41,560 nt of DNA from a virus: positions 1 to 41,560 of IMG/VR virus record IMGVR_UViG_3300020112_000115; one strand, 5' to 3'. Position numbers and translations under genes: made by a program. Below the pieces are notes generated by a model. The model did no database searches, was not told the origin of the DNA, and saw only the letters and a program-made list of their open reading frames with translations. Shown piece by piece: positions 1 through 41,560 of the stretch (positions within the stretch are counted from its first letter, which is position 1; the number at the start of each line of letters is the position of its first letter).

Positions 1-600
1 TTACCTGAACAGGTATTCATTCAGAATGTTGTTCCCGTAATTCCTGAATACAGAAAGTTCAGGCGTAAGAAAATTGTTACCGTCAATGATGCTGAATTGG
101 TTGGTGATACGATTCTTACGGAACGGTTGTATTGTCGGGAATTATGCGGTCAATACAATCAATTCAAGTTGGCGGCTTTCGGTGATCTGATCGCAAGCAC
201 AAACGAAAGGTTGATTGTGTTCTATAACTTCAATGCTGAACTTGATGCTTTACTTCAGATTGCGGTTTCAATGAACAGACCTGTTTCACAGGTCAACGGT
301 CATATCAAAGATTTGGTGGCTTATGAAGCCTATGATGATTCAATCACATTCATTCAGTATCAGGCTGGGGCTATGGGGTTGAACCTTCAGAAAGCCAACA
401 GAATTATCTATTTCACCCTTACAGATAAATCAGAACTGTTTGAACAAAGCAAGAAACGAATTCACAGGATAGGTCAGAATTCAACTTGCTTCTATCACAT
501 TATGATCTGTAAGAACAGCGTGGAAGAAAACATTCTGGAAGCCCTGAATCAGCGGCGTGATTTCACAGATGAACTATTTAGAAAGGTGGTTGACACATGA
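1..600 (+). CDS. SNF2 helicase, C-terminal part (same gene as 40718..41560)
   Basis: Open from base 1 in the frame that continues 40718... Helicase C-terminal motifs 'QAGAMGLNLQ' and 'RIHRIGQ'. Confidence 0.85.
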   Translation, partial: LPEQVFIQNVVPVIPEYRKFRRKKIVTVNDAELVGDTILTERLYCRELCGQYNQFKLAAFGDLIASTNERLIVFYNFNAELDALLQIAVSMNRPVSQVNGHIKDLVAYEAYDDSITFIQYQAGAMGLNLQKANRIIYFTLTDKSELFEQSKKRIHRIGQNSTCFYHIMICKNSVEENILEALNQRRDFTDELFRKVVDT

Positions 601-1049
601 ACTTTTGTTTTGAAGGTTGTCCAATAGACAATTCCCGAACCTGTTGCTTCTATTGTTCCAAACAAGATAGTTGCCCCGAAGCGTGTAAGGCTGAACCTGA
701 ACATTGTGGGGTTGCTGAAGAAGTTGAAGAAAACCATGATACCCAAATGGTTCTTCTGATAAATCAGTACATGGACACGTTCAAGGCGGTTGCCGATATG
801 GAACGGGTCAAGGCTGATATTGAAGCCAAAGAAAAGGCAATGAAAGAAACCCTGAAAGCGGCTATGGAAAAGTACGGGGTTAAGGCGCTTGATGCTGGTT
901 TCTTGAAGATTGCCTATGTTGAACCAACAGTTACCCACAGCATTGATTCCGCAAAGCTGAAGAAGAAATACCCTGCTATAGCGGCTGAATTTTCAAAGGA
1001 AAGCCCTAAAGCTGGATATATCAAGATTACTTTGAAAGAAGGTGAATGA
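597..1049 (+). CDS. Hypothetical protein, Cys-rich N-terminus plus coiled-coil
   Basis: ATGA overlap with the upstream stop. N-terminal cysteine cluster (CFEGC...CCFYC...CPEAC...C). Confidence 0.6.
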   Translation: MNFCFEGCPIDNSRTCCFYCSKQDSCPEACKAEPEHCGVAEEVEENHDTQMVLLINQYMDTFKAVADMERVKADIEAKEKAMKETLKAAMEKYGVKALDAGFLKIAYVEPTVTHSIDSAKLKKKYPAIAAEFSKESPKAGYIKITLKEGE

Positions 1050-1050
1050 A

Positions 1051-1263
1051 ATGCGTGAACTGAAGCGGTCTATTGCAAGGGCGAACATGAAGCGTCTGGG
1101 TGTTCCCCACATCAACCGAAAGAAGAAGGTTGAACAGAAGAACGGAAAGATTGTGAAGAAGTCTTTCTTTTCTCTGAACTGGCGTGATTTCGTGGGCGGT
1201 ATTCCGAAGAAGTACGGGAAACCCACAAAGACCCGTAAAGGGGCGCTTGTCTATGGGCGCTGA
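1051..1263 (+). CDS. Small basic hypothetical protein
   Basis: ATG at 1051 lies 6 nt after 'aaggtga'. The product is Lys/Arg-rich. Confidence 0.5.
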   Translation: MRELKRSIARANMKRLGVPHINRKKKVEQKNGKIVKKSFFSLNWRDFVGGIPKKYGKPTKTRKGALVYGR

Positions 1264-1666
1264 AAAAGCCTTTGAAAACAGGGTAAAAGACTGGTTGAAG
1301 TCTGAAGGTATTTACCCTGCTGGATGCCCTGAACAGGAAATAACAATCCCTGCTTGCGGATGGTATTTCAAGGTTTGGGGTGGCGGTATGCAGAAAGGCG
1401 GTATCCCTGATCTGATATGTTGTGTGAACGGCTGGTTCGTGGCTGTTGAACTGAAATCAGAAAAGGGCGTTGCTTCTGATCTTCAGAAAAAGAACATTAA
1501 CCTAATCAACAGGGGTAAGGGGTTGGGGATAATCCTTTACCCCTCTGGTTTTGGCAAGTTCAAAAATCTGATACAGGGGGTGAAATGGTGCAGTTTTCAC
1601 ATTCAAGAATTGAGTGCTTTCGGACTTGCCGATATAAGTTCAAACTGCATTATCTTGAAGGGTTAG
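1253..1666 (+). CDS. VRR-NUC domain nuclease
   Basis: ATG at 1253 follows 'aaagggg'. Motif 'GIPDLICCVNGWFVAVELKSEKG' matches the PD...(D/E)xK signature of VRR-NUC. Confidence 0.75.
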   Translation: MGAEKAFENRVKDWLKSEGIYPAGCPEQEITIPACGWYFKVWGGGMQKGGIPDLICCVNGWFVAVELKSEKGVASDLQKKNINLINRGKGLGIILYPSGFGKFKNLIQGVKWCSFHIQELSAFGLADISSNCIILKG

Positions 1667-3240
1667 AAACCATTCGGTCAGATGCCAAAGCGGACGATGC
1701 TTTGATTCTGGGTCATGCCCTTCACACAGGAATTGAAAAGGGCGTTGAAGCAGGGGTTCAAGAATACCTTATGGCTTATCCAATAATCACGGATGAACAC
1801 ATTACCGAACAAATCAAGCTGGAATACTGGATTCCCAAAGTTCGGGCGGTGTTGCCAAACGGTCAGAATGAAGTTCTGGTTGCTGATCGTGATTTTCATG
1901 GGTTCATTGACTACTTAGCCCCCGTTACCATGTTCCATGATTCTGAAGTTCCGAACCTGTTTGATATATACGATTTCAAATATACATCAAACAGCGGTCA
2001 ACGGTATTTAGAATCAGACCAACTACACCTTTACAAGTATTACTTTGAACGCCAAACAGGGCAGAAGATACGGAATATGACTTATATTCTGATTCCAAAG
2101 TTGAATATCAAACAGCGTAAGGATGAAACCATTCTGGAATACAGAACACGGGTAACTTCTGAACTGGAAAAGCAGGAATTGAAGTTCTTACCTGTTGAGT
2201 ATGACCCGAACCAAATCATTGATTTCTTCAGGTCAATCAAAGGTGTGTTGGAAGAAACCGAATTCCCCAAAGATGAAAATTATCTTTGTGGGTGGTGTGA
2301 ATATCAAGATTATTGTAAGAAAGGATATGATTTCATGTTGCTTCCCGAAAACAAAAGGCGGTCATTAACCACCCTGAACAAGAAGGTTGTGTGGCTTTAC
2401 GGCGCTCCCTTCAGCGGCAAAACCTTCTTTGCTAATGCTTTCCCTGACCCCTTGATGCTGAACACGGACGGAAATGTTCGGTTCGTAGATGCTCCTTACA
2501 TTCCCATTAAGGATAAGGTTGAAGTCAACGGGCGTTTGACTAAGAAAACCCTTGCTTGGGATGTTTTCAAGGAAGTTATTGCTGAACTGGAAAAGAAACA
2601 GAATGACTTCAGAACCATTGTGGTTGATCTTCTGGAAGATACCTATGAAGCGTGTAGGCTTTATATTTATGAACAGATGGGTATTACCCATGAATCAGAT
2701 GATGCTTTCAGGGCGTGGGATAAGGTCAGAACTGAATTCCTTTCCACCATTCGCCGCCTTACCAATTTGGACTATGAAAACATCGTTCTGATTTCCCATG
2801 AAGATACGTCAAGGGATATTACTAAGAAAACTGGTGACAGAATTACGGGTATTAAGCCCAACATTCAGGATAAGGTTGCCAATAAGGTTTCTGGTATGGT
2901 TGATATTGTTGCCCGTATAATTGCGGACGGTGATACCCGAACCCTTTCCTTCAAGACCAATGAAGTTATCTTTGGCGGTGGGCGCTTGACCGTTACTGAA
3001 AAGGAAATTCCGCTTGATTATGATGCTTTTGTGGAAGTCTACAATGAAGCGAATAAGAACGCTTCTAAGGCGCTGGAAGCGGCTGTAACGCCTGTTCAGA
3101 AGAAGGGTGTTGAAAAGGCAGATGAACCGCCTTTTGATACTACCCCCGAAGAACCTTTGAAGAAGGTTTCTGAAGAAACCCCTGATACCGTTGCTGAACC
3201 GCCTAAGCCCCGTTCCCGTAGACGTAGAACGGAACAGTAA
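1585..3240 (+). CDS. Fusion protein: Cas4-like PD-(D/E)XK exonuclease (4Fe-4S Cys signature) plus Sak4-like RecA-fold ATPase
   Basis: N-terminal half has 'IDYL', 'YDFKYT', 'QLHLYKYY', an N-terminal Cys and 'CGWCEYQDYC' (C-x2-C-x5-C). C-terminal half has Walker A 'GAPFSGKT' and Walker B 'IVVDLLED'. The tail is basic and Pro-rich. Confidence 0.75.
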   Translation: MVQFSHSRIECFRTCRYKFKLHYLEGLETIRSDAKADDALILGHALHTGIEKGVEAGVQEYLMAYPIITDEHITEQIKLEYWIPKVRAVLPNGQNEVLVADRDFHGFIDYLAPVTMFHDSEVPNLFDIYDFKYTSNSGQRYLESDQLHLYKYYFERQTGQKIRNMTYILIPKLNIKQRKDETILEYRTRVTSELEKQELKFLPVEYDPNQIIDFFRSIKGVLEETEFPKDENYLCGWCEYQDYCKKGYDFMLLPENKRRSLTTLNKKVVWLYGAPFSGKTFFANAFPDPLMLNTDGNVRFVDAPYIPIKDKVEVNGRLTKKTLAWDVFKEVIAELEKKQNDFRTIVVDLLEDTYEACRLYIYEQMGITHESDDAFRAWDKVRTEFLSTIRRLTNLDYENIVLISHEDTSRDITKKTGDRITGIKPNIQDKVANKVSGMVDIVARIIADGDTRTLSFKTNEVIFGGGRLTVTEKEIPLDYDAFVEVYNEANKNASKALEAAVTPVQKKGVEKADEPPFDTTPEEPLKKVSEETPDTVAEPPKPRSRRRRTEQ

Positions 3241-3297
3241 GAAAGCAGTACGATATAAACACGGCTATAAGCCGAATAAGAAAGGATGGTATTAACC

Positions 3298-3747
3298 ATG
3301 GCTAAGAACATTTGGGAACAGTTTGATGAACAGTTTGACACGGAAGCGCTGGGTAAGGACGTTGAGAACAGCAAAAGCGGTTCTTACAAAGAAGTACCTG
3401 AAGGAACTTATGAAGTTTCCATTGAGAAACTTGAACTGGTTGCTTCTAAGGCTGGTAAGCCTATGGTGACGTGCTGGATGAAGGTTCTGACCGATGGCGA
3501 ATATAAGGGTTCGATGATCTTTATGAATCAAGTCATTGACGAAGGTTTCAAGATTCATACTGTCAATGAGTTCCTGCACTCCCTTGATTCGGGTCTTGAA
3601 ATCGAATTCCTTTCCTATAAGCAGTATGGCAATCTGCTTATGGACGTTCACGAAGCAATTTCGGGCAAGCTGGAATATGCCCTGACCTATGGCAAGAACA
3701 GGAAGGGCTATCCTACCTTTGAGATTGAAGAAGTCTTTGATGCCTGA
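3298..3747 (+). CDS. DUF669-like phage ssDNA-binding protein (Sak4 partner)
   Basis: Lies directly after the Sak4-like ATPase. The sequence resembles DUF669. The start is ambiguous between 3286 and 3298. Confidence 0.6.
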   Translation: MAKNIWEQFDEQFDTEALGKDVENSKSGSYKEVPEGTYEVSIEKLELVASKAGKPMVTCWMKVLTDGEYKGSMIFMNQVIDEGFKIHTVNEFLHSLDSGLEIEFLSYKQYGNLLMDVHEAISGKLEYALTYGKNRKGYPTFEIEEVFDA

Positions 3748-3804
3748 TACCTGAACCGCTGGTTGGGGGTGAATAACCCCCAACCCCTGAAAGGGGTGAA
3801 TTGA

Positions 3805-5541
3805 TTGCTATTCTATGACTTTGAAGTGTTCGCCTTTGATTGGCTGGTTGTGGTCATGGATATGACAGCAAAGAAAGAACACGTTATAGTCAATGACCCG
3901 AAAGCCCTTGATGATTTGTATGAAGCGAATAAGAAAGATATATGGGTTGGGTTCAATTCAAGGCGGTATGACCAATGGATTCTAAAGGGTATCTTGTGCG
4001 GATTCAACCCTAAGAAAATCAATGATTACATCATTCTTCAGGGAAATGACGGTTGGCGGTTTTCCACCATGTTCAGAAGTGTACCCCTGAACAACTATGA
4101 TGTAATGGCTAACATTGACCGTGGTTTGAAAGCCTTTGAAGGGTTCATGGGAAACAATATCAAAGAAACGTCTGTTCCTTTCGATATTGACAGACCCCTT
4201 ACAGATGCCGAAATTCAGGAAACAATCAAATATTGTCGGCATGATGTAGAACAAACCATACAGGTTTTTCTTCAGCGGAAAGAAGATTTTGATGGTGCTA
4301 TGGGTCTTGTTCGGTTGGCGTGTGAAGGGCGTGATCTGGATTTGTCATTGATAAGCAAAACCAAAGCACAACTTTCAGCGCTGATTCTTGGCGCTGTACA
4401 GCAACCCCATGATGATGAATTTGATATTGACTTTCCTGCTACCTTGCGAATATCAAAATATCAGAATGTGATTGACTGGTACAAAAACCCCGTGAACAGG
4501 CGGTACACGGATGAAAAAGGAAATAAGGTTCAGTATGAAACCATGATAGCAGGAGTTCCCCACCAATTCGGTTGGGGTGGTGTTCATGGGGCGCTTGAAA
4601 AGTATCACGGTGAAGGGTATTTCGTGAACATGGACGTTGCAAGCCTTTACCCGTCATTGATGATACAATACAACCTTCATTCCCGAAACATCAAAGACCC
4701 GTCAAAGTACGTTCAAATCTATGAAACCCGATTGCGATATAAGCGTGAAAAGAACCCTTTACAGTTGCCTTTGAAGCTGGTGTTGAATTCCACCTATGGG
4801 GTTATGAAAGACCCGAATAACGGGCTTTTTGACCCCTTACAGGCTAACAGGGTGTGTGTTTACGGTCAACTTCTCTTAGTTGACCTTATGGAACACTTAG
4901 AACCTTATTGTCAGATAATCCAAAGCAATACAGACGGTGTTCTAATTCGGATGCCTTACGGTCAGAATGAAGATGAATGGTTTGCGCTGGTTGATGATAT
5001 AGCCTATGAATGGGAACAGCGTACACACCTGAATCTTGAATTTGACGAATACAGGAAAGTGTTTCAGAAGGATGTGAACAATTACATCATTGTTGATGGC
5101 GCTGGAAAGTACAAATCTAAGGGTGCTTATGTGAAGAAACTAAGACCCCTTGACTATGATTTACCCATATTGAATAAGGCGCTGATTGAATACATGGTTC
5201 ATGGAATACCCGTTGAAAAAACTATAGAAAGTTGCGAAGAATTGAAGGAATTTCAGTTGGTTTCTAAGATTTCTTCCAAATATTCAGCGGTTTTACATGG
5301 GGAAATTCCGATAAAAGAAAAATGTATTCGGATTTTCGCAAGTACAGACCCGAACGCCAAAGGGGTTAAGAAAGTTAGTATTCGGACTGGCAAACCCGAA
5401 AAAATCACGAATAGCCCCGAACATTGTTTCATTTACAATGATTCGGTGAATGGTGTTCGATGTCCGTCTGATCTTGATAAACAATGGTATATCAACTTTG
5501 CGAAAAAGCGCTTACATGATTTTGGGGTGATGGAGGTGTAA
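3805..5541 (+). CDS. Family B DNA polymerase
   Basis: TTG start follows 'aaaggggtga'. Exo I 'FYDFEVF', motif A 'DVASLYPS', motif B 'KLVLNSTYG' and motif C 'SNTDGV'. Confidence 0.85.
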   Translation: MLFYDFEVFAFDWLVVVMDMTAKKEHVIVNDPKALDDLYEANKKDIWVGFNSRRYDQWILKGILCGFNPKKINDYIILQGNDGWRFSTMFRSVPLNNYDVMANIDRGLKAFEGFMGNNIKETSVPFDIDRPLTDAEIQETIKYCRHDVEQTIQVFLQRKEDFDGAMGLVRLACEGRDLDLSLISKTKAQLSALILGAVQQPHDDEFDIDFPATLRISKYQNVIDWYKNPVNRRYTDEKGNKVQYETMIAGVPHQFGWGGVHGALEKYHGEGYFVNMDVASLYPSLMIQYNLHSRNIKDPSKYVQIYETRLRYKREKNPLQLPLKLVLNSTYGVMKDPNNGLFDPLQANRVCVYGQLLLVDLMEHLEPYCQIIQSNTDGVLIRMPYGQNEDEWFALVDDIAYEWEQRTHLNLEFDEYRKVFQKDVNNYIIVDGAGKYKSKGAYVKKLRPLDYDLPILNKALIEYMVHGIPVEKTIESCEELKEFQLVSKISSKYSAVLHGEIPIKEKCIRIFASTDPNAKGVKKVSIRTGKPEKITNSPEHCFIYNDSVNGVRCPSDLDKQWYINFAKKRLHDFGVMEV

Positions 5542-5544
5542 AAC

Positions 5545-7482
5545 GTGGGTTGGTCTGGTAATAGTACAGTCTTTAGGGCTTACCTTGAAGGGCGTACTGA
5601 TGGAGATGGAAAGAAACCTGTTCATTCCCCTGAAAACAGACGGTATAACCTGATATTCGATGAAGCGTCAAAGTTTGAATGTTTCGGTGCTGTTCTGAAT
5701 GAAGGGTACATTGATATTTCTTTTGACACAAAGGAAATGTACAATACCTTCCTTGATATGGCTGAAGCTAAAGACTGGAAGTGTTTAGCGTTACCTTCCA
5801 CACATGGCGGTCATACCTACTGGAAGAATACAGGCAGGATAATCAAAGGTGGTAAAGATAAGAAATTGGCTGTTGGACTGGTTGCCGATATTCACAGCGG
5901 TTCAACGTACATTCCTCTTTGTGTTCATGGTGTGGAACGCTTCCCCCCTGATTATGAACCTTGGGATGGTGAACAGATTGATGAAGTACCCAATGAACTG
6001 TTGCCTGTAAGAACTAACGCTGATCTTTGGCAGATGGGTAACGGTGAAGGTAGAAATCAGAAATTGTTCAATTACATCCTGACCCTTCAAAGCGCTGGGT
6101 TTGACGTTGAAAATGTTCGGGAAGTAATCAGAACCGCTAACAGGTTCATACTGAAAGACCCGTTGCCTGAAGATGAACTGGAAACCGTTCTTAGGGATGA
6201 AGCATTTCAGAAGCCTGTTTTCTTCAAAGGTTCAACTTTTCTGTTTGATAAGTTCGCTATGTACCTTGTTTCACAGCTTCATATCATGCGAATAAACAAT
6301 CAGATTCACGTTTATCATAACGGCGTGTACCTTTCTGGGTATAGCAGGATTGAATCAGAAATGATAAAGCTGATTCCTGATCTGAAACGGGTACACAGAA
6401 AAGAAGTTCTGGATTATCTTGAAATTCTTTGTTCTGAAAACCATGAAACTATTGAACCCACTTTGATAGCTTTCAGGAATGGTCTGTTGGACTTGCGAAC
6501 AATGGAAATGTTACCCTTCAGCCCTGAACACATTATTACAAACCGTATTGAATGGGATTACAACCCCAACGCCTATAGTGAAACGCTTGACCACACTTTA
6601 GATAGAATAGCCTGTAATGATGAACAAATCAGGATGTTACTTGAAGAAGCGGCTGGTTATACGTTGTATCGAAGGAATGAGTTAGGCAAGGCTTTCATTC
6701 TTACGGGTACTGGTTCAAACGGTAAATCCACTTATCTAAGTGTTCTTAGAAATATGCTGGGTAAGCCGAATATTTCAAGCCTTGATATGAAGATGCTTTC
6801 TGACAGGTTTTCAACCGTGATGATGTTCGGAAAGTTGGCTAATATCGGTGATGATATTTCAGATGAATTTGTTGCTGATACGTCAATTTTCAAGAAGATA
6901 GTAACGGGTGAAACTATCGGCGCTGAACAGAAAGGTCAGCCAAAGTTTGAATTTGAACCGTTTTGTAAGCTGTTCTTCAGCGCCAATAACATACCCCGAA
7001 TGGGTAAAGGGCGTGATTGGGATGCTATCAAACGTAGACTTGTTATTATCCCTTTCAACGCCAAATTCACGAAGAATGACCCCGATTATAAGCCCTTCAT
7101 AATTGATGATCTGAAAACGCAAGAATCTATTGAATATATGATTCGGATAGGCGTTGACGGTCTGAAACGGGTACTTCTATCCAAAGAGTTCACACAGTCG
7201 GTCAAGGTTGATAAGGAAGTTGATGAATACGAAGAATCAAACAACCCTGTATTAGCCTTTATTCATGAGTGTGAAGAAAGAAGCTATTCCATTGAAAACA
7301 ATGAAACGAAAGAAGTTTATCTGAAGTACGTTGGCTTTTGCGCTGATAGCGGCTTGAAAGAAATGTCACAGATAGAATTCAGTCGGGCATTGTGTAGGCG
7401 GTTGGGGCTGGTAACTGTACCCAAACCCAAAAAGGGAAAGGGTCAAGTAAGAGTATTTGAAAGGCGTGGTGATACTGAATGA
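5545..7482 (+). CDS. DNA primase/helicase (prim-pol N-terminus, D5/P4-type SF3 NTPase C-terminus)
   Basis: GTG start follows 'ggaggtg'. Walker A 'GTGSNGKST'. Layout is typical of the phage/plasmid primase P4 family. Confidence 0.8.
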   Translation: MGWSGNSTVFRAYLEGRTDGDGKKPVHSPENRRYNLIFDEASKFECFGAVLNEGYIDISFDTKEMYNTFLDMAEAKDWKCLALPSTHGGHTYWKNTGRIIKGGKDKKLAVGLVADIHSGSTYIPLCVHGVERFPPDYEPWDGEQIDEVPNELLPVRTNADLWQMGNGEGRNQKLFNYILTLQSAGFDVENVREVIRTANRFILKDPLPEDELETVLRDEAFQKPVFFKGSTFLFDKFAMYLVSQLHIMRINNQIHVYHNGVYLSGYSRIESEMIKLIPDLKRVHRKEVLDYLEILCSENHETIEPTLIAFRNGLLDLRTMEMLPFSPEHIITNRIEWDYNPNAYSETLDHTLDRIACNDEQIRMLLEEAAGYTLYRRNELGKAFILTGTGSNGKSTYLSVLRNMLGKPNISSLDMKMLSDRFSTVMMFGKLANIGDDISDEFVADTSIFKKIVTGETIGAEQKGQPKFEFEPFCKLFFSANNIPRMGKGRDWDAIKRRLVIIPFNAKFTKNDPDYKPFIIDDLKTQESIEYMIRIGVDGLKRVLLSKEFTQSVKVDKEVDEYEESNNPVLAFIHECEERSYSIENNETKEVYLKYVGFCADSGLKEMSQIEFSRALCRRLGLVTVPKPKKGKGQVRVFERRGDTE

Positions 7483-8012
7483 TTTACGGCGATACGGCTA
7501 TTGAACACCATATTCTTGAAAAGGGTGGTGTTGTGCAGGATTTACCTTATCTGGTAAATCCTGCTTCCCTGAACATCTGTTTGGGTGATACCTTCCTGAA
7601 GCCAAAAGCAAAGCCTATAAAGCTGGGTGATAAGGTTGAATACACCCGTTGGAAGGTCAAAAAGGGCAAAACCTTCATGCTGTTCCCCCATGATTTTGTT
7701 CTGGCAACTACTAAAGAAGAAATCAAGATGCCTAATAACGTGGCGGCTTTTGTTCAGGGTCGGTCAAGTATTGGGCGTATTGGTTTGACGGTTCAGAACG
7801 CTGGATTCGTTGACCCTGCCTTTCATGGTCACATTACCCTTGAATTGGTCAATGAATCTAATAACGTGATCTTCCTTCCTGTTGGCTATCCCATTGCACA
7901 GCTTGTTTTCTTTGAGTGTACCCCCGTAGCACATGGCTATGATGGCAAGTATAACGGTCAGGTTGAAGCAACGGGTTCAAGAATGTATCTGGACAAAAAG
8001 AAAGGGGATTGA
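7479..8012 (+). CDS. dcd: dCTP deaminase / dUTPase-superfamily protein
   Basis: 'GRSSIGRIGL', 'GFVDPAFHGHITLEL' and 'IAQLVF' match conserved dCTP deaminase blocks. Confidence 0.8.
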   Translation: MIYGDTAIEHHILEKGGVVQDLPYLVNPASLNICLGDTFLKPKAKPIKLGDKVEYTRWKVKKGKTFMLFPHDFVLATTKEEIKMPNNVAAFVQGRSSIGRIGLTVQNAGFVDPAFHGHITLELVNESNNVIFLPVGYPIAQLVFFECTPVAHGYDGKYNGQVEATGSRMYLDKKKGD

Positions 8013-8016
8013 CGTT

Positions 8017-8247
8017 ATGAATGATCTGACAAAAAAAAACACGGTAGACTTCAAGAACCCTGAAGGGTATGCTGACCCAACAGCTTATCAGGCTATCAAG
8101 AATATTGACGTTGCCAACCGTGATAACGCAGATGTTCAGGCTTACAGAACAATCAGTTTGGTGTTGCGTTTGCTTGATCTCATGGGCTATACGCTGGTTG
8201 ACAGGTTGCACATTAAAGACCGTGTAACGGGAAGGGAGTATAACTAA
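8017..8247 (+). CDS. Hypothetical protein
   Basis: ATG at 8017 lies 8 nt after 'aaagggga'. Contains an A9 homopolymer at 8031..8039. Confidence 0.55.
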   Translation: MNDLTKKNTVDFKNPEGYADPTAYQAIKNIDVANRDNADVQAYRTISLVLRLLDLMGYTLVDRLHIKDRVTGREYN

Positions 8248-8477
8248 TGGCGCTCGTTCAGGAAAACAGGAACACTATCAACCACCCTGCACATTACAAC
8301 ACGGGGAAGATTGAAGTGATTGATGCTATTGAAGATTGGGATTTGGGTTTCAATCTGGGTAACGCTGTAAAGTACATTGCAAGGGCTGACCATAAAGGAA
8401 AGCCCTTTGAAGATTTGCAGAAAGCCCTTTGGTATGTGAATCGTGAAATTGAAAGGCGGTACAAGAAGCATGATTAA
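8247..8477 (+). CDS. DUF3310 (SaV-like) family protein
   Basis: 'NHPAHYN...IEVIDAIE...F.LGNAVKYI.RA..KG...DL.KA..Y' matches the DUF3310 pattern. Confidence 0.7.
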   Translation: MALVQENRNTINHPAHYNTGKIEVIDAIEDWDLGFNLGNAVKYIARADHKGKPFEDLQKALWYVNREIERRYKKHD

Positions 8478-9162
8478 GCTGGAAAAGACTGAAGTGTTCG
8501 GTTGGGAAGCGGCTATTCGGGGTATGCGTAATCCCCTTAATAGCTGGGCTAAGTCTGATTCTGATTGGGAATGGGTTGAAAATCCTTCACCCATAAACCC
8601 GAATGATCTTGGAATGAGTTTTGTACTTGGTGAAAAAGACCTTGACCTTATGAAGCGCCTTTGTAATGGTCATGCCGATGATCGTAAGTTTATGCGGATG
8701 CTGAACGTTACGGTTGATATTACAGCGCCTTTGTACTGGTGGAAGGAATTTGATACCTATAAGGTTGGAACGGTTGCTAATAGCTGTTCCACCATGCACA
8801 CCATTCACACTAAGCCGTTTACGCTGGATGATTTTTCACATGAACAGCTTACGGGTACTTCTGAAACGGTCTTGCTTCAGTTGATTGATACCCTGAACCT
8901 TTACCGTGATCTGTATAACGATAAGAAAATCAGTTATACGCCTGAACAGCGGAAAGAATGTTGGTATCAGATGATTCAGCTTTTACCCACTTCCTTCAAT
9001 CAGAAGCGAACGGTTCAGATGAACTATGAAGTGTTGGTGAATATGTATCGGGCAAGGCGTAATCACAAATTAGCTGAATGGCATGGGCTTTGTGATTGGA
9101 TTATGATGTTGCCTTGTTCTGAATTGATTTCCCTTAGTTCTGGAAAAGAGGCTAAAACATGA
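8470..9162 (+). CDS. ThyX-like (flavin-dependent thymidylate synthase family) protein, divergent
   Basis: The N-terminus and overall pattern resemble phage ThyX-like proteins. The position of the canonical RHR...S..RY motif reads 'EFDTYKVGTVANSCSTMH', so the assignment is tentative. Confidence 0.4.
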   Translation: MIKLEKTEVFGWEAAIRGMRNPLNSWAKSDSDWEWVENPSPINPNDLGMSFVLGEKDLDLMKRLCNGHADDRKFMRMLNVTVDITAPLYWWKEFDTYKVGTVANSCSTMHTIHTKPFTLDDFSHEQLTGTSETVLLQLIDTLNLYRDLYNDKKISYTPEQRKECWYQMIQLLPTSFNQKRTVQMNYEVLVNMYRARRNHKLAEWHGLCDWIMMLPCSELISLSSGKEAKT

Positions 9163-9437
9163 TTAACGCAAAAGGTGAAGTGATTTATACCAATGCTGAA
9201 ATTGGTTATGAACTTGGACTTTCACCCGCAACTATAAACGCTGTTGGAAAGCGGTTGTTTGGTTGTGGCGTTGTTCCACATTGGAATTTGGAACGGGTTA
9301 AGTTGATCGTTGAATATATTAAATCAATTTCCGTTGAAGAAGATGTCAAACGGCTTACCATTCTTCATGATACCATTGCTGAAATCATGGGTGGGGCAAC
9401 GGTAATGAACGATGAAGAAACACGGAAACGGGTTTGA
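9159..9437 (+). CDS. Hypothetical protein, possible HTH
   Basis: ATGA overlap with the upstream gene. 'NAEIGYELGLSPATINAVGKR' is HTH-like. Confidence 0.5.
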   Translation: MINAKGEVIYTNAEIGYELGLSPATINAVGKRLFGCGVVPHWNLERVKLIVEYIKSISVEEDVKRLTILHDTIAEIMGGATVMNDEETRKRV

Positions 9438-9467
9438 TAAGTGACTGAATAGAAAGGGGTTTCCACT

Positions 9468-9602
9468 ATGACTATTTGGTGGGCGCTTTTGTTTATGGCG
9501 CTTGGTGGCGCTATAGTGTGGGTTTTTGATCGTTACGCATGGGCTAAATACTATGAAGGTAAGAATGAAGCCTTGAAGCGTGACCAACAAAGGCGGTATT
9601 GA
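9468..9602 (+). CDS. Small membrane protein (44 aa)
   Basis: ATG at 9468 follows 'agaaagggg'. Translates to MTIWWALLFMALGGAIVWVF..., which has one TM helix. Too short for the ORF track. Confidence 0.45.
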   Translation: MTIWWALLFMALGGAIVWVFDRYAWAKYYEGKNEALKRDQQRRY

Positions 9603-9603
9603 T

Positions 9604-10092
9604 ATGGAATATGAACGGGTGAAAATGTCAGGGCGTGAATATTACGCCCTGCGTGCTTTAATCGGCGTGGTAAGTACATTCAGCGCTTATGATGCCGATA
9701 TTGAAAAGCGTGTTCGTATGATTCCCAACGGCTGGCGTGATCTGAAGTTGATCGAAGCAAAAGCGGATAAGCTATTTGCCGAAATCATGAAAACAGTACC
9801 CCTTCAGAAGATTCAACAGATGAAGAAGGAACTGAATAATGTACGGGTGGAAGTCAATGTTATTCCTGATTATACAGGCAGGAAGAAAGATTGTTTTACC
9901 TATGTTCCGCAGGATGCCCTTGAATGGCTGGAAGAACAGGTTATTTCTATGGAATGTGCGTTTTGTGAAAAGACGTGTGAACAGTCTAAGAAATGCCCCA
10001 TTCGTAAGAACATTGAAGCCCTGTATCATTATGATTTTCCTGAAAAAGTCGGTTGCCCGTTGGCACAATTCAAGATTGAAGGTGATGATTGA
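9604..10092 (+). CDS. Hypothetical protein with C-terminal Cys cluster
   Basis: ATG at 9604 immediately follows the previous stop. Cys cluster 'CAFCEKTCEQSKKCP...GCP'. Confidence 0.55.
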   Translation: MEYERVKMSGREYYALRALIGVVSTFSAYDADIEKRVRMIPNGWRDLKLIEAKADKLFAEIMKTVPLQKIQQMKKELNNVRVEVNVIPDYTGRKKDCFTYVPQDALEWLEEQVISMECAFCEKTCEQSKKCPIRKNIEALYHYDFPEKVGCPLAQFKIEGDD

Positions 10093-10241
10093 TGAAAGAA
10101 TGGCTTTGTTTCGTTGCGCTGACAATAATGTTTTATGTGATTATTGGGGGTTCAGCGCCAACGTGGATACTTGCGGTTTATTGGGGTTTGGTTTCGGTAT
10201 ATTGGGCGCTGAACAGTAAGGGCGGTGATAAACATGAATAA
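10092..10241 (+). CDS. Small membrane protein (49 aa)
   Basis: ATG overlaps the upstream stop (gATGa). Hydrophobic MKEWLCFVALTIMFYVIIGG...WILAVYWGLVSVYW. Confidence 0.4.
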   Translation: MKEWLCFVALTIMFYVIIGGSAPTWILAVYWGLVSVYWALNSKGGDKHE

Positions 10242-10443
10242 GGAAACCACACTTGTTTGTTCACGTTGTGGAAAGCGTGAAAAAGTAAGCCTTGACCCTG
10301 ACAGTAAAAACAGCATTTTGAAGGTTGGTAAACGCTGGGGGTGTACTGGGGTTCTTTATTGCCCCGATTGCATTAAAGTAATGACGGTTGGAACTACCAA
10401 CTATGAAACGGTGTTATCTGTGATATTAAGATACATGAGGTGA
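10234..10443 (+). CDS. Zn-ribbon hypothetical protein
   Basis: 'CSRCGK' ... 'CPDC'. Confidence 0.5.
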   Translation: MNKETTLVCSRCGKREKVSLDPDSKNSILKVGKRWGCTGVLYCPDCIKVMTVGTTNYETVLSVILRYMR

Positions 10444-10448
10444 TAGGC

Positions 10449-11267
10449 ATGATTGATTGTAAGGCTTATGCTTCCGAAATCCTTAACGGTATCAAAGACA
10501 GGGTTTCCAAAGGGGAAACTTACGGAAATCTTGCGGTCATTTCGGTTGGTTACAATCCTGCTTCTGAATCGTATATGAAGGGTAAGAAGAAAGATTGTGA
10601 ATATGTCGGGTTCGGTTTCCACCACTTCAGCTTTACCGAACAGGTAACAACTGAATATCTGGTTCAGTTCGTGCGTGATCTGACTGTTCAGAATAAGTTC
10701 ATGTATGAGAACGGGAAACCGCTGACAGGTGTTATTCTTCAGCTTCCAGTTCCAAAGCATATTAACGCTGAAGAAGTGGTTCGGGCTATTCCCCGTTCGC
10801 TGGATGTGGACGGGTTCAAGCCTGAATCTGATTTCAACCCCTGTACCCCTGAAGCTGTTATGTACATCTTGCGGAAAGAATTAGGTGATTTCACGGGTAA
10901 GTCAGTTCTTTTGATTGGCAGGGGTCAGTTGGTCGGGAAACCCCTGCTTCAAATGCTGATTGATGCTGATATGACCGTAATTCAGGCACACAGTAAGTCA
11001 AAGCCTGAAGATATAAAGATGTTCGGGTTCTATTGTGATGCGGTTATATCGGCTATTGGTAAACCGTGGAAGTATGAAATTGACTTCTGTACCGATAAGG
11101 GCGTAATCATTGATTGCGGAATTAGTCGGGGTGCAGATGGCAAACTTCACGGGGATATTTACCCGAACTGTTGTGACCGTCAAACGCCTGTTCCTAACGG
11201 TGTTGGTCTTATGACCCGTGCAATGTTGGTTCAGCATTGTGAAAAGGTGGTGCTGGATAATGGCTAA
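10449..11267 (+). CDS. folD: Bifunctional methylene-THF dehydrogenase / methenyl-THF cyclohydrolase
   Basis: 'YMKGKKKDCEYVGF', 'GVILQLPVPKHI', 'DVDGF', 'PCTPEAVMYIL', 'GRGQLVGKPL' and 'PVPNGVGLMT' match conserved FolD blocks. ATG lies 6 nt after 'gaggtga'. Confidence 0.85.
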   Translation: MIDCKAYASEILNGIKDRVSKGETYGNLAVISVGYNPASESYMKGKKKDCEYVGFGFHHFSFTEQVTTEYLVQFVRDLTVQNKFMYENGKPLTGVILQLPVPKHINAEEVVRAIPRSLDVDGFKPESDFNPCTPEAVMYILRKELGDFTGKSVLLIGRGQLVGKPLLQMLIDADMTVIQAHSKSKPEDIKMFGFYCDAVISAIGKPWKYEIDFCTDKGVIIDCGISRGADGKLHGDIYPNCCDRQTPVPNGVGLMTRAMLVQHCEKVVLDNG

Positions 11268-11625
11268 TACGCTGGGCGTTGGTCGGGTGTACGTTGAAGA
11301 TGAAAAACAGCTTGAATACATTGACGGTATAGAACGCTTCTATGATCTGTTGGAACGCAAGATTGGCAGGGATGCGGTTGACTACCTGAAGGAATTTCTT
11401 GATGATTTCCAACAGAAAAAGATTGATGATGGTATTTGTGTTGGTGAATGTGATGCCCTGCATAAGCAACAGGAACACTATGAAACGGCTATCAAAGATG
11501 CGCTTGAAATCATTGATGAACGTTTCAACCGTCACCCGAAACGCAAAAAGAAAGCTAATTTTTCTACTTGGTCAGCAACGGATTTCTTCTATAAGATTGA
11601 AGAAATCCTGAATGGTGCGTTATGA
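11260..11625 (+). CDS. Hypothetical protein
   Basis: ATG at 11260 overlaps the folD stop. Coding-like composition. Confidence 0.5.
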   Translation: MANTLGVGRVYVEDEKQLEYIDGIERFYDLLERKIGRDAVDYLKEFLDDFQQKKIDDGICVGECDALHKQQEHYETAIKDALEIIDERFNRHPKRKKKANFSTWSATDFFYKIEEILNGAL

Positions 11626-11819
11626 GTTCTGGAAAAACCATTACATACATTGAACGGCTTGCTTATGATCGTTGGGTGTTGAATGGGCGGCTTGGCTATC
11701 GTGTGTACATTGGTTATACAAAGAATGAAGCCAAACAACTGTATCAAGCTGAATGGGAAGAAAGGGAACTAATGTATGGATGCCGAAGGAATGAAGCTGG
11801 TAAACGCTATTCAAGATAG
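11622..11819 (+). CDS. Hypothetical protein
   Basis: ATGA overlap with the upstream gene. Last ORF of the early arc. Confidence 0.5.
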   Translation: MSSGKTITYIERLAYDRWVLNGRLGYRVYIGYTKNEAKQLYQAEWEERELMYGCRRNEAGKRYSR

Positions 11820-11903
11820 GTGAATGGGCTATTGTAGTGTTGCTGGCGCTAAGTCTGATTGGCGTTGTAATACTTATTTTCATGCGTAACCGTTGAAACG
11901 ATG

Positions 11904-12272
11904 CCCCAAAATTACAGATGTACCCCCAAAATTACAGATGTATTACAGATGTCCGAATACATCTGTATAGCCCGAAAACCCTTGTAAATCAAGAGTTTTC
12001 GGGGTCAGAATTACAGATGTTACAGATGTAGACCCCCCTATATTATATATTTTTATTAGTTATAGTTTTTGAAATTTGGAAATTGAAAATCAAAAACTAT
12101 GATTTGAAAATATAAAGAAGATTGGGGTACATCTGTATATCTGTAATTATTTCCTTAAAATTGTGCAAGGTGTACAAAATAACAGCTGTTTGTGAGCTGA
12201 TTTATTTGTGCAAAATGCTTATACAGATATGTTCGGAACATCTGTAATACATCTGTATAATCTGTAATTTTG
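11904..12272. repeat. Module A: 12 TACAGAT/ATCTGTA motifs in dyad-symmetric order around an AT-rich core. Inverted paralogue of 36907..37212
   Basis: Forward motifs start at 11913, 11933, 11944, 12012, 12021 and 12222. Reverse motifs start at 11961, 12131, 12139, 12240, 12251 and 12260. Core palindrome is ATAGTTTTTGA (12062..12072) / TCAAAAACTAT (12090..12100). Hairpin at 11971..12003. Confidence 0.9.
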
Positions 12273-12299
12273 GCACTTTCAAAGAATATTTGAAATAAG

Positions 12300-12779
12300 G
12301 TGGTGAATGATTTGAAAATCAAGGATTATCTTAGACGGGCTTACCGCCTGAATGAAAAGATTGATTCTGACCTTAGAGAATTGGAACAGACCAACAGCAT
12401 ACTGTATAACATATCAGCTTCTTATGAAGGTGACAGGGTTCAAACGTCAATGACGGGTGATAAGATTCCTAACGCTATAGCTCGATTGATTGAACTGAAG
12501 GAACTGATTGATAAGGAAGTTGATGATTTTGTTGATCTGAAAGTGGAAATCAGGGAATTGATTGAACAGCTTACCAACCCTGATGAAAATTTGATTATGC
12601 GGATGCGCTATATTGAATTCCTTTCATGGAATGATATTCGGGGTAAGCTGGGCTTTGATGATACTGAAGAAGAACGTGAAAAGATGTTCAAGATTCATAG
12701 CAGGGCGTTGAAGAAGCTGGAAATCATTAAATTCGGTGATTCGTGCGGCAGTAAACGGCACTTGACGGGCATGATATAA
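12300..12779 (+). CDS. DUF1492 / ArpU-RinA-like sigma-region-4-type late transcription regulator
   Basis: 'DYLRRAYRLNEKIDSDLRELE' and C-terminal 'MRMRYIEFLSWNDI...IHSRALKKLE' are typical of DUF1492. The start (GTG 12300 or TTG 12312) is ambiguous. Confidence 0.75.
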   Translation: MVNDLKIKDYLRRAYRLNEKIDSDLRELEQTNSILYNISASYEGDRVQTSMTGDKIPNAIARLIELKELIDKEVDDFVDLKVEIRELIEQLTNPDENLIMRMRYIEFLSWNDIRGKLGFDDTEEEREKMFKIHSRALKKLEIIKFGDSCGSKRHLTGMI

Positions 12780-12790
12780 TTATAATATGG

Positions 12791-12836
12791 GAAACCAAAG
12801 GAAGAATTGATTTCTTCCTTTGGTTTTCTTTTTGTT
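12791..12836 (+). terminator. Strong hairpin plus T-tract between the late regulator and terS
   Basis: gaaaccaaaggaagaa / ttcttcctttggtttt (about 16 bp stem, 4-nt loop) followed by tctttttgttt. Confidence 0.75.
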
Positions 12837-12863
12837 TGCGAAATACAGAAAGGGGGTGAAATC

Positions 12864-13286
12864 GTGACTAAGAAGCAAATGCGGTTCATTGACGAATATT
12901 TGATTGATCTGAATGGAGCGCAAGCGGCTATTCGTGCTGGATATAGCGCAAAGAGCGCAAAGCAGATAGCAGATGAATTATTGACCAAACCTGACCTTCA
13001 GGCAGAGATTCAAGCCCGAATTGATGCGGCACATTCGGAAAAAATCGCTGAAGCGGCTGAAGTCATGCAATACCTAACTTCTGTAATGCGTGGCGAAATG
13101 ACCGATGAAACTTTAAGGTTCGTTGGTGACGGGTATCAAGAGAAAACGAACATTGAAGTTTCAACGAAAGACCGACTGAAAGCGGCTGAACTTCTGGGGA
13201 AACGGTACAGCCTGTTTACCGATAAGGTAAATGTTGACGGTACTGTTCCAGTTGTTATTTCTGGTTCGGGTGATCTGGTTGACTAA
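12864..13286 (+). CDS. terS: Terminase small subunit (Terminase_2 type)
   Basis: 'KQMRFIDEYLIDLNGAQAAIRAGYSAKSA' is the characteristic N-terminus. GTG at 12864 follows 'agggggtg'. Confidence 0.8.
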   Translation: MTKKQMRFIDEYLIDLNGAQAAIRAGYSAKSAKQIADELLTKPDLQAEIQARIDAAHSEKIAEAAEVMQYLTSVMRGEMTDETLRFVGDGYQEKTNIEVSTKDRLKAAELLGKRYSLFTDKVNVDGTVPVVISGSGDLVD

Positions 13287-14514
13287 ACAGAATAAGATTT
13301 ACCTACCTGATATTGTCGGTAAGGGTTACGGTACATTCTGGAACTTCAAAGGGCGTTACAGGGTGTGCAAAGGTTCACGCGCAAGCAAAAAAAGTAAAAC
13401 AACCGCCTTAAACTTGATTTACAGAATGATGGAATACCCGAACGCTAATCTTCTGGTTATACGTAAGGTGTACAGAACAATCAAAGATTCCTGTTTCACA
13501 GAATTAAGGTGGGCTATAAATCGTTTTGGGGTAAGCGCTAATTGGGAAATCAAGGAAAGCCCCCTTGAAATGACCTATAAACCAACGGGTCAGAAGATAT
13601 ACTTTCGGGGTCTTGATGATCCGATGAAGATAACTTCAATCACGGTTGGGGTTGGCGCTTTATGTTGGCTATGGATTGAAGAAGCCTATGAAATCATGAA
13701 TGAAAGTGATTTTGATATGCTTGATGAATCAATCCGTGGTGAATGTCCAAAGGATTTATTCAAACAGGTTACATTGATCTTCAACCCGTGGAATGAACGT
13801 CATTGGATGAAGCGGCGCTTTTTCGATGCTGTTGACCCATGCAACATATTAGCAATCACAACCAACTATCAATGTAATGAATGGTTGGATGATGCAGATA
13901 AGGAATTATTCACCCGTATGCAGGTGAATAACCCTCGGCGTTTTCAAGTTGCTGGCTTAGGTAATTGGGGGGTCGTGGACGGGCTTGTTTTTGAAAACTG
14001 GTCAGAACGTGAATTCAAGCTGGAAGAAGTAAGTCATTGTGATACGGCGGCTGGGTTAGACTTTGGTTATACAAATGACCCAACCGCCTTTTTCATAGGG
14101 TTCATTGATACAGTTGGAATGAAGCTGTATGTGTGGGATGAACTGTATGAAAAGGGGTTGTCAAATGCAAAGATACATGAACGGATAGTTTCAATGCACT
14201 ATCAGAAAGAAAAGATTACCGCTGATAGTGCTGAACCAAAGAGCATTGACGAATTAGCTTCATTGGGGCTTAGAATCAAGGGCGCTAAGAAGGGAAAAGA
14301 TTCTGTTGCCAATGGTATTCAGTATCTTCAGAACTTTGAAATCATAGTTCACCCCCGTTGTGTGAACTTCCTTACCGAAATAAGCAACTACACGTTCAAG
14401 GTTGATAAATTCGGTAAGATGCTGAATGAACCCGTTGATGATTTCAACCACCTTATGGATGCTATGCGCTATGCTGTTGAAAAGTATGTTGGAACTAAAC
14501 CGTGGATGTATTGA
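13231..14514 (+). CDS. terL: Terminase large subunit (PBSX/XtmB type)
   Basis: 'RYRVCKGSRASKKSKT' is Walker A-like and 'WLWIEEA' is Walker B. A C-terminal nuclease domain is present. The start (13231, 13270 or 13279) is ambiguous. Confidence 0.85.
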   Translation: MLTVLFQLLFLVRVIWLTKQNKIYLPDIVGKGYGTFWNFKGRYRVCKGSRASKKSKTTALNLIYRMMEYPNANLLVIRKVYRTIKDSCFTELRWAINRFGVSANWEIKESPLEMTYKPTGQKIYFRGLDDPMKITSITVGVGALCWLWIEEAYEIMNESDFDMLDESIRGECPKDLFKQVTLIFNPWNERHWMKRRFFDAVDPCNILAITTNYQCNEWLDDADKELFTRMQVNNPRRFQVAGLGNWGVVDGLVFENWSEREFKLEEVSHCDTAAGLDFGYTNDPTAFFIGFIDTVGMKLYVWDELYEKGLSNAKIHERIVSMHYQKEKITADSAEPKSIDELASLGLRIKGAKKGKDSVANGIQYLQNFEIIVHPRCVNFLTEISNYTFKVDKFGKMLNEPVDDFNHLMDAMRYAVEKYVGTKPWMY

Positions 14515-14531
14515 CAGAAGGGGGTGTTCTA

Positions 14532-15197
14532 TTGAATGGCTGGGTAATCGAAAAAGAAGTTGATCTGAACAAACCCTTCTGGGTGGGATTGAAACAGCTT
14601 CTTGCTATGCCTAATATGACCAAAGGTGACCAAAAAGCCCACACATGGACGGTCAAAGTATTTCGGGATAATCAACCGTGTTCCCTTACGGGATATACAG
14701 CGGTTGGTTATTTTGTTCGTGCAGATGGTACGGACTGTAACCCCGTACAGGGTACAATCACGGATAACGTTGTAAGCGTTGTGTTCCCTGCTTCCCTGTA
14801 TAACAAAATAGGAACTATCAGGGGTATTCTGAAGATAACCAATACCACTACTGAAGAAATCATAACGCTTGATGTGTTCACGGCTAAGGTTTCCGAAAGT
14901 GCTACTGGGATAATTCCTGCCCCTGATGAACCTATGGATGTTGCGGCTGAAATCCTTGCGCTGAAGGATGCAAATAGGAAACTGCGTTATGCGCTTGCGG
15001 TTACGATGTGTGCGGCTTTCGGTGTGGTTGGTGTTGATCGGCATGAAGTAATGTCACTTCTGGATATTGAAGATGATAACTTGCTTCTGGGTCAGAATGA
15101 CGATGTATTAACGCTTACCCATGATGGTACGGCAACTGAAGCGGTTCTGAAGTTCCTTGGTTTGATTGATGTGATTGCTTCCACATTCCAGCCTTAA
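14532..15197 (+). CDS. Hypothetical protein with BppU_N-like Ig domain
   Basis: TTG at 14532 follows 'gaagggggtg'. The central segment resembles the Ig-like N-domain of baseplate upper proteins. Confidence 0.45.
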   Translation: MNGWVIEKEVDLNKPFWVGLKQLLAMPNMTKGDQKAHTWTVKVFRDNQPCSLTGYTAVGYFVRADGTDCNPVQGTITDNVVSVVFPASLYNKIGTIRGILKITNTTTEEIITLDVFTAKVSESATGIIPAPDEPMDVAAEILALKDANRKLRYALAVTMCAAFGVVGVDRHEVMSLLDIEDDNLLLGQNDDVLTLTHDGTATEAVLKFLGLIDVIASTFQP

Positions 15198-15211
15198 AGG
15201 TGGTGATTTGA

Positions 15212-16651
15212 TTGCTTACAGTACAAGAAATTAAAGCCTTTATGGATTCAGATAGAACATCTGAAAAAAAGATGTGCGCTGAACGGGGTCAACAGTATTA
15301 TGAAGGGCGGCATGAAATAGAGAATTACCGCCTGTTCTACTTTGATTCTGACGGAATTGTTCAGGAAGATAAATACAGGTCGAACATCAAGATTTCCCAC
15401 CCGTTCTTCACGGAAATAGTTGACCAACAGGTTCAGTATATGCTTTCTGGGGCAATGGAAGATAACCCTATTAAGTCTGATCTTCCCGAACTTCAGGAAC
15501 AGCTTGATCTTTATTTCAATGATGAATTTTGGTCGGAAATGCAGGATGTTCTTACTGGTACGATTGCAAAGGGCTTTGATTATCTGTATGCCTATTATTC
15601 TTCTGAAGAAAGGCTGAAGTTCCAATATGCTGATTCTATGGGCGTTGTGGAAGTTCGTGCAAAAGATACAGATGATAAATGTGCCTATGTGATCTACTGG
15701 TATATTGATCGCATTGAAAAAGGTCATAAAGTTATCAAGCGTATTCAGGTGTGGGATGCTATTCAGGTCACTTATTATGTGGAAATAGATAATAAGATTG
15801 TTCTGGATGAAAGCGAAAAGACCAATCCGAAACCCCATATTATCAGACAGGATGAAAAGGGGCGTTGGGGTTCGCCTTTCGGCTTTATCCCATTCTTCAG
15901 GCTGGATAACAACCGCAAACAGTTTAGTGGACTGAAGCCCATTAAGGAACTGATTGATGATTATGACCTTATGTGTTGCGGTCTATCCAATAATATCACG
16001 GATGCGGCTGAATCGTTGTTCGTGGTTAAGGGCTTTCAGGGTGATAATCTTGATGAATTGATGCAGAACATCAAAGTCAAGAAACACATTGGGGTTGATA
16101 ACGGTGGTGGCATTGAAACCCACACAGTTGATATTCCGTATGAAGCCCGAATGAAGAAAGCCGAACTTGACGAAAAGAACATTTACCGCTTTGGTATGGC
16201 TTTCAATTCGTCAATGGTCGGGGATGGAAACATAACCAACGTAGTAATCAAGTCACGTTATGCCCTGCTTGATCTGAAAGCTAATAAGCTGGAAATCAAG
16301 CTGAAAGCATTTCTGAAGCAGATTATTGAAGTGGTTCTGGATGAAGTGAACCGTGTAAACGGTACTGATTACAGGCTGAAGGATGTTTGGTTTGACTTCA
16401 AGCGTGAAATTATGACCAATGCGGCAGACAACGCACAAATCGAACTGACGGATGCACAAACTGAACAGGTCAAAATCAATACCCTTCTTGGGCTTGCTGG
16501 TAGGCTGGATGATGAAACTATTATTCAGTCTATTTGTGAAGTGCTGGATATTGACTATGAAGAAATCAAGTCAAAGTTGCCTGTTCAGGATGAAGAAGAA
16601 ACCACAAAGGATGATCTGAACGCCTTAAATCAGGTGATGGTTGATGAATAA
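15212..16651 (+). CDS. Portal protein (SPP1 gp6 family)
   Basis: TTG start follows 'aaaggtggtga'. The N-terminus 'QEIKAFMDSDRTSEKKMCAERGQQYYEGRHEI' and overall pattern are typical of SPP1-type portals. Confidence 0.85.
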   Translation: MLTVQEIKAFMDSDRTSEKKMCAERGQQYYEGRHEIENYRLFYFDSDGIVQEDKYRSNIKISHPFFTEIVDQQVQYMLSGAMEDNPIKSDLPELQEQLDLYFNDEFWSEMQDVLTGTIAKGFDYLYAYYSSEERLKFQYADSMGVVEVRAKDTDDKCAYVIYWYIDRIEKGHKVIKRIQVWDAIQVTYYVEIDNKIVLDESEKTNPKPHIIRQDEKGRWGSPFGFIPFFRLDNNRKQFSGLKPIKELIDDYDLMCCGLSNNITDAAESLFVVKGFQGDNLDELMQNIKVKKHIGVDNGGGIETHTVDIPYEARMKKAELDEKNIYRFGMAFNSSMVGDGNITNVVIKSRYALLDLKANKLEIKLKAFLKQIIEVVLDEVNRVNGTDYRLKDVWFDFKREIMTNAADNAQIELTDAQTEQVKINTLLGLAGRLDDETIIQSICEVLDIDYEEIKSKLPVQDEEETTKDDLNALNQVMVDE

Positions 16652-18434
16652 GCGGCAAAAAGAAGTAATGGGTGTTCAGCTATCGGATGAACAGCGGACT
16701 ATTAAAGAACTGAAACAGGTTTACCGAAAAGCCCAAAGGGATGTTGAAGCGAACATTTCAGCCCTGTTAGCCCGAACTGATACCGAAAACCTTGCTTCTA
16801 TCGTTTATCAGGTCAATTATCAGAAAGCTATTCTGAAGCAGATTGAAGGAACGCTGGACGTTTTGAACACGGAACAGTTTAATTCAATTTCTGACTTTCT
16901 GGGTAAGTCTTACGCTAACGGGTATTTAGGTGTTATGTATGACCTTCAGGGTCAAGGTATTCCGATTATAGCGCCTATTGATAATGAAATGGTTGTGAAA
17001 GCCCTTCAGACTGATTCAAAGATTTCCAATGGACTGTATGCCCGTTTGGGAATTGATACAAAGGAACTGAAGGATTCAATCAGGGCTAATCTTTCACGGG
17101 GCGTTTCTTCAGGCGCTTCATGGGATGAAATAGCCCGAAATATCAATGCCCGTATGAATATAGGCTTGAACAGGTCAATCAGAATAGCCCGTACTGAAGG
17201 GCATAGGGTTCAATGTGAATCTGGTTATCAAGCCCAACAGGTGGCAAAGTCTAAGGGTGCTGACATAGTAAAACAATGGTGTGCAACGCTGGACGGGCGT
17301 ACAAGACCTAATCACAGGTTACTTGATGGCGTTATTAAGCCCATTGATGAACCATTTGAAATAGATGGTAATGAAGCTATGTACCCTGCTGATTTTGGCG
17401 TTGCCCGTGAAGATGTGAATTGCAGATGTACCCTGTTGCAACGGGCTAAGTGGGCGTTGGATGCCGATGAACTGAAAACCCTTGAAGATAGGGCGGCTTA
17501 TTTTGGACTTGACAAAACGGCAGATTTCAGCGAATATAAAAGGGTGTATATGGGTATTGACCCTTCAGCACTTGCCACAAGCGCAACCACAAGCGGTTCA
17601 AACCGTGATTATTCATGTGATCTGGCAACAAAGACAGGTAAAGATTTTTACGATGCCTTACATGATAAGCTGGATGAATGTGAAAATCAAGATTTGGTCA
17701 AGGCGTGGAATGTGTTTGAAAAGGATATTCGGGTAAGGTCAATAACCGAAAGTTCGGCATATTGTGAAGGTAGTTCTGGCAATATCCACATTCACACGAA
17801 GAAAGACGCAACTGGTTCAAGCTGGGAAGCCCCCTATGCTGTTACATTCCATGAATCAGGTCATGGAATTGATAATTTGGCACAGTCAAAGGCTGGAAAC
17901 GGATTCAGGGGATTTTCAATAAATTATAAAAATGGATTGTTCCCCCAAACGATTGAATCAGAAGTTAAGGATTTGATTGATGCTTATGATAAAGCAATCA
18001 AAACCGACTGGAAAGCACATTCAGGGGATTGGAAATATCTTCATGATAAAGGGTATATAAGTGATTGGTCTTTTGATTTCTTCAAAGATTACGGTAAATG
18101 GGTCGGTGGAGAACCAAAGTATTCTAAATCACTTGCTTATTCCTTCCTTGAACGTGAAATAAAAGGAATATCTTCTTTCGGCAGAAGTGATATTTCTGAT
18201 ATGCTGGAAGGTGCTACCCGTGGTAAAATTTCTTGTGGGTTCGGTCATGGAAAAACCTACTGGACAAAAAGAATGATTGGTGGAAGAAACGGCGGTTTGG
18301 CAATGGAAGCGTTTGCAAAAATGACAAGTGCAACAGTAACCAACCCTGAAAGTCTTTCCACTATCAAGAAATATCTTCCGAAATCATATGGTGTTTGGGA
18401 AGATATGATTAAAGAAATTTCTAAGATGGGGTGA
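16644..18434 (+). CDS. MuF / SPP1 gp7-like minor head protein with C-terminal HExxH domain of about 280 aa
   Basis: MuF blocks 'RTEGHR', 'WCATLDGRTRPNHRLLDG' and 'NCRCTLL'. A Ser/Thr linker follows, then a domain with 'FHESGHGIDN' (17850..17864). Confidence 0.8.
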   Translation: MNKRQKEVMGVQLSDEQRTIKELKQVYRKAQRDVEANISALLARTDTENLASIVYQVNYQKAILKQIEGTLDVLNTEQFNSISDFLGKSYANGYLGVMYDLQGQGIPIIAPIDNEMVVKALQTDSKISNGLYARLGIDTKELKDSIRANLSRGVSSGASWDEIARNINARMNIGLNRSIRIARTEGHRVQCESGYQAQQVAKSKGADIVKQWCATLDGRTRPNHRLLDGVIKPIDEPFEIDGNEAMYPADFGVAREDVNCRCTLLQRAKWALDADELKTLEDRAAYFGLDKTADFSEYKRVYMGIDPSALATSATTSGSNRDYSCDLATKTGKDFYDALHDKLDECENQDLVKAWNVFEKDIRVRSITESSAYCEGSSGNIHIHTKKDATGSSWEAPYAVTFHESGHGIDNLAQSKAGNGFRGFSINYKNGLFPQTIESEVKDLIDAYDKAIKTDWKAHSGDWKYLHDKGYISDWSFDFFKDYGKWVGGEPKYSKSLAYSFLEREIKGISSFGRSDISDMLEGATRGKISCGFGHGKTYWTKRMIGGRNGGLAMEAFAKMTSATVTNPESLSTIKKYLPKSYGVWEDMIKEISKMG

Positions 18435-18438
18435 TAGC

Positions 18439-18603
18439 TTGCTTGACCTGTTACTTAAAGAATATGCTGAAAAGTTTCATGAAAACTTCCCTGTTTTCAA
18501 GTTCAGGGGAACGGATGAAGATGAAATTATCAGCATAGTTGAAGAATGTATCACAAATGATACCCCGTATGATGCCGATGATGACGGGAATGATAATTGG
18601 TAA
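18439..18603 (+). CDS. Small acidic protein (54 aa), candidate immunity/partner of the MuF C-terminal domain
   Basis: TTG at 18439 lies 4 nt after 'ggggtga'. Translates to MLDLLLKEYAEKFHENFPVFKFRGTDEDEIISIVEECITNDTPYDADDDGNDNW. A terminator follows immediately. Confidence 0.45.
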   Translation: MLDLLLKEYAEKFHENFPVFKFRGTDEDEIISIVEECITNDTPYDADDDGNDNW

Positions 18604-18631
18604 ATAGCGCCTTTACAGGCGCTATTTGTTT
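18602..18631 (+). terminator. Intrinsic terminator
   Basis: aaatagcgcc-tttaca-ggcgctattt followed by gttt. Confidence 0.7.
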
Positions 18632-18719
18632 GCAAGTCAAACGTTGGGGAACGTAAAACCCAATTCTGAATGATTCGGGACGTAACCCGTAAAAATCGTA
18701 ATAGAAAGGATGAATGAAT

Positions 18720-19352
18720 ATGACTTTGCAGGAACTTTTGACTTCTATCGGACTGGATGAAGCAACCGTTACCAAAGTTCTGAACGGCATGAAGGAAAAT
18801 AAGATTTTCACGGCTGGGGAAGAAAACCTTGATGTTCGATATGGTAAGCTGAAAACTGACCATGAATCTAAGATTGCCGAACTGAAAACCGCCAATGATC
18901 TGATTGCCGAACTGAAGAAAGGTAACGCTGGTAATGAACAGCTTCAGGGTAAGGTTTCGGAATACGAACAGACCATTACCACCCTTCAGACACAGCTTAA
19001 AGAAGCACAGATTGAAGCGGCGGCACAGTTGGCGCTTAGGGATGCTAAGGTTGTTGACCCTGATTATATGATGTTCAAGCTGAAGGAAAAGGGTGCGCTG
19101 GAACTGGATGATAACGGCAAAATCAAGGGTATTGATGATAAGATTGCTGGTTTGAAAACGCAGTTCCCCACACAGTTTGAATCTGGTTCGGGTGCTGGAA
19201 GTCACGTTGAAGAAAAGAAGTTGCCCCCTGATGGTAGCAACGGCGGCGGTCAGGGTATGACCAAAGCGGAATTTCTGAAGAAACCGTATGCTGAACGGGC
19301 TAAGTTCTATCAGGACAACCCCGAAGGCTACAAGCAAATTATGAACGGCTAA
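18720..19352 (+). CDS. Head scaffolding protein
   Basis: Coiled-coil, charged protein directly upstream of the capsid gene. The start is either 18714 or 18720. Confidence 0.7.
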   Translation: MTLQELLTSIGLDEATVTKVLNGMKENKIFTAGEENLDVRYGKLKTDHESKIAELKTANDLIAELKKGNAGNEQLQGKVSEYEQTITTLQTQLKEAQIEAAAQLALRDAKVVDPDYMMFKLKEKGALELDDNGKIKGIDDKIAGLKTQFPTQFESGSGAGSHVEEKKLPPDGSNGGGQGMTKAEFLKKPYAERAKFYQDNPEGYKQIMNG

Positions 19353-19370
19353 GAAAGGATGGTTTGAATT

Positions 19371-20579
19371 ATGGGCGTTACTATGATGCAGAACATGATT
19401 AACCCTGAAGTTATGGGTGACATGATTGATGCGAAGATTGAAGCACAGCTTAAAATTACCCCCTATGCTAAGGTAGATACTACCCTTCAGGGCGTTGCGG
19501 GTGATACTAAGACTGTTCCGAAGTGGGCGTATATCGGTGATGCGGTTGATGTTGCTGAAGGTGATGAAGTCGCACTTACCGAAATGCACACGGATAAGGA
19601 AACTTTCACGGTCAAAAAGGCTATGAAAGCGGTTGGCATTACGCAGGAAGCTATTAACAGCGGTCTGGGTAATCCTGTTGGTCAGGCTGAAAGTCAGCTT
19701 TCTAAGGCTGTTGCTGGTAAGGTTGACAATGATGTTCTGGAAGCGGCTTACCGTTCCAACAATATCTATAATGGTACGGCGGCTGATATTGGCTATGCTG
19801 GTATCGTTGAAGCGGTTGGAAAGTTCGTTGATGAAGAAGATGGTGTTGATAAGGTGATGTTCATTCACCCGAAGCAGGAAACCACCCTTCTGAAAGATTC
19901 TGATTTCCTTTCCGCTGATAAGTTTGAAGCTGGTGTGGCTATCAACGGCGCTATCGGTAAGATTGCTGGTTGCTGGGTCAAGAAGTCTAAGAAGGTTGCC
20001 TATTTTGAAGCTGTTAGTGCTGTTACTGGTGTGTACACTATCACTATTGGCACTAAGGCTATTGCTGGTGATCGTATCAAGGTGAACGGCGTTGAACTGA
20101 TTGCTGGCGTTGATTTCGCCCTTTCTACTGATACGCCGACTGGTAACGCTACTGGCATTGCGGCGGCGCTGAACGCTTCTACTGACCCTGCGGTTTCCTG
20201 CTACACTTGGAGCGCAAGCGGTGCGGTGGTTACTGCTACTGAAGATACTGGTAAGGAAGGTGCTGGTGTTCCCGTTGTGGAAGTCACTAAGTACGGTTCT
20301 TCTGGTTCTCTGGTGGTTACTGTTGCAACCACTACTAAGGGTGTTGCGGCGGTTGTGGCACATTATGCCAACGTTATTATCAAGACCGAACCTGATTCCG
20401 ATGAAACTGAATTCACGGAAGATGAACTTCCTGCCCTTACTATCTTCCTGAAGAAAGATATTCAGGTTGACCATGATTGGAAGCCCCGTACACAGACCCA
20501 TGAAATTACGGTGTCTAAGTATTACGGTGTTGCGCTCACCAATGCGGAAAAGGTCGTTATTGCGAACTTTGCCCCGTGA
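19371..20579 (+). CDS. Major capsid protein
   Basis: Position, size (402 aa) and Ala/Gly/Val/Thr-rich composition fit. RBS 'aaaggatgg'. Confidence 0.8.
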   Translation: MGVTMMQNMINPEVMGDMIDAKIEAQLKITPYAKVDTTLQGVAGDTKTVPKWAYIGDAVDVAEGDEVALTEMHTDKETFTVKKAMKAVGITQEAINSGLGNPVGQAESQLSKAVAGKVDNDVLEAAYRSNNIYNGTAADIGYAGIVEAVGKFVDEEDGVDKVMFIHPKQETTLLKDSDFLSADKFEAGVAINGAIGKIAGCWVKKSKKVAYFEAVSAVTGVYTITIGTKAIAGDRIKVNGVELIAGVDFALSTDTPTGNATGIAAALNASTDPAVSCYTWSASGAVVTATEDTGKEGAGVPVVEVTKYGSSGSLVVTVATTTKGVAAVVAHYANVIIKTEPDSDETEFTEDELPALTIFLKKDIQVDHDWKPRTQTHEITVSKYYGVALTNAEKVVIANFAP

Positions 20580-20596
20580 TCTGGGGGTGATTCCCC

Positions 20597-21124
20597 ATGA
20601 TTATGACCCTTGCCGAATATAAGGCACTATATCCCAAAGATACAACCGCTGATTCGGTGCTTACCATGAAATTGAAAGCACTTGAATCAGCGGTTCGGGC
20701 TTTCACCAATAATAACTTTCAGAACCGTGGAAAACGGGTTGAATGTGCTGTTGCTGGGGGTAAATTGGGGATTGTTTCACCTTTCTTTTCTATCGGTGAT
20801 ACGGTCATGATTTCCAAATCACAGTATAACAACGGTGTCTATGAAATAACGGGTATTGAAACATATACTATGACCCTGAATGAAACGCTGTTTGATGAAC
20901 CCTATGCGCTGGTTACTAAGGTCGAATATCCTTATGATGTTCGTATCGGTGTAGCTGGCTTAATGTTCTGGGATTATGAAAAGCGTGATAAGGTCGGTAT
21001 TGCTTCAGAAACCATTTCAAGGCATACGGTCAGTTATGTGGATGTGGCTAACGGTAATGCAATTATGGGTTATCCGTCTGGTTTGATTAGTTTCTTGACC
21101 CCGTATATGAAAGCGAGGTTTTGA
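20597..21124 (+). CDS. Head-tail connector (gp6-like DNA-packaging/connector protein)
   Basis: Typical N-terminus 'LAEYKALYPKDTTADSVLTMKLKALESAVRAFTNNNF'. Synteny supports the call. Confidence 0.65.
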   Translation: MIMTLAEYKALYPKDTTADSVLTMKLKALESAVRAFTNNNFQNRGKRVECAVAGGKLGIVSPFFSIGDTVMISKSQYNNGVYEITGIETYTMTLNETLFDEPYALVTKVEYPYDVRIGVAGLMFWDYEKRDKVGIASETISRHTVSYVDVANGNAIMGYPSGLISFLTPYMKARF

Positions 21125-21126
21125 AA

Positions 21127-21459
21127 ATGATCGGTGGAAACGTAACCGCTACAATTCAAATTCAGACCGTTACCAAAAATGAAATTGCTGAAGCCGTTCC
21201 CACATGGCAAACAGTACAAACCCTTTGGGGTTGGCTTGATCTTATGAGTGGTAACGCAAAGATTGAAGCGTATTCCGCAAAGATTCAAGAATCAACCCAC
21301 ATTTTCATAGGTGATTACGTTGCTTTAGACAACCGAATTACATCTGAAAATTCAAGGATGCTGGTTAATGGTAAGGTGTATCAAATTACCCTGTTAGATA
21401 ACCCAATGGAGTTAAACCGCCAATGGGAAATCTACTTGAAATATACGGGCGGTGTTTGA
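21127..21459 (+). CDS. Head closure / head-tail joining protein
   Basis: Size and 'W..V...W......SG.E' pattern fit. Synteny supports the call. Confidence 0.6.
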   Translation: MIGGNVTATIQIQTVTKNEIAEAVPTWQTVQTLWGWLDLMSGNAKIEAYSAKIQESTHIFIGDYVALDNRITSENSRMLVNGKVYQITLLDNPMELNRQWEIYLKYTGGV

Positions 21460-21460
21460 T

Positions 21461-21931
21461 ATGGCTTTTGAAGATAATTCGGCTGTTGTAAAAGATGCGC
21501 TTCACAGGGCTGGTATATCTTGGCTGTATGAAGCTGGGGGTGAACTGGAAGCGCAAACCAAACGTAATAGCAGGGTTGACAAAGGCAAAACACGAAATTC
21601 CTTTTCTTATCATGTGGATGAATCGCAGGGTGAATGTACTGTTGGTTCACCCGATGAAAACGCTATATGGGAAGAATTCGGAACTGGTGTTCATGCCGAA
21701 CAGGGCAATGGTAGAAAAACCCCGTGGTTTGTTCGGGTTGATACCTACACAGGAACAAAGAAACCTACTTATCAGGGTAAGGTTGTGATCGTACACGGTA
21801 AGAATGGTGTTGATTACTACAAAACCGATGGTAAGAAAGGAACACGGGCGCTTTTTTCAGCGTTTGAACAGAAAAAGAACGCCTTGAAACGGTCATTTGA
21901 AAACAAAATAAAGGGGGTGGGTGGTTCGTGA
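21461..21931 (+). CDS. HK97 gp10-like tail component
   Basis: 'AVVKDALHRAG...EAQTKRNSRVDKGKTRNS' is gp10-like. Synteny supports the call. Confidence 0.6.
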   Translation: MAFEDNSAVVKDALHRAGISWLYEAGGELEAQTKRNSRVDKGKTRNSFSYHVDESQGECTVGSPDENAIWEEFGTGVHAEQGNGRKTPWFVRVDTYTGTKKPTYQGKVVIVHGKNGVDYYKTDGKKGTRALFSAFEQKKNALKRSFENKIKGVGGS

Positions 21932-22299
21932 TTGCTGAATCATTGGCTTTCGTTGGAAACGTGCTTAGTGCGGCTGGTATCAATTATCAGTTTGCCGAAT
22001 TTGGCGGTACAATCACTTACCCCTATTTTGTTGGGGAATATACCGAAAGTGAACCGCTAACAGAAGATGGACTGGAAGAATCTACATTTCTTCTTACAGG
22101 ATATTCCCGTGGTTCATGGCTTGCGCTTGAAACTGCCAAAGAAACAATCAAAGCCCTGTTTATCAATGGAAAAACCGCTATTCTTCCTTCTGGAAGGGGA
22201 ATAGCGGTTTTTTGGTCGGATTCAATACCGATTCCAACGCAGGATGAAGAAATCAAGCGTATGGAAATCAGGTTGACTATCAAAGAATGGAGGATATAA
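21928..22299 (+). CDS. Tail terminator / completion-like protein
   Basis: GTG start overlaps the upstream stop. Called from its position just before the major tail gene. Confidence 0.5.
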   Translation: MIAESLAFVGNVLSAAGINYQFAEFGGTITYPYFVGEYTESEPLTEDGLEESTFLLTGYSRGSWLALETAKETIKALFINGKTAILPSGRGIAVFWSDSIPIPTQDEEIKRMEIRLTIKEWRI

Positions 22300-22302
22300 A
22301 GT

Positions 22303-23031
22303 ATGGCTTGGGAAGAACTTAAAAGTTCTGGTATTACCGAAAAGACCCCTGAAAATATCATGCTGGGCGCTGGTACTATCCATAAGAACTTGACGTTTGG
22401 TTACTATGAGTTGACTAAAAAGCCGTCTGATTGGGGTACTAATTACGCAAATTATTACACCCGTTCGGGTACTGCTGGTTCTTATATCTACACCCATGTT
22501 ACGGGTTCTACTGCCCCTGAATTTTCGGCTGGTACTTATTACTATCAGGGTTGGAACTTTGAAGAATCTCTTATTGGTGCTACTTCTGGCGGTACTAAGG
22601 TTTCCATTGTTCCCGAAATTAAGAATATCGAAGTTGACGGTGCGCTTGTAAAGGTCAAGGGTCTGGCTATCAAGGTTGGGGAAGTGGCGAACATTGAAAC
22701 CAACATTGTTGAAATGACCCGTGAACTTATGCAGATGTGCATTGTTGGCGCTGAAGGTACTTCTGAATATGACGGTTACGATGTGATTGAATCGAAGCGT
22801 GTCATTGAAGAAGGTGACTATATTACCAACTTTGGTTATATTGGTCACAAGATTACGGGTGAACCCATTATTATTATCTTTGATTATGCTATCTGCACTT
22901 CTGGTATGAGTGTGGAAGGTAAGAACAAAGAAAATGGTGTGTTCCCTGCAACGTTTGAATGTTACGCTGAACTTTCGCCTGAAGCGGATATTCTGCCTTA
23001 TCACATTTATACCCCCACCCCTACCACTTAA
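22303..23031 (+). CDS. Major tail protein
   Basis: Lies immediately upstream of the G/T chaperone pair. 242 aa. Confidence 0.65.
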   Translation: MAWEELKSSGITEKTPENIMLGAGTIHKNLTFGYYELTKKPSDWGTNYANYYTRSGTAGSYIYTHVTGSTAPEFSAGTYYYQGWNFEESLIGATSGGTKVSIVPEIKNIEVDGALVKVKGLAIKVGEVANIETNIVEMTRELMQMCIVGAEGTSEYDGYDVIESKRVIEEGDYITNFGYIGHKITGEPIIIIFDYAICTSGMSVEGKNKENGVFPATFECYAELSPEADILPYHIYTPTPTT

Positions 23032-23067
23032 TGGGGAAACAATAACGGATAAGAAAGGTTGATCTGT

Positions 23068-23445
23068 ATGGGTTTTGAACTTAGGAAGTTGTGCTTTGAT
23101 GATATGTTTTCCGTGACTACCATTCTGAATAAGATTGGTATTCAGGAATTCAAGGATTGTTTTAGCGGCGTTGATGTAGCGGCGCTGATTCGTAAAAACG
23201 GTAAGGACGTTGAAAAGATTGGTGCAAGCGTTTTCTTCAACGTGACGGGTGTACTTCTGAAAAATGTGAACGCCTGTAAGAAGGAACTGTATGCTTTCAT
23301 GGGTTCTATGGCAAACATGAAACCTGAAGAAGTGGCTAATCTTTCCCCCGTGGATGCTTACGAACTGATTCTTGGAATTATCAAGTGTGATGAATTCAAG
23401 GATTTTTTCAAGGTTGTCTTGAAATCTCTGGATTTGGGTCAGTAA
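23068..23445 (+). CDS. Tail assembly chaperone (gpG-like)
   Basis: Position before the tape measure gene. Slippery site near its 3' end. Confidence 0.75.
   Translation: MGFELRKLCFDDMFSVTTILNKIGIQEFKDCFSGVDVAALIRKNGKDVEKIGASVFFNVTGVLLKNVNACKKELYAFMGSMANMKPEEVANLSPVDAYELILGIIKCDEFKDFFKVVLKSLDLGQ
23403..23409 (+). other. -1 programmed frameshift slippery heptamer T_TTT_TTC
   Basis: In the gpG frame the codons read gaT TTT TTC. The -1 frame is open from 23394 to 23765. Confidence 0.75.
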
Positions 23446-23489
23446 AATTTGCTGATCTGATCTATAAAAGATACGCCAACCCTGAAGCG

Positions 23490-23765
23490 TTGATAAACAT
23501 GATGTTGAAACAGGGGCGCTTTCTGGAATGGATAAGGGAACTGTTTGATGATCTGGTTGAAACCAAAGCGTGGGATGTTTGGATTCACAAGATTTATGAA
23601 AAGACCTTTGACGAATTCCGTAAATCGTTGGAAGTTGCCCCTGAAACAACACAGAAGATTGACGTGGATGTAATCAAGGCAACTATTGAAAGTTCAAAAT
23701 CCATACTTTCAGACTTTTCCCCACCCGAATACACAGGAAAGGGGGTAAAAGATGGAACTATTTAA
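23490..23765 (+). CDS. gpT-like extension, expressed as G-T fusion via -1 frameshift
   Basis: The frame is open upstream to 23394 and overlaps the gpG 3' end. No convincing independent RBS. Confidence 0.7.
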   Translation: MINMMLKQGRFLEWIRELFDDLVETKAWDVWIHKIYEKTFDEFRKSLEVAPETTQKIDVDVIKATIESSKSILSDFSPPEYTGKGVKDGTI

Positions 23766-26691
23766 GCTGTTCGGTACGATTGCAGTAAACAATTCTGAAG
23801 CAAACCAACAGATTGACGAAACCACCAATAAGGCTTCAAGTGCTGGGGACAAAATCGGTTCAGCATTTAAGAAGATTGGTACTGTTACGGCGGCGGCTGT
23901 AACAGCGGCGGCAACCGCTTGTGTTGCTTTGGTGAAATCGGCTGTTGAAAGCTATGCAGAATATGAACAGTTGGTTGGCGGTGTGGAAACCCTGTTCGGT
24001 ACTGGTGGACAATCCATTGAAGAATATGCGGCTTCAGTTGGAAAGACCGTTGAACAGGTGCGTGGTGAATATGATGCACTAACGCAAGCCCAAACCACAG
24101 TATTTCAGAACGCTGATAACGCTTATAAATCGGCTGGGTTATCGGCTAATGAGTACATGAACACGGTAACAAGTTTTTCAGCGGCGTTGATTAGTTCCCT
24201 TGACGGTGATAGTGTCAAGGCGGCACAGGTCGCAGATATGGCGGTTACTGATATGGCTGATAATGCTAACAAAATGGGTACTTCAATGGATTCCATTCAG
24301 GCGGCTTATCAGGGTTTTGCAAAGCAGAATTACACCATGCTTGATAACCTTAAATTGGGTTACGGCGGCACTAAAACCGAAATGGAACGCCTGTTGGCAG
24401 ATGCCAAAAAAATCACAGGTATCAAGTATGACATAAACAACCTTTCGGATGTTTATGAAGCTATCCATGTTATTCAAGGTGAATTGGGTATCACGGGAAC
24501 AACCGCCAAAGAAGCGGCTTCAACTATTTCGGGTAGTGCTGGAATGATGAAAGCGGCTTGGAAAAACATGATGGTTGGTATTGCCGATGATAACGCCAAC
24601 TTTGACCAACTTCTGAATAATCTGGTTGAAAGCGTTGCAACATTCGCCCAAAACATTATTCCCCGTGTTGAAACCGCTTTGAAAGGTGTAGCCCAACTGG
24701 TAGAAAAGTTAGCCCCGATGATCGTTGAAAAATTACCGTCATTGGTCAACGCTATTCTTCCTTCTTTGTTGTCGGCTGTTTCTTCTATCCTTCAGGCGGT
24801 AGTTCAGGCACTTACGCAGTTGATTCCTGCTGTAAATCAGATTGTGCTTTCGGTGGCACAAATGGTTATTCAGAATCTTCCTGCATTGGTTCAGGCTGGG
24901 GTTCAGTTGGTAGCTTCATTGGTTCAAGGTATTGGTCAAGCATTACCGCAACTTGTTCCTATGGCTGTACAGGCTGTTTTGACGGTTGTACAGGGCTTGA
25001 TTAGTCAGTTACCGTCATTACTTCAGGCTGGTTTAACGCTGATTCAGGGGCTTGCACAGGGCATTTTACAGGCTATTCCGTCATTGATTCAGGCTTTACC
25101 GTCTATCGTTACGGGTATCGTGCAGTTCCTTGTTAGTGGTATTCCCCAAATCGTTCAGGTAGCTTTCCAGTTAGTAGCGGCTATAATTGCGGCTATACCC
25201 CAAATTGTAGTTGAACTGGTTAGAGCATTACCCCAAATCATTCAGGGTATCGGTCAAGGCATTATGCAGTTAATTCCGAACCTTGCAAGTGTAGCGGTGG
25301 AAGGTGCAAGGGCGGTTTGGCAAGCTGTTATTTCGACTTTGGGTGCTTTGGTCGGTAGTATTGGAACTATCATTTCAAGTATCGGTCAGGCTATTAGTGC
25401 TGGATGGAACAATATCAAAGGTTTCACTTCAGCGGCATGGCAGGGAATTTGTACCGTTATCACAGGTGCGTTACAGAACCTTGGAAGTGCTATTTCAAGC
25501 ATTTGGAACGGCATTTCAGGGGCTTTGTCAAGCGTGTGGAATGGTATCAAGGGGCTTGCTTCAAGCGTGTGGAACGGCATTACAAGCACTATCAGTAATG
25601 CGGTAAATGCAACCAAAACAGCCGTTACCAATGTTTGGAATAGCATTAAAACAACGGCTTCCAATATTTGGAATGGTATCACAACGGCTATTTCCAACGC
25701 TGTTAATAGCGCAAAGAATACCGTTACAAACGTATGGAACAGTATCAAATCAACTATTACCAACGTGTGGAACAGCATTAAAACAACCGCTTCTAATGTG
25801 TGGAACGGTATCACAACCGCTATCAGTAATGCAGTAAACAGCGTGAAGAATACTGTTACCAATGTGTGGAATGGTATTAAGTCAACCGTTACTAACATCT
25901 GGAATGGTATCAAGTCAACCGCTTCCAACGTCTGGAATGGTATTACATCTTCCATTTCAACGGCGGTGAACAACGTGAAAAATACTGTTACCAATGTTTG
26001 GAATAACATCAAGAATAGTTTGGTGAACGTCTGGAACGGGCTGAAAACTTCAGCTTCCAACATTTGGAACAGTATTAAAGATGCAATTATCAAGCCGATT
26101 GCAGAACTTCCTTCCAAACTTATCAACATTGGTAAGAACATGGTTACAGGGCTTTGGGAAGGTATTTCTGGGGCGGCTGGCTGGCTTTGGGATAAAGTAA
26201 GCGGCTTTTGTAGTGGCATAGTCAGTAAGGTAAAGGGTTTCTTTGGTATTCATTCCCCGTCAAAGGTCTTTGCTGGTATCGGTAAATTCCTTGATGAAGG
26301 TTTGGGTGCTGGTATCTCTGAAAATGCCGATGAAGCTATTGAACCGCTTGCTGATCTTGCAAACAGGATTAAAGAAACCGACTTTGGGACTATTGCCCCG
26401 ACTGTTGACGCAAGGGTTAATAGTATCAATGATTGGAAACCTTCTGTTGGCGGTACAATGGAAGCGGTTGAATCAATCAGGTTGAATCTTGAAAAGGCTT
26501 TCAAGGATGAAAAAGATGATCTGAAGGAAAGGCTTGATAGATTGATTGATTTCCTTACTATGTATTTGCCGATAATCGCAACCAATAGAAAAGTTGTGCT
26601 TGATTCGGGTGTGCTGGTTGGTGAACTTGCCCCTGAAATGAACGCAGAACTGAACAGAATTATGGAATGGAAAGGGGGTAACAGGGCGTGA
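23752..26691 (+). CDS. Tape measure protein
   Basis: 979 aa with helical, Ala/Val/Gln-rich repeats. Lies downstream of G/T. Confidence 0.9.
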   Translation: MELFKLFGTIAVNNSEANQQIDETTNKASSAGDKIGSAFKKIGTVTAAAVTAAATACVALVKSAVESYAEYEQLVGGVETLFGTGGQSIEEYAASVGKTVEQVRGEYDALTQAQTTVFQNADNAYKSAGLSANEYMNTVTSFSAALISSLDGDSVKAAQVADMAVTDMADNANKMGTSMDSIQAAYQGFAKQNYTMLDNLKLGYGGTKTEMERLLADAKKITGIKYDINNLSDVYEAIHVIQGELGITGTTAKEAASTISGSAGMMKAAWKNMMVGIADDNANFDQLLNNLVESVATFAQNIIPRVETALKGVAQLVEKLAPMIVEKLPSLVNAILPSLLSAVSSILQAVVQALTQLIPAVNQIVLSVAQMVIQNLPALVQAGVQLVASLVQGIGQALPQLVPMAVQAVLTVVQGLISQLPSLLQAGLTLIQGLAQGILQAIPSLIQALPSIVTGIVQFLVSGIPQIVQVAFQLVAAIIAAIPQIVVELVRALPQIIQGIGQGIMQLIPNLASVAVEGARAVWQAVISTLGALVGSIGTIISSIGQAISAGWNNIKGFTSAAWQGICTVITGALQNLGSAISSIWNGISGALSSVWNGIKGLASSVWNGITSTISNAVNATKTAVTNVWNSIKTTASNIWNGITTAISNAVNSAKNTVTNVWNSIKSTITNVWNSIKTTASNVWNGITTAISNAVNSVKNTVTNVWNGIKSTVTNIWNGIKSTASNVWNGITSSISTAVNNVKNTVTNVWNNIKNSLVNVWNGLKTSASNIWNSIKDAIIKPIAELPSKLINIGKNMVTGLWEGISGAAGWLWDKVSGFCSGIVSKVKGFFGIHSPSKVFAGIGKFLDEGLGAGISENADEAIEPLADLANRIKETDFGTIAPTVDARVNSINDWKPSVGGTMEAVESIRLNLEKAFKDEKDDLKERLDRLIDFLTMYLPIIATNRKVVLDSGVLVGELAPEMNAELNRIMEWKGGNRA
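25430..26110 (+). repeat. Tandem 33-nt (11-aa) 'VWNGIKSTASN'-type repeats inside the tape measure gene
   Basis: About 20 successive xVWN(G/S)I(K/T)xxxSN units are visible in the translation. Confidence 0.85.
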
Positions 26692-27347
26692 TTTTTGCTG
26701 AATTTGAAAACATGAACGGTGTAAGAATGAACCCGTATTATGATTTTGAATTGGTTCTTTCTTCACATTCTGTTTCACCCCCTAAGCCCAAACTGTACAG
26801 GGTAAACGTTGATGGTGCAGATGGTTCTTTGGATTTGTCTGAATGGGCTGGGGAAATCAAATATGAAAACCGTGAAGTTGAAATGGTTTTCACTTGTGCG
26901 GCGCTGAAGGAAAGTCATAGAACTATTCTTGATTCTTTTAAGGCGTTTATCTTAGGTCGGGTTCAGAAGGTGACTTTCACGGATGAACCCGATTTTTATT
27001 ATTACGGGCGTGTGGATGAAGTCAAAATTGAAACGTCAAAGGGTATCAGTAAGGTAACAGTAACTATGACTTGCCAACCTTACAAAATATCCCATAGGGA
27101 AACCGTGTTGACGTTCAATGTTACTGGTAATATGGAAATCGTGTTGAAAGCAATGCGGAAAACCGTTATTCCTACCATTACCACAACAGGAACTTCTTCT
27201 GTTACATTGACCTATAAGAATAACAGCTATACGGTTTCGGCTGGAACACGTCAGATTGCTGGGATAGTGGTTACTGATTCGCCTGAAATCCTTACGGTTA
27301 CAGGTAATACAACCATTACCCTGAAGTGGTTGGAAGGGGTGCTGTAA
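26688..27347 (+). CDS. Distal tail protein (Dit)
   Basis: Directly after the tape measure gene. Siphovirus tail-family N-terminus. Confidence 0.7.
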   Translation: MIFAEFENMNGVRMNPYYDFELVLSSHSVSPPKPKLYRVNVDGADGSLDLSEWAGEIKYENREVEMVFTCAALKESHRTILDSFKAFILGRVQKVTFTDEPDFYYYGRVDEVKIETSKGISKVTVTMTCQPYKISHRETVLTFNVTGNMEIVLKAMRKTVIPTITTTGTSSVTLTYKNNSYTVSAGTRQIAGIVVTDSPEILTVTGNTTITLKWLEGVL

Positions 27348-29524
27348 TGTATTCTATTTATCTTGACGGTCAACTGTTGTTTGACCCCCGTATAGATGAA
27401 ATAGGCGTTACAGCGCCTACTTTGGAACTGGAAGCTAATAAGTTTGGTTCTTTGACGTTTACCATTTACCCAAACCACCCACTTTATGGAAGCATTGACA
27501 AAATCAGTTCTATTCTTACGGTCTATAAGGATGATCTGAAGATTTATCAGTTTAGACCGATTTGGACACAGCGCCAATTCAAAAACGCTATCAAGTATAA
27601 GTGTGAAGAATTGCTTGCCCGTTTGAATGATTTCAAATTCAGACCATTTGAATTTCAGGGTACAATTCAGGAATTTGTTGAATTGGTTCTGGATTCGTAT
27701 AACGCCAAATGTGATACTGGAAAAAAAATCTTTGTTGGCAATATCACGGTTACAGACCCCAATAATTACGTTGCTTATTCAAGTATTGATTATCTGGGGC
27801 ATTGGGAAGTATTGCAAACACGGCTTCAGGCTACACATGGCGGTTATTTCAAGGCAAGATACACCCAAAGCGGTATTTACCTTGATTATGTCAATGCTGA
27901 AGATTTGGACACGTCAACACAGGTCATTGAATTTGGTGAAAACCTTACTGATCTGTTTATAGAAACCGATTCCAAAGAAACGTTTTCGGTGCTGATTCCT
28001 TTGGGCGCTGAAATTGAAGCGTATGATGAACATGGTGACCCGATAAGAAAGCGCTTAACGGTTGAAACCGTGAATCAAAATAAGGATTACATTGAAAACA
28101 GTTCTGGAATTGCTTTGTATGGTCGGCGTGAAACATCAAAGATTTGGGATGATGTTACCATTGCTTCAAACCTGTTGACTAAAGGACGGGAATACCTTGA
28201 TACTATAGCGGTCAAGTTTTCCGAAACGGTTGAACTTTCGGCGGTTGATCTTCATAACGCCAACGCTGAAATTGAAACGTTCAACTTCCTTGAATGGGTT
28301 CAGGTCAGAAGTACGGTTCACAACCTTTCTGAATCTTACGTTCTGGAAAAAGCTAATATTCCGCTTGGTTCACCCGATTCGTCTAAAATTACACTTGGCG
28401 CTGTAAAACGTACATTGACAGATAAAATTCATTCTGATTCAAGTGATATGAAAGAATCACTTGATAAGATTGAAAGAAAGATAGAAACTATTCCGTTGCC
28501 TGATAACATGGTTGTTTCGGTTGATCTGGAATATTATCTTTCAACTTCAATGACACAGCTTCAAGGCGGTTCATGGTCAACCGTTGCTCCTGAATGGACT
28601 GAAGGAAAGTATATGTGGTCAAGGGTCAAGACCGAATATGAAGATGGTACTGTTACCACTTCAGACCCTACCTGTATTGCTGGCGCTAAAGGTCAAAACG
28701 GGCGTGACGGTCAAGATGGACAGAATGGGCGTGATGGTGTTGACGGTCAGGATGGTGCTGACGGGCAAGATGGTCAAGATGGCGTTGACGGTCAGGATGG
28801 TGTTGGTGTAACAAGTATTGATGATGAATTTTACTTGTCTACATCTAAAGTAACCCCAACGGGTGGTGAATGGACTTCCACACCCCCAACGTGGGAAGCT
28901 AATAAATACATCTGGGTAAGGTCGGTAATCACTTATTCCAACGGGAATGTTGAATATACAACGCCTTATTGTGATTCGTCATGGGAAGCGGTCAACGGTC
29001 TTAGGGATGAAGTTGATCTGGATTTGAATGAAATCATTCAGTCAATCAATGAACAGGAAGAAACCTTAACGGCTGTTATTGGTTCAACTGAAACTTCAAT
29101 CTTACAGACGGTGCTTCAGAACTATGTTGGAAAAGGTGAATACACAACCTACAAACAGACGGTTGGAACACAGATTCAACAGACAAAGGATGATCTGACC
29201 CTTACCGCCCAAAACCTTCAAACCTATGTTGATTCGTCAACAGGTGAAATCAGGCAGTTTGTAAACGGTGTTCAAACCTACATGAGATATTCAACAAATG
29301 GTTTGGAATTGGGCGCTGTTGGTTCAGCATTCAAAACCAAAATAAGCAATGAAAAGATTTCCTTCCTTCAGGACGGTGAAGAAATTGCTTATATCAGTAA
29401 CCGTAAGTTGTATATCACAGAAGCACAAATTACACAGCGCCTTTTGTTCGGTGTTGGTGATACTGAATTGTTTGCGTGGGTTACAACGGAAACAGGCTAT
29501 GGCTTGAAATGGATTGGAAGCTAA
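27347..29524 (+). CDS. Tail-associated protein (Tal / prophage tail endopeptidase family) with collagen-like stalk
   Basis: N-terminus 'MYSIYLDGQLLFDPRIDE...LELEANKFGSLTFTI' is typical. TAATG overlap with Dit. Confidence 0.75.
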   Translation: MYSIYLDGQLLFDPRIDEIGVTAPTLELEANKFGSLTFTIYPNHPLYGSIDKISSILTVYKDDLKIYQFRPIWTQRQFKNAIKYKCEELLARLNDFKFRPFEFQGTIQEFVELVLDSYNAKCDTGKKIFVGNITVTDPNNYVAYSSIDYLGHWEVLQTRLQATHGGYFKARYTQSGIYLDYVNAEDLDTSTQVIEFGENLTDLFIETDSKETFSVLIPLGAEIEAYDEHGDPIRKRLTVETVNQNKDYIENSSGIALYGRRETSKIWDDVTIASNLLTKGREYLDTIAVKFSETVELSAVDLHNANAEIETFNFLEWVQVRSTVHNLSESYVLEKANIPLGSPDSSKITLGAVKRTLTDKIHSDSSDMKESLDKIERKIETIPLPDNMVVSVDLEYYLSTSMTQLQGGSWSTVAPEWTEGKYMWSRVKTEYEDGTVTTSDPTCIAGAKGQNGRDGQDGQNGRDGVDGQDGADGQDGQDGVDGQDGVGVTSIDDEFYLSTSKVTPTGGEWTSTPPTWEANKYIWVRSVITYSNGNVEYTTPYCDSSWEAVNGLRDEVDLDLNEIIQSINEQEETLTAVIGSTETSILQTVLQNYVGKGEYTTYKQTVGTQIQQTKDDLTLTAQNLQTYVDSSTGEIRQFVNGVQTYMRYSTNGLELGAVGSAFKTKISNEKISFLQDGEEIAYISNRKLYITEAQITQRLLFGVGDTELFAWVTTETGYGLKWIGS
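28682..28807 (+). repeat. Collagen-like G-X-Y repeat (about 14 triplets)
   Basis: GAKGQNGRDGQDGQNGRDGVDGQDGADGQDGQDGVDGQDGVG. Confidence 0.9.
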
Positions 29525-29539
29525 AGGGGGTGGCTTTGA

Positions 29540-31603
29540 ATGTCTAACACATTAGAACTTACCGCTTCCAGTATGGCAAGCTATCAAACTTCATGGTATC
29601 ATACTGGGGAAATCATTCAAGGTTACTACAATAACAGCACAACCAAAATCTATTTCGGTTATTGCTGGTTTTCAAATGCTGATCTTCAAAGACTTAGAAA
29701 CACTATTGATAGTAGTGTTCAGGTTGAAAAGGTCGAAATCTATTTCCAACGTGCAAGCAGTTCACACGGTTCAGATGCGGCAACGGCTGTTCAGATAAAC
29801 AATACAACCCGTTCGGGTGCAAGTGGAACACCTTCCACTTCAGAACTTTCTAACGGGCTTGTAATCGGTTCTTTCACCCGTGGTCAAGCTAAGTGGTGTA
29901 CCATAAATGAAAGGCTGTTAAACGGGCTTCTGAACGGTCAGAACGGATTCTGTTTCTATCACAGTTCCGCAACGGCTTCAGGCAGTTGGAACTATTATGT
30001 CAGGTCTACCACATTACCGAAAATCAGAATTACTTACAGTATTCGGTATTCGGCTATTGAAACGGATGTTGATAAGGTCAATTTTGGTTCGGCTATCACA
30101 ACCACAATTAGCCCGAATGACCCGACTTTTTCCCATATTCTGACTTATCAGGTTGGGAGTTATTCAAACACCTTCACCCTTGCGGCTGGAAACCTTCAGC
30201 ATAACTTCACAGTTCCCCCGTCATGGATTAGCGCTATACCTGATGCGGTCATTGGCTATATGACTATTTCGTGTGCAACCTATGATTCTGGTGGGGTTCT
30301 GATCGGTACTGAAACCCTTCAGGTTGAAGTTGATGTTCCTTCAAGCGTTGTTCCAACGGCTGGTTCAATCACGTTGACAATCAACGGTGATACAACTGGT
30401 TGGGGCGTTGCTATCGTGGATAAAACCACAATCACAGCGGCGCTTTCTGGTTATAATGGTGTATATGGTTCAACTGTTGTGGGTTATACCTTATCAGGCG
30501 GCAACTATACATCAATCAATGAAAACCTGTTGGTGGCAAGTCTTGAAGCTGGTACGCTGACTGTAACGGGTACGGTAACGGATTCAAGAGGTAGACAAGC
30601 AACCGTAACCAAAAGCATTACCGTTTACGACTATTTACCGCCTTTCTTTCAGTCTTTGGAAGTTGGACGGTGTAATTCTTTAGGTACGCTTTCAAGTGAT
30701 GGTCATTATGCAAGAATCAGGGGTATCTTTGATTATTCGTCTGTTGGTGAACACAATACGGTCACTTGTTCCATACGCTACACTTGCATTTCAACAGGTG
30801 AAACCTATAGCGCTGGTAATCTTACAAGCGGCGTTACTAAGCTGATTGGTAACGGTGATCTGTCAAGTGATGAAGAATATGATATTGAATTCACCCTTAC
30901 AGATGGGCTTCAGTCTGTTACTTATGTAAGGCATATCAATAGTTCCGCTTATGCTATCCACTTCAAAAACGGTGGGCGTGGCGTTGCCTTTGGTCAGGCG
31001 GCTACAGAAGATGAAACTGTTAGGGTTCATAGGGATTGGCATTTCTATGTTGGAAATGACTTAGATTTGGCAAACCTTACCCCTGAAGATATTCATGCTT
31101 CCAATGAAAACCATACCCATAGTTTAGGGGATGAAAATATAACGGGAATGTTGCCCCCTGCAAAGTTGGCTTCTACCAATGCAGAAGCGGCGGCGGTTGT
31201 GGCGGTGCTGAAAACGGCTATTGTGGATGCTATTTACCCCGTTGGTTCAATCTTCATTACCGCTGGAAATGATAACCCGAACACTACCTTGGGTGGAACG
31301 TGGGAAAGAGTTAAAGACAAATTCCTTCTTTCCGCTGGTGATACTTATTCCGCTGGTAGTAAAGGCGGTTCAGCTTCCAGTTCCCATAAACACGGTTCAC
31401 CTGTTGCGTATAACAGTAGTACGGTTGGCTTTGTGAACGTGAATGGTACTTATTCAAGCGGTAACGGTAAAGCCTACAGAACCGCCAATACAGACCATTC
31501 AGGCACATTAAGCGCTAACGTTACTGTTGGCTATACCACAAACACTTCAGTTGATACAATGCCCCCTTATTTGGTGGTAAATGTATGGAAACGGACAGCA
31601 TAG
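29540..31603 (+). CDS. Tail fibre / receptor-binding protein (DUF859-like middle, collar-type C-terminus)
   Basis: The middle region is DUF859-like. The C-terminus has the collar-type motif 'IYPVGSIFIT...GGTWERV...GG..S.HKH'. Confidence 0.65.
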   Translation: MSNTLELTASSMASYQTSWYHTGEIIQGYYNNSTTKIYFGYCWFSNADLQRLRNTIDSSVQVEKVEIYFQRASSSHGSDAATAVQINNTTRSGASGTPSTSELSNGLVIGSFTRGQAKWCTINERLLNGLLNGQNGFCFYHSSATASGSWNYYVRSTTLPKIRITYSIRYSAIETDVDKVNFGSAITTTISPNDPTFSHILTYQVGSYSNTFTLAAGNLQHNFTVPPSWISAIPDAVIGYMTISCATYDSGGVLIGTETLQVEVDVPSSVVPTAGSITLTINGDTTGWGVAIVDKTTITAALSGYNGVYGSTVVGYTLSGGNYTSINENLLVASLEAGTLTVTGTVTDSRGRQATVTKSITVYDYLPPFFQSLEVGRCNSLGTLSSDGHYARIRGIFDYSSVGEHNTVTCSIRYTCISTGETYSAGNLTSGVTKLIGNGDLSSDEEYDIEFTLTDGLQSVTYVRHINSSAYAIHFKNGGRGVAFGQAATEDETVRVHRDWHFYVGNDLDLANLTPEDIHASNENHTHSLGDENITGMLPPAKLASTNAEAAAVVAVLKTAIVDAIYPVGSIFITAGNDNPNTTLGGTWERVKDKFLLSAGDTYSAGSKGGSASSSHKHGSPVAYNSSTVGFVNVNGTYSSGNGKAYRTANTDHSGTLSANVTVGYTTNTSVDTMPPYLVVNVWKRTA

Positions 31604-31617
31604 AAAGGATGATGTAA

Positions 31618-33132
31618 ATGCTTACAGGTACGCAGTTGAACAGGATTATTACCGCCCTTGGCGGTAATGTCCTTAACCTTCCCGATGATCTGTATTCTAC
31701 AAAACTGGAAGTTATCATTCAGCTTTTGGGTGCTAAAGGCGGCGTTATTCCCCGTCTGGATGAACTGGAAGTTGAAATGTACAAACTTCAGCTTATTTCG
31801 GGTTATACGATTGATGAAAGCATTGCTGGATTGGTCGTTGATTACCTTAATAAGTCTTTCACCCGTATTCAGGGTGCGGCAGGACTTACCGCTGGTACGG
31901 CGTTTAACAAGTGGGCTATGTTCGGTGGTCGTATGCGCTGTAATGTTGCCGATGATGGAACTATTAACGCATGGTTCGGGGATGCCGATTATGCCGAAGA
32001 TGGTTCTAACGGTCAGGTTATGATTTATCAGCCCAAAGTGTACTATTGCAGAGTACCCATTAGGCTTGAAAAAGCTGATCTGGGCTATCATATCCGCAAA
32101 GAAGCGCTTCTGGTTTCTGATACCCCCAAAGCTGGTTTCAAACTTCACCCTGCATTTTATGATGCAAACGGTAATGAAGTTGATTACATCATGTTCAGCG
32201 CCTATGAAGGTTGCGTGTTTGATGTATCGGCTAACGCCTATGTGCTGAATGATGCACAAACCACAGATTTCAACGCTGACAAAATCTGTTCTATTGCAGA
32301 TGCTAAACCTATGTCGGGTCTTTCACAGAACCTTACAAGACCTAACGTTGAAAAGCTGGGTCAGAATCGTGGTGCTAACTGGCATGGCGAATTTATTCAG
32401 CTTACTTCCCTGAATCAGCTTCTTATGACGGTTGAACTTGGAACGCTGAATACCCAAACCGCTATTGAAAGCGGCGTTACTGGTATCACGGATAACAGCG
32501 CTTATAACTGTTCTTCCCTTACTGGTAGCACTTCCACCCTTGGAAACGCTACAGGTGCGGCAACCACTACCATTAACGAAATTGGCGGTGTTGAAACCGA
32601 ATATAGCGTTGCTGGTAAGCGGTCTGTTTCTTACCGTGGCATGGAAAACCCGTGGGGTAACTTGTGGAAGTTCGTGTATGGTATCAACATTCACGGTAAC
32701 GGTTCGCAGGGCGGCGGTATTCCGTACATCTGTACTGATTTCAACTTTGCAGAATCTAAGAATTCTGGAAACTATGAAAGCGCTGGTTTCCAGATGACTA
32801 ACGTAAGCGGCTATATTTCCGCTTTCGGATATGGTGAAGAAAAGTATGATTGGCTTTTCATTCCGTCTGAATGTGGTCAGAACGGCGCTAATTCCACTTT
32901 GCCCGTTGGTGATTATACCTATGTAACCGCTGACCTGAATGGCTACAGGATTGCTTATCTCGGCGGTAAGTGGAATGGTGGTGCTGGTGATGGCGCTTTC
33001 TGTTGGGATTGTAATGGCGGGGTCGGTCATCGTCATCGGACTGTCGGCGGTCGGTCGGCGTATGTACCTGTTGCCAACAGCGCTTCCCATGATGCGGCTG
33101 TTCTGGCGTGGGAAACTAAAATGGCGGCTTAA
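31618..33132 (+). CDS. Tail fibre / receptor-binding protein with C-terminal C-type-lectin-like variable region (DGR target)
   Basis: The C-terminus 'YLGGKWNGGAGDGAFCWDCNGGVGHRHRTVGGRSAYV' has the GGxWxxGxxxGxF...G.RS pattern of DGR variable proteins. It contains the VR. Confidence 0.8.
   Translation: MLTGTQLNRIITALGGNVLNLPDDLYSTKLEVIIQLLGAKGGVIPRLDELEVEMYKLQLISGYTIDESIAGLVVDYLNKSFTRIQGAAGLTAGTAFNKWAMFGGRMRCNVADDGTINAWFGDADYAEDGSNGQVMIYQPKVYYCRVPIRLEKADLGYHIRKEALLVSDTPKAGFKLHPAFYDANGNEVDYIMFSAYEGCVFDVSANAYVLNDAQTTDFNADKICSIADAKPMSGLSQNLTRPNVEKLGQNRGANWHGEFIQLTSLNQLLMTVELGTLNTQTAIESGVTGITDNSAYNCSSLTGSTSTLGNATGAATTTINEIGGVETEYSVAGKRSVSYRGMENPWGNLWKFVYGINIHGNGSQGGGIPYICTDFNFAESKNSGNYESAGFQMTNVSGYISAFGYGEEKYDWLFIPSECGQNGANSTLPVGDYTYVTADLNGYRIAYLGGKWNGGAGDGAFCWDCNGGVGHRHRTVGGRSAYVPVANSASHDAAVLAWETKMAA
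32949..33064 (+). repeat. DGR variable repeat (VR)
   Basis: 116-bp match to 33210..33325. All 25 mismatches fall at template adenines. Confidence 0.85.
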
Positions 33133-33209
33133 ATAGCCGTGATTTTCGGTTAAGTAAATCGCTGATTATTCAGGATAGAAGTTACATCATATAAGTAAAA
33201 AATCTTTTT

Positions 33210-33325
33210 AATTGCTTATATCGGCAGTAAATGGAATAATGGTACTAATGATGGCACTTTCTATTGGAATTGTAATAACAGGGTCAGTAATCGTAATCGG
33301 AATATCAGCGGTCAGTCAGCAAATG
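33210..33325 (+). repeat. DGR template repeat (TR), non-coding
   Basis: Rich in AAY codons in the VR-equivalent frame (7 aat, 1 aac). Of its 39 adenines, 25 differ in the VR. None of the 77 non-A positions differs. Confidence 0.85.
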
Positions 33326-33340
33326 CAAGTATATCCTGAA

Positions 33341-33363
33341 GGGGTAGGTTTCTGATCTACCCC
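33341..33363 (+). other. Hairpin 16 nt downstream of the TR
   Basis: ggggtag-gtttctgat-ctacccc. Confidence 0.6.
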
Positions 33364-33526
33364 TTTCACCAACTGATTACTTAACCGTGGCACTTGTCAA
33401 AACACACTACTACCTTGGCTGGCTGGTTCATTGCAACGGTCAAAACCTATTCAGGAAATACTTCTTACCGTTGAAACCCTATGTGGAACAATACTATAAA
33501 ACCGTTATAAAGGGGGTTAAACTTGA

Positions 33527-33799
33527 ATGATTTCTTATGGTCGTACAAGAAGTGATACTGAACCTATGACGGTGCAGATTACCGAAACAAAGGTTTTTGT
33601 TGCTTCCAACGCTGAACAGTATTCTGAAGTGATCGAAGGGAAAACCGTGACTGGTTGGGAATTTGATTACACGGAATACGAAAAGAACGAATACATTCAG
33701 GCGTTGAAAACCGAAAATGAAACGCTTGAAGCTAACATTACCAACACACAGCTTGCCTTGTGTGAAGTCTATGAACTGATTTGTGGGGGTGTGCTGTAA
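33527..33799 (+). CDS. Hypothetical tail-associated protein
   Basis: ATG follows 'aaaggggg'. The coiled-coil C-terminus 'ALKTENETLEANITNTQLALCEVYE' resembles XkdW-like proteins. Confidence 0.55.
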   Translation: MISYGRTRSDTEPMTVQITETKVFVASNAEQYSEVIEGKTVTGWEFDYTEYEKNEYIQALKTENETLEANITNTQLALCEVYELICGGVL

Positions 33800-33918
33800 T
33801 GGCAAGAATTTACGCAAACCTTATTTTGAAAGGTCTGAAAACCATTGAAGATGTTCCTGCAAACTTGCGCGAAGAAGTTCAGCGTATTCTTGATGAATAC
33901 ATTAACATGGGTGCTTGA
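33799..33918 (+). CDS. Small protein (39 aa), CD1375-like, paralogue 1
   Basis: MARIYANLILKGLKTIEDVPANLREEVQRILDEYINMGA. TAATG overlap with the upstream gene. Confidence 0.55.
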   Translation: MARIYANLILKGLKTIEDVPANLREEVQRILDEYINMGA

Positions 33919-33937
33919 AAGATTGGGGGTTGAAAAT

Positions 33938-34063
33938 ATGGCTATCGTTTATGCAACGCTTATTGTGAAGGGTGCTAAGAACTTTGCAGATGTTCCCGAA
34001 AGACTGAAGGAACAGGTTCGTGAAATCCTTGAAGCGCTGGATTGCCCTGAATTGGCTGAATAA
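33938..34063 (+). CDS. Small protein (41 aa), CD1375-like, paralogue 2
   Basis: MAIVYATLIVKGAKNFADVPERLKEQVREILEALDCPELAE. RBS 'gggggttgaaaat'. Confidence 0.55.
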   Translation: MAIVYATLIVKGAKNFADVPERLKEQVREILEALDCPELAE

Positions 34064-34108
34064 GGCGCTTCTGGTTTTACCCTATAAACTTCATCATGTA
34101 AATCCGTC

Positions 34109-34150
34109 AAGCCCCTGTAATCGGCTGGAAATGCCTTACAGGGGCTTTTG
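34109..34150 (+). terminator. Hairpin / possible terminator
   Basis: aagcccctgtaa ... ttacaggggctt followed by ttg. Confidence 0.5.
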
Positions 34151-34174
34151 ACGTGTAGAAAGTAGGAACAGAAA

Positions 34175-34495
34175 ATGAATTTGTATCAGGTTCTTTGTCT
34201 GATCGGTGTACCGTCTATGTTTATTGCCCTGTTCGGCTTCCTTTGGGCTAAGTTGAAAAACTACAATAAGGAAACCAAAGCCCTGAAGCTGGGTGTTCAG
34301 GCGCTTCTTAGGGCGCAGATGATAAACGACTATAACCAATGGTCAGAAAAAGGTTATGCCCCGATTTATGCCCGTGAAAACTTTGAAAACTGTTGGAAAC
34401 AGTATCACGGGTTAGGGGCTAATGGGGTTATGGATGATATTCACAATAAGTTTATGGCGCTTCCTACCCCGAAAAACGATAATAAGAAAGGATGA
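34175..34495 (+). CDS. Lysis-associated membrane protein (putative holin component)
   Basis: Single N-terminal TM helix. Lies directly upstream of the holin and endolysin. Confidence 0.5.
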   Translation: MNLYQVLCLIGVPSMFIALFGFLWAKLKNYNKETKALKLGVQALLRAQMINDYNQWSEKGYAPIYARENFENCWKQYHGLGANGVMDDIHNKFMALPTPKNDNKKG

Positions 34496-34500
34496 TCTGT

Positions 34501-34707
34501 ATGACTAATTTCAAGGCATGGTTCAAGGCGGCTGGTATTCGTGCTATCAAAACGATTGCACAAACGGCGGTTGCCACTATCGGAACTTGCGCTATCATTT
34601 CTGAAGTGAATTGGCTTCAGGTCGGTTCAGCGGCGCTTCTGGCTGGTGTTCTTTCCCTGCTTACTTCTGTTGCTGGACTGCCTGAAGTGAAGGATGGTGA
34701 ACAGTAA
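34501..34707 (+). CDS. Holin (LL-H-like)
   Basis: 'AGIRAIKTIAQTAVA' plus two TM segments. Immediately precedes the endolysin. Confidence 0.7.
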   Translation: MTNFKAWFKAAGIRAIKTIAQTAVATIGTCAIISEVNWLQVGSAALLAGVLSLLTSVAGLPEVKDGEQ

Positions 34708-35696
34708 TGACGGGCGCTGAAAGAATCGTTGCACAGGCTTCTAAATGGGTTGGTTATCTGGAAAAGAAGTCTAACAGTCAGCTTGACGATTTTACCGCCA
34801 ACGCTGGAAGCAATAATTACACCCGTTTCAACCGTGACCTGATTTCTTACAAACAGGGTATTGGCGCTCAACCTATGGAATGGTGTGCGGCTTTCGTTTC
34901 CTGTTGCTTTGTGTATGAATTCGGTCTGGAAGTGGCTAAACAGCTTCTTTGTGGTGGACTTCATTGCTACACCCCTTCAGGCGCTAACTACTTCAAGAAA
35001 AAGGGTCGTTACATCAAACGTGGTTCTGGAAAACCGAAGGTTGGTGACGTAATTTTCTTCTATTCCAGTTCCAAAGGGCGTATTGGTCATGTTGGCATTG
35101 TGTATAAGGTTTCTGGTTCAACCGTGTACACCATTGAAGGTAACACTTCTGGGGCTAACACTCTGATTACCAACGGTGGCGGCGTAAAGAAGAAATCTTA
35201 TTCCATGAGTTCCACCTATATTGATGGTTATGGTTCGGTGGATTATTCCATTGTTGACGGTGGAACGCCTGTAACCCCGACTGAAACCCCTGATCTGAAG
35301 AAGGGCGCTGAAGGTATCTATGTTGAGAAAATGCAGAAACTTCTTCTGGATTGGAATAAGGACTGTTTACCGAAATATGGCGCTGATGGGGACTTTGGAA
35401 CGGAAACCGAAAACGCTGTAAAGGCTTTCCAGTCTGAAAAGAAGTTGACCGTGAACGGTGTTTGCAATGCTGAAACGTGGGCGGCGCTGGGTGCAGATTC
35501 TTCTAAGCTGGTTCTGATTACGGGCGGTTCGGTGTATATCAGAACGGGCGCTGGTACTGGAAATAAGTCTATTGGCATTGTTCATAAGGGTGAAACTTAC
35601 CCCTATGTGAACACGGCTTCTAACGGCTGGTTTGAAGTGAAATACCTGAATGGTACAGCGTTTGTTTCCAACAAATACGCTAAGATTCAGGGATAA
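34707..35696 (+). CDS. Endolysin: CHAP/NlpC-P60-type amidase plus PG_binding_1 plus SH3-like domain
   Basis: Catalytic 'WCAAFVSCCF' and 'GHVGIVY...IEGNTS'. PG-binding block 'GADGDFGTETENAVKAFQ'. The C-terminus is SH3-like. Confidence 0.85.
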   Translation: MTGAERIVAQASKWVGYLEKKSNSQLDDFTANAGSNNYTRFNRDLISYKQGIGAQPMEWCAAFVSCCFVYEFGLEVAKQLLCGGLHCYTPSGANYFKKKGRYIKRGSGKPKVGDVIFFYSSSKGRIGHVGIVYKVSGSTVYTIEGNTSGANTLITNGGGVKKKSYSMSSTYIDGYGSVDYSIVDGGTPVTPTETPDLKKGAEGIYVEKMQKLLLDWNKDCLPKYGADGDFGTETENAVKAFQSEKKLTVNGVCNAETWAALGADSSKLVLITGGSVYIRTGAGTGNKSIGIVHKGETYPYVNTASNGWFEVKYLNGTAFVSNKYAKIQG

Positions 35697-35702
35697 GGCG
35701 CT

Positions 35703-35722
35703 GTTACTAACGTGTTACTAAC
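35703..35722 (+). repeat. Tandem GTTACTAAC x2 (11-bp phasing), copy 1
   Basis: gttactaacgtgttactaac. 18 of these bases recur at 35878..35895. Confidence 0.85.
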
Positions 35723-35835
35723 CACCCCGAATTTCAGCGTTTTCAGACGTTATTAAATACCGAAAAAACCCTGAAAATAGGCTTATATCAGGCATTTACA
35801 TAGCGGCTGAATCATGGTATAACAATTCTGGCATA

Positions 35836-35875
35836 GCCCGAAACCCTGTATTTTACGGGGTTTCGGGCGTTTTTT
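35836..35875 (+). terminator. Intrinsic terminator of the late/lysis operon
   Basis: gcccgaaaccc ... gggtttcgggc followed by gtttttt. Confidence 0.8.
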
Positions 35876-35895
35876 GATACTAACGTGTTACTAAC
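35876..35895 (+). repeat. Tandem (A/G)TTACTAAC x2, copy 2 (overlaps the integrase stop codon)
   Basis: gatactaacgtgttactaac. Confidence 0.85.
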
Positions 35896-36896
35896 GCCAA
35901 CGCTTCACGAAGTTCTGAAACGGTCTTATGCGTGTAAACACGTTCACCAACTTCCTTTGATTTATGCCCCATTAGCATATCAATACACACTTTGTTAGCC
36001 CCTGCCGAATCAAGCCTTGATCTAAATGTGTGCCTACATTCATGGGGTGTGTGGGTCATGTTCAAGCCTTTCATGATCTGATTCCAGTATTCATAGTATT
36101 TGGTTGAACAGATGTGTTTTCCGTCAACGCTGAACAGGTATTCATTCCCTTCAGCATATCGGCATTTCACCAAAGGCTGAATCAGGGGGTGAACAGGTAC
36201 AATTCTGTTTTTGCCTGAAGCGGTCTTTGTACCGCCTTTCATAATCATTTGGTCAATGTCAATATCCGAACATTTCAGATTCAACAGTTCCGATATACGC
36301 CAACCCGAATAGATAAGGACTAAAACAGAATCAGCAAAGGGTTCATCTTTGATTTTCCAAAAGGCTTGAATTTCATCTTCAGTAAACGGTTTCTTTGTGG
36401 TTTCGGGTATCGGGTCAGACGTTATCAAATCTGAATAGGCTTTGTTGATTATGTCCAGTTCCAAAGCGAAACGGTCAAGGTGATGGAACAGCGCCTTGAT
36501 AGCGCCTTGGGTGCTGTATCCCTTTCCACAGTTATCAATGATTTCCTGCATATTGAATGATCTGACTTCCCTGTACTTCATTTCCCAAATGGGCTTCAGA
36601 TGGTTGAAAGCAGATTTTAAGCTATGTTGGTTAGATGTTCCCAACTTGGGAAGTTTGACTTGAACCCATTTTTCAAACAGTTCCTTTACCGTGATCTTCA
36701 CGGCATCAACGTTATACGGGTTCTTATTGTATTCGGCTAAGGCAATCAACCCTTCTTTTCTGGTTGCAAAATACCCGATTACATCATAGACAGGATAACC
36801 CTTATCATTGTACCCCTTTGTTTTCCTGACCACAAAAGGGCGGCGGCGGTTTCCTGATAGCTTGACAACTGAACCGTAACCGTTGGGATTCTTCAT
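35880..36896 (-). CDS. int: Tyrosine integrase with AP2-like N-terminal arm-binding domain
   Basis: Catalytic blocks 'RISELLNL', 'HECRHTFRS', 'LMGHKS' and 'VYTH'. N-terminus 'GYGSVVKLSGNRRRPFVVRKT'. Confidence 0.9.
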   Translation of the reverse strand: MKNPNGYGSVVKLSGNRRRPFVVRKTKGYNDKGYPVYDVIGYFATRKEGLIALAEYNKNPYNVDAVKITVKELFEKWVQVKLPKLGTSNQHSLKSAFNHLKPIWEMKYREVRSFNMQEIIDNCGKGYSTQGAIKALFHHLDRFALELDIINKAYSDLITSDPIPETTKKPFTEDEIQAFWKIKDEPFADSVLVLIYSGWRISELLNLKCSDIDIDQMIMKGGTKTASGKNRIVPVHPLIQPLVKCRYAEGNEYLFSVDGKHICSTKYYEYWNQIMKGLNMTHTPHECRHTFRSRLDSAGANKVCIDMLMGHKSKEVGERVYTHKTVSELREALALVTR

Positions 36897-36906
36897 AAAA
36901 TGCCCC

Positions 36907-37212
36907 TTTCGATTACAGATATACAGATTAACTACAGATTAAATAACCGCATCTGTATAGCCGAAAAGCCTTGTAAATAGGGCTTTTTTCTGTTAAATTA
37001 CAGATTATACAGATGTACCCACAACTTCTTTATATTTTTAGATTTTAGTTTTTGTGTGTTTCAAAAACTATTTTTCCTCTAAAAATATATATTATATAGG
37101 GGTTTATCTGTATATCTGTAATGAAATGCCCGAAAAGCCTTGAAAATACGGGCTTTTTGGCTATACAGATGGGTGGAACATCTGTAATTCATCTGTATAT
37201 ATCTGTAATGGT
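36907..37212. repeat. Module B: 12 TACAGAT/ATCTGTA motifs around an AT-rich core. Inverted paralogue of 11904..12272
   Basis: Forward motifs start at 36914, 36922, 36933, 36999, 37008 and 37164. Reverse motifs start at 36951, 37106, 37114, 37180, 37191 and 37201. Core palindrome TAGTTTTTG-tgtgttt-CAAAAACTA lies at 37046..37070. Two hairpins with T-tracts lie at 36964..36990 and 37128..37158. Confidence 0.9.
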
Positions 37213-37219
37213 GTGGGCG

Positions 37220-37248
37220 TTGCCAACGCTTCAAAAATCTGGTATAAT
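37220..37248 (+). promoter_or_regulatory. Sigma-70-type promoter TTGCCA-17-TATAAT (TG-extended)
   Basis: ttgcca (37220..37225), a 17-nt spacer ending in 'tgg', then tataat (37243..37248). Confidence 0.6.
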
Positions 37249-37254
37249 GAAGGG

Positions 37255-37334
37255 TGACAAAGCCCGTGTTCGTGGTTGTTCATGGTGCTGGGTCGTGCGC
37301 TTATTCAGGGTGGTAGCTGAATAAGCGCTTTTTG
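37255..37334 (+). ncRNA. Candidate small RNA of about 80 nt (promoter to intrinsic terminator)
   Basis: No credible ORF. Terminator stem gcgcttattcag / ctgaataagcgc (37297..37328) is followed by tttttg. Convergent with the 3' end of gene 37341..37904. Confidence 0.4.
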
Positions 37335-37340
37335 TTGTTT

Positions 37341-37904
37341 CTATCGTTTTTTCATCTTGGCATAGGCTACAAAGCAAAGAATCAAAGACGGTAGCAGGAA
37401 GAAGAAATTGCTGAACCCTAAGACCCCACCAACTACATACAGAATAGCGGCGGTTAAGGTTGCCCATTTAGCTGACATAAACCATGCAACAGCATTGAAT
37501 ATAACAGCAATGGAAGTAAGAATAATGTTCGGCATGAGCAAACCAAAACCTATAGCTGTTCCGATAGAATAACCTAATTCTTCAGCGGTTTCAGGGTTGG
37601 CGGTGCTTAGAGCATTGGAAGCGCTGTTGACGTTCGCTATTTGTGCAATGACGTAAATCAAAGCAAGTATCAGCGAAATAAGCAACAGAATGTTCTTTGA
37701 AGTAATGAAACCCTTCAAGCCACTATCAGAACGCTTCTGATTGACCTGTAAGCGCCTGTTCTGGGTTGGGTGTGTGTTTCCTTGCCTTTGCTGTTGAACT
37801 GGTGCAGGGCGTTTATAATACGCCTTACCACATTCGGGGCAACGGAAAGAATCACGGGTTAGGTAGCTGTTCGGGATGGGTGTTCCGCATTGTCTACAAT
37901 TCAT
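37341..37904 (-). CDS. Zn-ribbon plus multi-pass membrane protein (lysogeny-module accessory gene)
   Basis: 'CRQCG...CPECG' N-terminus, a basic linker, then about 4 TM helices. Co-oriented with the repressor. Confidence 0.65.
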   Translation of the reverse strand: MNCRQCGTPIPNSYLTRDSFRCPECGKAYYKRPAPVQQQRQGNTHPTQNRRLQVNQKRSDSGLKGFITSKNILLLISLILALIYVIAQIANVNSASNALSTANPETAEELGYSIGTAIGFGLLMPNIILTSIAVIFNAVAWFMSAKWATLTAAILYVVGGVLGFSNFFFLLPSLILCFVAYAKMKKR

Positions 37905-37908
37905 TGTG

Positions 37909-38304
37909 TCAACCTTCCTTTCTGTTCATTAAATCATTATCTCTATAAGCTGAAGCACATTTCAAATCTTCCATATAAGAAATGGCTTTAAGCTGATCTT
38001 CTTTAGCAAGCTGTAATAATAACTTCATTGCATCTGTTACATCTTTACCGTAAATAGATTGAATCTGACTGAAAAGGCGTGATTCTTCAACCTTCATTTT
38101 TACGGTATCTTCAGAAATAAGTTCAGAAGGACTAACCATAAAGATAGTTGCAAATTTCTTTATGGTGGACTGACTTACATCATTCTTCCCCAATTCAATC
38201 TTATTGATTGTTGATCTGGACTTATAACCCATTAAGGTAGCAAGTTGTTCTTGGGATAAGTGCTTAGCTTCCCGCAACTGTTTAATTTTTTCCCCGATTG
38301 TCAT
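37909..38304 (-). CDS. CI-like repressor (XRE-family HTH)
   Basis: 'IKQLREAKHLSQEQLATLMGYKSRSTINKIELGKN'. Divergent from the early promoter. Confidence 0.85.
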   Translation of the reverse strand: MTIGEKIKQLREAKHLSQEQLATLMGYKSRSTINKIELGKNDVSQSTIKKFATIFMVSPSELISEDTVKMKVEESRLFSQIQSIYGKDVTDAMKLLLQLAKEDQLKAISYMEDLKCASAYRDNDLMNRKEG

Positions 38305-38349
38305 TTTGTGAACCCTTCCTTTCTGACGGTTAGTAACAGTATATCACAT

Positions 38350-38368
38350 AATAGATTTTTAATCAACA
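38350..38368. promoter_or_regulatory. Degenerate operator (14/19 match to the palindromic operator)
   Basis: aatagatttttaatcaaca compared with tgtagatttcaaatctaca. Confidence 0.45.
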
Positions 38369-38395
38369 AAATTTTCGGAAATATCAAAAAAAGTA

Positions 38396-38424
38396 TTGAC
38401 AAATAATCTACACAGGATTATAAT
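38396..38424 (+). promoter_or_regulatory. Early promoter, consensus TTGACA-17-TATAAT
   Basis: ttgaca (38396..38401), 17-nt spacer, tataat (38419..38424). Confidence 0.8.
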
Positions 38425-38427
38425 ACA

Positions 38428-38446
38428 TGTAGATTTCAAATCTACA
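38428..38446. promoter_or_regulatory. Operator, perfect palindrome TGTAGATT-tca-AATCTACA
   Basis: Read directly. Lies immediately downstream of the -10 element. Confidence 0.8.
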
Positions 38447-38465
38447 CACGAAAGGCGGTCAGGAA

Positions 38466-38660
38466 ATGAAATATACTGAATACGGCTTACAGATTGGGCT
38501 TGATGAATTACGCAAAATGCTGGAATATGCTGAAAACCGTGCGAAGTATGGCAACATGGAAAGTTGTATCTATATCAAGGGTGGTGAAAAGCCAACTATC
38601 ACACAGTATTGTTCTTATGCTGAATGTAACCCGATAAACCATACATACCTTGCAAAATGA
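38466..38660 (+). CDS. First early gene, hypothetical (64 aa)
   Basis: RBS 'aaaggcgg'. No obvious HTH. Confidence 0.55.
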   Translation: MKYTEYGLQIGLDELRKMLEYAENRAKYGNMESCIYIKGGEKPTITQYCSYAECNPINHTYLAK

Positions 38661-38677
38661 AAGGGGTGGTGATCTGA

Positions 38678-38767
38678 ATGACAATTAAGGAAAAGCTGAT
38701 CTTGATGAAGCAGATTCAGGAACGGAATGAAAAGCGGATTCAGGAATACCAACAGAAACGGGCTTAA
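38678..38767 (+). CDS. Small hypothetical protein (29 aa)
   Basis: ATG follows 'aaaggggtggtga'. Translates to MTIKEKLILMKQIQERNEKRIQEYQQKRA. Confidence 0.35.
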   Translation: MTIKEKLILMKQIQERNEKRIQEYQQKRA

Positions 38768-38980
38768 AGCCCTTCCTAATGTGGCTGATCTGGTAACAGG
38801 TCAACGGTCAGAAGCCCGTGTAAACACAGACTGGGAACGAACCTTGACAATTACACATTGAAAGAACCATAGAGGACGGAAACAAGAGCGCAAGCGAAAC
38901 CCTACACAAACACAGCTTAGGGGCGGCGTGGTCTGTTGTCACTATGGATGTTCGCTAAGAACCTTGTTGGAATGTTATTC

Positions 38981-39005
38981 AGGGGCTTGAAATATAGCCC
39001 CTTCT
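38981..39005 (+). terminator. Hairpin (weak terminator) closing a 250-nt non-coding island
   Basis: aggggct-tgaaatat-agcccct. The T-tract is poor. Confidence 0.4.
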
Positions 39006-39030
39006 GTAAATATAGAAGAAGGTGATAATA

Positions 39031-39234
39031 TTGACGAATACAAGAAAGCTGAAAGCCCTGTTGGTTGAATATGGATTTACGCAGGGTGATGTTGCTAAGA
39101 AGCTGGGTATCACGGAACAGTCATTCAATGCAAAGCTGAATAACCGTAAAGAATTCAAGGCTACTGAAATCAAAGTTCTGGTTGAAGTGCTGAATATCGA
39201 AACCGAAGCAATCAACGATATTTTTTTTAACTAA
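39031..39234 (+). CDS. XRE/Cro-like HTH protein
   Basis: 'LKALLVEYGFTQGDVAKKLGITEQSFNAKLNN'. The start is TTG 39031 or GTG 39022. Confidence 0.7.
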   Translation: MTNTRKLKALLVEYGFTQGDVAKKLGITEQSFNAKLNNRKEFKATEIKVLVEVLNIETEAINDIFFN

Positions 39235-39236
39235 GA

Positions 39237-39255
39237 TGTAGATTATAAATCTACA
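39237..39255. promoter_or_regulatory. Second perfect operator TGTAGATT-ata-AATCTACA
   Basis: Same 8-bp half-sites as 38428..38446. Lies 800 bp downstream of the switch. Confidence 0.75.
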
Positions 39256-39276
39256 CTTGAATTGAGGTGTTACAAA

Positions 39277-39699
39277 ATGCCACATGAACTCTGGGAATTG
39301 AAACAAAAACAATCCCTTCCGTTTCAAGCAAAGGTGTATATGTCCATTGCAAGAATACGCCAATGGTATGATGCCTTTGACGGAAACGTGTATGTTTCCT
39401 TTTCAGGTGGGAAGGATTCAACGGTTCTTCTTCATTTAGTCAGGTCAATTTATCCTGATGTTCCTGCTGTTTACGTTGATACTGGACTTGAATACCCCGA
39501 AATAAAAGCCTTTGTGAAAACCTTTGACAACATAACCATTTTAAGACCTGAAATAAACTTCAGACAGGTTATTGAAAAATACGGTTATCCGATTATTTCA
39601 AAAGACGTTGCTAAGAAAGTTCATTATGCAAGAATGGGTTCTGATTGGGCTTTGAAATGCTTTGAAGGGGTCAACAAAGACGGCACACCTTCAGATTGA
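39277..39699 (+). CDS. PAPS reductase-like (adenine-nucleotide alpha-hydrolase) protein, N-terminal segment ending at an in-frame TGA
   Basis: PP-loop 'VSFSGGKDSTVLLHL'. ATG lies 7 nt after 'tgaggtg'. Confidence 0.75.
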   Translation: MPHELWELKQKQSLPFQAKVYMSIARIRQWYDAFDGNVYVSFSGGKDSTVLLHLVRSIYPDVPAVYVDTGLEYPEIKAFVKTFDNITILRPEINFRQVIEKYGYPIISKDVAKKVHYARMGSDWALKCFEGVNKDGTPSD

Positions 39700-39774
39700 C
39701 GAAAAGAACACTTTACCAGATGGAAGTTCTTAGTTGATGCTCCATTTGATATTTCGTCAAGCTGTTGTGACGTA

Positions 39775-40215
39775 ATGAAGAAAAGACCGATTCACAAATA
39801 CGATAAGGAAACTGGTTCAAAACCTTTCCTTGGAACATTGGCAAGTGAATCAGCGCAACGCCAACAGGCATGGTTACAGACTGGTTGCAATGCTTTTGAT
39901 TCAGCATACCAACACAGTAGCCCCTTATCCTTCTGGTTAGAACAGGATGTTCTTCAGTACATCAAAACCAATAATCTTCAGATTGCTTCAGTTTATGGTG
40001 AAGTTCAAGAGAAAGACGGAAAGCTGTTTACAACTGGTTTGGATAGAACAGGTTGTATGTTCTGTATGTTCGGCGCTCATTTAGAGAAATGCCCGAATAG
40101 ATTTCAGAAAATGGCACACACACACCCGTCAATCTATGAATATTGCTTGAAGCCCAAAGAAGAACATGGTTTAGGACTGAAAGAAGTTCTGGACTATCTG
40201 AAAATACCTTATTAG
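39775..40215 (+). CDS. PAPS reductase-like protein, C-terminal segment (same frame as 39277..39699, open from 39700)
   Basis: The frame is identical to the upstream segment. The conserved-looking 'WKFLVDAPFDISSSCCDVMKKRP' starts upstream of the first ATG. C-terminal Cys motif 'GCMFCMFG'. Confidence 0.7.
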   Translation: MKKRPIHKYDKETGSKPFLGTLASESAQRQQAWLQTGCNAFDSAYQHSSPLSFWLEQDVLQYIKTNNLQIASVYGEVQEKDGKLFTTGLDRTGCMFCMFGAHLEKCPNRFQKMAHTHPSIYEYCLKPKEEHGLGLKEVLDYLKIPY

Positions 40216-40232
40216 AAAGGAATGATAATATC

Positions 40233-40415
40233 ATGATGAAAACACGGTGTTCAATTCCTGAAGCGGCTGAAATCCTGAACTGTACCAAACAGTTTTTAAG
40301 GGTTTCCCTTCAGCGTGGTGTGTTTGATTTCGGTGTTGCGGTCAAGATGAACGGAAACCGATATACCTACTACATCAACCGTGAAAAGCTGATGGCGTAT
40401 GTTGGGCGGTGTTAG
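40233..40415 (+). CDS. Small HTH DNA-binding protein (excisionase/AlpA-like)
   Basis: 'SIPEAAEILNCTKQFLRVSLQRG'. ATG follows 'aaaggaatga'. Confidence 0.55.
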   Translation: MMKTRCSIPEAAEILNCTKQFLRVSLQRGVFDFGVAVKMNGNRYTYYINREKLMAYVGRC

Positions 40416-40417
40416 GT

Positions 40418-40717
40418 ATGCCCGAATATGAACGCCTGAAAGCTGAAGATTTGAATGATGAAGGTTGTTTAAGACTGATTGAAGCTATTGTTGGTAGTGC
40501 GGCTGATGAATGGCGTAATTGCCGATTGGCGCTTGCATTAGAACCAAATAACAGGCATAACCGTGAACACATGGATTACCTTGAAAAGTTCTTTCGGTCT
40601 GAATATTTCCATGATCTGACAAATCTTGACGGTGAATCAGTTCTGAAGAAACTTGAATCTGATTGGGTTGCTGATCGTAAGATGAAAGTTTCGGCTATCT
40701 TGCGTGGGGGGGTGTAG
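40418..40717 (+). CDS. Hypothetical protein
   Basis: ATG at 40418. Ends immediately before the SNF2 start codon. Confidence 0.5.
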   Translation: MPEYERLKAEDLNDEGCLRLIEAIVGSAADEWRNCRLALALEPNNRHNREHMDYLEKFFRSEYFHDLTNLDGESVLKKLESDWVADRKMKVSAILRGGV

Positions 40718-41560
40718 ATGATTCCTATTCAGTTTTACCCCTTTCAGCTTGAAGCCCTGAACGCAACTAAGAACAGAAACAGGGTTGCTTACTATTGTGA
40801 TATGGGTTTAGGAAAAACTTTCATTGGTGCTGAAAAGCTGGTTCGGCTTAGAAATGATACAAACCTTCTGGTTTGTCAGAAATCTAAGATTCAGGATTGG
40901 CTAACCCACTTCCAAACCTATTATCCTGAAGTAACCCTATGGGATTTGACAAAGCCCAAACAGCTAAGTGATTTTCTTTCACGTTATACGGCGTGGCATG
41001 GTTATCACGGTGCAGGGGTAGCGGTTGGGGTTATCAACTATGAATTGTGTTGGCGGCGGTCTGATCTGAAACGGCTGAACGGGTTCACCCTCCTACTGGA
41101 TGAATCAAGCCTGATTCAGAATGATACCGCAAAACGAACAAAGTTCATTCTTGATCTTACCCCCGAAAGTGTGATTCTTCTTTCAGGAACACCCACTTCA
41201 GGAAAGTATGAAAATCTTTGGTCACAGATTCACCTTTTGGGCTGGGATATTTCAAAGGAACTATACAACCGCCAATATGTGAATTGGGAAACGGTTGATA
41301 TAGACGGATTCCCTGTAAGGCGTGTGAACAAAGAAAACCCTTACAACCATGTTGACCGATTGAAGGAAAAGCTAAGAAGCAATGGGGCGTTTTTCAAGAA
41401 AACGGAAGAATGTTTTGAATTACCTGAACAGGTATTCATTCAGAATGTTGTTCCCGTAATTCCTGAATACAGAAAGTTCAGGCGTAAGAAAATTGTTACC
41501 GTCAATGATGCTGAATTGGTTGGTGATACGATTCTTACGGAACGGTTGTATTGTCGGGAA
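40718..41560 (+). CDS. SNF2/DEAD-like helicase, N-terminal part (continues into 1..600 across the circular junction)
   Basis: ATG at 40718. Motif I 'DMGLGKT' and motif II 'LLLDESS', plus 'LSGTP'. The frame is open to the window end and in phase with 1..600. Confidence 0.85.
   Translation, partial: MIPIQFYPFQLEALNATKNRNRVAYYCDMGLGKTFIGAEKLVRLRNDTNLLVCQKSKIQDWLTHFQTYYPEVTLWDLTKPKQLSDFLSRYTAWHGYHGAGVAVGVINYELCWRRSDLKRLNGFTLLLDESSLIQNDTAKRTKFILDLTPESVILLSGTPTSGKYENLWSQIHLLGWDISKELYNRQYVNWETVDIDGFPVRRVNKENPYNHVDRLKEKLRSNGAFFKKTEECFELPEQVFIQNVVPVIPEYRKFRRKKIVTVNDAELVGDTILTERLYCRE
41420..41560. repeat. Terminal overlap identical to bases 1..141 (circular-closure overlap)
   Basis: Read directly: 41420.. 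'ttacctgaacaggtattcattcag...' matches 1..141 base for base. The SNF2 reading frame continues across the junction. Confidence 0.95.

Follow-up and report, generated by a model that had tools for sequence, protein, structure and literature searches.

Among the closest described systems, the SaPI origin comprises 6 to 12 short iterons, half of them on each side of an AT-rich center and at least two per side oppositely oriented, and the C-terminal winged-helix domain of SaPI Rep reads these iterons (PMC9371898). The Enterococcus phage Abitsa (genus Efquatrovirus) is reported to carry seven iterons around an AT-rich region beside the gene for a PriRep5-like helicase (PMC13517437). In Bacillus phage SPP1, two similar origins made of repeats and an AT-rich unwinding element, oriL and oriR, lie many kilobases apart, one of them outside the replication module (PMC6316719, PMC3485210). 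In this study, we analyzed the whole 41,560-nucleotide stretch of IMG/VR record IMGVR_UViG_3300020112_000115 (the window), which is a complete, circularly permuted temperate siphophage with a gut Clostridia-type host, and found two modules, A and B, that are probably two copies of an iteron-type replication origin of the SaPI Rep/PriRep5 kind. The two-site layout, with one heptamer per genome, is a new element that recurs in at least five genomes, and by analogy it recalls both oriL/oriR of SPP1 and ori/crr of P4. The first-pass annotation had left three candidates standing for module A; the evidence presented here supports the iteron-type origin and speaks against both the attP-type site and the foldback or MITE-like element.

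Module A (11904..12273) lies, as initially placed, at the early/late boundary: the last early genes precede it, and the gene for the DUF1492 late regulator follows, with its start 34 bp away. The module is 4.4 kb downstream of the primase-helicase gene and 24 kb from the integrase gene, int. Twelve exact copies of the heptamer TACAGAT, six forward (F) and six reverse (R), span positions 11913-12266, and their positions bear out the reported order F F F R / F F / core / R R / F R R R. The outer-left cluster (11913..11967; F at 11913, 11933, and 11944 and R at 11961) has its first two iterons within a 19-bp direct repeat, CCCCAAAATTACAGATGTA. A conserved stem-loop box, CCCGAAAACCCTTGTAAATCAAGAGTTTTCGGGG (11971..12004, plus strand), separates the outer from the inner iterons, and the hairpin noted there earlier is real, with a DNA fold of -12.8 kcal/mol (z = -7.6); this box (CCGAAAA..CCTTG..TTTTCGGGG) recurs in module B and among relatives whose heptamers differ. 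The inner-left pair (12012..12027, plus strand; F at 12012 and 12021, 9 bp from start to start) and the inner-right pair (12131..12145, minus strand; R at 12131 and 12139, 8 bp apart) enclose a core that is 76% AT (12028..12130) and that we propose as the DNA unwinding element. No 60-bp duplex stretch in the window is less stable than positions 12038-12097 of this core (z = 4.6). Direct reading of the core confirms the 11-bp inverted repeat described earlier, ATAGTTTTTGA (12062-12072) and TCAAAAACTAT (12090-12100) with 17 nt between them, and a CTTCTTTATAT box lies on the minus strand at 12110-12120. The array closes with the outer-right cluster (12222..12266; F at 12222 and R at 12240, 12251, and 12260), and the ends of the module are indeed inverted repeats of each other, perfect over 14 bp (ccaaaattacagat, 11906-11919; atctgtaattttgg, 12260-12273).

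Module B (36907..37212), which had also been spotted in the first reading, is a second complete copy: its 12 exact TACAGAT heptamers (36914-37207) stand in the same order as those of A, and their spacings differ from the ones in A by no more than a few bases. It lies upstream of int (35880-36896, minus strand), 18 bp from the start codon, and about 9.9 kb upstream of the primase-helicase gene. The outer-left cluster (F F F R; 36914..36957) is followed by a left stem-loop box, GAAAAGCCTTGTAAATAGGGCTTTTTTC (36964..36987, plus strand), which has sequence in common with the box in A and folds weakly (z = -1.5). On the other side, a right stem-loop box, CCGAAAAGCCTTGAAAATACGGGCTTTTTGG (37130..37160, plus strand; fold z = -2.9), precedes the outer-right cluster (F R R R; 37164..37207). 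The inner pairs (left, 36999..37014, plus strand; right, 37106..37120, minus strand) enclose a core that is 77% AT (37015..37105), with a CTTCTTTATAT box on the plus strand at 37025-37035 and an inverted repeat of its own, TAGTTTTTG (37046-37054) and CAAAAACTA (37062-37070), separated by 7 nt. Nowhere else in the 41.5-kb genome is the duplex as unstable as in the two AT-rich cores (z = 4.3 to 4.8); in instability, core B ranks second to core A among 60-bp stretches and first among 100-bp stretches. The modules are 79% identical over 306 bp, and their cores align best when inverted (core B against the reverse complement of core A), so that each core has its CTTCTTTATAT box on the side of the neighboring regulatory gene.

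TACAGAT has 36 exact matches on the two strands of the whole window, against 4.1 ± 1.9 expected, and none of 100 shuffles reached 36. These matches fall 12 in module A, 12 in module B, and 12 outside both; the first-pass annotation was thus right about two dense modules but not about a near absence elsewhere, since the 12 outside copies compare with about 4 expected for the entire window. The iteron itself exceeds 7 bp, reading approximately (A/T)TACAGAT(G/A/T) in the window and GTTACAGAT in relatives. A GC-skew inflection had been suggested as a way of mapping an origin, but GC skew and cumulative skew over the window rise monotonically with no origin signal, and the check is uninformative because nearly all genes lie on one strand. 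Promoter and terminator scans inside the modules gave counts near shuffle expectation. Comparison of the module with GenBank phages by DNA similarity in distant mode returned no match, and the whole window gave only two short matches to GenBank phages. An Rfam scan of the whole window had no match; a permissive Rfam scan of module B had a miRNA precursor as its sole match, which is spurious and stems from the foldback. A tRNA scan found none in the window, and an exact-protein look-up of the integrase found no record.

The proposed initiator is the 645-amino-acid product of the primase-helicase gene (5545..7482, plus strand), which carries the Pfam domains D5_N, DUF5906, Pox_D5, and PriCT_1. 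It scores 211 bits as a TIGR01613 P4-family primase (cutoff, 108.7) and is a homologue of SaPI5 PriRep5 (PDB 7OLA; E = 1.3e-36). In a search of solved structures, a profile of its C terminus matches the PriRep5 C-terminal domain at 683-747 (E = 1.6e-6) and, less strongly, the winged helix of RFX5 (E = 0.018), which identifies the fold; the protein ends in a winged-helix domain at about residues 575 to 640. In the window, the gene that follows the primase-helicase gene overlaps its stop codon.

Arrays of this type are linked to initiator genes well beyond the window. TACAGAT arrays occur in about 45 other viral contigs, and in about 38 of these the array starts 5 to 60 bp past the stop codon of an SF3 primase-helicase gene belonging to one of three families (D5_N/DUF5906, BT4734_N/VapE, and DUF3854/DUF5906), and the inner iteron pair, with its spacing of about 8 to 9 bp, is the most conserved feature among the 45 viral loci. 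A motif-blind test, in which relatives were chosen by protein similarity alone and an inverted heptamer array of at least five copies was scored, found such an array within 5.2 kb downstream in 19 of 26 cases, compared with 3 of 23 in the upstream control. Loci L079, L196, L289, and L069 likewise have the array directly downstream of the primase-helicase gene. Among relatives of the primase-helicase, the same architecture is built from other heptamers, including TGTTACG, GTTCAAG, TGTTCCG, AAGTCAAGAT, and others. The closest relatives, L061 and L064, have the TGTTACG version in the same displaced position as module A; a search for a second module in the L061 contig, with a pattern needing intact outer arms, found one module only. 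Separately, a metagenome scan for the TACAGAT pattern yielded 42 arrays of a different nature: these are short foldbacks located between housekeeping genes in uncultivated bacteria and unaccompanied by related proteins.

The heptamer also appears to co-vary with the C-terminal domain of the primase-helicase. Pairs of relatives with the same iteron have C-terminal domain identity 7 points higher when divergence of the rest of the protein is controlled (0 of 2,000 label permutations), in a comparison that shared ancestry confounds. The integrase N terminus gave a smaller positive coefficient (+4.8) in the same test. Between L061 and L066-68, which have different iterons, the body of the protein is 70% identical and the C-terminal domain only 39 to 41%.

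Taken against the SaPI origins, the window has a homologous SF3 primase-helicase with a C-terminal winged-helix domain like that of SaPI Rep and PriRep5 (PMC9371898, PDB 7OLA). Each module has 12 short iterons, split evenly, 6 + 6, about an AT-rich center, with inner pairs F-F and R-R around cores of 103 bp (A) and 91 bp (B), and in many relatives the array is directly downstream of the initiator gene, as in SaPIs. In the window itself, module A lies 4.4 kb beyond the initiator gene rather than directly after it, and int has a second full copy beside it. The carrier differs as well, being a complete temperate siphophage of gut Clostridia and not a satellite island, and the iterons, whose binding in the window is a prediction, are heptamers or longer, whereas those of SaPIs are penta- or hexamers. 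Two further conserved features of the window, the stem-loop box that separates outer from inner iterons and the CTTCTTTATAT box that adjoins one inner pair, have not been reported for SaPI origins. Abitsa is likewise a phage with a PriRep5-like self-loading helicase (PMC13517437); unlike the window phage, it is lytic and has seven 10-bp repeats in a single origin near a genome terminus, without an integrase or a second copy.

By the mechanism we propose, the C-terminal winged-helix domain of the primase-helicase would recognize the (A/T)TACAGAT(G) repeats, and hexamers would assemble on the oppositely oriented repeat sets that flank the 91- to 103-bp AT-rich core. The core would then melt, allowing the helicase to load itself and its primase domain to prime synthesis. 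Module A would be the canonical copy at the end of the replication module, separated from its initiator gene through the insertion of about ten small and auxiliary genes, and module B would be a paralogous second copy by the integrase gene that is bound by the same protein. Module B may serve as a second firing origin, or it may be an auxiliary initiator site, acting as a fork barrier in the manner of SPP1 oriR or as a cis partner in the manner of P4 crr.

The main competing reading concerns this second copy. It is possible, though the less probable course, that only A fires and that B is an auxiliary site for the initiator: a fork barrier in the transition from theta to concatemer replication, a looping cis partner, or a sink that titrates the initiator. 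Arrays equivalent to B lie next to int in 50 of 73 viral and 29 of 72 genomic integrase relatives, and copy B is dispensable in many lineages, because about one-third of the viral and more than one-half of the genomic relatives are without a detectable int-proximal array. Two separated arrays with the same heptamer occur in five genomes, namely the window, 3300045988_074900 (L196 and L272), L067, L077, and L318, while the heptamer they share differs from genome to genome, which favors a single binder for the two sites. Such identity at both sites, and the absence of the int-proximal array from many relatives, fit a subsidiary role for B. On the other hand, the anatomy of B is complete, its predicted unwinding core is as unstable as that of A, and a silent and an active copy would be indistinguishable by sequence.

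Precedents for two sites served by one initiator come from SPP1 and P4. In SPP1, one origin-binding protein acts on two similarly organized origins, the second of which has been proposed to stall forks (PMC6316719, PMC3485210), and the fork-barrier model for the switch from theta to sigma replication may be applicable to the second copy here. SPP1 nevertheless differs in its initiator, gp38, a protein of another family that depends on a separate loader and on a DnaB-type helicase; it also has direct repeats, an oriL located inside the initiator gene, and a lytic life cycle. In satellite phage P4, a single initiator, the alpha protein, recognizes two cis sites that lie apart and bear iterons, ori and crr, and requires both of them. 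The iterons of P4 are octamers, and its crr consists of two direct 120-bp repeats, unlike the second complete dyad origin found here. P4 alpha is of the same primase-helicase family as the window protein (TIGR01613), and the two share the domain order of primase, SF3 helicase, and C-terminal winged helix (PMC2777425), but the primase of P4 is DnaG-like, whereas the N-terminal domains of the window protein are of the PriCT_1/D5_N type. It is possible, though improbable on balance, that the int-proximal copy is not a redundant origin but a conserved second docking site for the self-loading primase-helicase at the prophage end, which as a programmed fork barrier or looping partner could switch replication from theta to concatemer and could also couple initiator occupancy to the expression of int and an adjacent conserved small RNA (37255-37335).

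A different explanation is that the arrays are operators of another phage transcription factor, such as an early HTH protein or the DUF1492/ArpU-type regulator itself, and that they gate core promoters for the late regulator (A) and for int and the neighboring small RNA (B). A role in operator or promoter control fits the positions equally well, because both modules are directly upstream of regulatory genes, DUF1492 and int. The array also directly precedes the DUF1492 gene in L061, L064, L066, L072, and L086, and the inverted cores turn the CTTCTTTATAT side toward the flanking regulatory gene in both modules. Core A contains promoter-like hexamers on the plus strand, but such matches are not above shuffle expectation. 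We nonetheless consider operators unlikely. At about 17 loci the TACAGAT array lies between VapE-type primase and helicase genes with no late regulator or int nearby, and in the compact PICI-like loci L289 and L312 it simply follows the primase-helicase gene. Twelve sites placed symmetrically about the least stable DNA of the genome have the anatomy of an origin and not of an operator, and the heptamer appears to track the C-terminal domain of the primase-helicase.

We regard as very improbable the reading in which module B, or both modules, is attP, with the heptamers as arm-type integrase sites and the 9-bp inverted repeat of core B as core-type sites. B does adjoin the integrase gene, arrays upstream of int are common among integrase relatives, and TAGTTTTTG and CAAAAACTA, 7 nt apart, have the core spacing of a tyrosine recombinase. 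For the integrated prophages of relatives, however, this reading is already contradicted: in chromosomal contigs (L297, L313, L315, L320, and L321) the int-proximal arrays keep both arms, and host genes come right after the 3' end of int (tRNA-Lys; a DEAD-box helicase with MurA; a MATE transporter; PNPase with S15). A separate attP-like set lies at 35702-35896, across the int stop codon, with four copies of TGTTACTAACG in two tandem pairs 162 bp apart, and repeat arrays occupy the same int-stop position in two cultured phages, Arawn and Wanderer. Arm-type repeats are read by the N-terminal domain of Int, and therefore co-variation between the two would be expected; Int does not track the heptamer, and its N-terminal 75 amino acids are 69 to 77% identical across phages with unrelated heptamers and more conserved than the rest of Int. 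Most arrays adjoin primase-helicase genes far from int, the inverted repeat of the core is not conserved in relatives, and there are two copies in the window, one of them 24 kb from int, as opposed to a single int-adjacent site.

Equally remote is a MITE reading, in which A and B would be copies of a non-autonomous foldback transposon and a transposase encoded elsewhere would bind their subterminal repeats. The perfect 14-bp terminal inverted repeats and the overall dyad would suit such an element, although a dyad origin would look alike, and short TACAGAT foldback arrays do occur in uncultivated bacteria, intergenic and several per contig; those cellular arrays, however, are without the AT-rich core, the stem-loop box, the CTTCTTTATAT box, and neighboring homologues of window proteins. 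No target-site duplication was seen at the ends of either copy, no transposase is encoded in the window, the copies number only two and are 79% identical, and both positions are syntenic in diverged relatives that use different heptamers. A packaging or partition site was rejected, as the arrays track primase-helicase genes and not terminase genes, and as the phage integrates and does not persist as a plasmid.

The preferred reading, an iteron-type origin in two copies, provides a sequence-level origin assignment and a matching initiator for a large group of uncultured phages of gut Clostridia. It also yields a searchable rule, namely to look downstream of P4/PriRep-type primase-helicase genes for a dyad heptamer array built around the DNA of lowest stability. 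The heptamer would act as a lineage-specific specificity code, and because this code appears to co-vary with a domain of about 60 amino acids, the relatives form a natural data set on how winged-helix domains read DNA; such data could help predict which satellites and phages can share replication proteins. As the int-side second copy is present in at least five genomes, it can be tested whether dual origins like those of SPP1 and P4 are a general strategy, with a fork barrier, looping, and in situ replication from the prophage end as candidate roles. If the int-proximal copy is indeed a second docking site for the initiator, a large clade of phages of gut Clostridia would typically have a two-site origin system.

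In this temperate gut phage, the patterned spacer in front of the DUF1492 gene is probably an iteron origin of the SaPI/PriRep type; a paralogous second copy adjoins the integrase gene. The window spans the entire, circularly permuted genome of a temperate siphophage (42% GC), with a helicase gene divided between its two ends, and its DNA-level relatives in GenBank are only Ruminococcus and human-gut phages. The early replication block encodes PD-(D/E)XK/AAA_24 and DUF669 proteins, a family-B-like polymerase and, at 5545-7482, a primase-helicase of 645 aa. Auxiliary dCTP deaminase and FolD genes come next, then the first array, module A (11904-12273), and beyond it the genes for the DUF1492 late regulator, the terminase, structural proteins and the lysin. 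Further right is the tyrosine integrase gene (int; 35880-36896, minus strand), then, on its 5' side, the second array, module B (36907-37212), and a cI-like repressor gene. Two nucleotide and folate metabolism genes, the dCTP deaminase-like gene and the bifunctional FolD gene (7479-8012 and 10440-11267, plus strand), belong to an insertion of ~4.4 kb that parts the putative origin, module A, from its candidate initiator gene, that of the primase-helicase. Near the right end, adjacent plus-strand ORFs at 39262-39699 and 39775-40215 are consecutive pieces of one PAPS-reductase-like phage family, covering phrog_424 positions 131-243 and 253-367; this gene appears split or frameshifted.

The 41,560-bp window has 36 copies of TACAGAT where dinucleotide-preserving shuffles predict 4.1 ± 1.9; 12 lie inside 11913-12266 (module A) and 12 inside 36914-37207 (module B). 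The first-pass annotation had called the motif nearly absent elsewhere; its concentration in the modules stands (24 of 36 copies), but the 12 copies outside exceed the ~4 expected about threefold. Pairs of opposite-strand copies at 420/505 and 15582/15667 are each exactly 85 bp apart and lie within coding sequence. Heptamer order is identical in the two modules and spacing nearly so: from left to right, three forward (F) and one reverse (R) copy, a spacer of ~50 bp, an F pair 9 bp apart, an AT-rich core of 91-103 bp, an R pair 8 bp apart, a second spacer, and one F and three R copies. The iteron unit extends beyond seven bases. The stem-loop, the 11-bp inverted repeat of the core and the terminal inverted repeat (14 bp) previously read in module A are all present. 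With 79% identity, modules A and B are paralogues and do not merely share binding sites; their cores are mutually inverted, and by nearest-neighbour stability are the two least stable stretches of the genome (z = 4.3-4.8).

SaPI origins have six to twelve short iterons immediately 3' of rep, halved on either side of an AT-rich centre with at least two per side oppositely oriented, and a self-loading helicase reads them through its winged-helix domain (PMC9371898). Modules A and B agree with this anatomy on every described point; whereas the SaPI origin adjoins rep, however, they lie away from the primase-helicase gene. Enterococcus phage Abitsa, which has a PriRep5-like helicase, is reported to share this architecture (PMC13517437). 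The window's primase-helicase scores 211 bits, above the curated cut-off of TIGR01613 (P4-family phage/plasmid primase), and its sole solved-structure match is PriRep5 of SaPI5 (7OLA, E = 1.3e-36). A profile of the C-terminal 90 residues, built from 21 members of the family, matches the PriRep5 C-terminal domain (E = 1.6e-6) and next the RFX5 winged helix. Of the candidates proposed at first pass, the iteron origin is favored by its SaPI anatomy, the PriRep5 homologue and the unstable cores, and also by arrays that follow primase-helicase genes in other contigs.

Scanning IMG/VR with the inner part of the pattern yielded 60 loci, of which ~45 hold clusters of five to nine TACAGAT copies laid out as in the window. 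In about 38 of these, an SF3 primase-helicase gene precedes the array, which starts 5-60 bp past its stop codon; the product of that gene is a homologue of the window protein, of BT4734_N/PriCT_2/VapE type, or of DUF3854/DUF5906 type. A second search, by similarity to the window's primase-helicase only, found relatives (40-60% identity) that lack TACAGAT and have arrays of matching architecture made from TGTTACG, GTTCAAG, TGTTACA, TCAAGAT or TGTTCCG. In 19 of 26 such loci, five or more copies form an inverted array no more than 5.2 kb downstream of the gene, compared with 3 of 23 in the upstream control. In the closest relatives, L061 and L064 (60% identity), the array is 4.4-4.6 kb downstream and directly 5' of DUF1492, exactly the position of module A. 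Whatever the heptamer, a stem-loop box (CCGAAAA..CCTTG..TTTTCGG) is kept in the gap between outer and inner repeats, as is a (C)AACTTCTT(T)ATAT box flanking one inner pair. At L196 2013-2468 (in contig 3300045988_074900), 17 exact TGTTACG copies after the primase-helicase gene look like two complete modules in tandem. Four compact loci (L289, L312, L122 and L301) carry the same integrase and primase-helicase families 1.5-3.5 kb apart, a PICI/satellite-like rather than full-phage layout; where an array was found (L289 and L312), it is directly 3' of the primase-helicase gene.

Among integrase relatives, an inverted heptamer array lies within 1.5 kb upstream of the int start codon at 50 of the 73 viral loci and 29 of the 72 genomic loci, against 2 of 43 and 4 of 58, respectively, in the downstream control. 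Loci L087, L089, L114, L116 and L121 have the module B layout, with a CTTCTTATAT-like box on the int side. Two arrays occur in five genomes: the window, with TACAGAT in both modules; contig 3300045988_074900, whose TGTTACG arrays lie after the primase-helicase gene and upstream of int; L067 (GTTCAAG); L077, where one of the AAGTCAAGAT arrays is 27 bp away from the start of int; and L318 (TGTTCCG). Each genome uses one heptamer, different from genome to genome, and from this sharing we infer that a single sequence-specific protein binds and serves both sites. Beside module B is a candidate small RNA gene (37220-37335, plus strand) with a near-consensus promoter (TTGCCA, 17 nt, TATAAT, TG extension) and a predicted transcript of ~80 nt (12-bp terminator stem, fold z = -5.1). 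Its loop, GGGTGGTAGC, is kept beside the int-proximal arrays of the five loci with the module B layout, and a variant, GGTGTTGCAGC, occurs in L105, L132 and L318; the candidate matches no Rfam family. Several integrase relatives also have, ~3.7 kb upstream of int, an array of 12-13 mostly direct ACCTTGG heptamers (L297 5979-6372, L105 1979-2372, L112 2133-2436), which may be another type of iteron origin.

The primase-helicase C terminus is the candidate reader of the heptamer. Across 24 primase-helicases with identified arrays, we compared the last 62 residues with the rest of the protein; in same-iteron pairs these residues are 7 percentage points more identical than body divergence predicts, an excess equalled by 0 of 2000 label permutations in a test confounded by shared ancestry. 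The equivalent regression on the integrase N terminus also gave a positive term, but a smaller one. The bodies of L061 and L066-68, whose iterons differ, are 70% identical, their C-terminal domains 39-41%; a TCAAG core is common to L077 and the GTTCAAG group, and the C-terminal domains of these two are 60-64% identical. Across heptamer types, the primase-helicase body is more conserved than its C-terminal domain, whereas the N-terminal 75 residues of the integrase stand at 69-77%, against 61-66% elsewhere in the protein, in phages with unrelated heptamers. We consider this contrast more informative than the confounded regression.

It is possible that the modules are instead an operator array of another regulator, as both lie just 5' of regulatory genes, but this leaves unaccounted for the many arrays that merely trail primase-helicase genes and the enclosure of the genome's least stable DNA. 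The attP reading proposed at first pass does not stand. The int-proximal array is whole in chromosomal contigs in which host genes lie directly past the int 3' end: L315 has tRNA-Lys 234 bp off, L321 a DEAD-box helicase and MurA, L320 a MATE transporter, and L297 PNPase with S15. Changes of heptamer are not mirrored in the N-terminal domain of the integrase, and a distinct attP-like site lies in the window at 35702-35896. This site, the probable attP, bridges the lysin gene to the integrase 3' end and holds four copies of TGTTACTAACG in two tandem pairs 162 bp apart, with the int stop codon between; arrays of repeats are also seen at this place in the cultured phages Arawn and Wanderer. The foldback/MITE candidate is dismissed by absent target-site duplications, the wrong copy number and syntenic positions.

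A metagenome scan also returned 42 short TACAGAT foldback arrays (L369-L410) from uncultivated bacteria; in each, a 30-50-nt centre, not AT-rich, separates four F copies from the four R copies after it, and there are several arrays per contig (for example, L375 2962-3078, 5649-5761 and 6177-6405; L382 1557-1700; L398 9097-9197). They are intergenic among housekeeping genes (rpsP, rplJ/rplL, rpmE, murB, nrdD/nrdG and purF), none has a homologue of a window protein nearby, and the motif seems to be used there in a REP- or MITE-like way.

With the modules read as iteron origins, the sequence of module B fits a firing origin or an auxiliary site equally. SPP1 oriL and oriR are alike in organisation and both bound by gp38, and oriR-bound gp38 has been proposed to stall forks and so switch synthesis to concatemers (PMC6316719; PMC3485210). 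That pair is one model for modules A and B. The P4 alpha protein requires both ori and crr, an alternative model for the pair. Alpha has the family and domain order of the window's primase-helicase (PMC2777425). Many integrase relatives lack the int-proximal array, which fits an accessory role for module B. The kind of origin proposed here is already known, and the phage would carry a variant of it because of its duplication, its displaced position and its extra conserved boxes.

Follow-up and report, generated by a model that had tools for sequence, protein, structure and literature searches.

A diversity-generating retroelement cassette with a deleted reverse transcriptase gene in a temperate siphovirus

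The closest described system is the diversity-generating retroelement (DGR) of phage BPP-1, in which a variable repeat (VR) in mtd is followed by avd, a template repeat (TR), a spacer and brt. Almost the entire spacer is required in BPP-1: cDNA is no longer made once 20 nt have been removed at the spacer 3' end (Handa 2018, PMC6182149). A passage in Wu 2018 (PMC5758913), citing Guo 2008, states that a plasmid-borne avd-TR-brt supports BPP-1 homing in trans. Surveys of DGRs take the reverse transcriptase (RT) gene as their starting point (PMC8008677), so that TR/VR relics lacking an RT go unseen, and literature searches retrieved no explicit treatment of RT-less or 'orphan' DGR repeat pairs.

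The DNA analysed here, referred to as the window, is a viral sequence of 41,560 nucleotides (IMG/VR record IMGVR_UViG_3300020112_000115). It carries a locus that resembles the BPP-1 DGR in that a receptor-binding tail gene has the VR at its 3' end, a non-coding TR is found just downstream, the repeats differ at adenines only, TR codons are AAY-rich and fixed TR/VR differences occur at the 3' end, like IMH and IMH*. Relatives of the window also share with BPP-1 an RT directly downstream. In contrast to BPP-1, the RT gene and the distal spacer have been deleted in the window; the family as a whole has no Avd gene between VR and TR, and carries an acidic ORF of 88-90 aa translationally coupled to the 3' end of the RT gene. 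The host of the window phage, unlike that of BPP-1, is a Gram-positive anaerobe (Clostridia).

The tail-protein gene and its repeat pair

The window holds the genome of a temperate siphovirus of 41.4 kb. It is closed, as had been claimed: the contig has a 141-bp direct terminal repeat. The phage also encodes a PolB-type DNA polymerase (3805-5541; phrog_1252, with a weak match to Pfam DNA_pol_B). The DGR target gene, taken from the ORF list (31618-33132, plus strand), encodes a 504-aa protein that matches phrog_5302 'tail protein' (E 3e-84) and has more than 8000 homologues, mostly in phages and prophages of Lachnospiraceae/Clostridia; an exact look-up of its sequence matched no recorded contig. 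It is the final gene of the tail module, 3' of the gene for a DUF859/Gp10_C baseplate protein, and occupies this position in all relatives. A putative terminator-like hairpin, with a 6-pair stem followed by a T-rich tail, was located by consensus scan over its stop codon (33124-33140, plus strand). The VR domain had no Pfam or PDB sequence match, and a PDB profile search with the tail protein yielded nothing beyond coiled-coil noise, which came from N-terminal extensions in homologues. The C-type-lectin-like fold that the original prediction suggested for the encoded segment could not be confirmed, as AlphaFold2 models of the full-length protein and of the C-terminal domain had pLDDT below 50 across that domain; a fold search of the PDB with the low-confidence model gave the Thermus aquaticus DGR variable protein 5vf4 as its top three matches (E 0.012, TM about 0.2).

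The VR (32949-33064, plus strand, codons ~445-482 of the tail protein) aligned to the non-coding TR (33210-33325, plus strand) over 116 bp without gaps, and homology ended at both borders of the repeat. All 25 differences (TR to VR: 20 A>G, 4 A>C and 1 A>T) fell on the 39 TR adenines and none on the 77 non-A positions; the probability that 25 random differences would all land on these adenines is 9e-16. In the VR frame the VR translates as IAYLGGKWNGGAGDGAFCWDCNGGVGHRHRTVGGRSAY and the TR as IAYIGSKWNNGTNDGTFYWNCNNRVSNRNRNISGQSAN. The 3' target sequence of the VR is GGCGGTCGGTCGGCGTATG plus flank. The original prediction of a DGR repeat pair on a tail protein gene, differing at adenines only, was borne out by this pattern and by the phrog_5302 match, and the encoded segment that it quoted agrees with our VR-frame translation. 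It had also described the TR as AAY-rich, which stands, although the count of 7 AAT and 1 AAC codons becomes 9 AAT and 1 AAC. One TR codon (AAA) is able to mutate to stop.

At TR positions 17, 105, 109 and 113, the same change from TR adenine to VR base (A to G or A to T) was seen in 11 of 11 lineages compared. At least 4 of the 25 differences are thus fixed, being either IMH/IMH*-like or strongly selected, and are not the outcome of random mutagenesis. By analogy with IMH versus IMH*, positions 105, 109 and 113 (and 17) may serve as a directionality signal.

Neither an exact search with 50 nt of the TR nor a protein-pattern search gave any match in IMG/VR, and shorter TR cores (29 and 22 nt) were required. 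The TR of the window was identical at 116/116 positions to that of L005, a relative with an RT, and differed from that of L002 at four non-A sites. At each of these sites the VR of either phage had the base of its own TR, a pattern that shows retrohoming from the window lineage's own version of the TR after its split from the L002 lineage. The VR of the window differed from those of L005 and L002 at 15 and 17 TR-A positions respectively. If the pair had stayed frozen after the window diverged from its nearest relative with an RT, about 2-5 non-A TR/VR differences would be expected, and none was observed. The earlier suggestion that the lack of non-A drift reflects recent activity holds only weakly: this lack dates the last homing event and does not show activity after loss of the RT.

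Deletion of the reverse transcriptase gene

A six-frame scan of the closed genome revealed no Y/F-x-DD box in any sizeable ORF, and there was no RVT_1 match among ORFs of at least 200 aa or the ORFs around the TR. When the RTs of four relatives were compared with the window by tblastn, the sole match was a 39-codon remnant at 33411-33527. The relatives nearest to the window (nucleotide identity 97-98%) carry a gene for a DGR-type RT of 368 aa between the TR and the counterpart of a 90-aa ORF (ORF90) that begins at 33527 in the window. Apart from one gap of 1,056 bp, the window was collinear with both L002 and L005 (96.6-98.8% identity): blastn aligned window 28760-33412 with L002 7143-11799 and window 33411-35822 with L002 12856-15265, and the same gap was found against L005.

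The deletion junction lies at 33411-33412, where a 'TA' is common to both flanks (2-nt microhomology). The missing 1,056 bp, equivalent to L002 11800-12855, comprise the final 69 nt of the ~160-nt TR-RT spacer and RT codons 1-329. What remains is the TR followed by 87 nt of spacer, the 39 C-terminal RT codons and ORF90. The 3' remnant of the RT gene (33411-33530, plus strand) consists of codons 330-368 (YLGWLVHCNGQNLFRKYFLPLKPYVEQYYKTVIKGVKLE) and the stop codon, and its start codon is gone. Residues 330-368 of the L002 RT matched the remnant with 100% identity (tblastn, E 2e-20); the RTs of three other lineages also matched it. Because the window has no RT and yet keeps codons 330-368, while all its close relatives have an RT, the locus is a defective DGR derivative and not a functional member.

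These results confirm that the closed genome has no RT, as the original prediction stated, including by the RT profile search that it proposed. Among the explanations it offered, a very recent loss of the RT is supported, since relatives carry the RT exactly at the place corresponding to 33330-33526, and the window retains both the last 39 RT codons and a shortened spacer RNA. A check for an RT/Avd cassette at this place in relatives had been proposed; the RT was there, and instead of Avd there was the acidic ORF90. Neither trans action of an RT on this TR nor an unknown phage enzyme need be invoked, as the RT deletion accounts for the absence. Adenine-specific templated mutagenesis by a non-RT phage enzyme, for example the PolB-type DNA polymerase, would draw on the absence of the RT and on the fact that the phage encodes its own polymerase. 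The RT remnant and the intact cassettes of relatives fully explain the pattern, and no PolB is known to have such an activity; the chance that such an enzyme is at work is negligible.

The exact junction was found in no other metagenome or viral contig searched, and the deletion is known from one assembly. A single contig of this kind could reflect an assembly artefact or a minority variant of a phage whose dominant form has an intact RT. The flanks, however, have just 2 nt in common, an overlap much too short for an assembly graph to collapse, the 141-bp terminal repeat closes the contig, and five other RT deletions, differently placed, occur in independent assemblies that include a cultured phage genome. 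An artefact or a minority variant is thus very unlikely.

We conclude that the locus is, in all likelihood, an ordinary phage DGR cassette of a known family, recently disabled by a single 1,056-bp RT deletion and now decayed. The ancestral cassette would have consisted of the tail-protein VR, the TR, a structured spacer RNA, a DGR-type RT and the small downstream ORF, and the now-deleted RT would have written the adenine-only differences before it was lost. One deletion, with 2-nt microhomology and presumably recent, removed the distal spacer together with RT codons 1-329. The VR would now be a frozen allele, because the phage lacks the enzyme and its TR RNA lacks spacer elements for self-primed cDNA synthesis; the phage would still be viable, since the DGR is accessory. 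With the RT deletion, the apparent paradox of an enzyme-less DGR therefore disappears at the window locus, which represents a recently disabled ordinary system and not a new way of mutating.

The TR-RT spacer RNA

The Rfam RNA motif RT-17 (RF03020), whose role was left open by Weinberg et al. 2017, lies 30-60 nt past the TR and just upstream of the DGR RT, and is therefore assigned to DGR spacers. The TR-RT spacers of this family match the motif above or near its curated threshold: scores were 61.4 bits in L009, 58.6 in L048, 56.6 in L016, 52.4 in L027 and 47.1 in L031, and 39-40 bits in L002, L004 and L005 (gathering score 40.4). In the window the score was 15.1 bits (E 8.7). The remnant there is the 5' 30 nt of the motif (33383-33412, plus strand), a hairpin TGGC-ACTT-GTCA followed by AAAAC, the other 56 nt, about two thirds, having gone with the deletion. 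The distal spacer elements lost are ACTGTATTGGTAG, a second helix and GAAGATTC...TGCATAC. Between the TR and the motif, the window has a further hairpin, GGGGTAG-N9-CTACCCC (33341-33363, plus strand); in a spacer alignment, different hairpins occupied this site in L002, L004 and L010, and none was present in the L008/L009 lineages.

The state of the spacer bears on whether an RT from the host or another element could copy the window's own TR transcript in trans. The TR is intact, with 39 adenines, and identical to that of a functional relative, and 87 nt of spacer with the first RT-17 hairpin remain. Set against this, the conserved distal elements are deleted, the RT-17 score falls from 39-61 bits in relatives to 15 bits, a loss of only 20 nt at the spacer 3' end is already prohibitive in BPP-1, and DGR RTs are specific to their own RNA. 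Such copying is extremely unlikely. The spacer requirement is carried over from BPP-1, which has a spacer motif other than RT-17, namely RT-10. On this analogy the TR RNA that the window itself encodes could probably not be used even if an RT were supplied in trans, because the deletion also took some two thirds of the RT-17 spacer RNA.

Intact and RT-defective relatives

The order tail protein, TR, RVT_1 RT (354-377 aa) and ORF of ~88-90 aa was found in L002/L003, L005 and L007, whose tail proteins are 81-95% identical to that of the window, and in the more distant L004, L008-L010, L014 and L017-L024. The L002 RT has a YMDD box and an LPIGNYHSQ motif and matches Pfam RVT_1 and phrog_1423 'Reverse transcriptase'. 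Intact sister cassettes, among them L005 (SRR12177877), L002 (ERZ27233012) and those in prophages of Sporofaciens sp. SGI.106 and Lachnospiraceae bacterium SGI.054, share with the window the tail module, the tail protein, the TR (identical in L005), the spacer, ORF90, the holin and the CHAP endolysin. Unlike the window, which is without the 1,056 bp, these cassettes retain the RT (354-377 aa) and a complete spacer.

ORF90 (33527-33799, plus strand) encodes an acidic protein of 90 aa, and its ATG overlaps the RT stop codon (ATGA). It belongs to phrog_18126, of unknown function, had no significant Pfam or PDB sequence match, and had a counterpart downstream of the RT in all relatives checked (L002-L024). 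A role as an Avd analogue was not supported, the protein being acidic (pI 4.2) and without Pfam or PDB match. There is no gene between VR and TR, and neither Avd, a basic four-helix bundle, nor an HRDC feature was found in the window or in the intact relatives. Because these relatives are also without Avd, its absence seems to be a trait of the family.

In about six of ~65 related cassettes the RT has been lost through independent deletions. Besides the window these affect L012, L016 (an in-frame deletion with 8-nt microhomology), L028, L077 and the cultured Clostridium phage CS266P3 (OP172777.1), each with its own breakpoints. The tail protein of CS266P3 is homologous to that of the window (58% identity), its VR and TR differ at 30-32 adenines, a weak remnant of RT-17 is present, and the whole genome is without an RT, as in the window. 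The phage differs in its backbone, in its deletion, which removed RT and ORF90 entirely, and in three non-A mismatches at the TR 3' end. Its host is Clostridium_AP sp000509125 DA266, and both termini of its sequence record lie within the VR, a possible hint of heterogeneity. A breakpoint hot spot 87-89 nt past the TR, suggested by the window and L012, was rejected: the spacer alignment shows that the two breakpoints are not homologous, owing to an additional hairpin in the window lineage. A cDNA-mediated 'retro-deletion' was likewise rejected for the window, whose junction flanks have no adenine-specific changes relative to L005 and L002, and is possible for L077. Non-A TR/VR drift amounted to 0-3 positions in RT-less and RT-carrying relatives alike, which fits recent loss and would equally fit continued homing.

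Continued homing could come about if the VR of an RT-less phage were diversified in trans by a co-resident or co-infecting relative. The intact cassette of this helper, with a TR, spacer RNA and RT of its own, would produce mutagenised cDNA that homes into the VR of the RT-less phage, where the 3' end and flank match, and the RT-less phage would be a free-rider. Candidate helpers exist: L005 has both an RT and a TR identical to that of the window at 116/116 positions, and L009, which carries an RT, was found in the same IMG/VR sample (3300045988) as L012, which has lost its RT but has an identical TR. The plasmid result for BPP-1 sets a precedent, RT-less loci have no excess of non-A mismatches, and lysogeny modules differ among relatives (L002 versus the window), so that co-lysogeny is conceivable. 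RT-defective L012 and L016, which are 97% identical with identical TRs, have VRs that differ at 18 TR-A positions; these two may, however, have lost the RT independently, and their junctions were found in no other viral contig searched. No VR change was directly seen to follow an RT loss, and among the contigs searched no pair had a common deletion junction but different VRs. Helper and free-rider would also need to share a cell and have a matching target site. Moreover, RT-defective cassettes are few (~6/65) and all look young, as expected if diversification stops and they do not persist. We therefore consider diversification in trans by a helper unlikely.

There is only a slim chance that RT loss in this phage family is recurrent without being a dead end, with RT-less phages (the window, L012, L016, L028 and CS266P3) rewritten by the intact cassettes of co-resident prophages. 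If this were true, such phages would keep an intact VR target and free-ride on a shared diversification machine. In a weaker version, RT loss may be selected to lock in a successful receptor specificity.

The preferred reading remains that of a recently disabled cassette: the window represents a DGR caught soon after deletion of its RT, a case of ordinary gene decay, and its VR is best treated as a fixed allele. The relatives also allow the orphan Rfam motif RT-17 to be placed in the spacer between TR and RT in a clade of DGRs, in the same position as RT-10 in BPP-1. About one in ten of the cassettes associated with this family of tail proteins has independently become RT-less, and appreciable decay of the TR/VR pair is seen in none of them. 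Such a pattern is consistent with RT loss that is frequent and lineages that persist only briefly, as would be expected of a trait kept by lineage-level selection for evolvability.

The repeat pair and the genome that carries it

The last part of a tail protein gene and a non-coding copy downstream were aligned without gaps over 116 bp (variable repeat, VR, 32949-33064; template repeat, TR, 33210-33325), and the homology ends sharply on either side. The two copies differ at 25 positions, and the TR has A at all of them (20 A>G, 4 A>C and 1 A>T from TR to VR), while none of its 77 non-A positions is changed. For 25 random differences to fall exclusively on the 39 TR adenines, P = 9e-16, confirming the adenine-only differences described in the original prediction. 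The adenine-specific signature of a diversity-generating retroelement (DGR) is therefore present in the window. The VR is part of the reading frame of ORF 31618-33132 (504 aa; match to PHROG 5302 'tail protein'), close to its 3' end, and this ORF follows a DUF859/Gp10_C baseplate protein gene. Read in the VR frame, the TR is rich in AAY codons as predicted, with a corrected count of nine AAT and one AAC rather than seven and one, and a single codon (AAA) is able to mutate to a stop. At TR positions 17, 105, 109 and 113 the same A-to-G or A-to-T difference was found in 11/11 lineages compared. These differences are fixed between TR and VR, those at the 3' end resembling the IMH/IMH* of DGRs, and did not arise by random mutagenesis. 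The C-type lectin fold proposed in the original prediction stays putative: two structure models both had pLDDT <50 over the VR domain, and the top fold matches of the low-confidence model were to the Thermus DGR variable protein 5vf4 (E 0.012, TM ~0.2).

A 141-bp direct terminal repeat on the contig indicates that the genome is closed, as had been claimed. By its gene content the phage is a temperate siphovirus whose host is Gram-positive. Pfam scans identified structural genes (TerL, SPP1-type portal, MuF, scaffold, capsid, tape measure, Dit and Tal), lysis and lysogeny genes (r1t-type holin, CHAP endolysin, tyrosine integrase and cI-like repressor), and replication and metabolism genes (PD-(D/E)XK/AAA_24 protein, PolB-type polymerase, D5-type primase-helicase and FolD). 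The last of these, at 10440-11267, is an auxiliary metabolic gene for a FolD-like bifunctional methylene-tetrahydrofolate dehydrogenase/cyclohydrolase, with both Pfam domains (E 1e-32 and 2e-21). The predicted absence of a reverse transcriptase (RT) held: a six-frame search of the window for a Y/F-x-DD box gave a single match, within a 136-codon frame that does not encode an RT, and Pfam scans of all ORFs of at least 200 aa, together with those near the TR, gave no match to RVT_1.

Deletion of the reverse transcriptase gene

The RT missing from the window was found in its relatives. More than 8000 homologues of the tail protein exist in public data, the closest on contigs P0122 (95% identity), P0001 (94%), P0002 (81%) and P0005 (69%). 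Where these contigs reach far enough, the tail protein gene is followed directly by an RVT_1 gene of 331-368 aa, in the place where the original prediction had proposed to look for an RT/Avd cassette, and then by a ~90-aa ORF, a holin and a CHAP endolysin. Gene order is identical in more distant prophages of Sporofaciens and Lachnospiraceae isolates.

The window is collinear with the related loci L002 and L003 at 96.6-98.8% identity except for a single gap, window 28760-33412 aligning with L002 7143-11799 and window 33411-35822 with L002 12856-15265. A gap of equal size was seen against L005, which together with L002 is the closest RT-carrying relative. The missing 1,056 bp comprise the last 69 nt 5' of the RT start codon and RT codons 1-329. 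At the junction, ...CACACTACTA is joined to CCTTGG..., with 'TA' common to both flanks. RT residues 330-368 are still encoded at 33411-33527 (100% identity, E 2e-20), and the stop codon of this remnant (33528-33530) overlaps the ATG, at 33527, of a 90-aa ORF (ORF90). The L002 RT has YMDD and LPIGNYHSQ motifs and matches RVT_1 and PHROG 1423 'Reverse transcriptase'. Because part of the RT gene remains, the alignment reads unambiguously as a deletion in the window's lineage, with no insertion in the relatives. We conclude that the deletion resolves the paradox of DGR repeats without an RT, and that the locus derives, in defective form, from a known DGR family: it behaved as a DGR until recently but is no longer a functional member.

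No Avd was recognisable in this DGR family. ORF90 (33527-33799; phrog_18126) encodes an acidic protein (pI 4.2) without significant matches. The overlap of its ATG with the RT stop codon (ATGA) recurs in every relative examined, and the ORF is kept in 4/5 RT deletions with an examinable downstream region. It could serve as an accessory factor, or be a lysis-module gene with no link to the DGR.

Homing history and the damaged spacer RNA

The TR of the window is identical to that of L005 (116/116) and differs from that of L002 at four sites, all non-A. At each of the four, the VR base is that of its own genome's TR; therefore, TR-to-VR transfer took place in the window's lineage after its split from L002. 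Between the VRs of the window and L005 there are 15 differences, every one at a TR adenine. Divergence from L005 is 3.5% for the rest of the tail gene (5.9% for third codon positions) and 2.4% for the sequence downstream. A pair frozen since the split from L005 should by now show ~2-5 non-A TR/VR differences; none was observed, and the last homing event is thus younger than that split. The absence of non-A drift had been taken as a sign of recent activity, which holds weakly: it dates the last homing event, not activity after RT loss. The deletion is thus younger still than the last homing event, barring a supply of cDNA from outside.

By itself, the window phage cannot change its VR. In principle, an intact co-resident cassette with a matching target could rewrite it: avd-TR-brt is functional in trans in BPP-1 (PMC5758913), L005 carries an RT beside a TR identical to the window's, and the RT-carrying L009 shares both TR and sample with the RT-deleted L012. 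We regard such rewriting as improbable; no contig pairs with the same deletion junction but different VRs were found.

The deletion also removed part of a structured RNA. The Rfam motif RT-17 (RF03020; gathering score 40.4 bits), which had no assigned function, matches the TR-RT spacer of relatives, 30-60 nt 3' of the TR and just 5' of the DGR RT: L009 10018-10111 (61.4 bits), L048 2889-2991 (58.6), L016 (56.6), L027 4527-4621 (52.4), L031 4161-4250 (47.1), and L002 11770-11855, L004 and L005 (38.8-39.7). It was not found at E<=0.01 in L020, L022, L024 and L055. The window scored 15.1 bits (E 8.7). The deletion starts at L002 11800, inside the motif, leaving only the first hairpin and an AAAAC stretch (33383-33412); the window has lost the conserved blocks ACTGTATTGGTAG, the second helix and GAAGATTC...TGCATAC, and with them the full spacer RNA that relatives have. 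RT-1 to RT-19 are motifs near RT genes; RT-10 lies between TR and brt of BPP-1, and other RT motifs were suggested to serve DGRs (Weinberg et al., PMC5737381). RT-10 occupies in BPP-1 the spacer position that RT-17 has here. In BPP-1 almost all of the spacer is required, with priming of cDNA from spacer A56, and loss of 20 nt at the spacer 3' end abolishes cDNA synthesis (Handa et al., PMC6182149). By analogy, the window's TR transcript would probably not function even if an RT were borrowed.

A further hairpin (window 33341-33363) varies in sequence among window/L005, L002, L004 and L010, at the same spot in each; the L008/L009 lineages lack it. Separately, the type-P1 twister ribozyme (gathering score 67) was matched below threshold in the early regions of two related phages, at L004 18239-18293 (44 bits) and L027 10773-10827 (42 bits).

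Recurrent loss of the reverse transcriptase

TR-core pattern scans yielded 66 viral, three genome and three metagenome loci. When distinct TR/VR pairs followed by at least 1,400 nt of sequence were counted (63), a full-length RT was present in 59 and absent from four (the window, Clostridium phage CS266P3, L016 and L028); old, decayed relics would be missed because a 22-nt exact TR match was required. Two loci with shorter flanks, L012 and L077, also have a truncated RT. The breakpoints are all different. In L016 (214-1020) the deletion is in-frame, removing residues ~10-190, with 8-nt microhomology; in L012 (12179-12620) ~70 C-terminal residues are left, and in L028 (2871-3290) codons 1-27. 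The adjoining TRs of these three are intact, and their truncations are independent. L012 and L016 are 97% identical, with 18 TR-A differences in the VR, and share a TR with the RT-carrying L009 and L018. Non-A TR/VR mismatches number 0-3 in RT-defective loci, a range equal to that in RT-carrying ones.

In L077 (IMGVR_UViG_3300028568_000080; 11546-11661) RT codon 104 is joined straight to the TR 3' end. In this 'TR', ~11 substitutions at sites that are A in sister TRs fall within the first ~80 nt, the last 30 nt being intact. This TR itself looks adenine-mutagenised, and an aberrant cDNA-mediated event may have both mutagenised it and made the deletion.

The cultured phage CS266P3 (OP172777.1) retains a DGR remnant at 1-470 and 46742-47855, in which a homologous tail protein gene, unannotated in the record, carries a VR/TR pair with 30-32 adenine and three non-A differences. 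A weak RT-17 match lies at 391-466, and no RT was found anywhere in the genome. The 55-bp end overlap of the record falls inside the VR, where a random cut would fall <0.5% of the time; the assembly may therefore have broken there through heterogeneity of the VR in the lysate.

The remaining value of these findings lies in the frequency of RT loss in this family, which is invisible to RT-anchored surveys, and in the assignment of RT-17 to DGR spacers.
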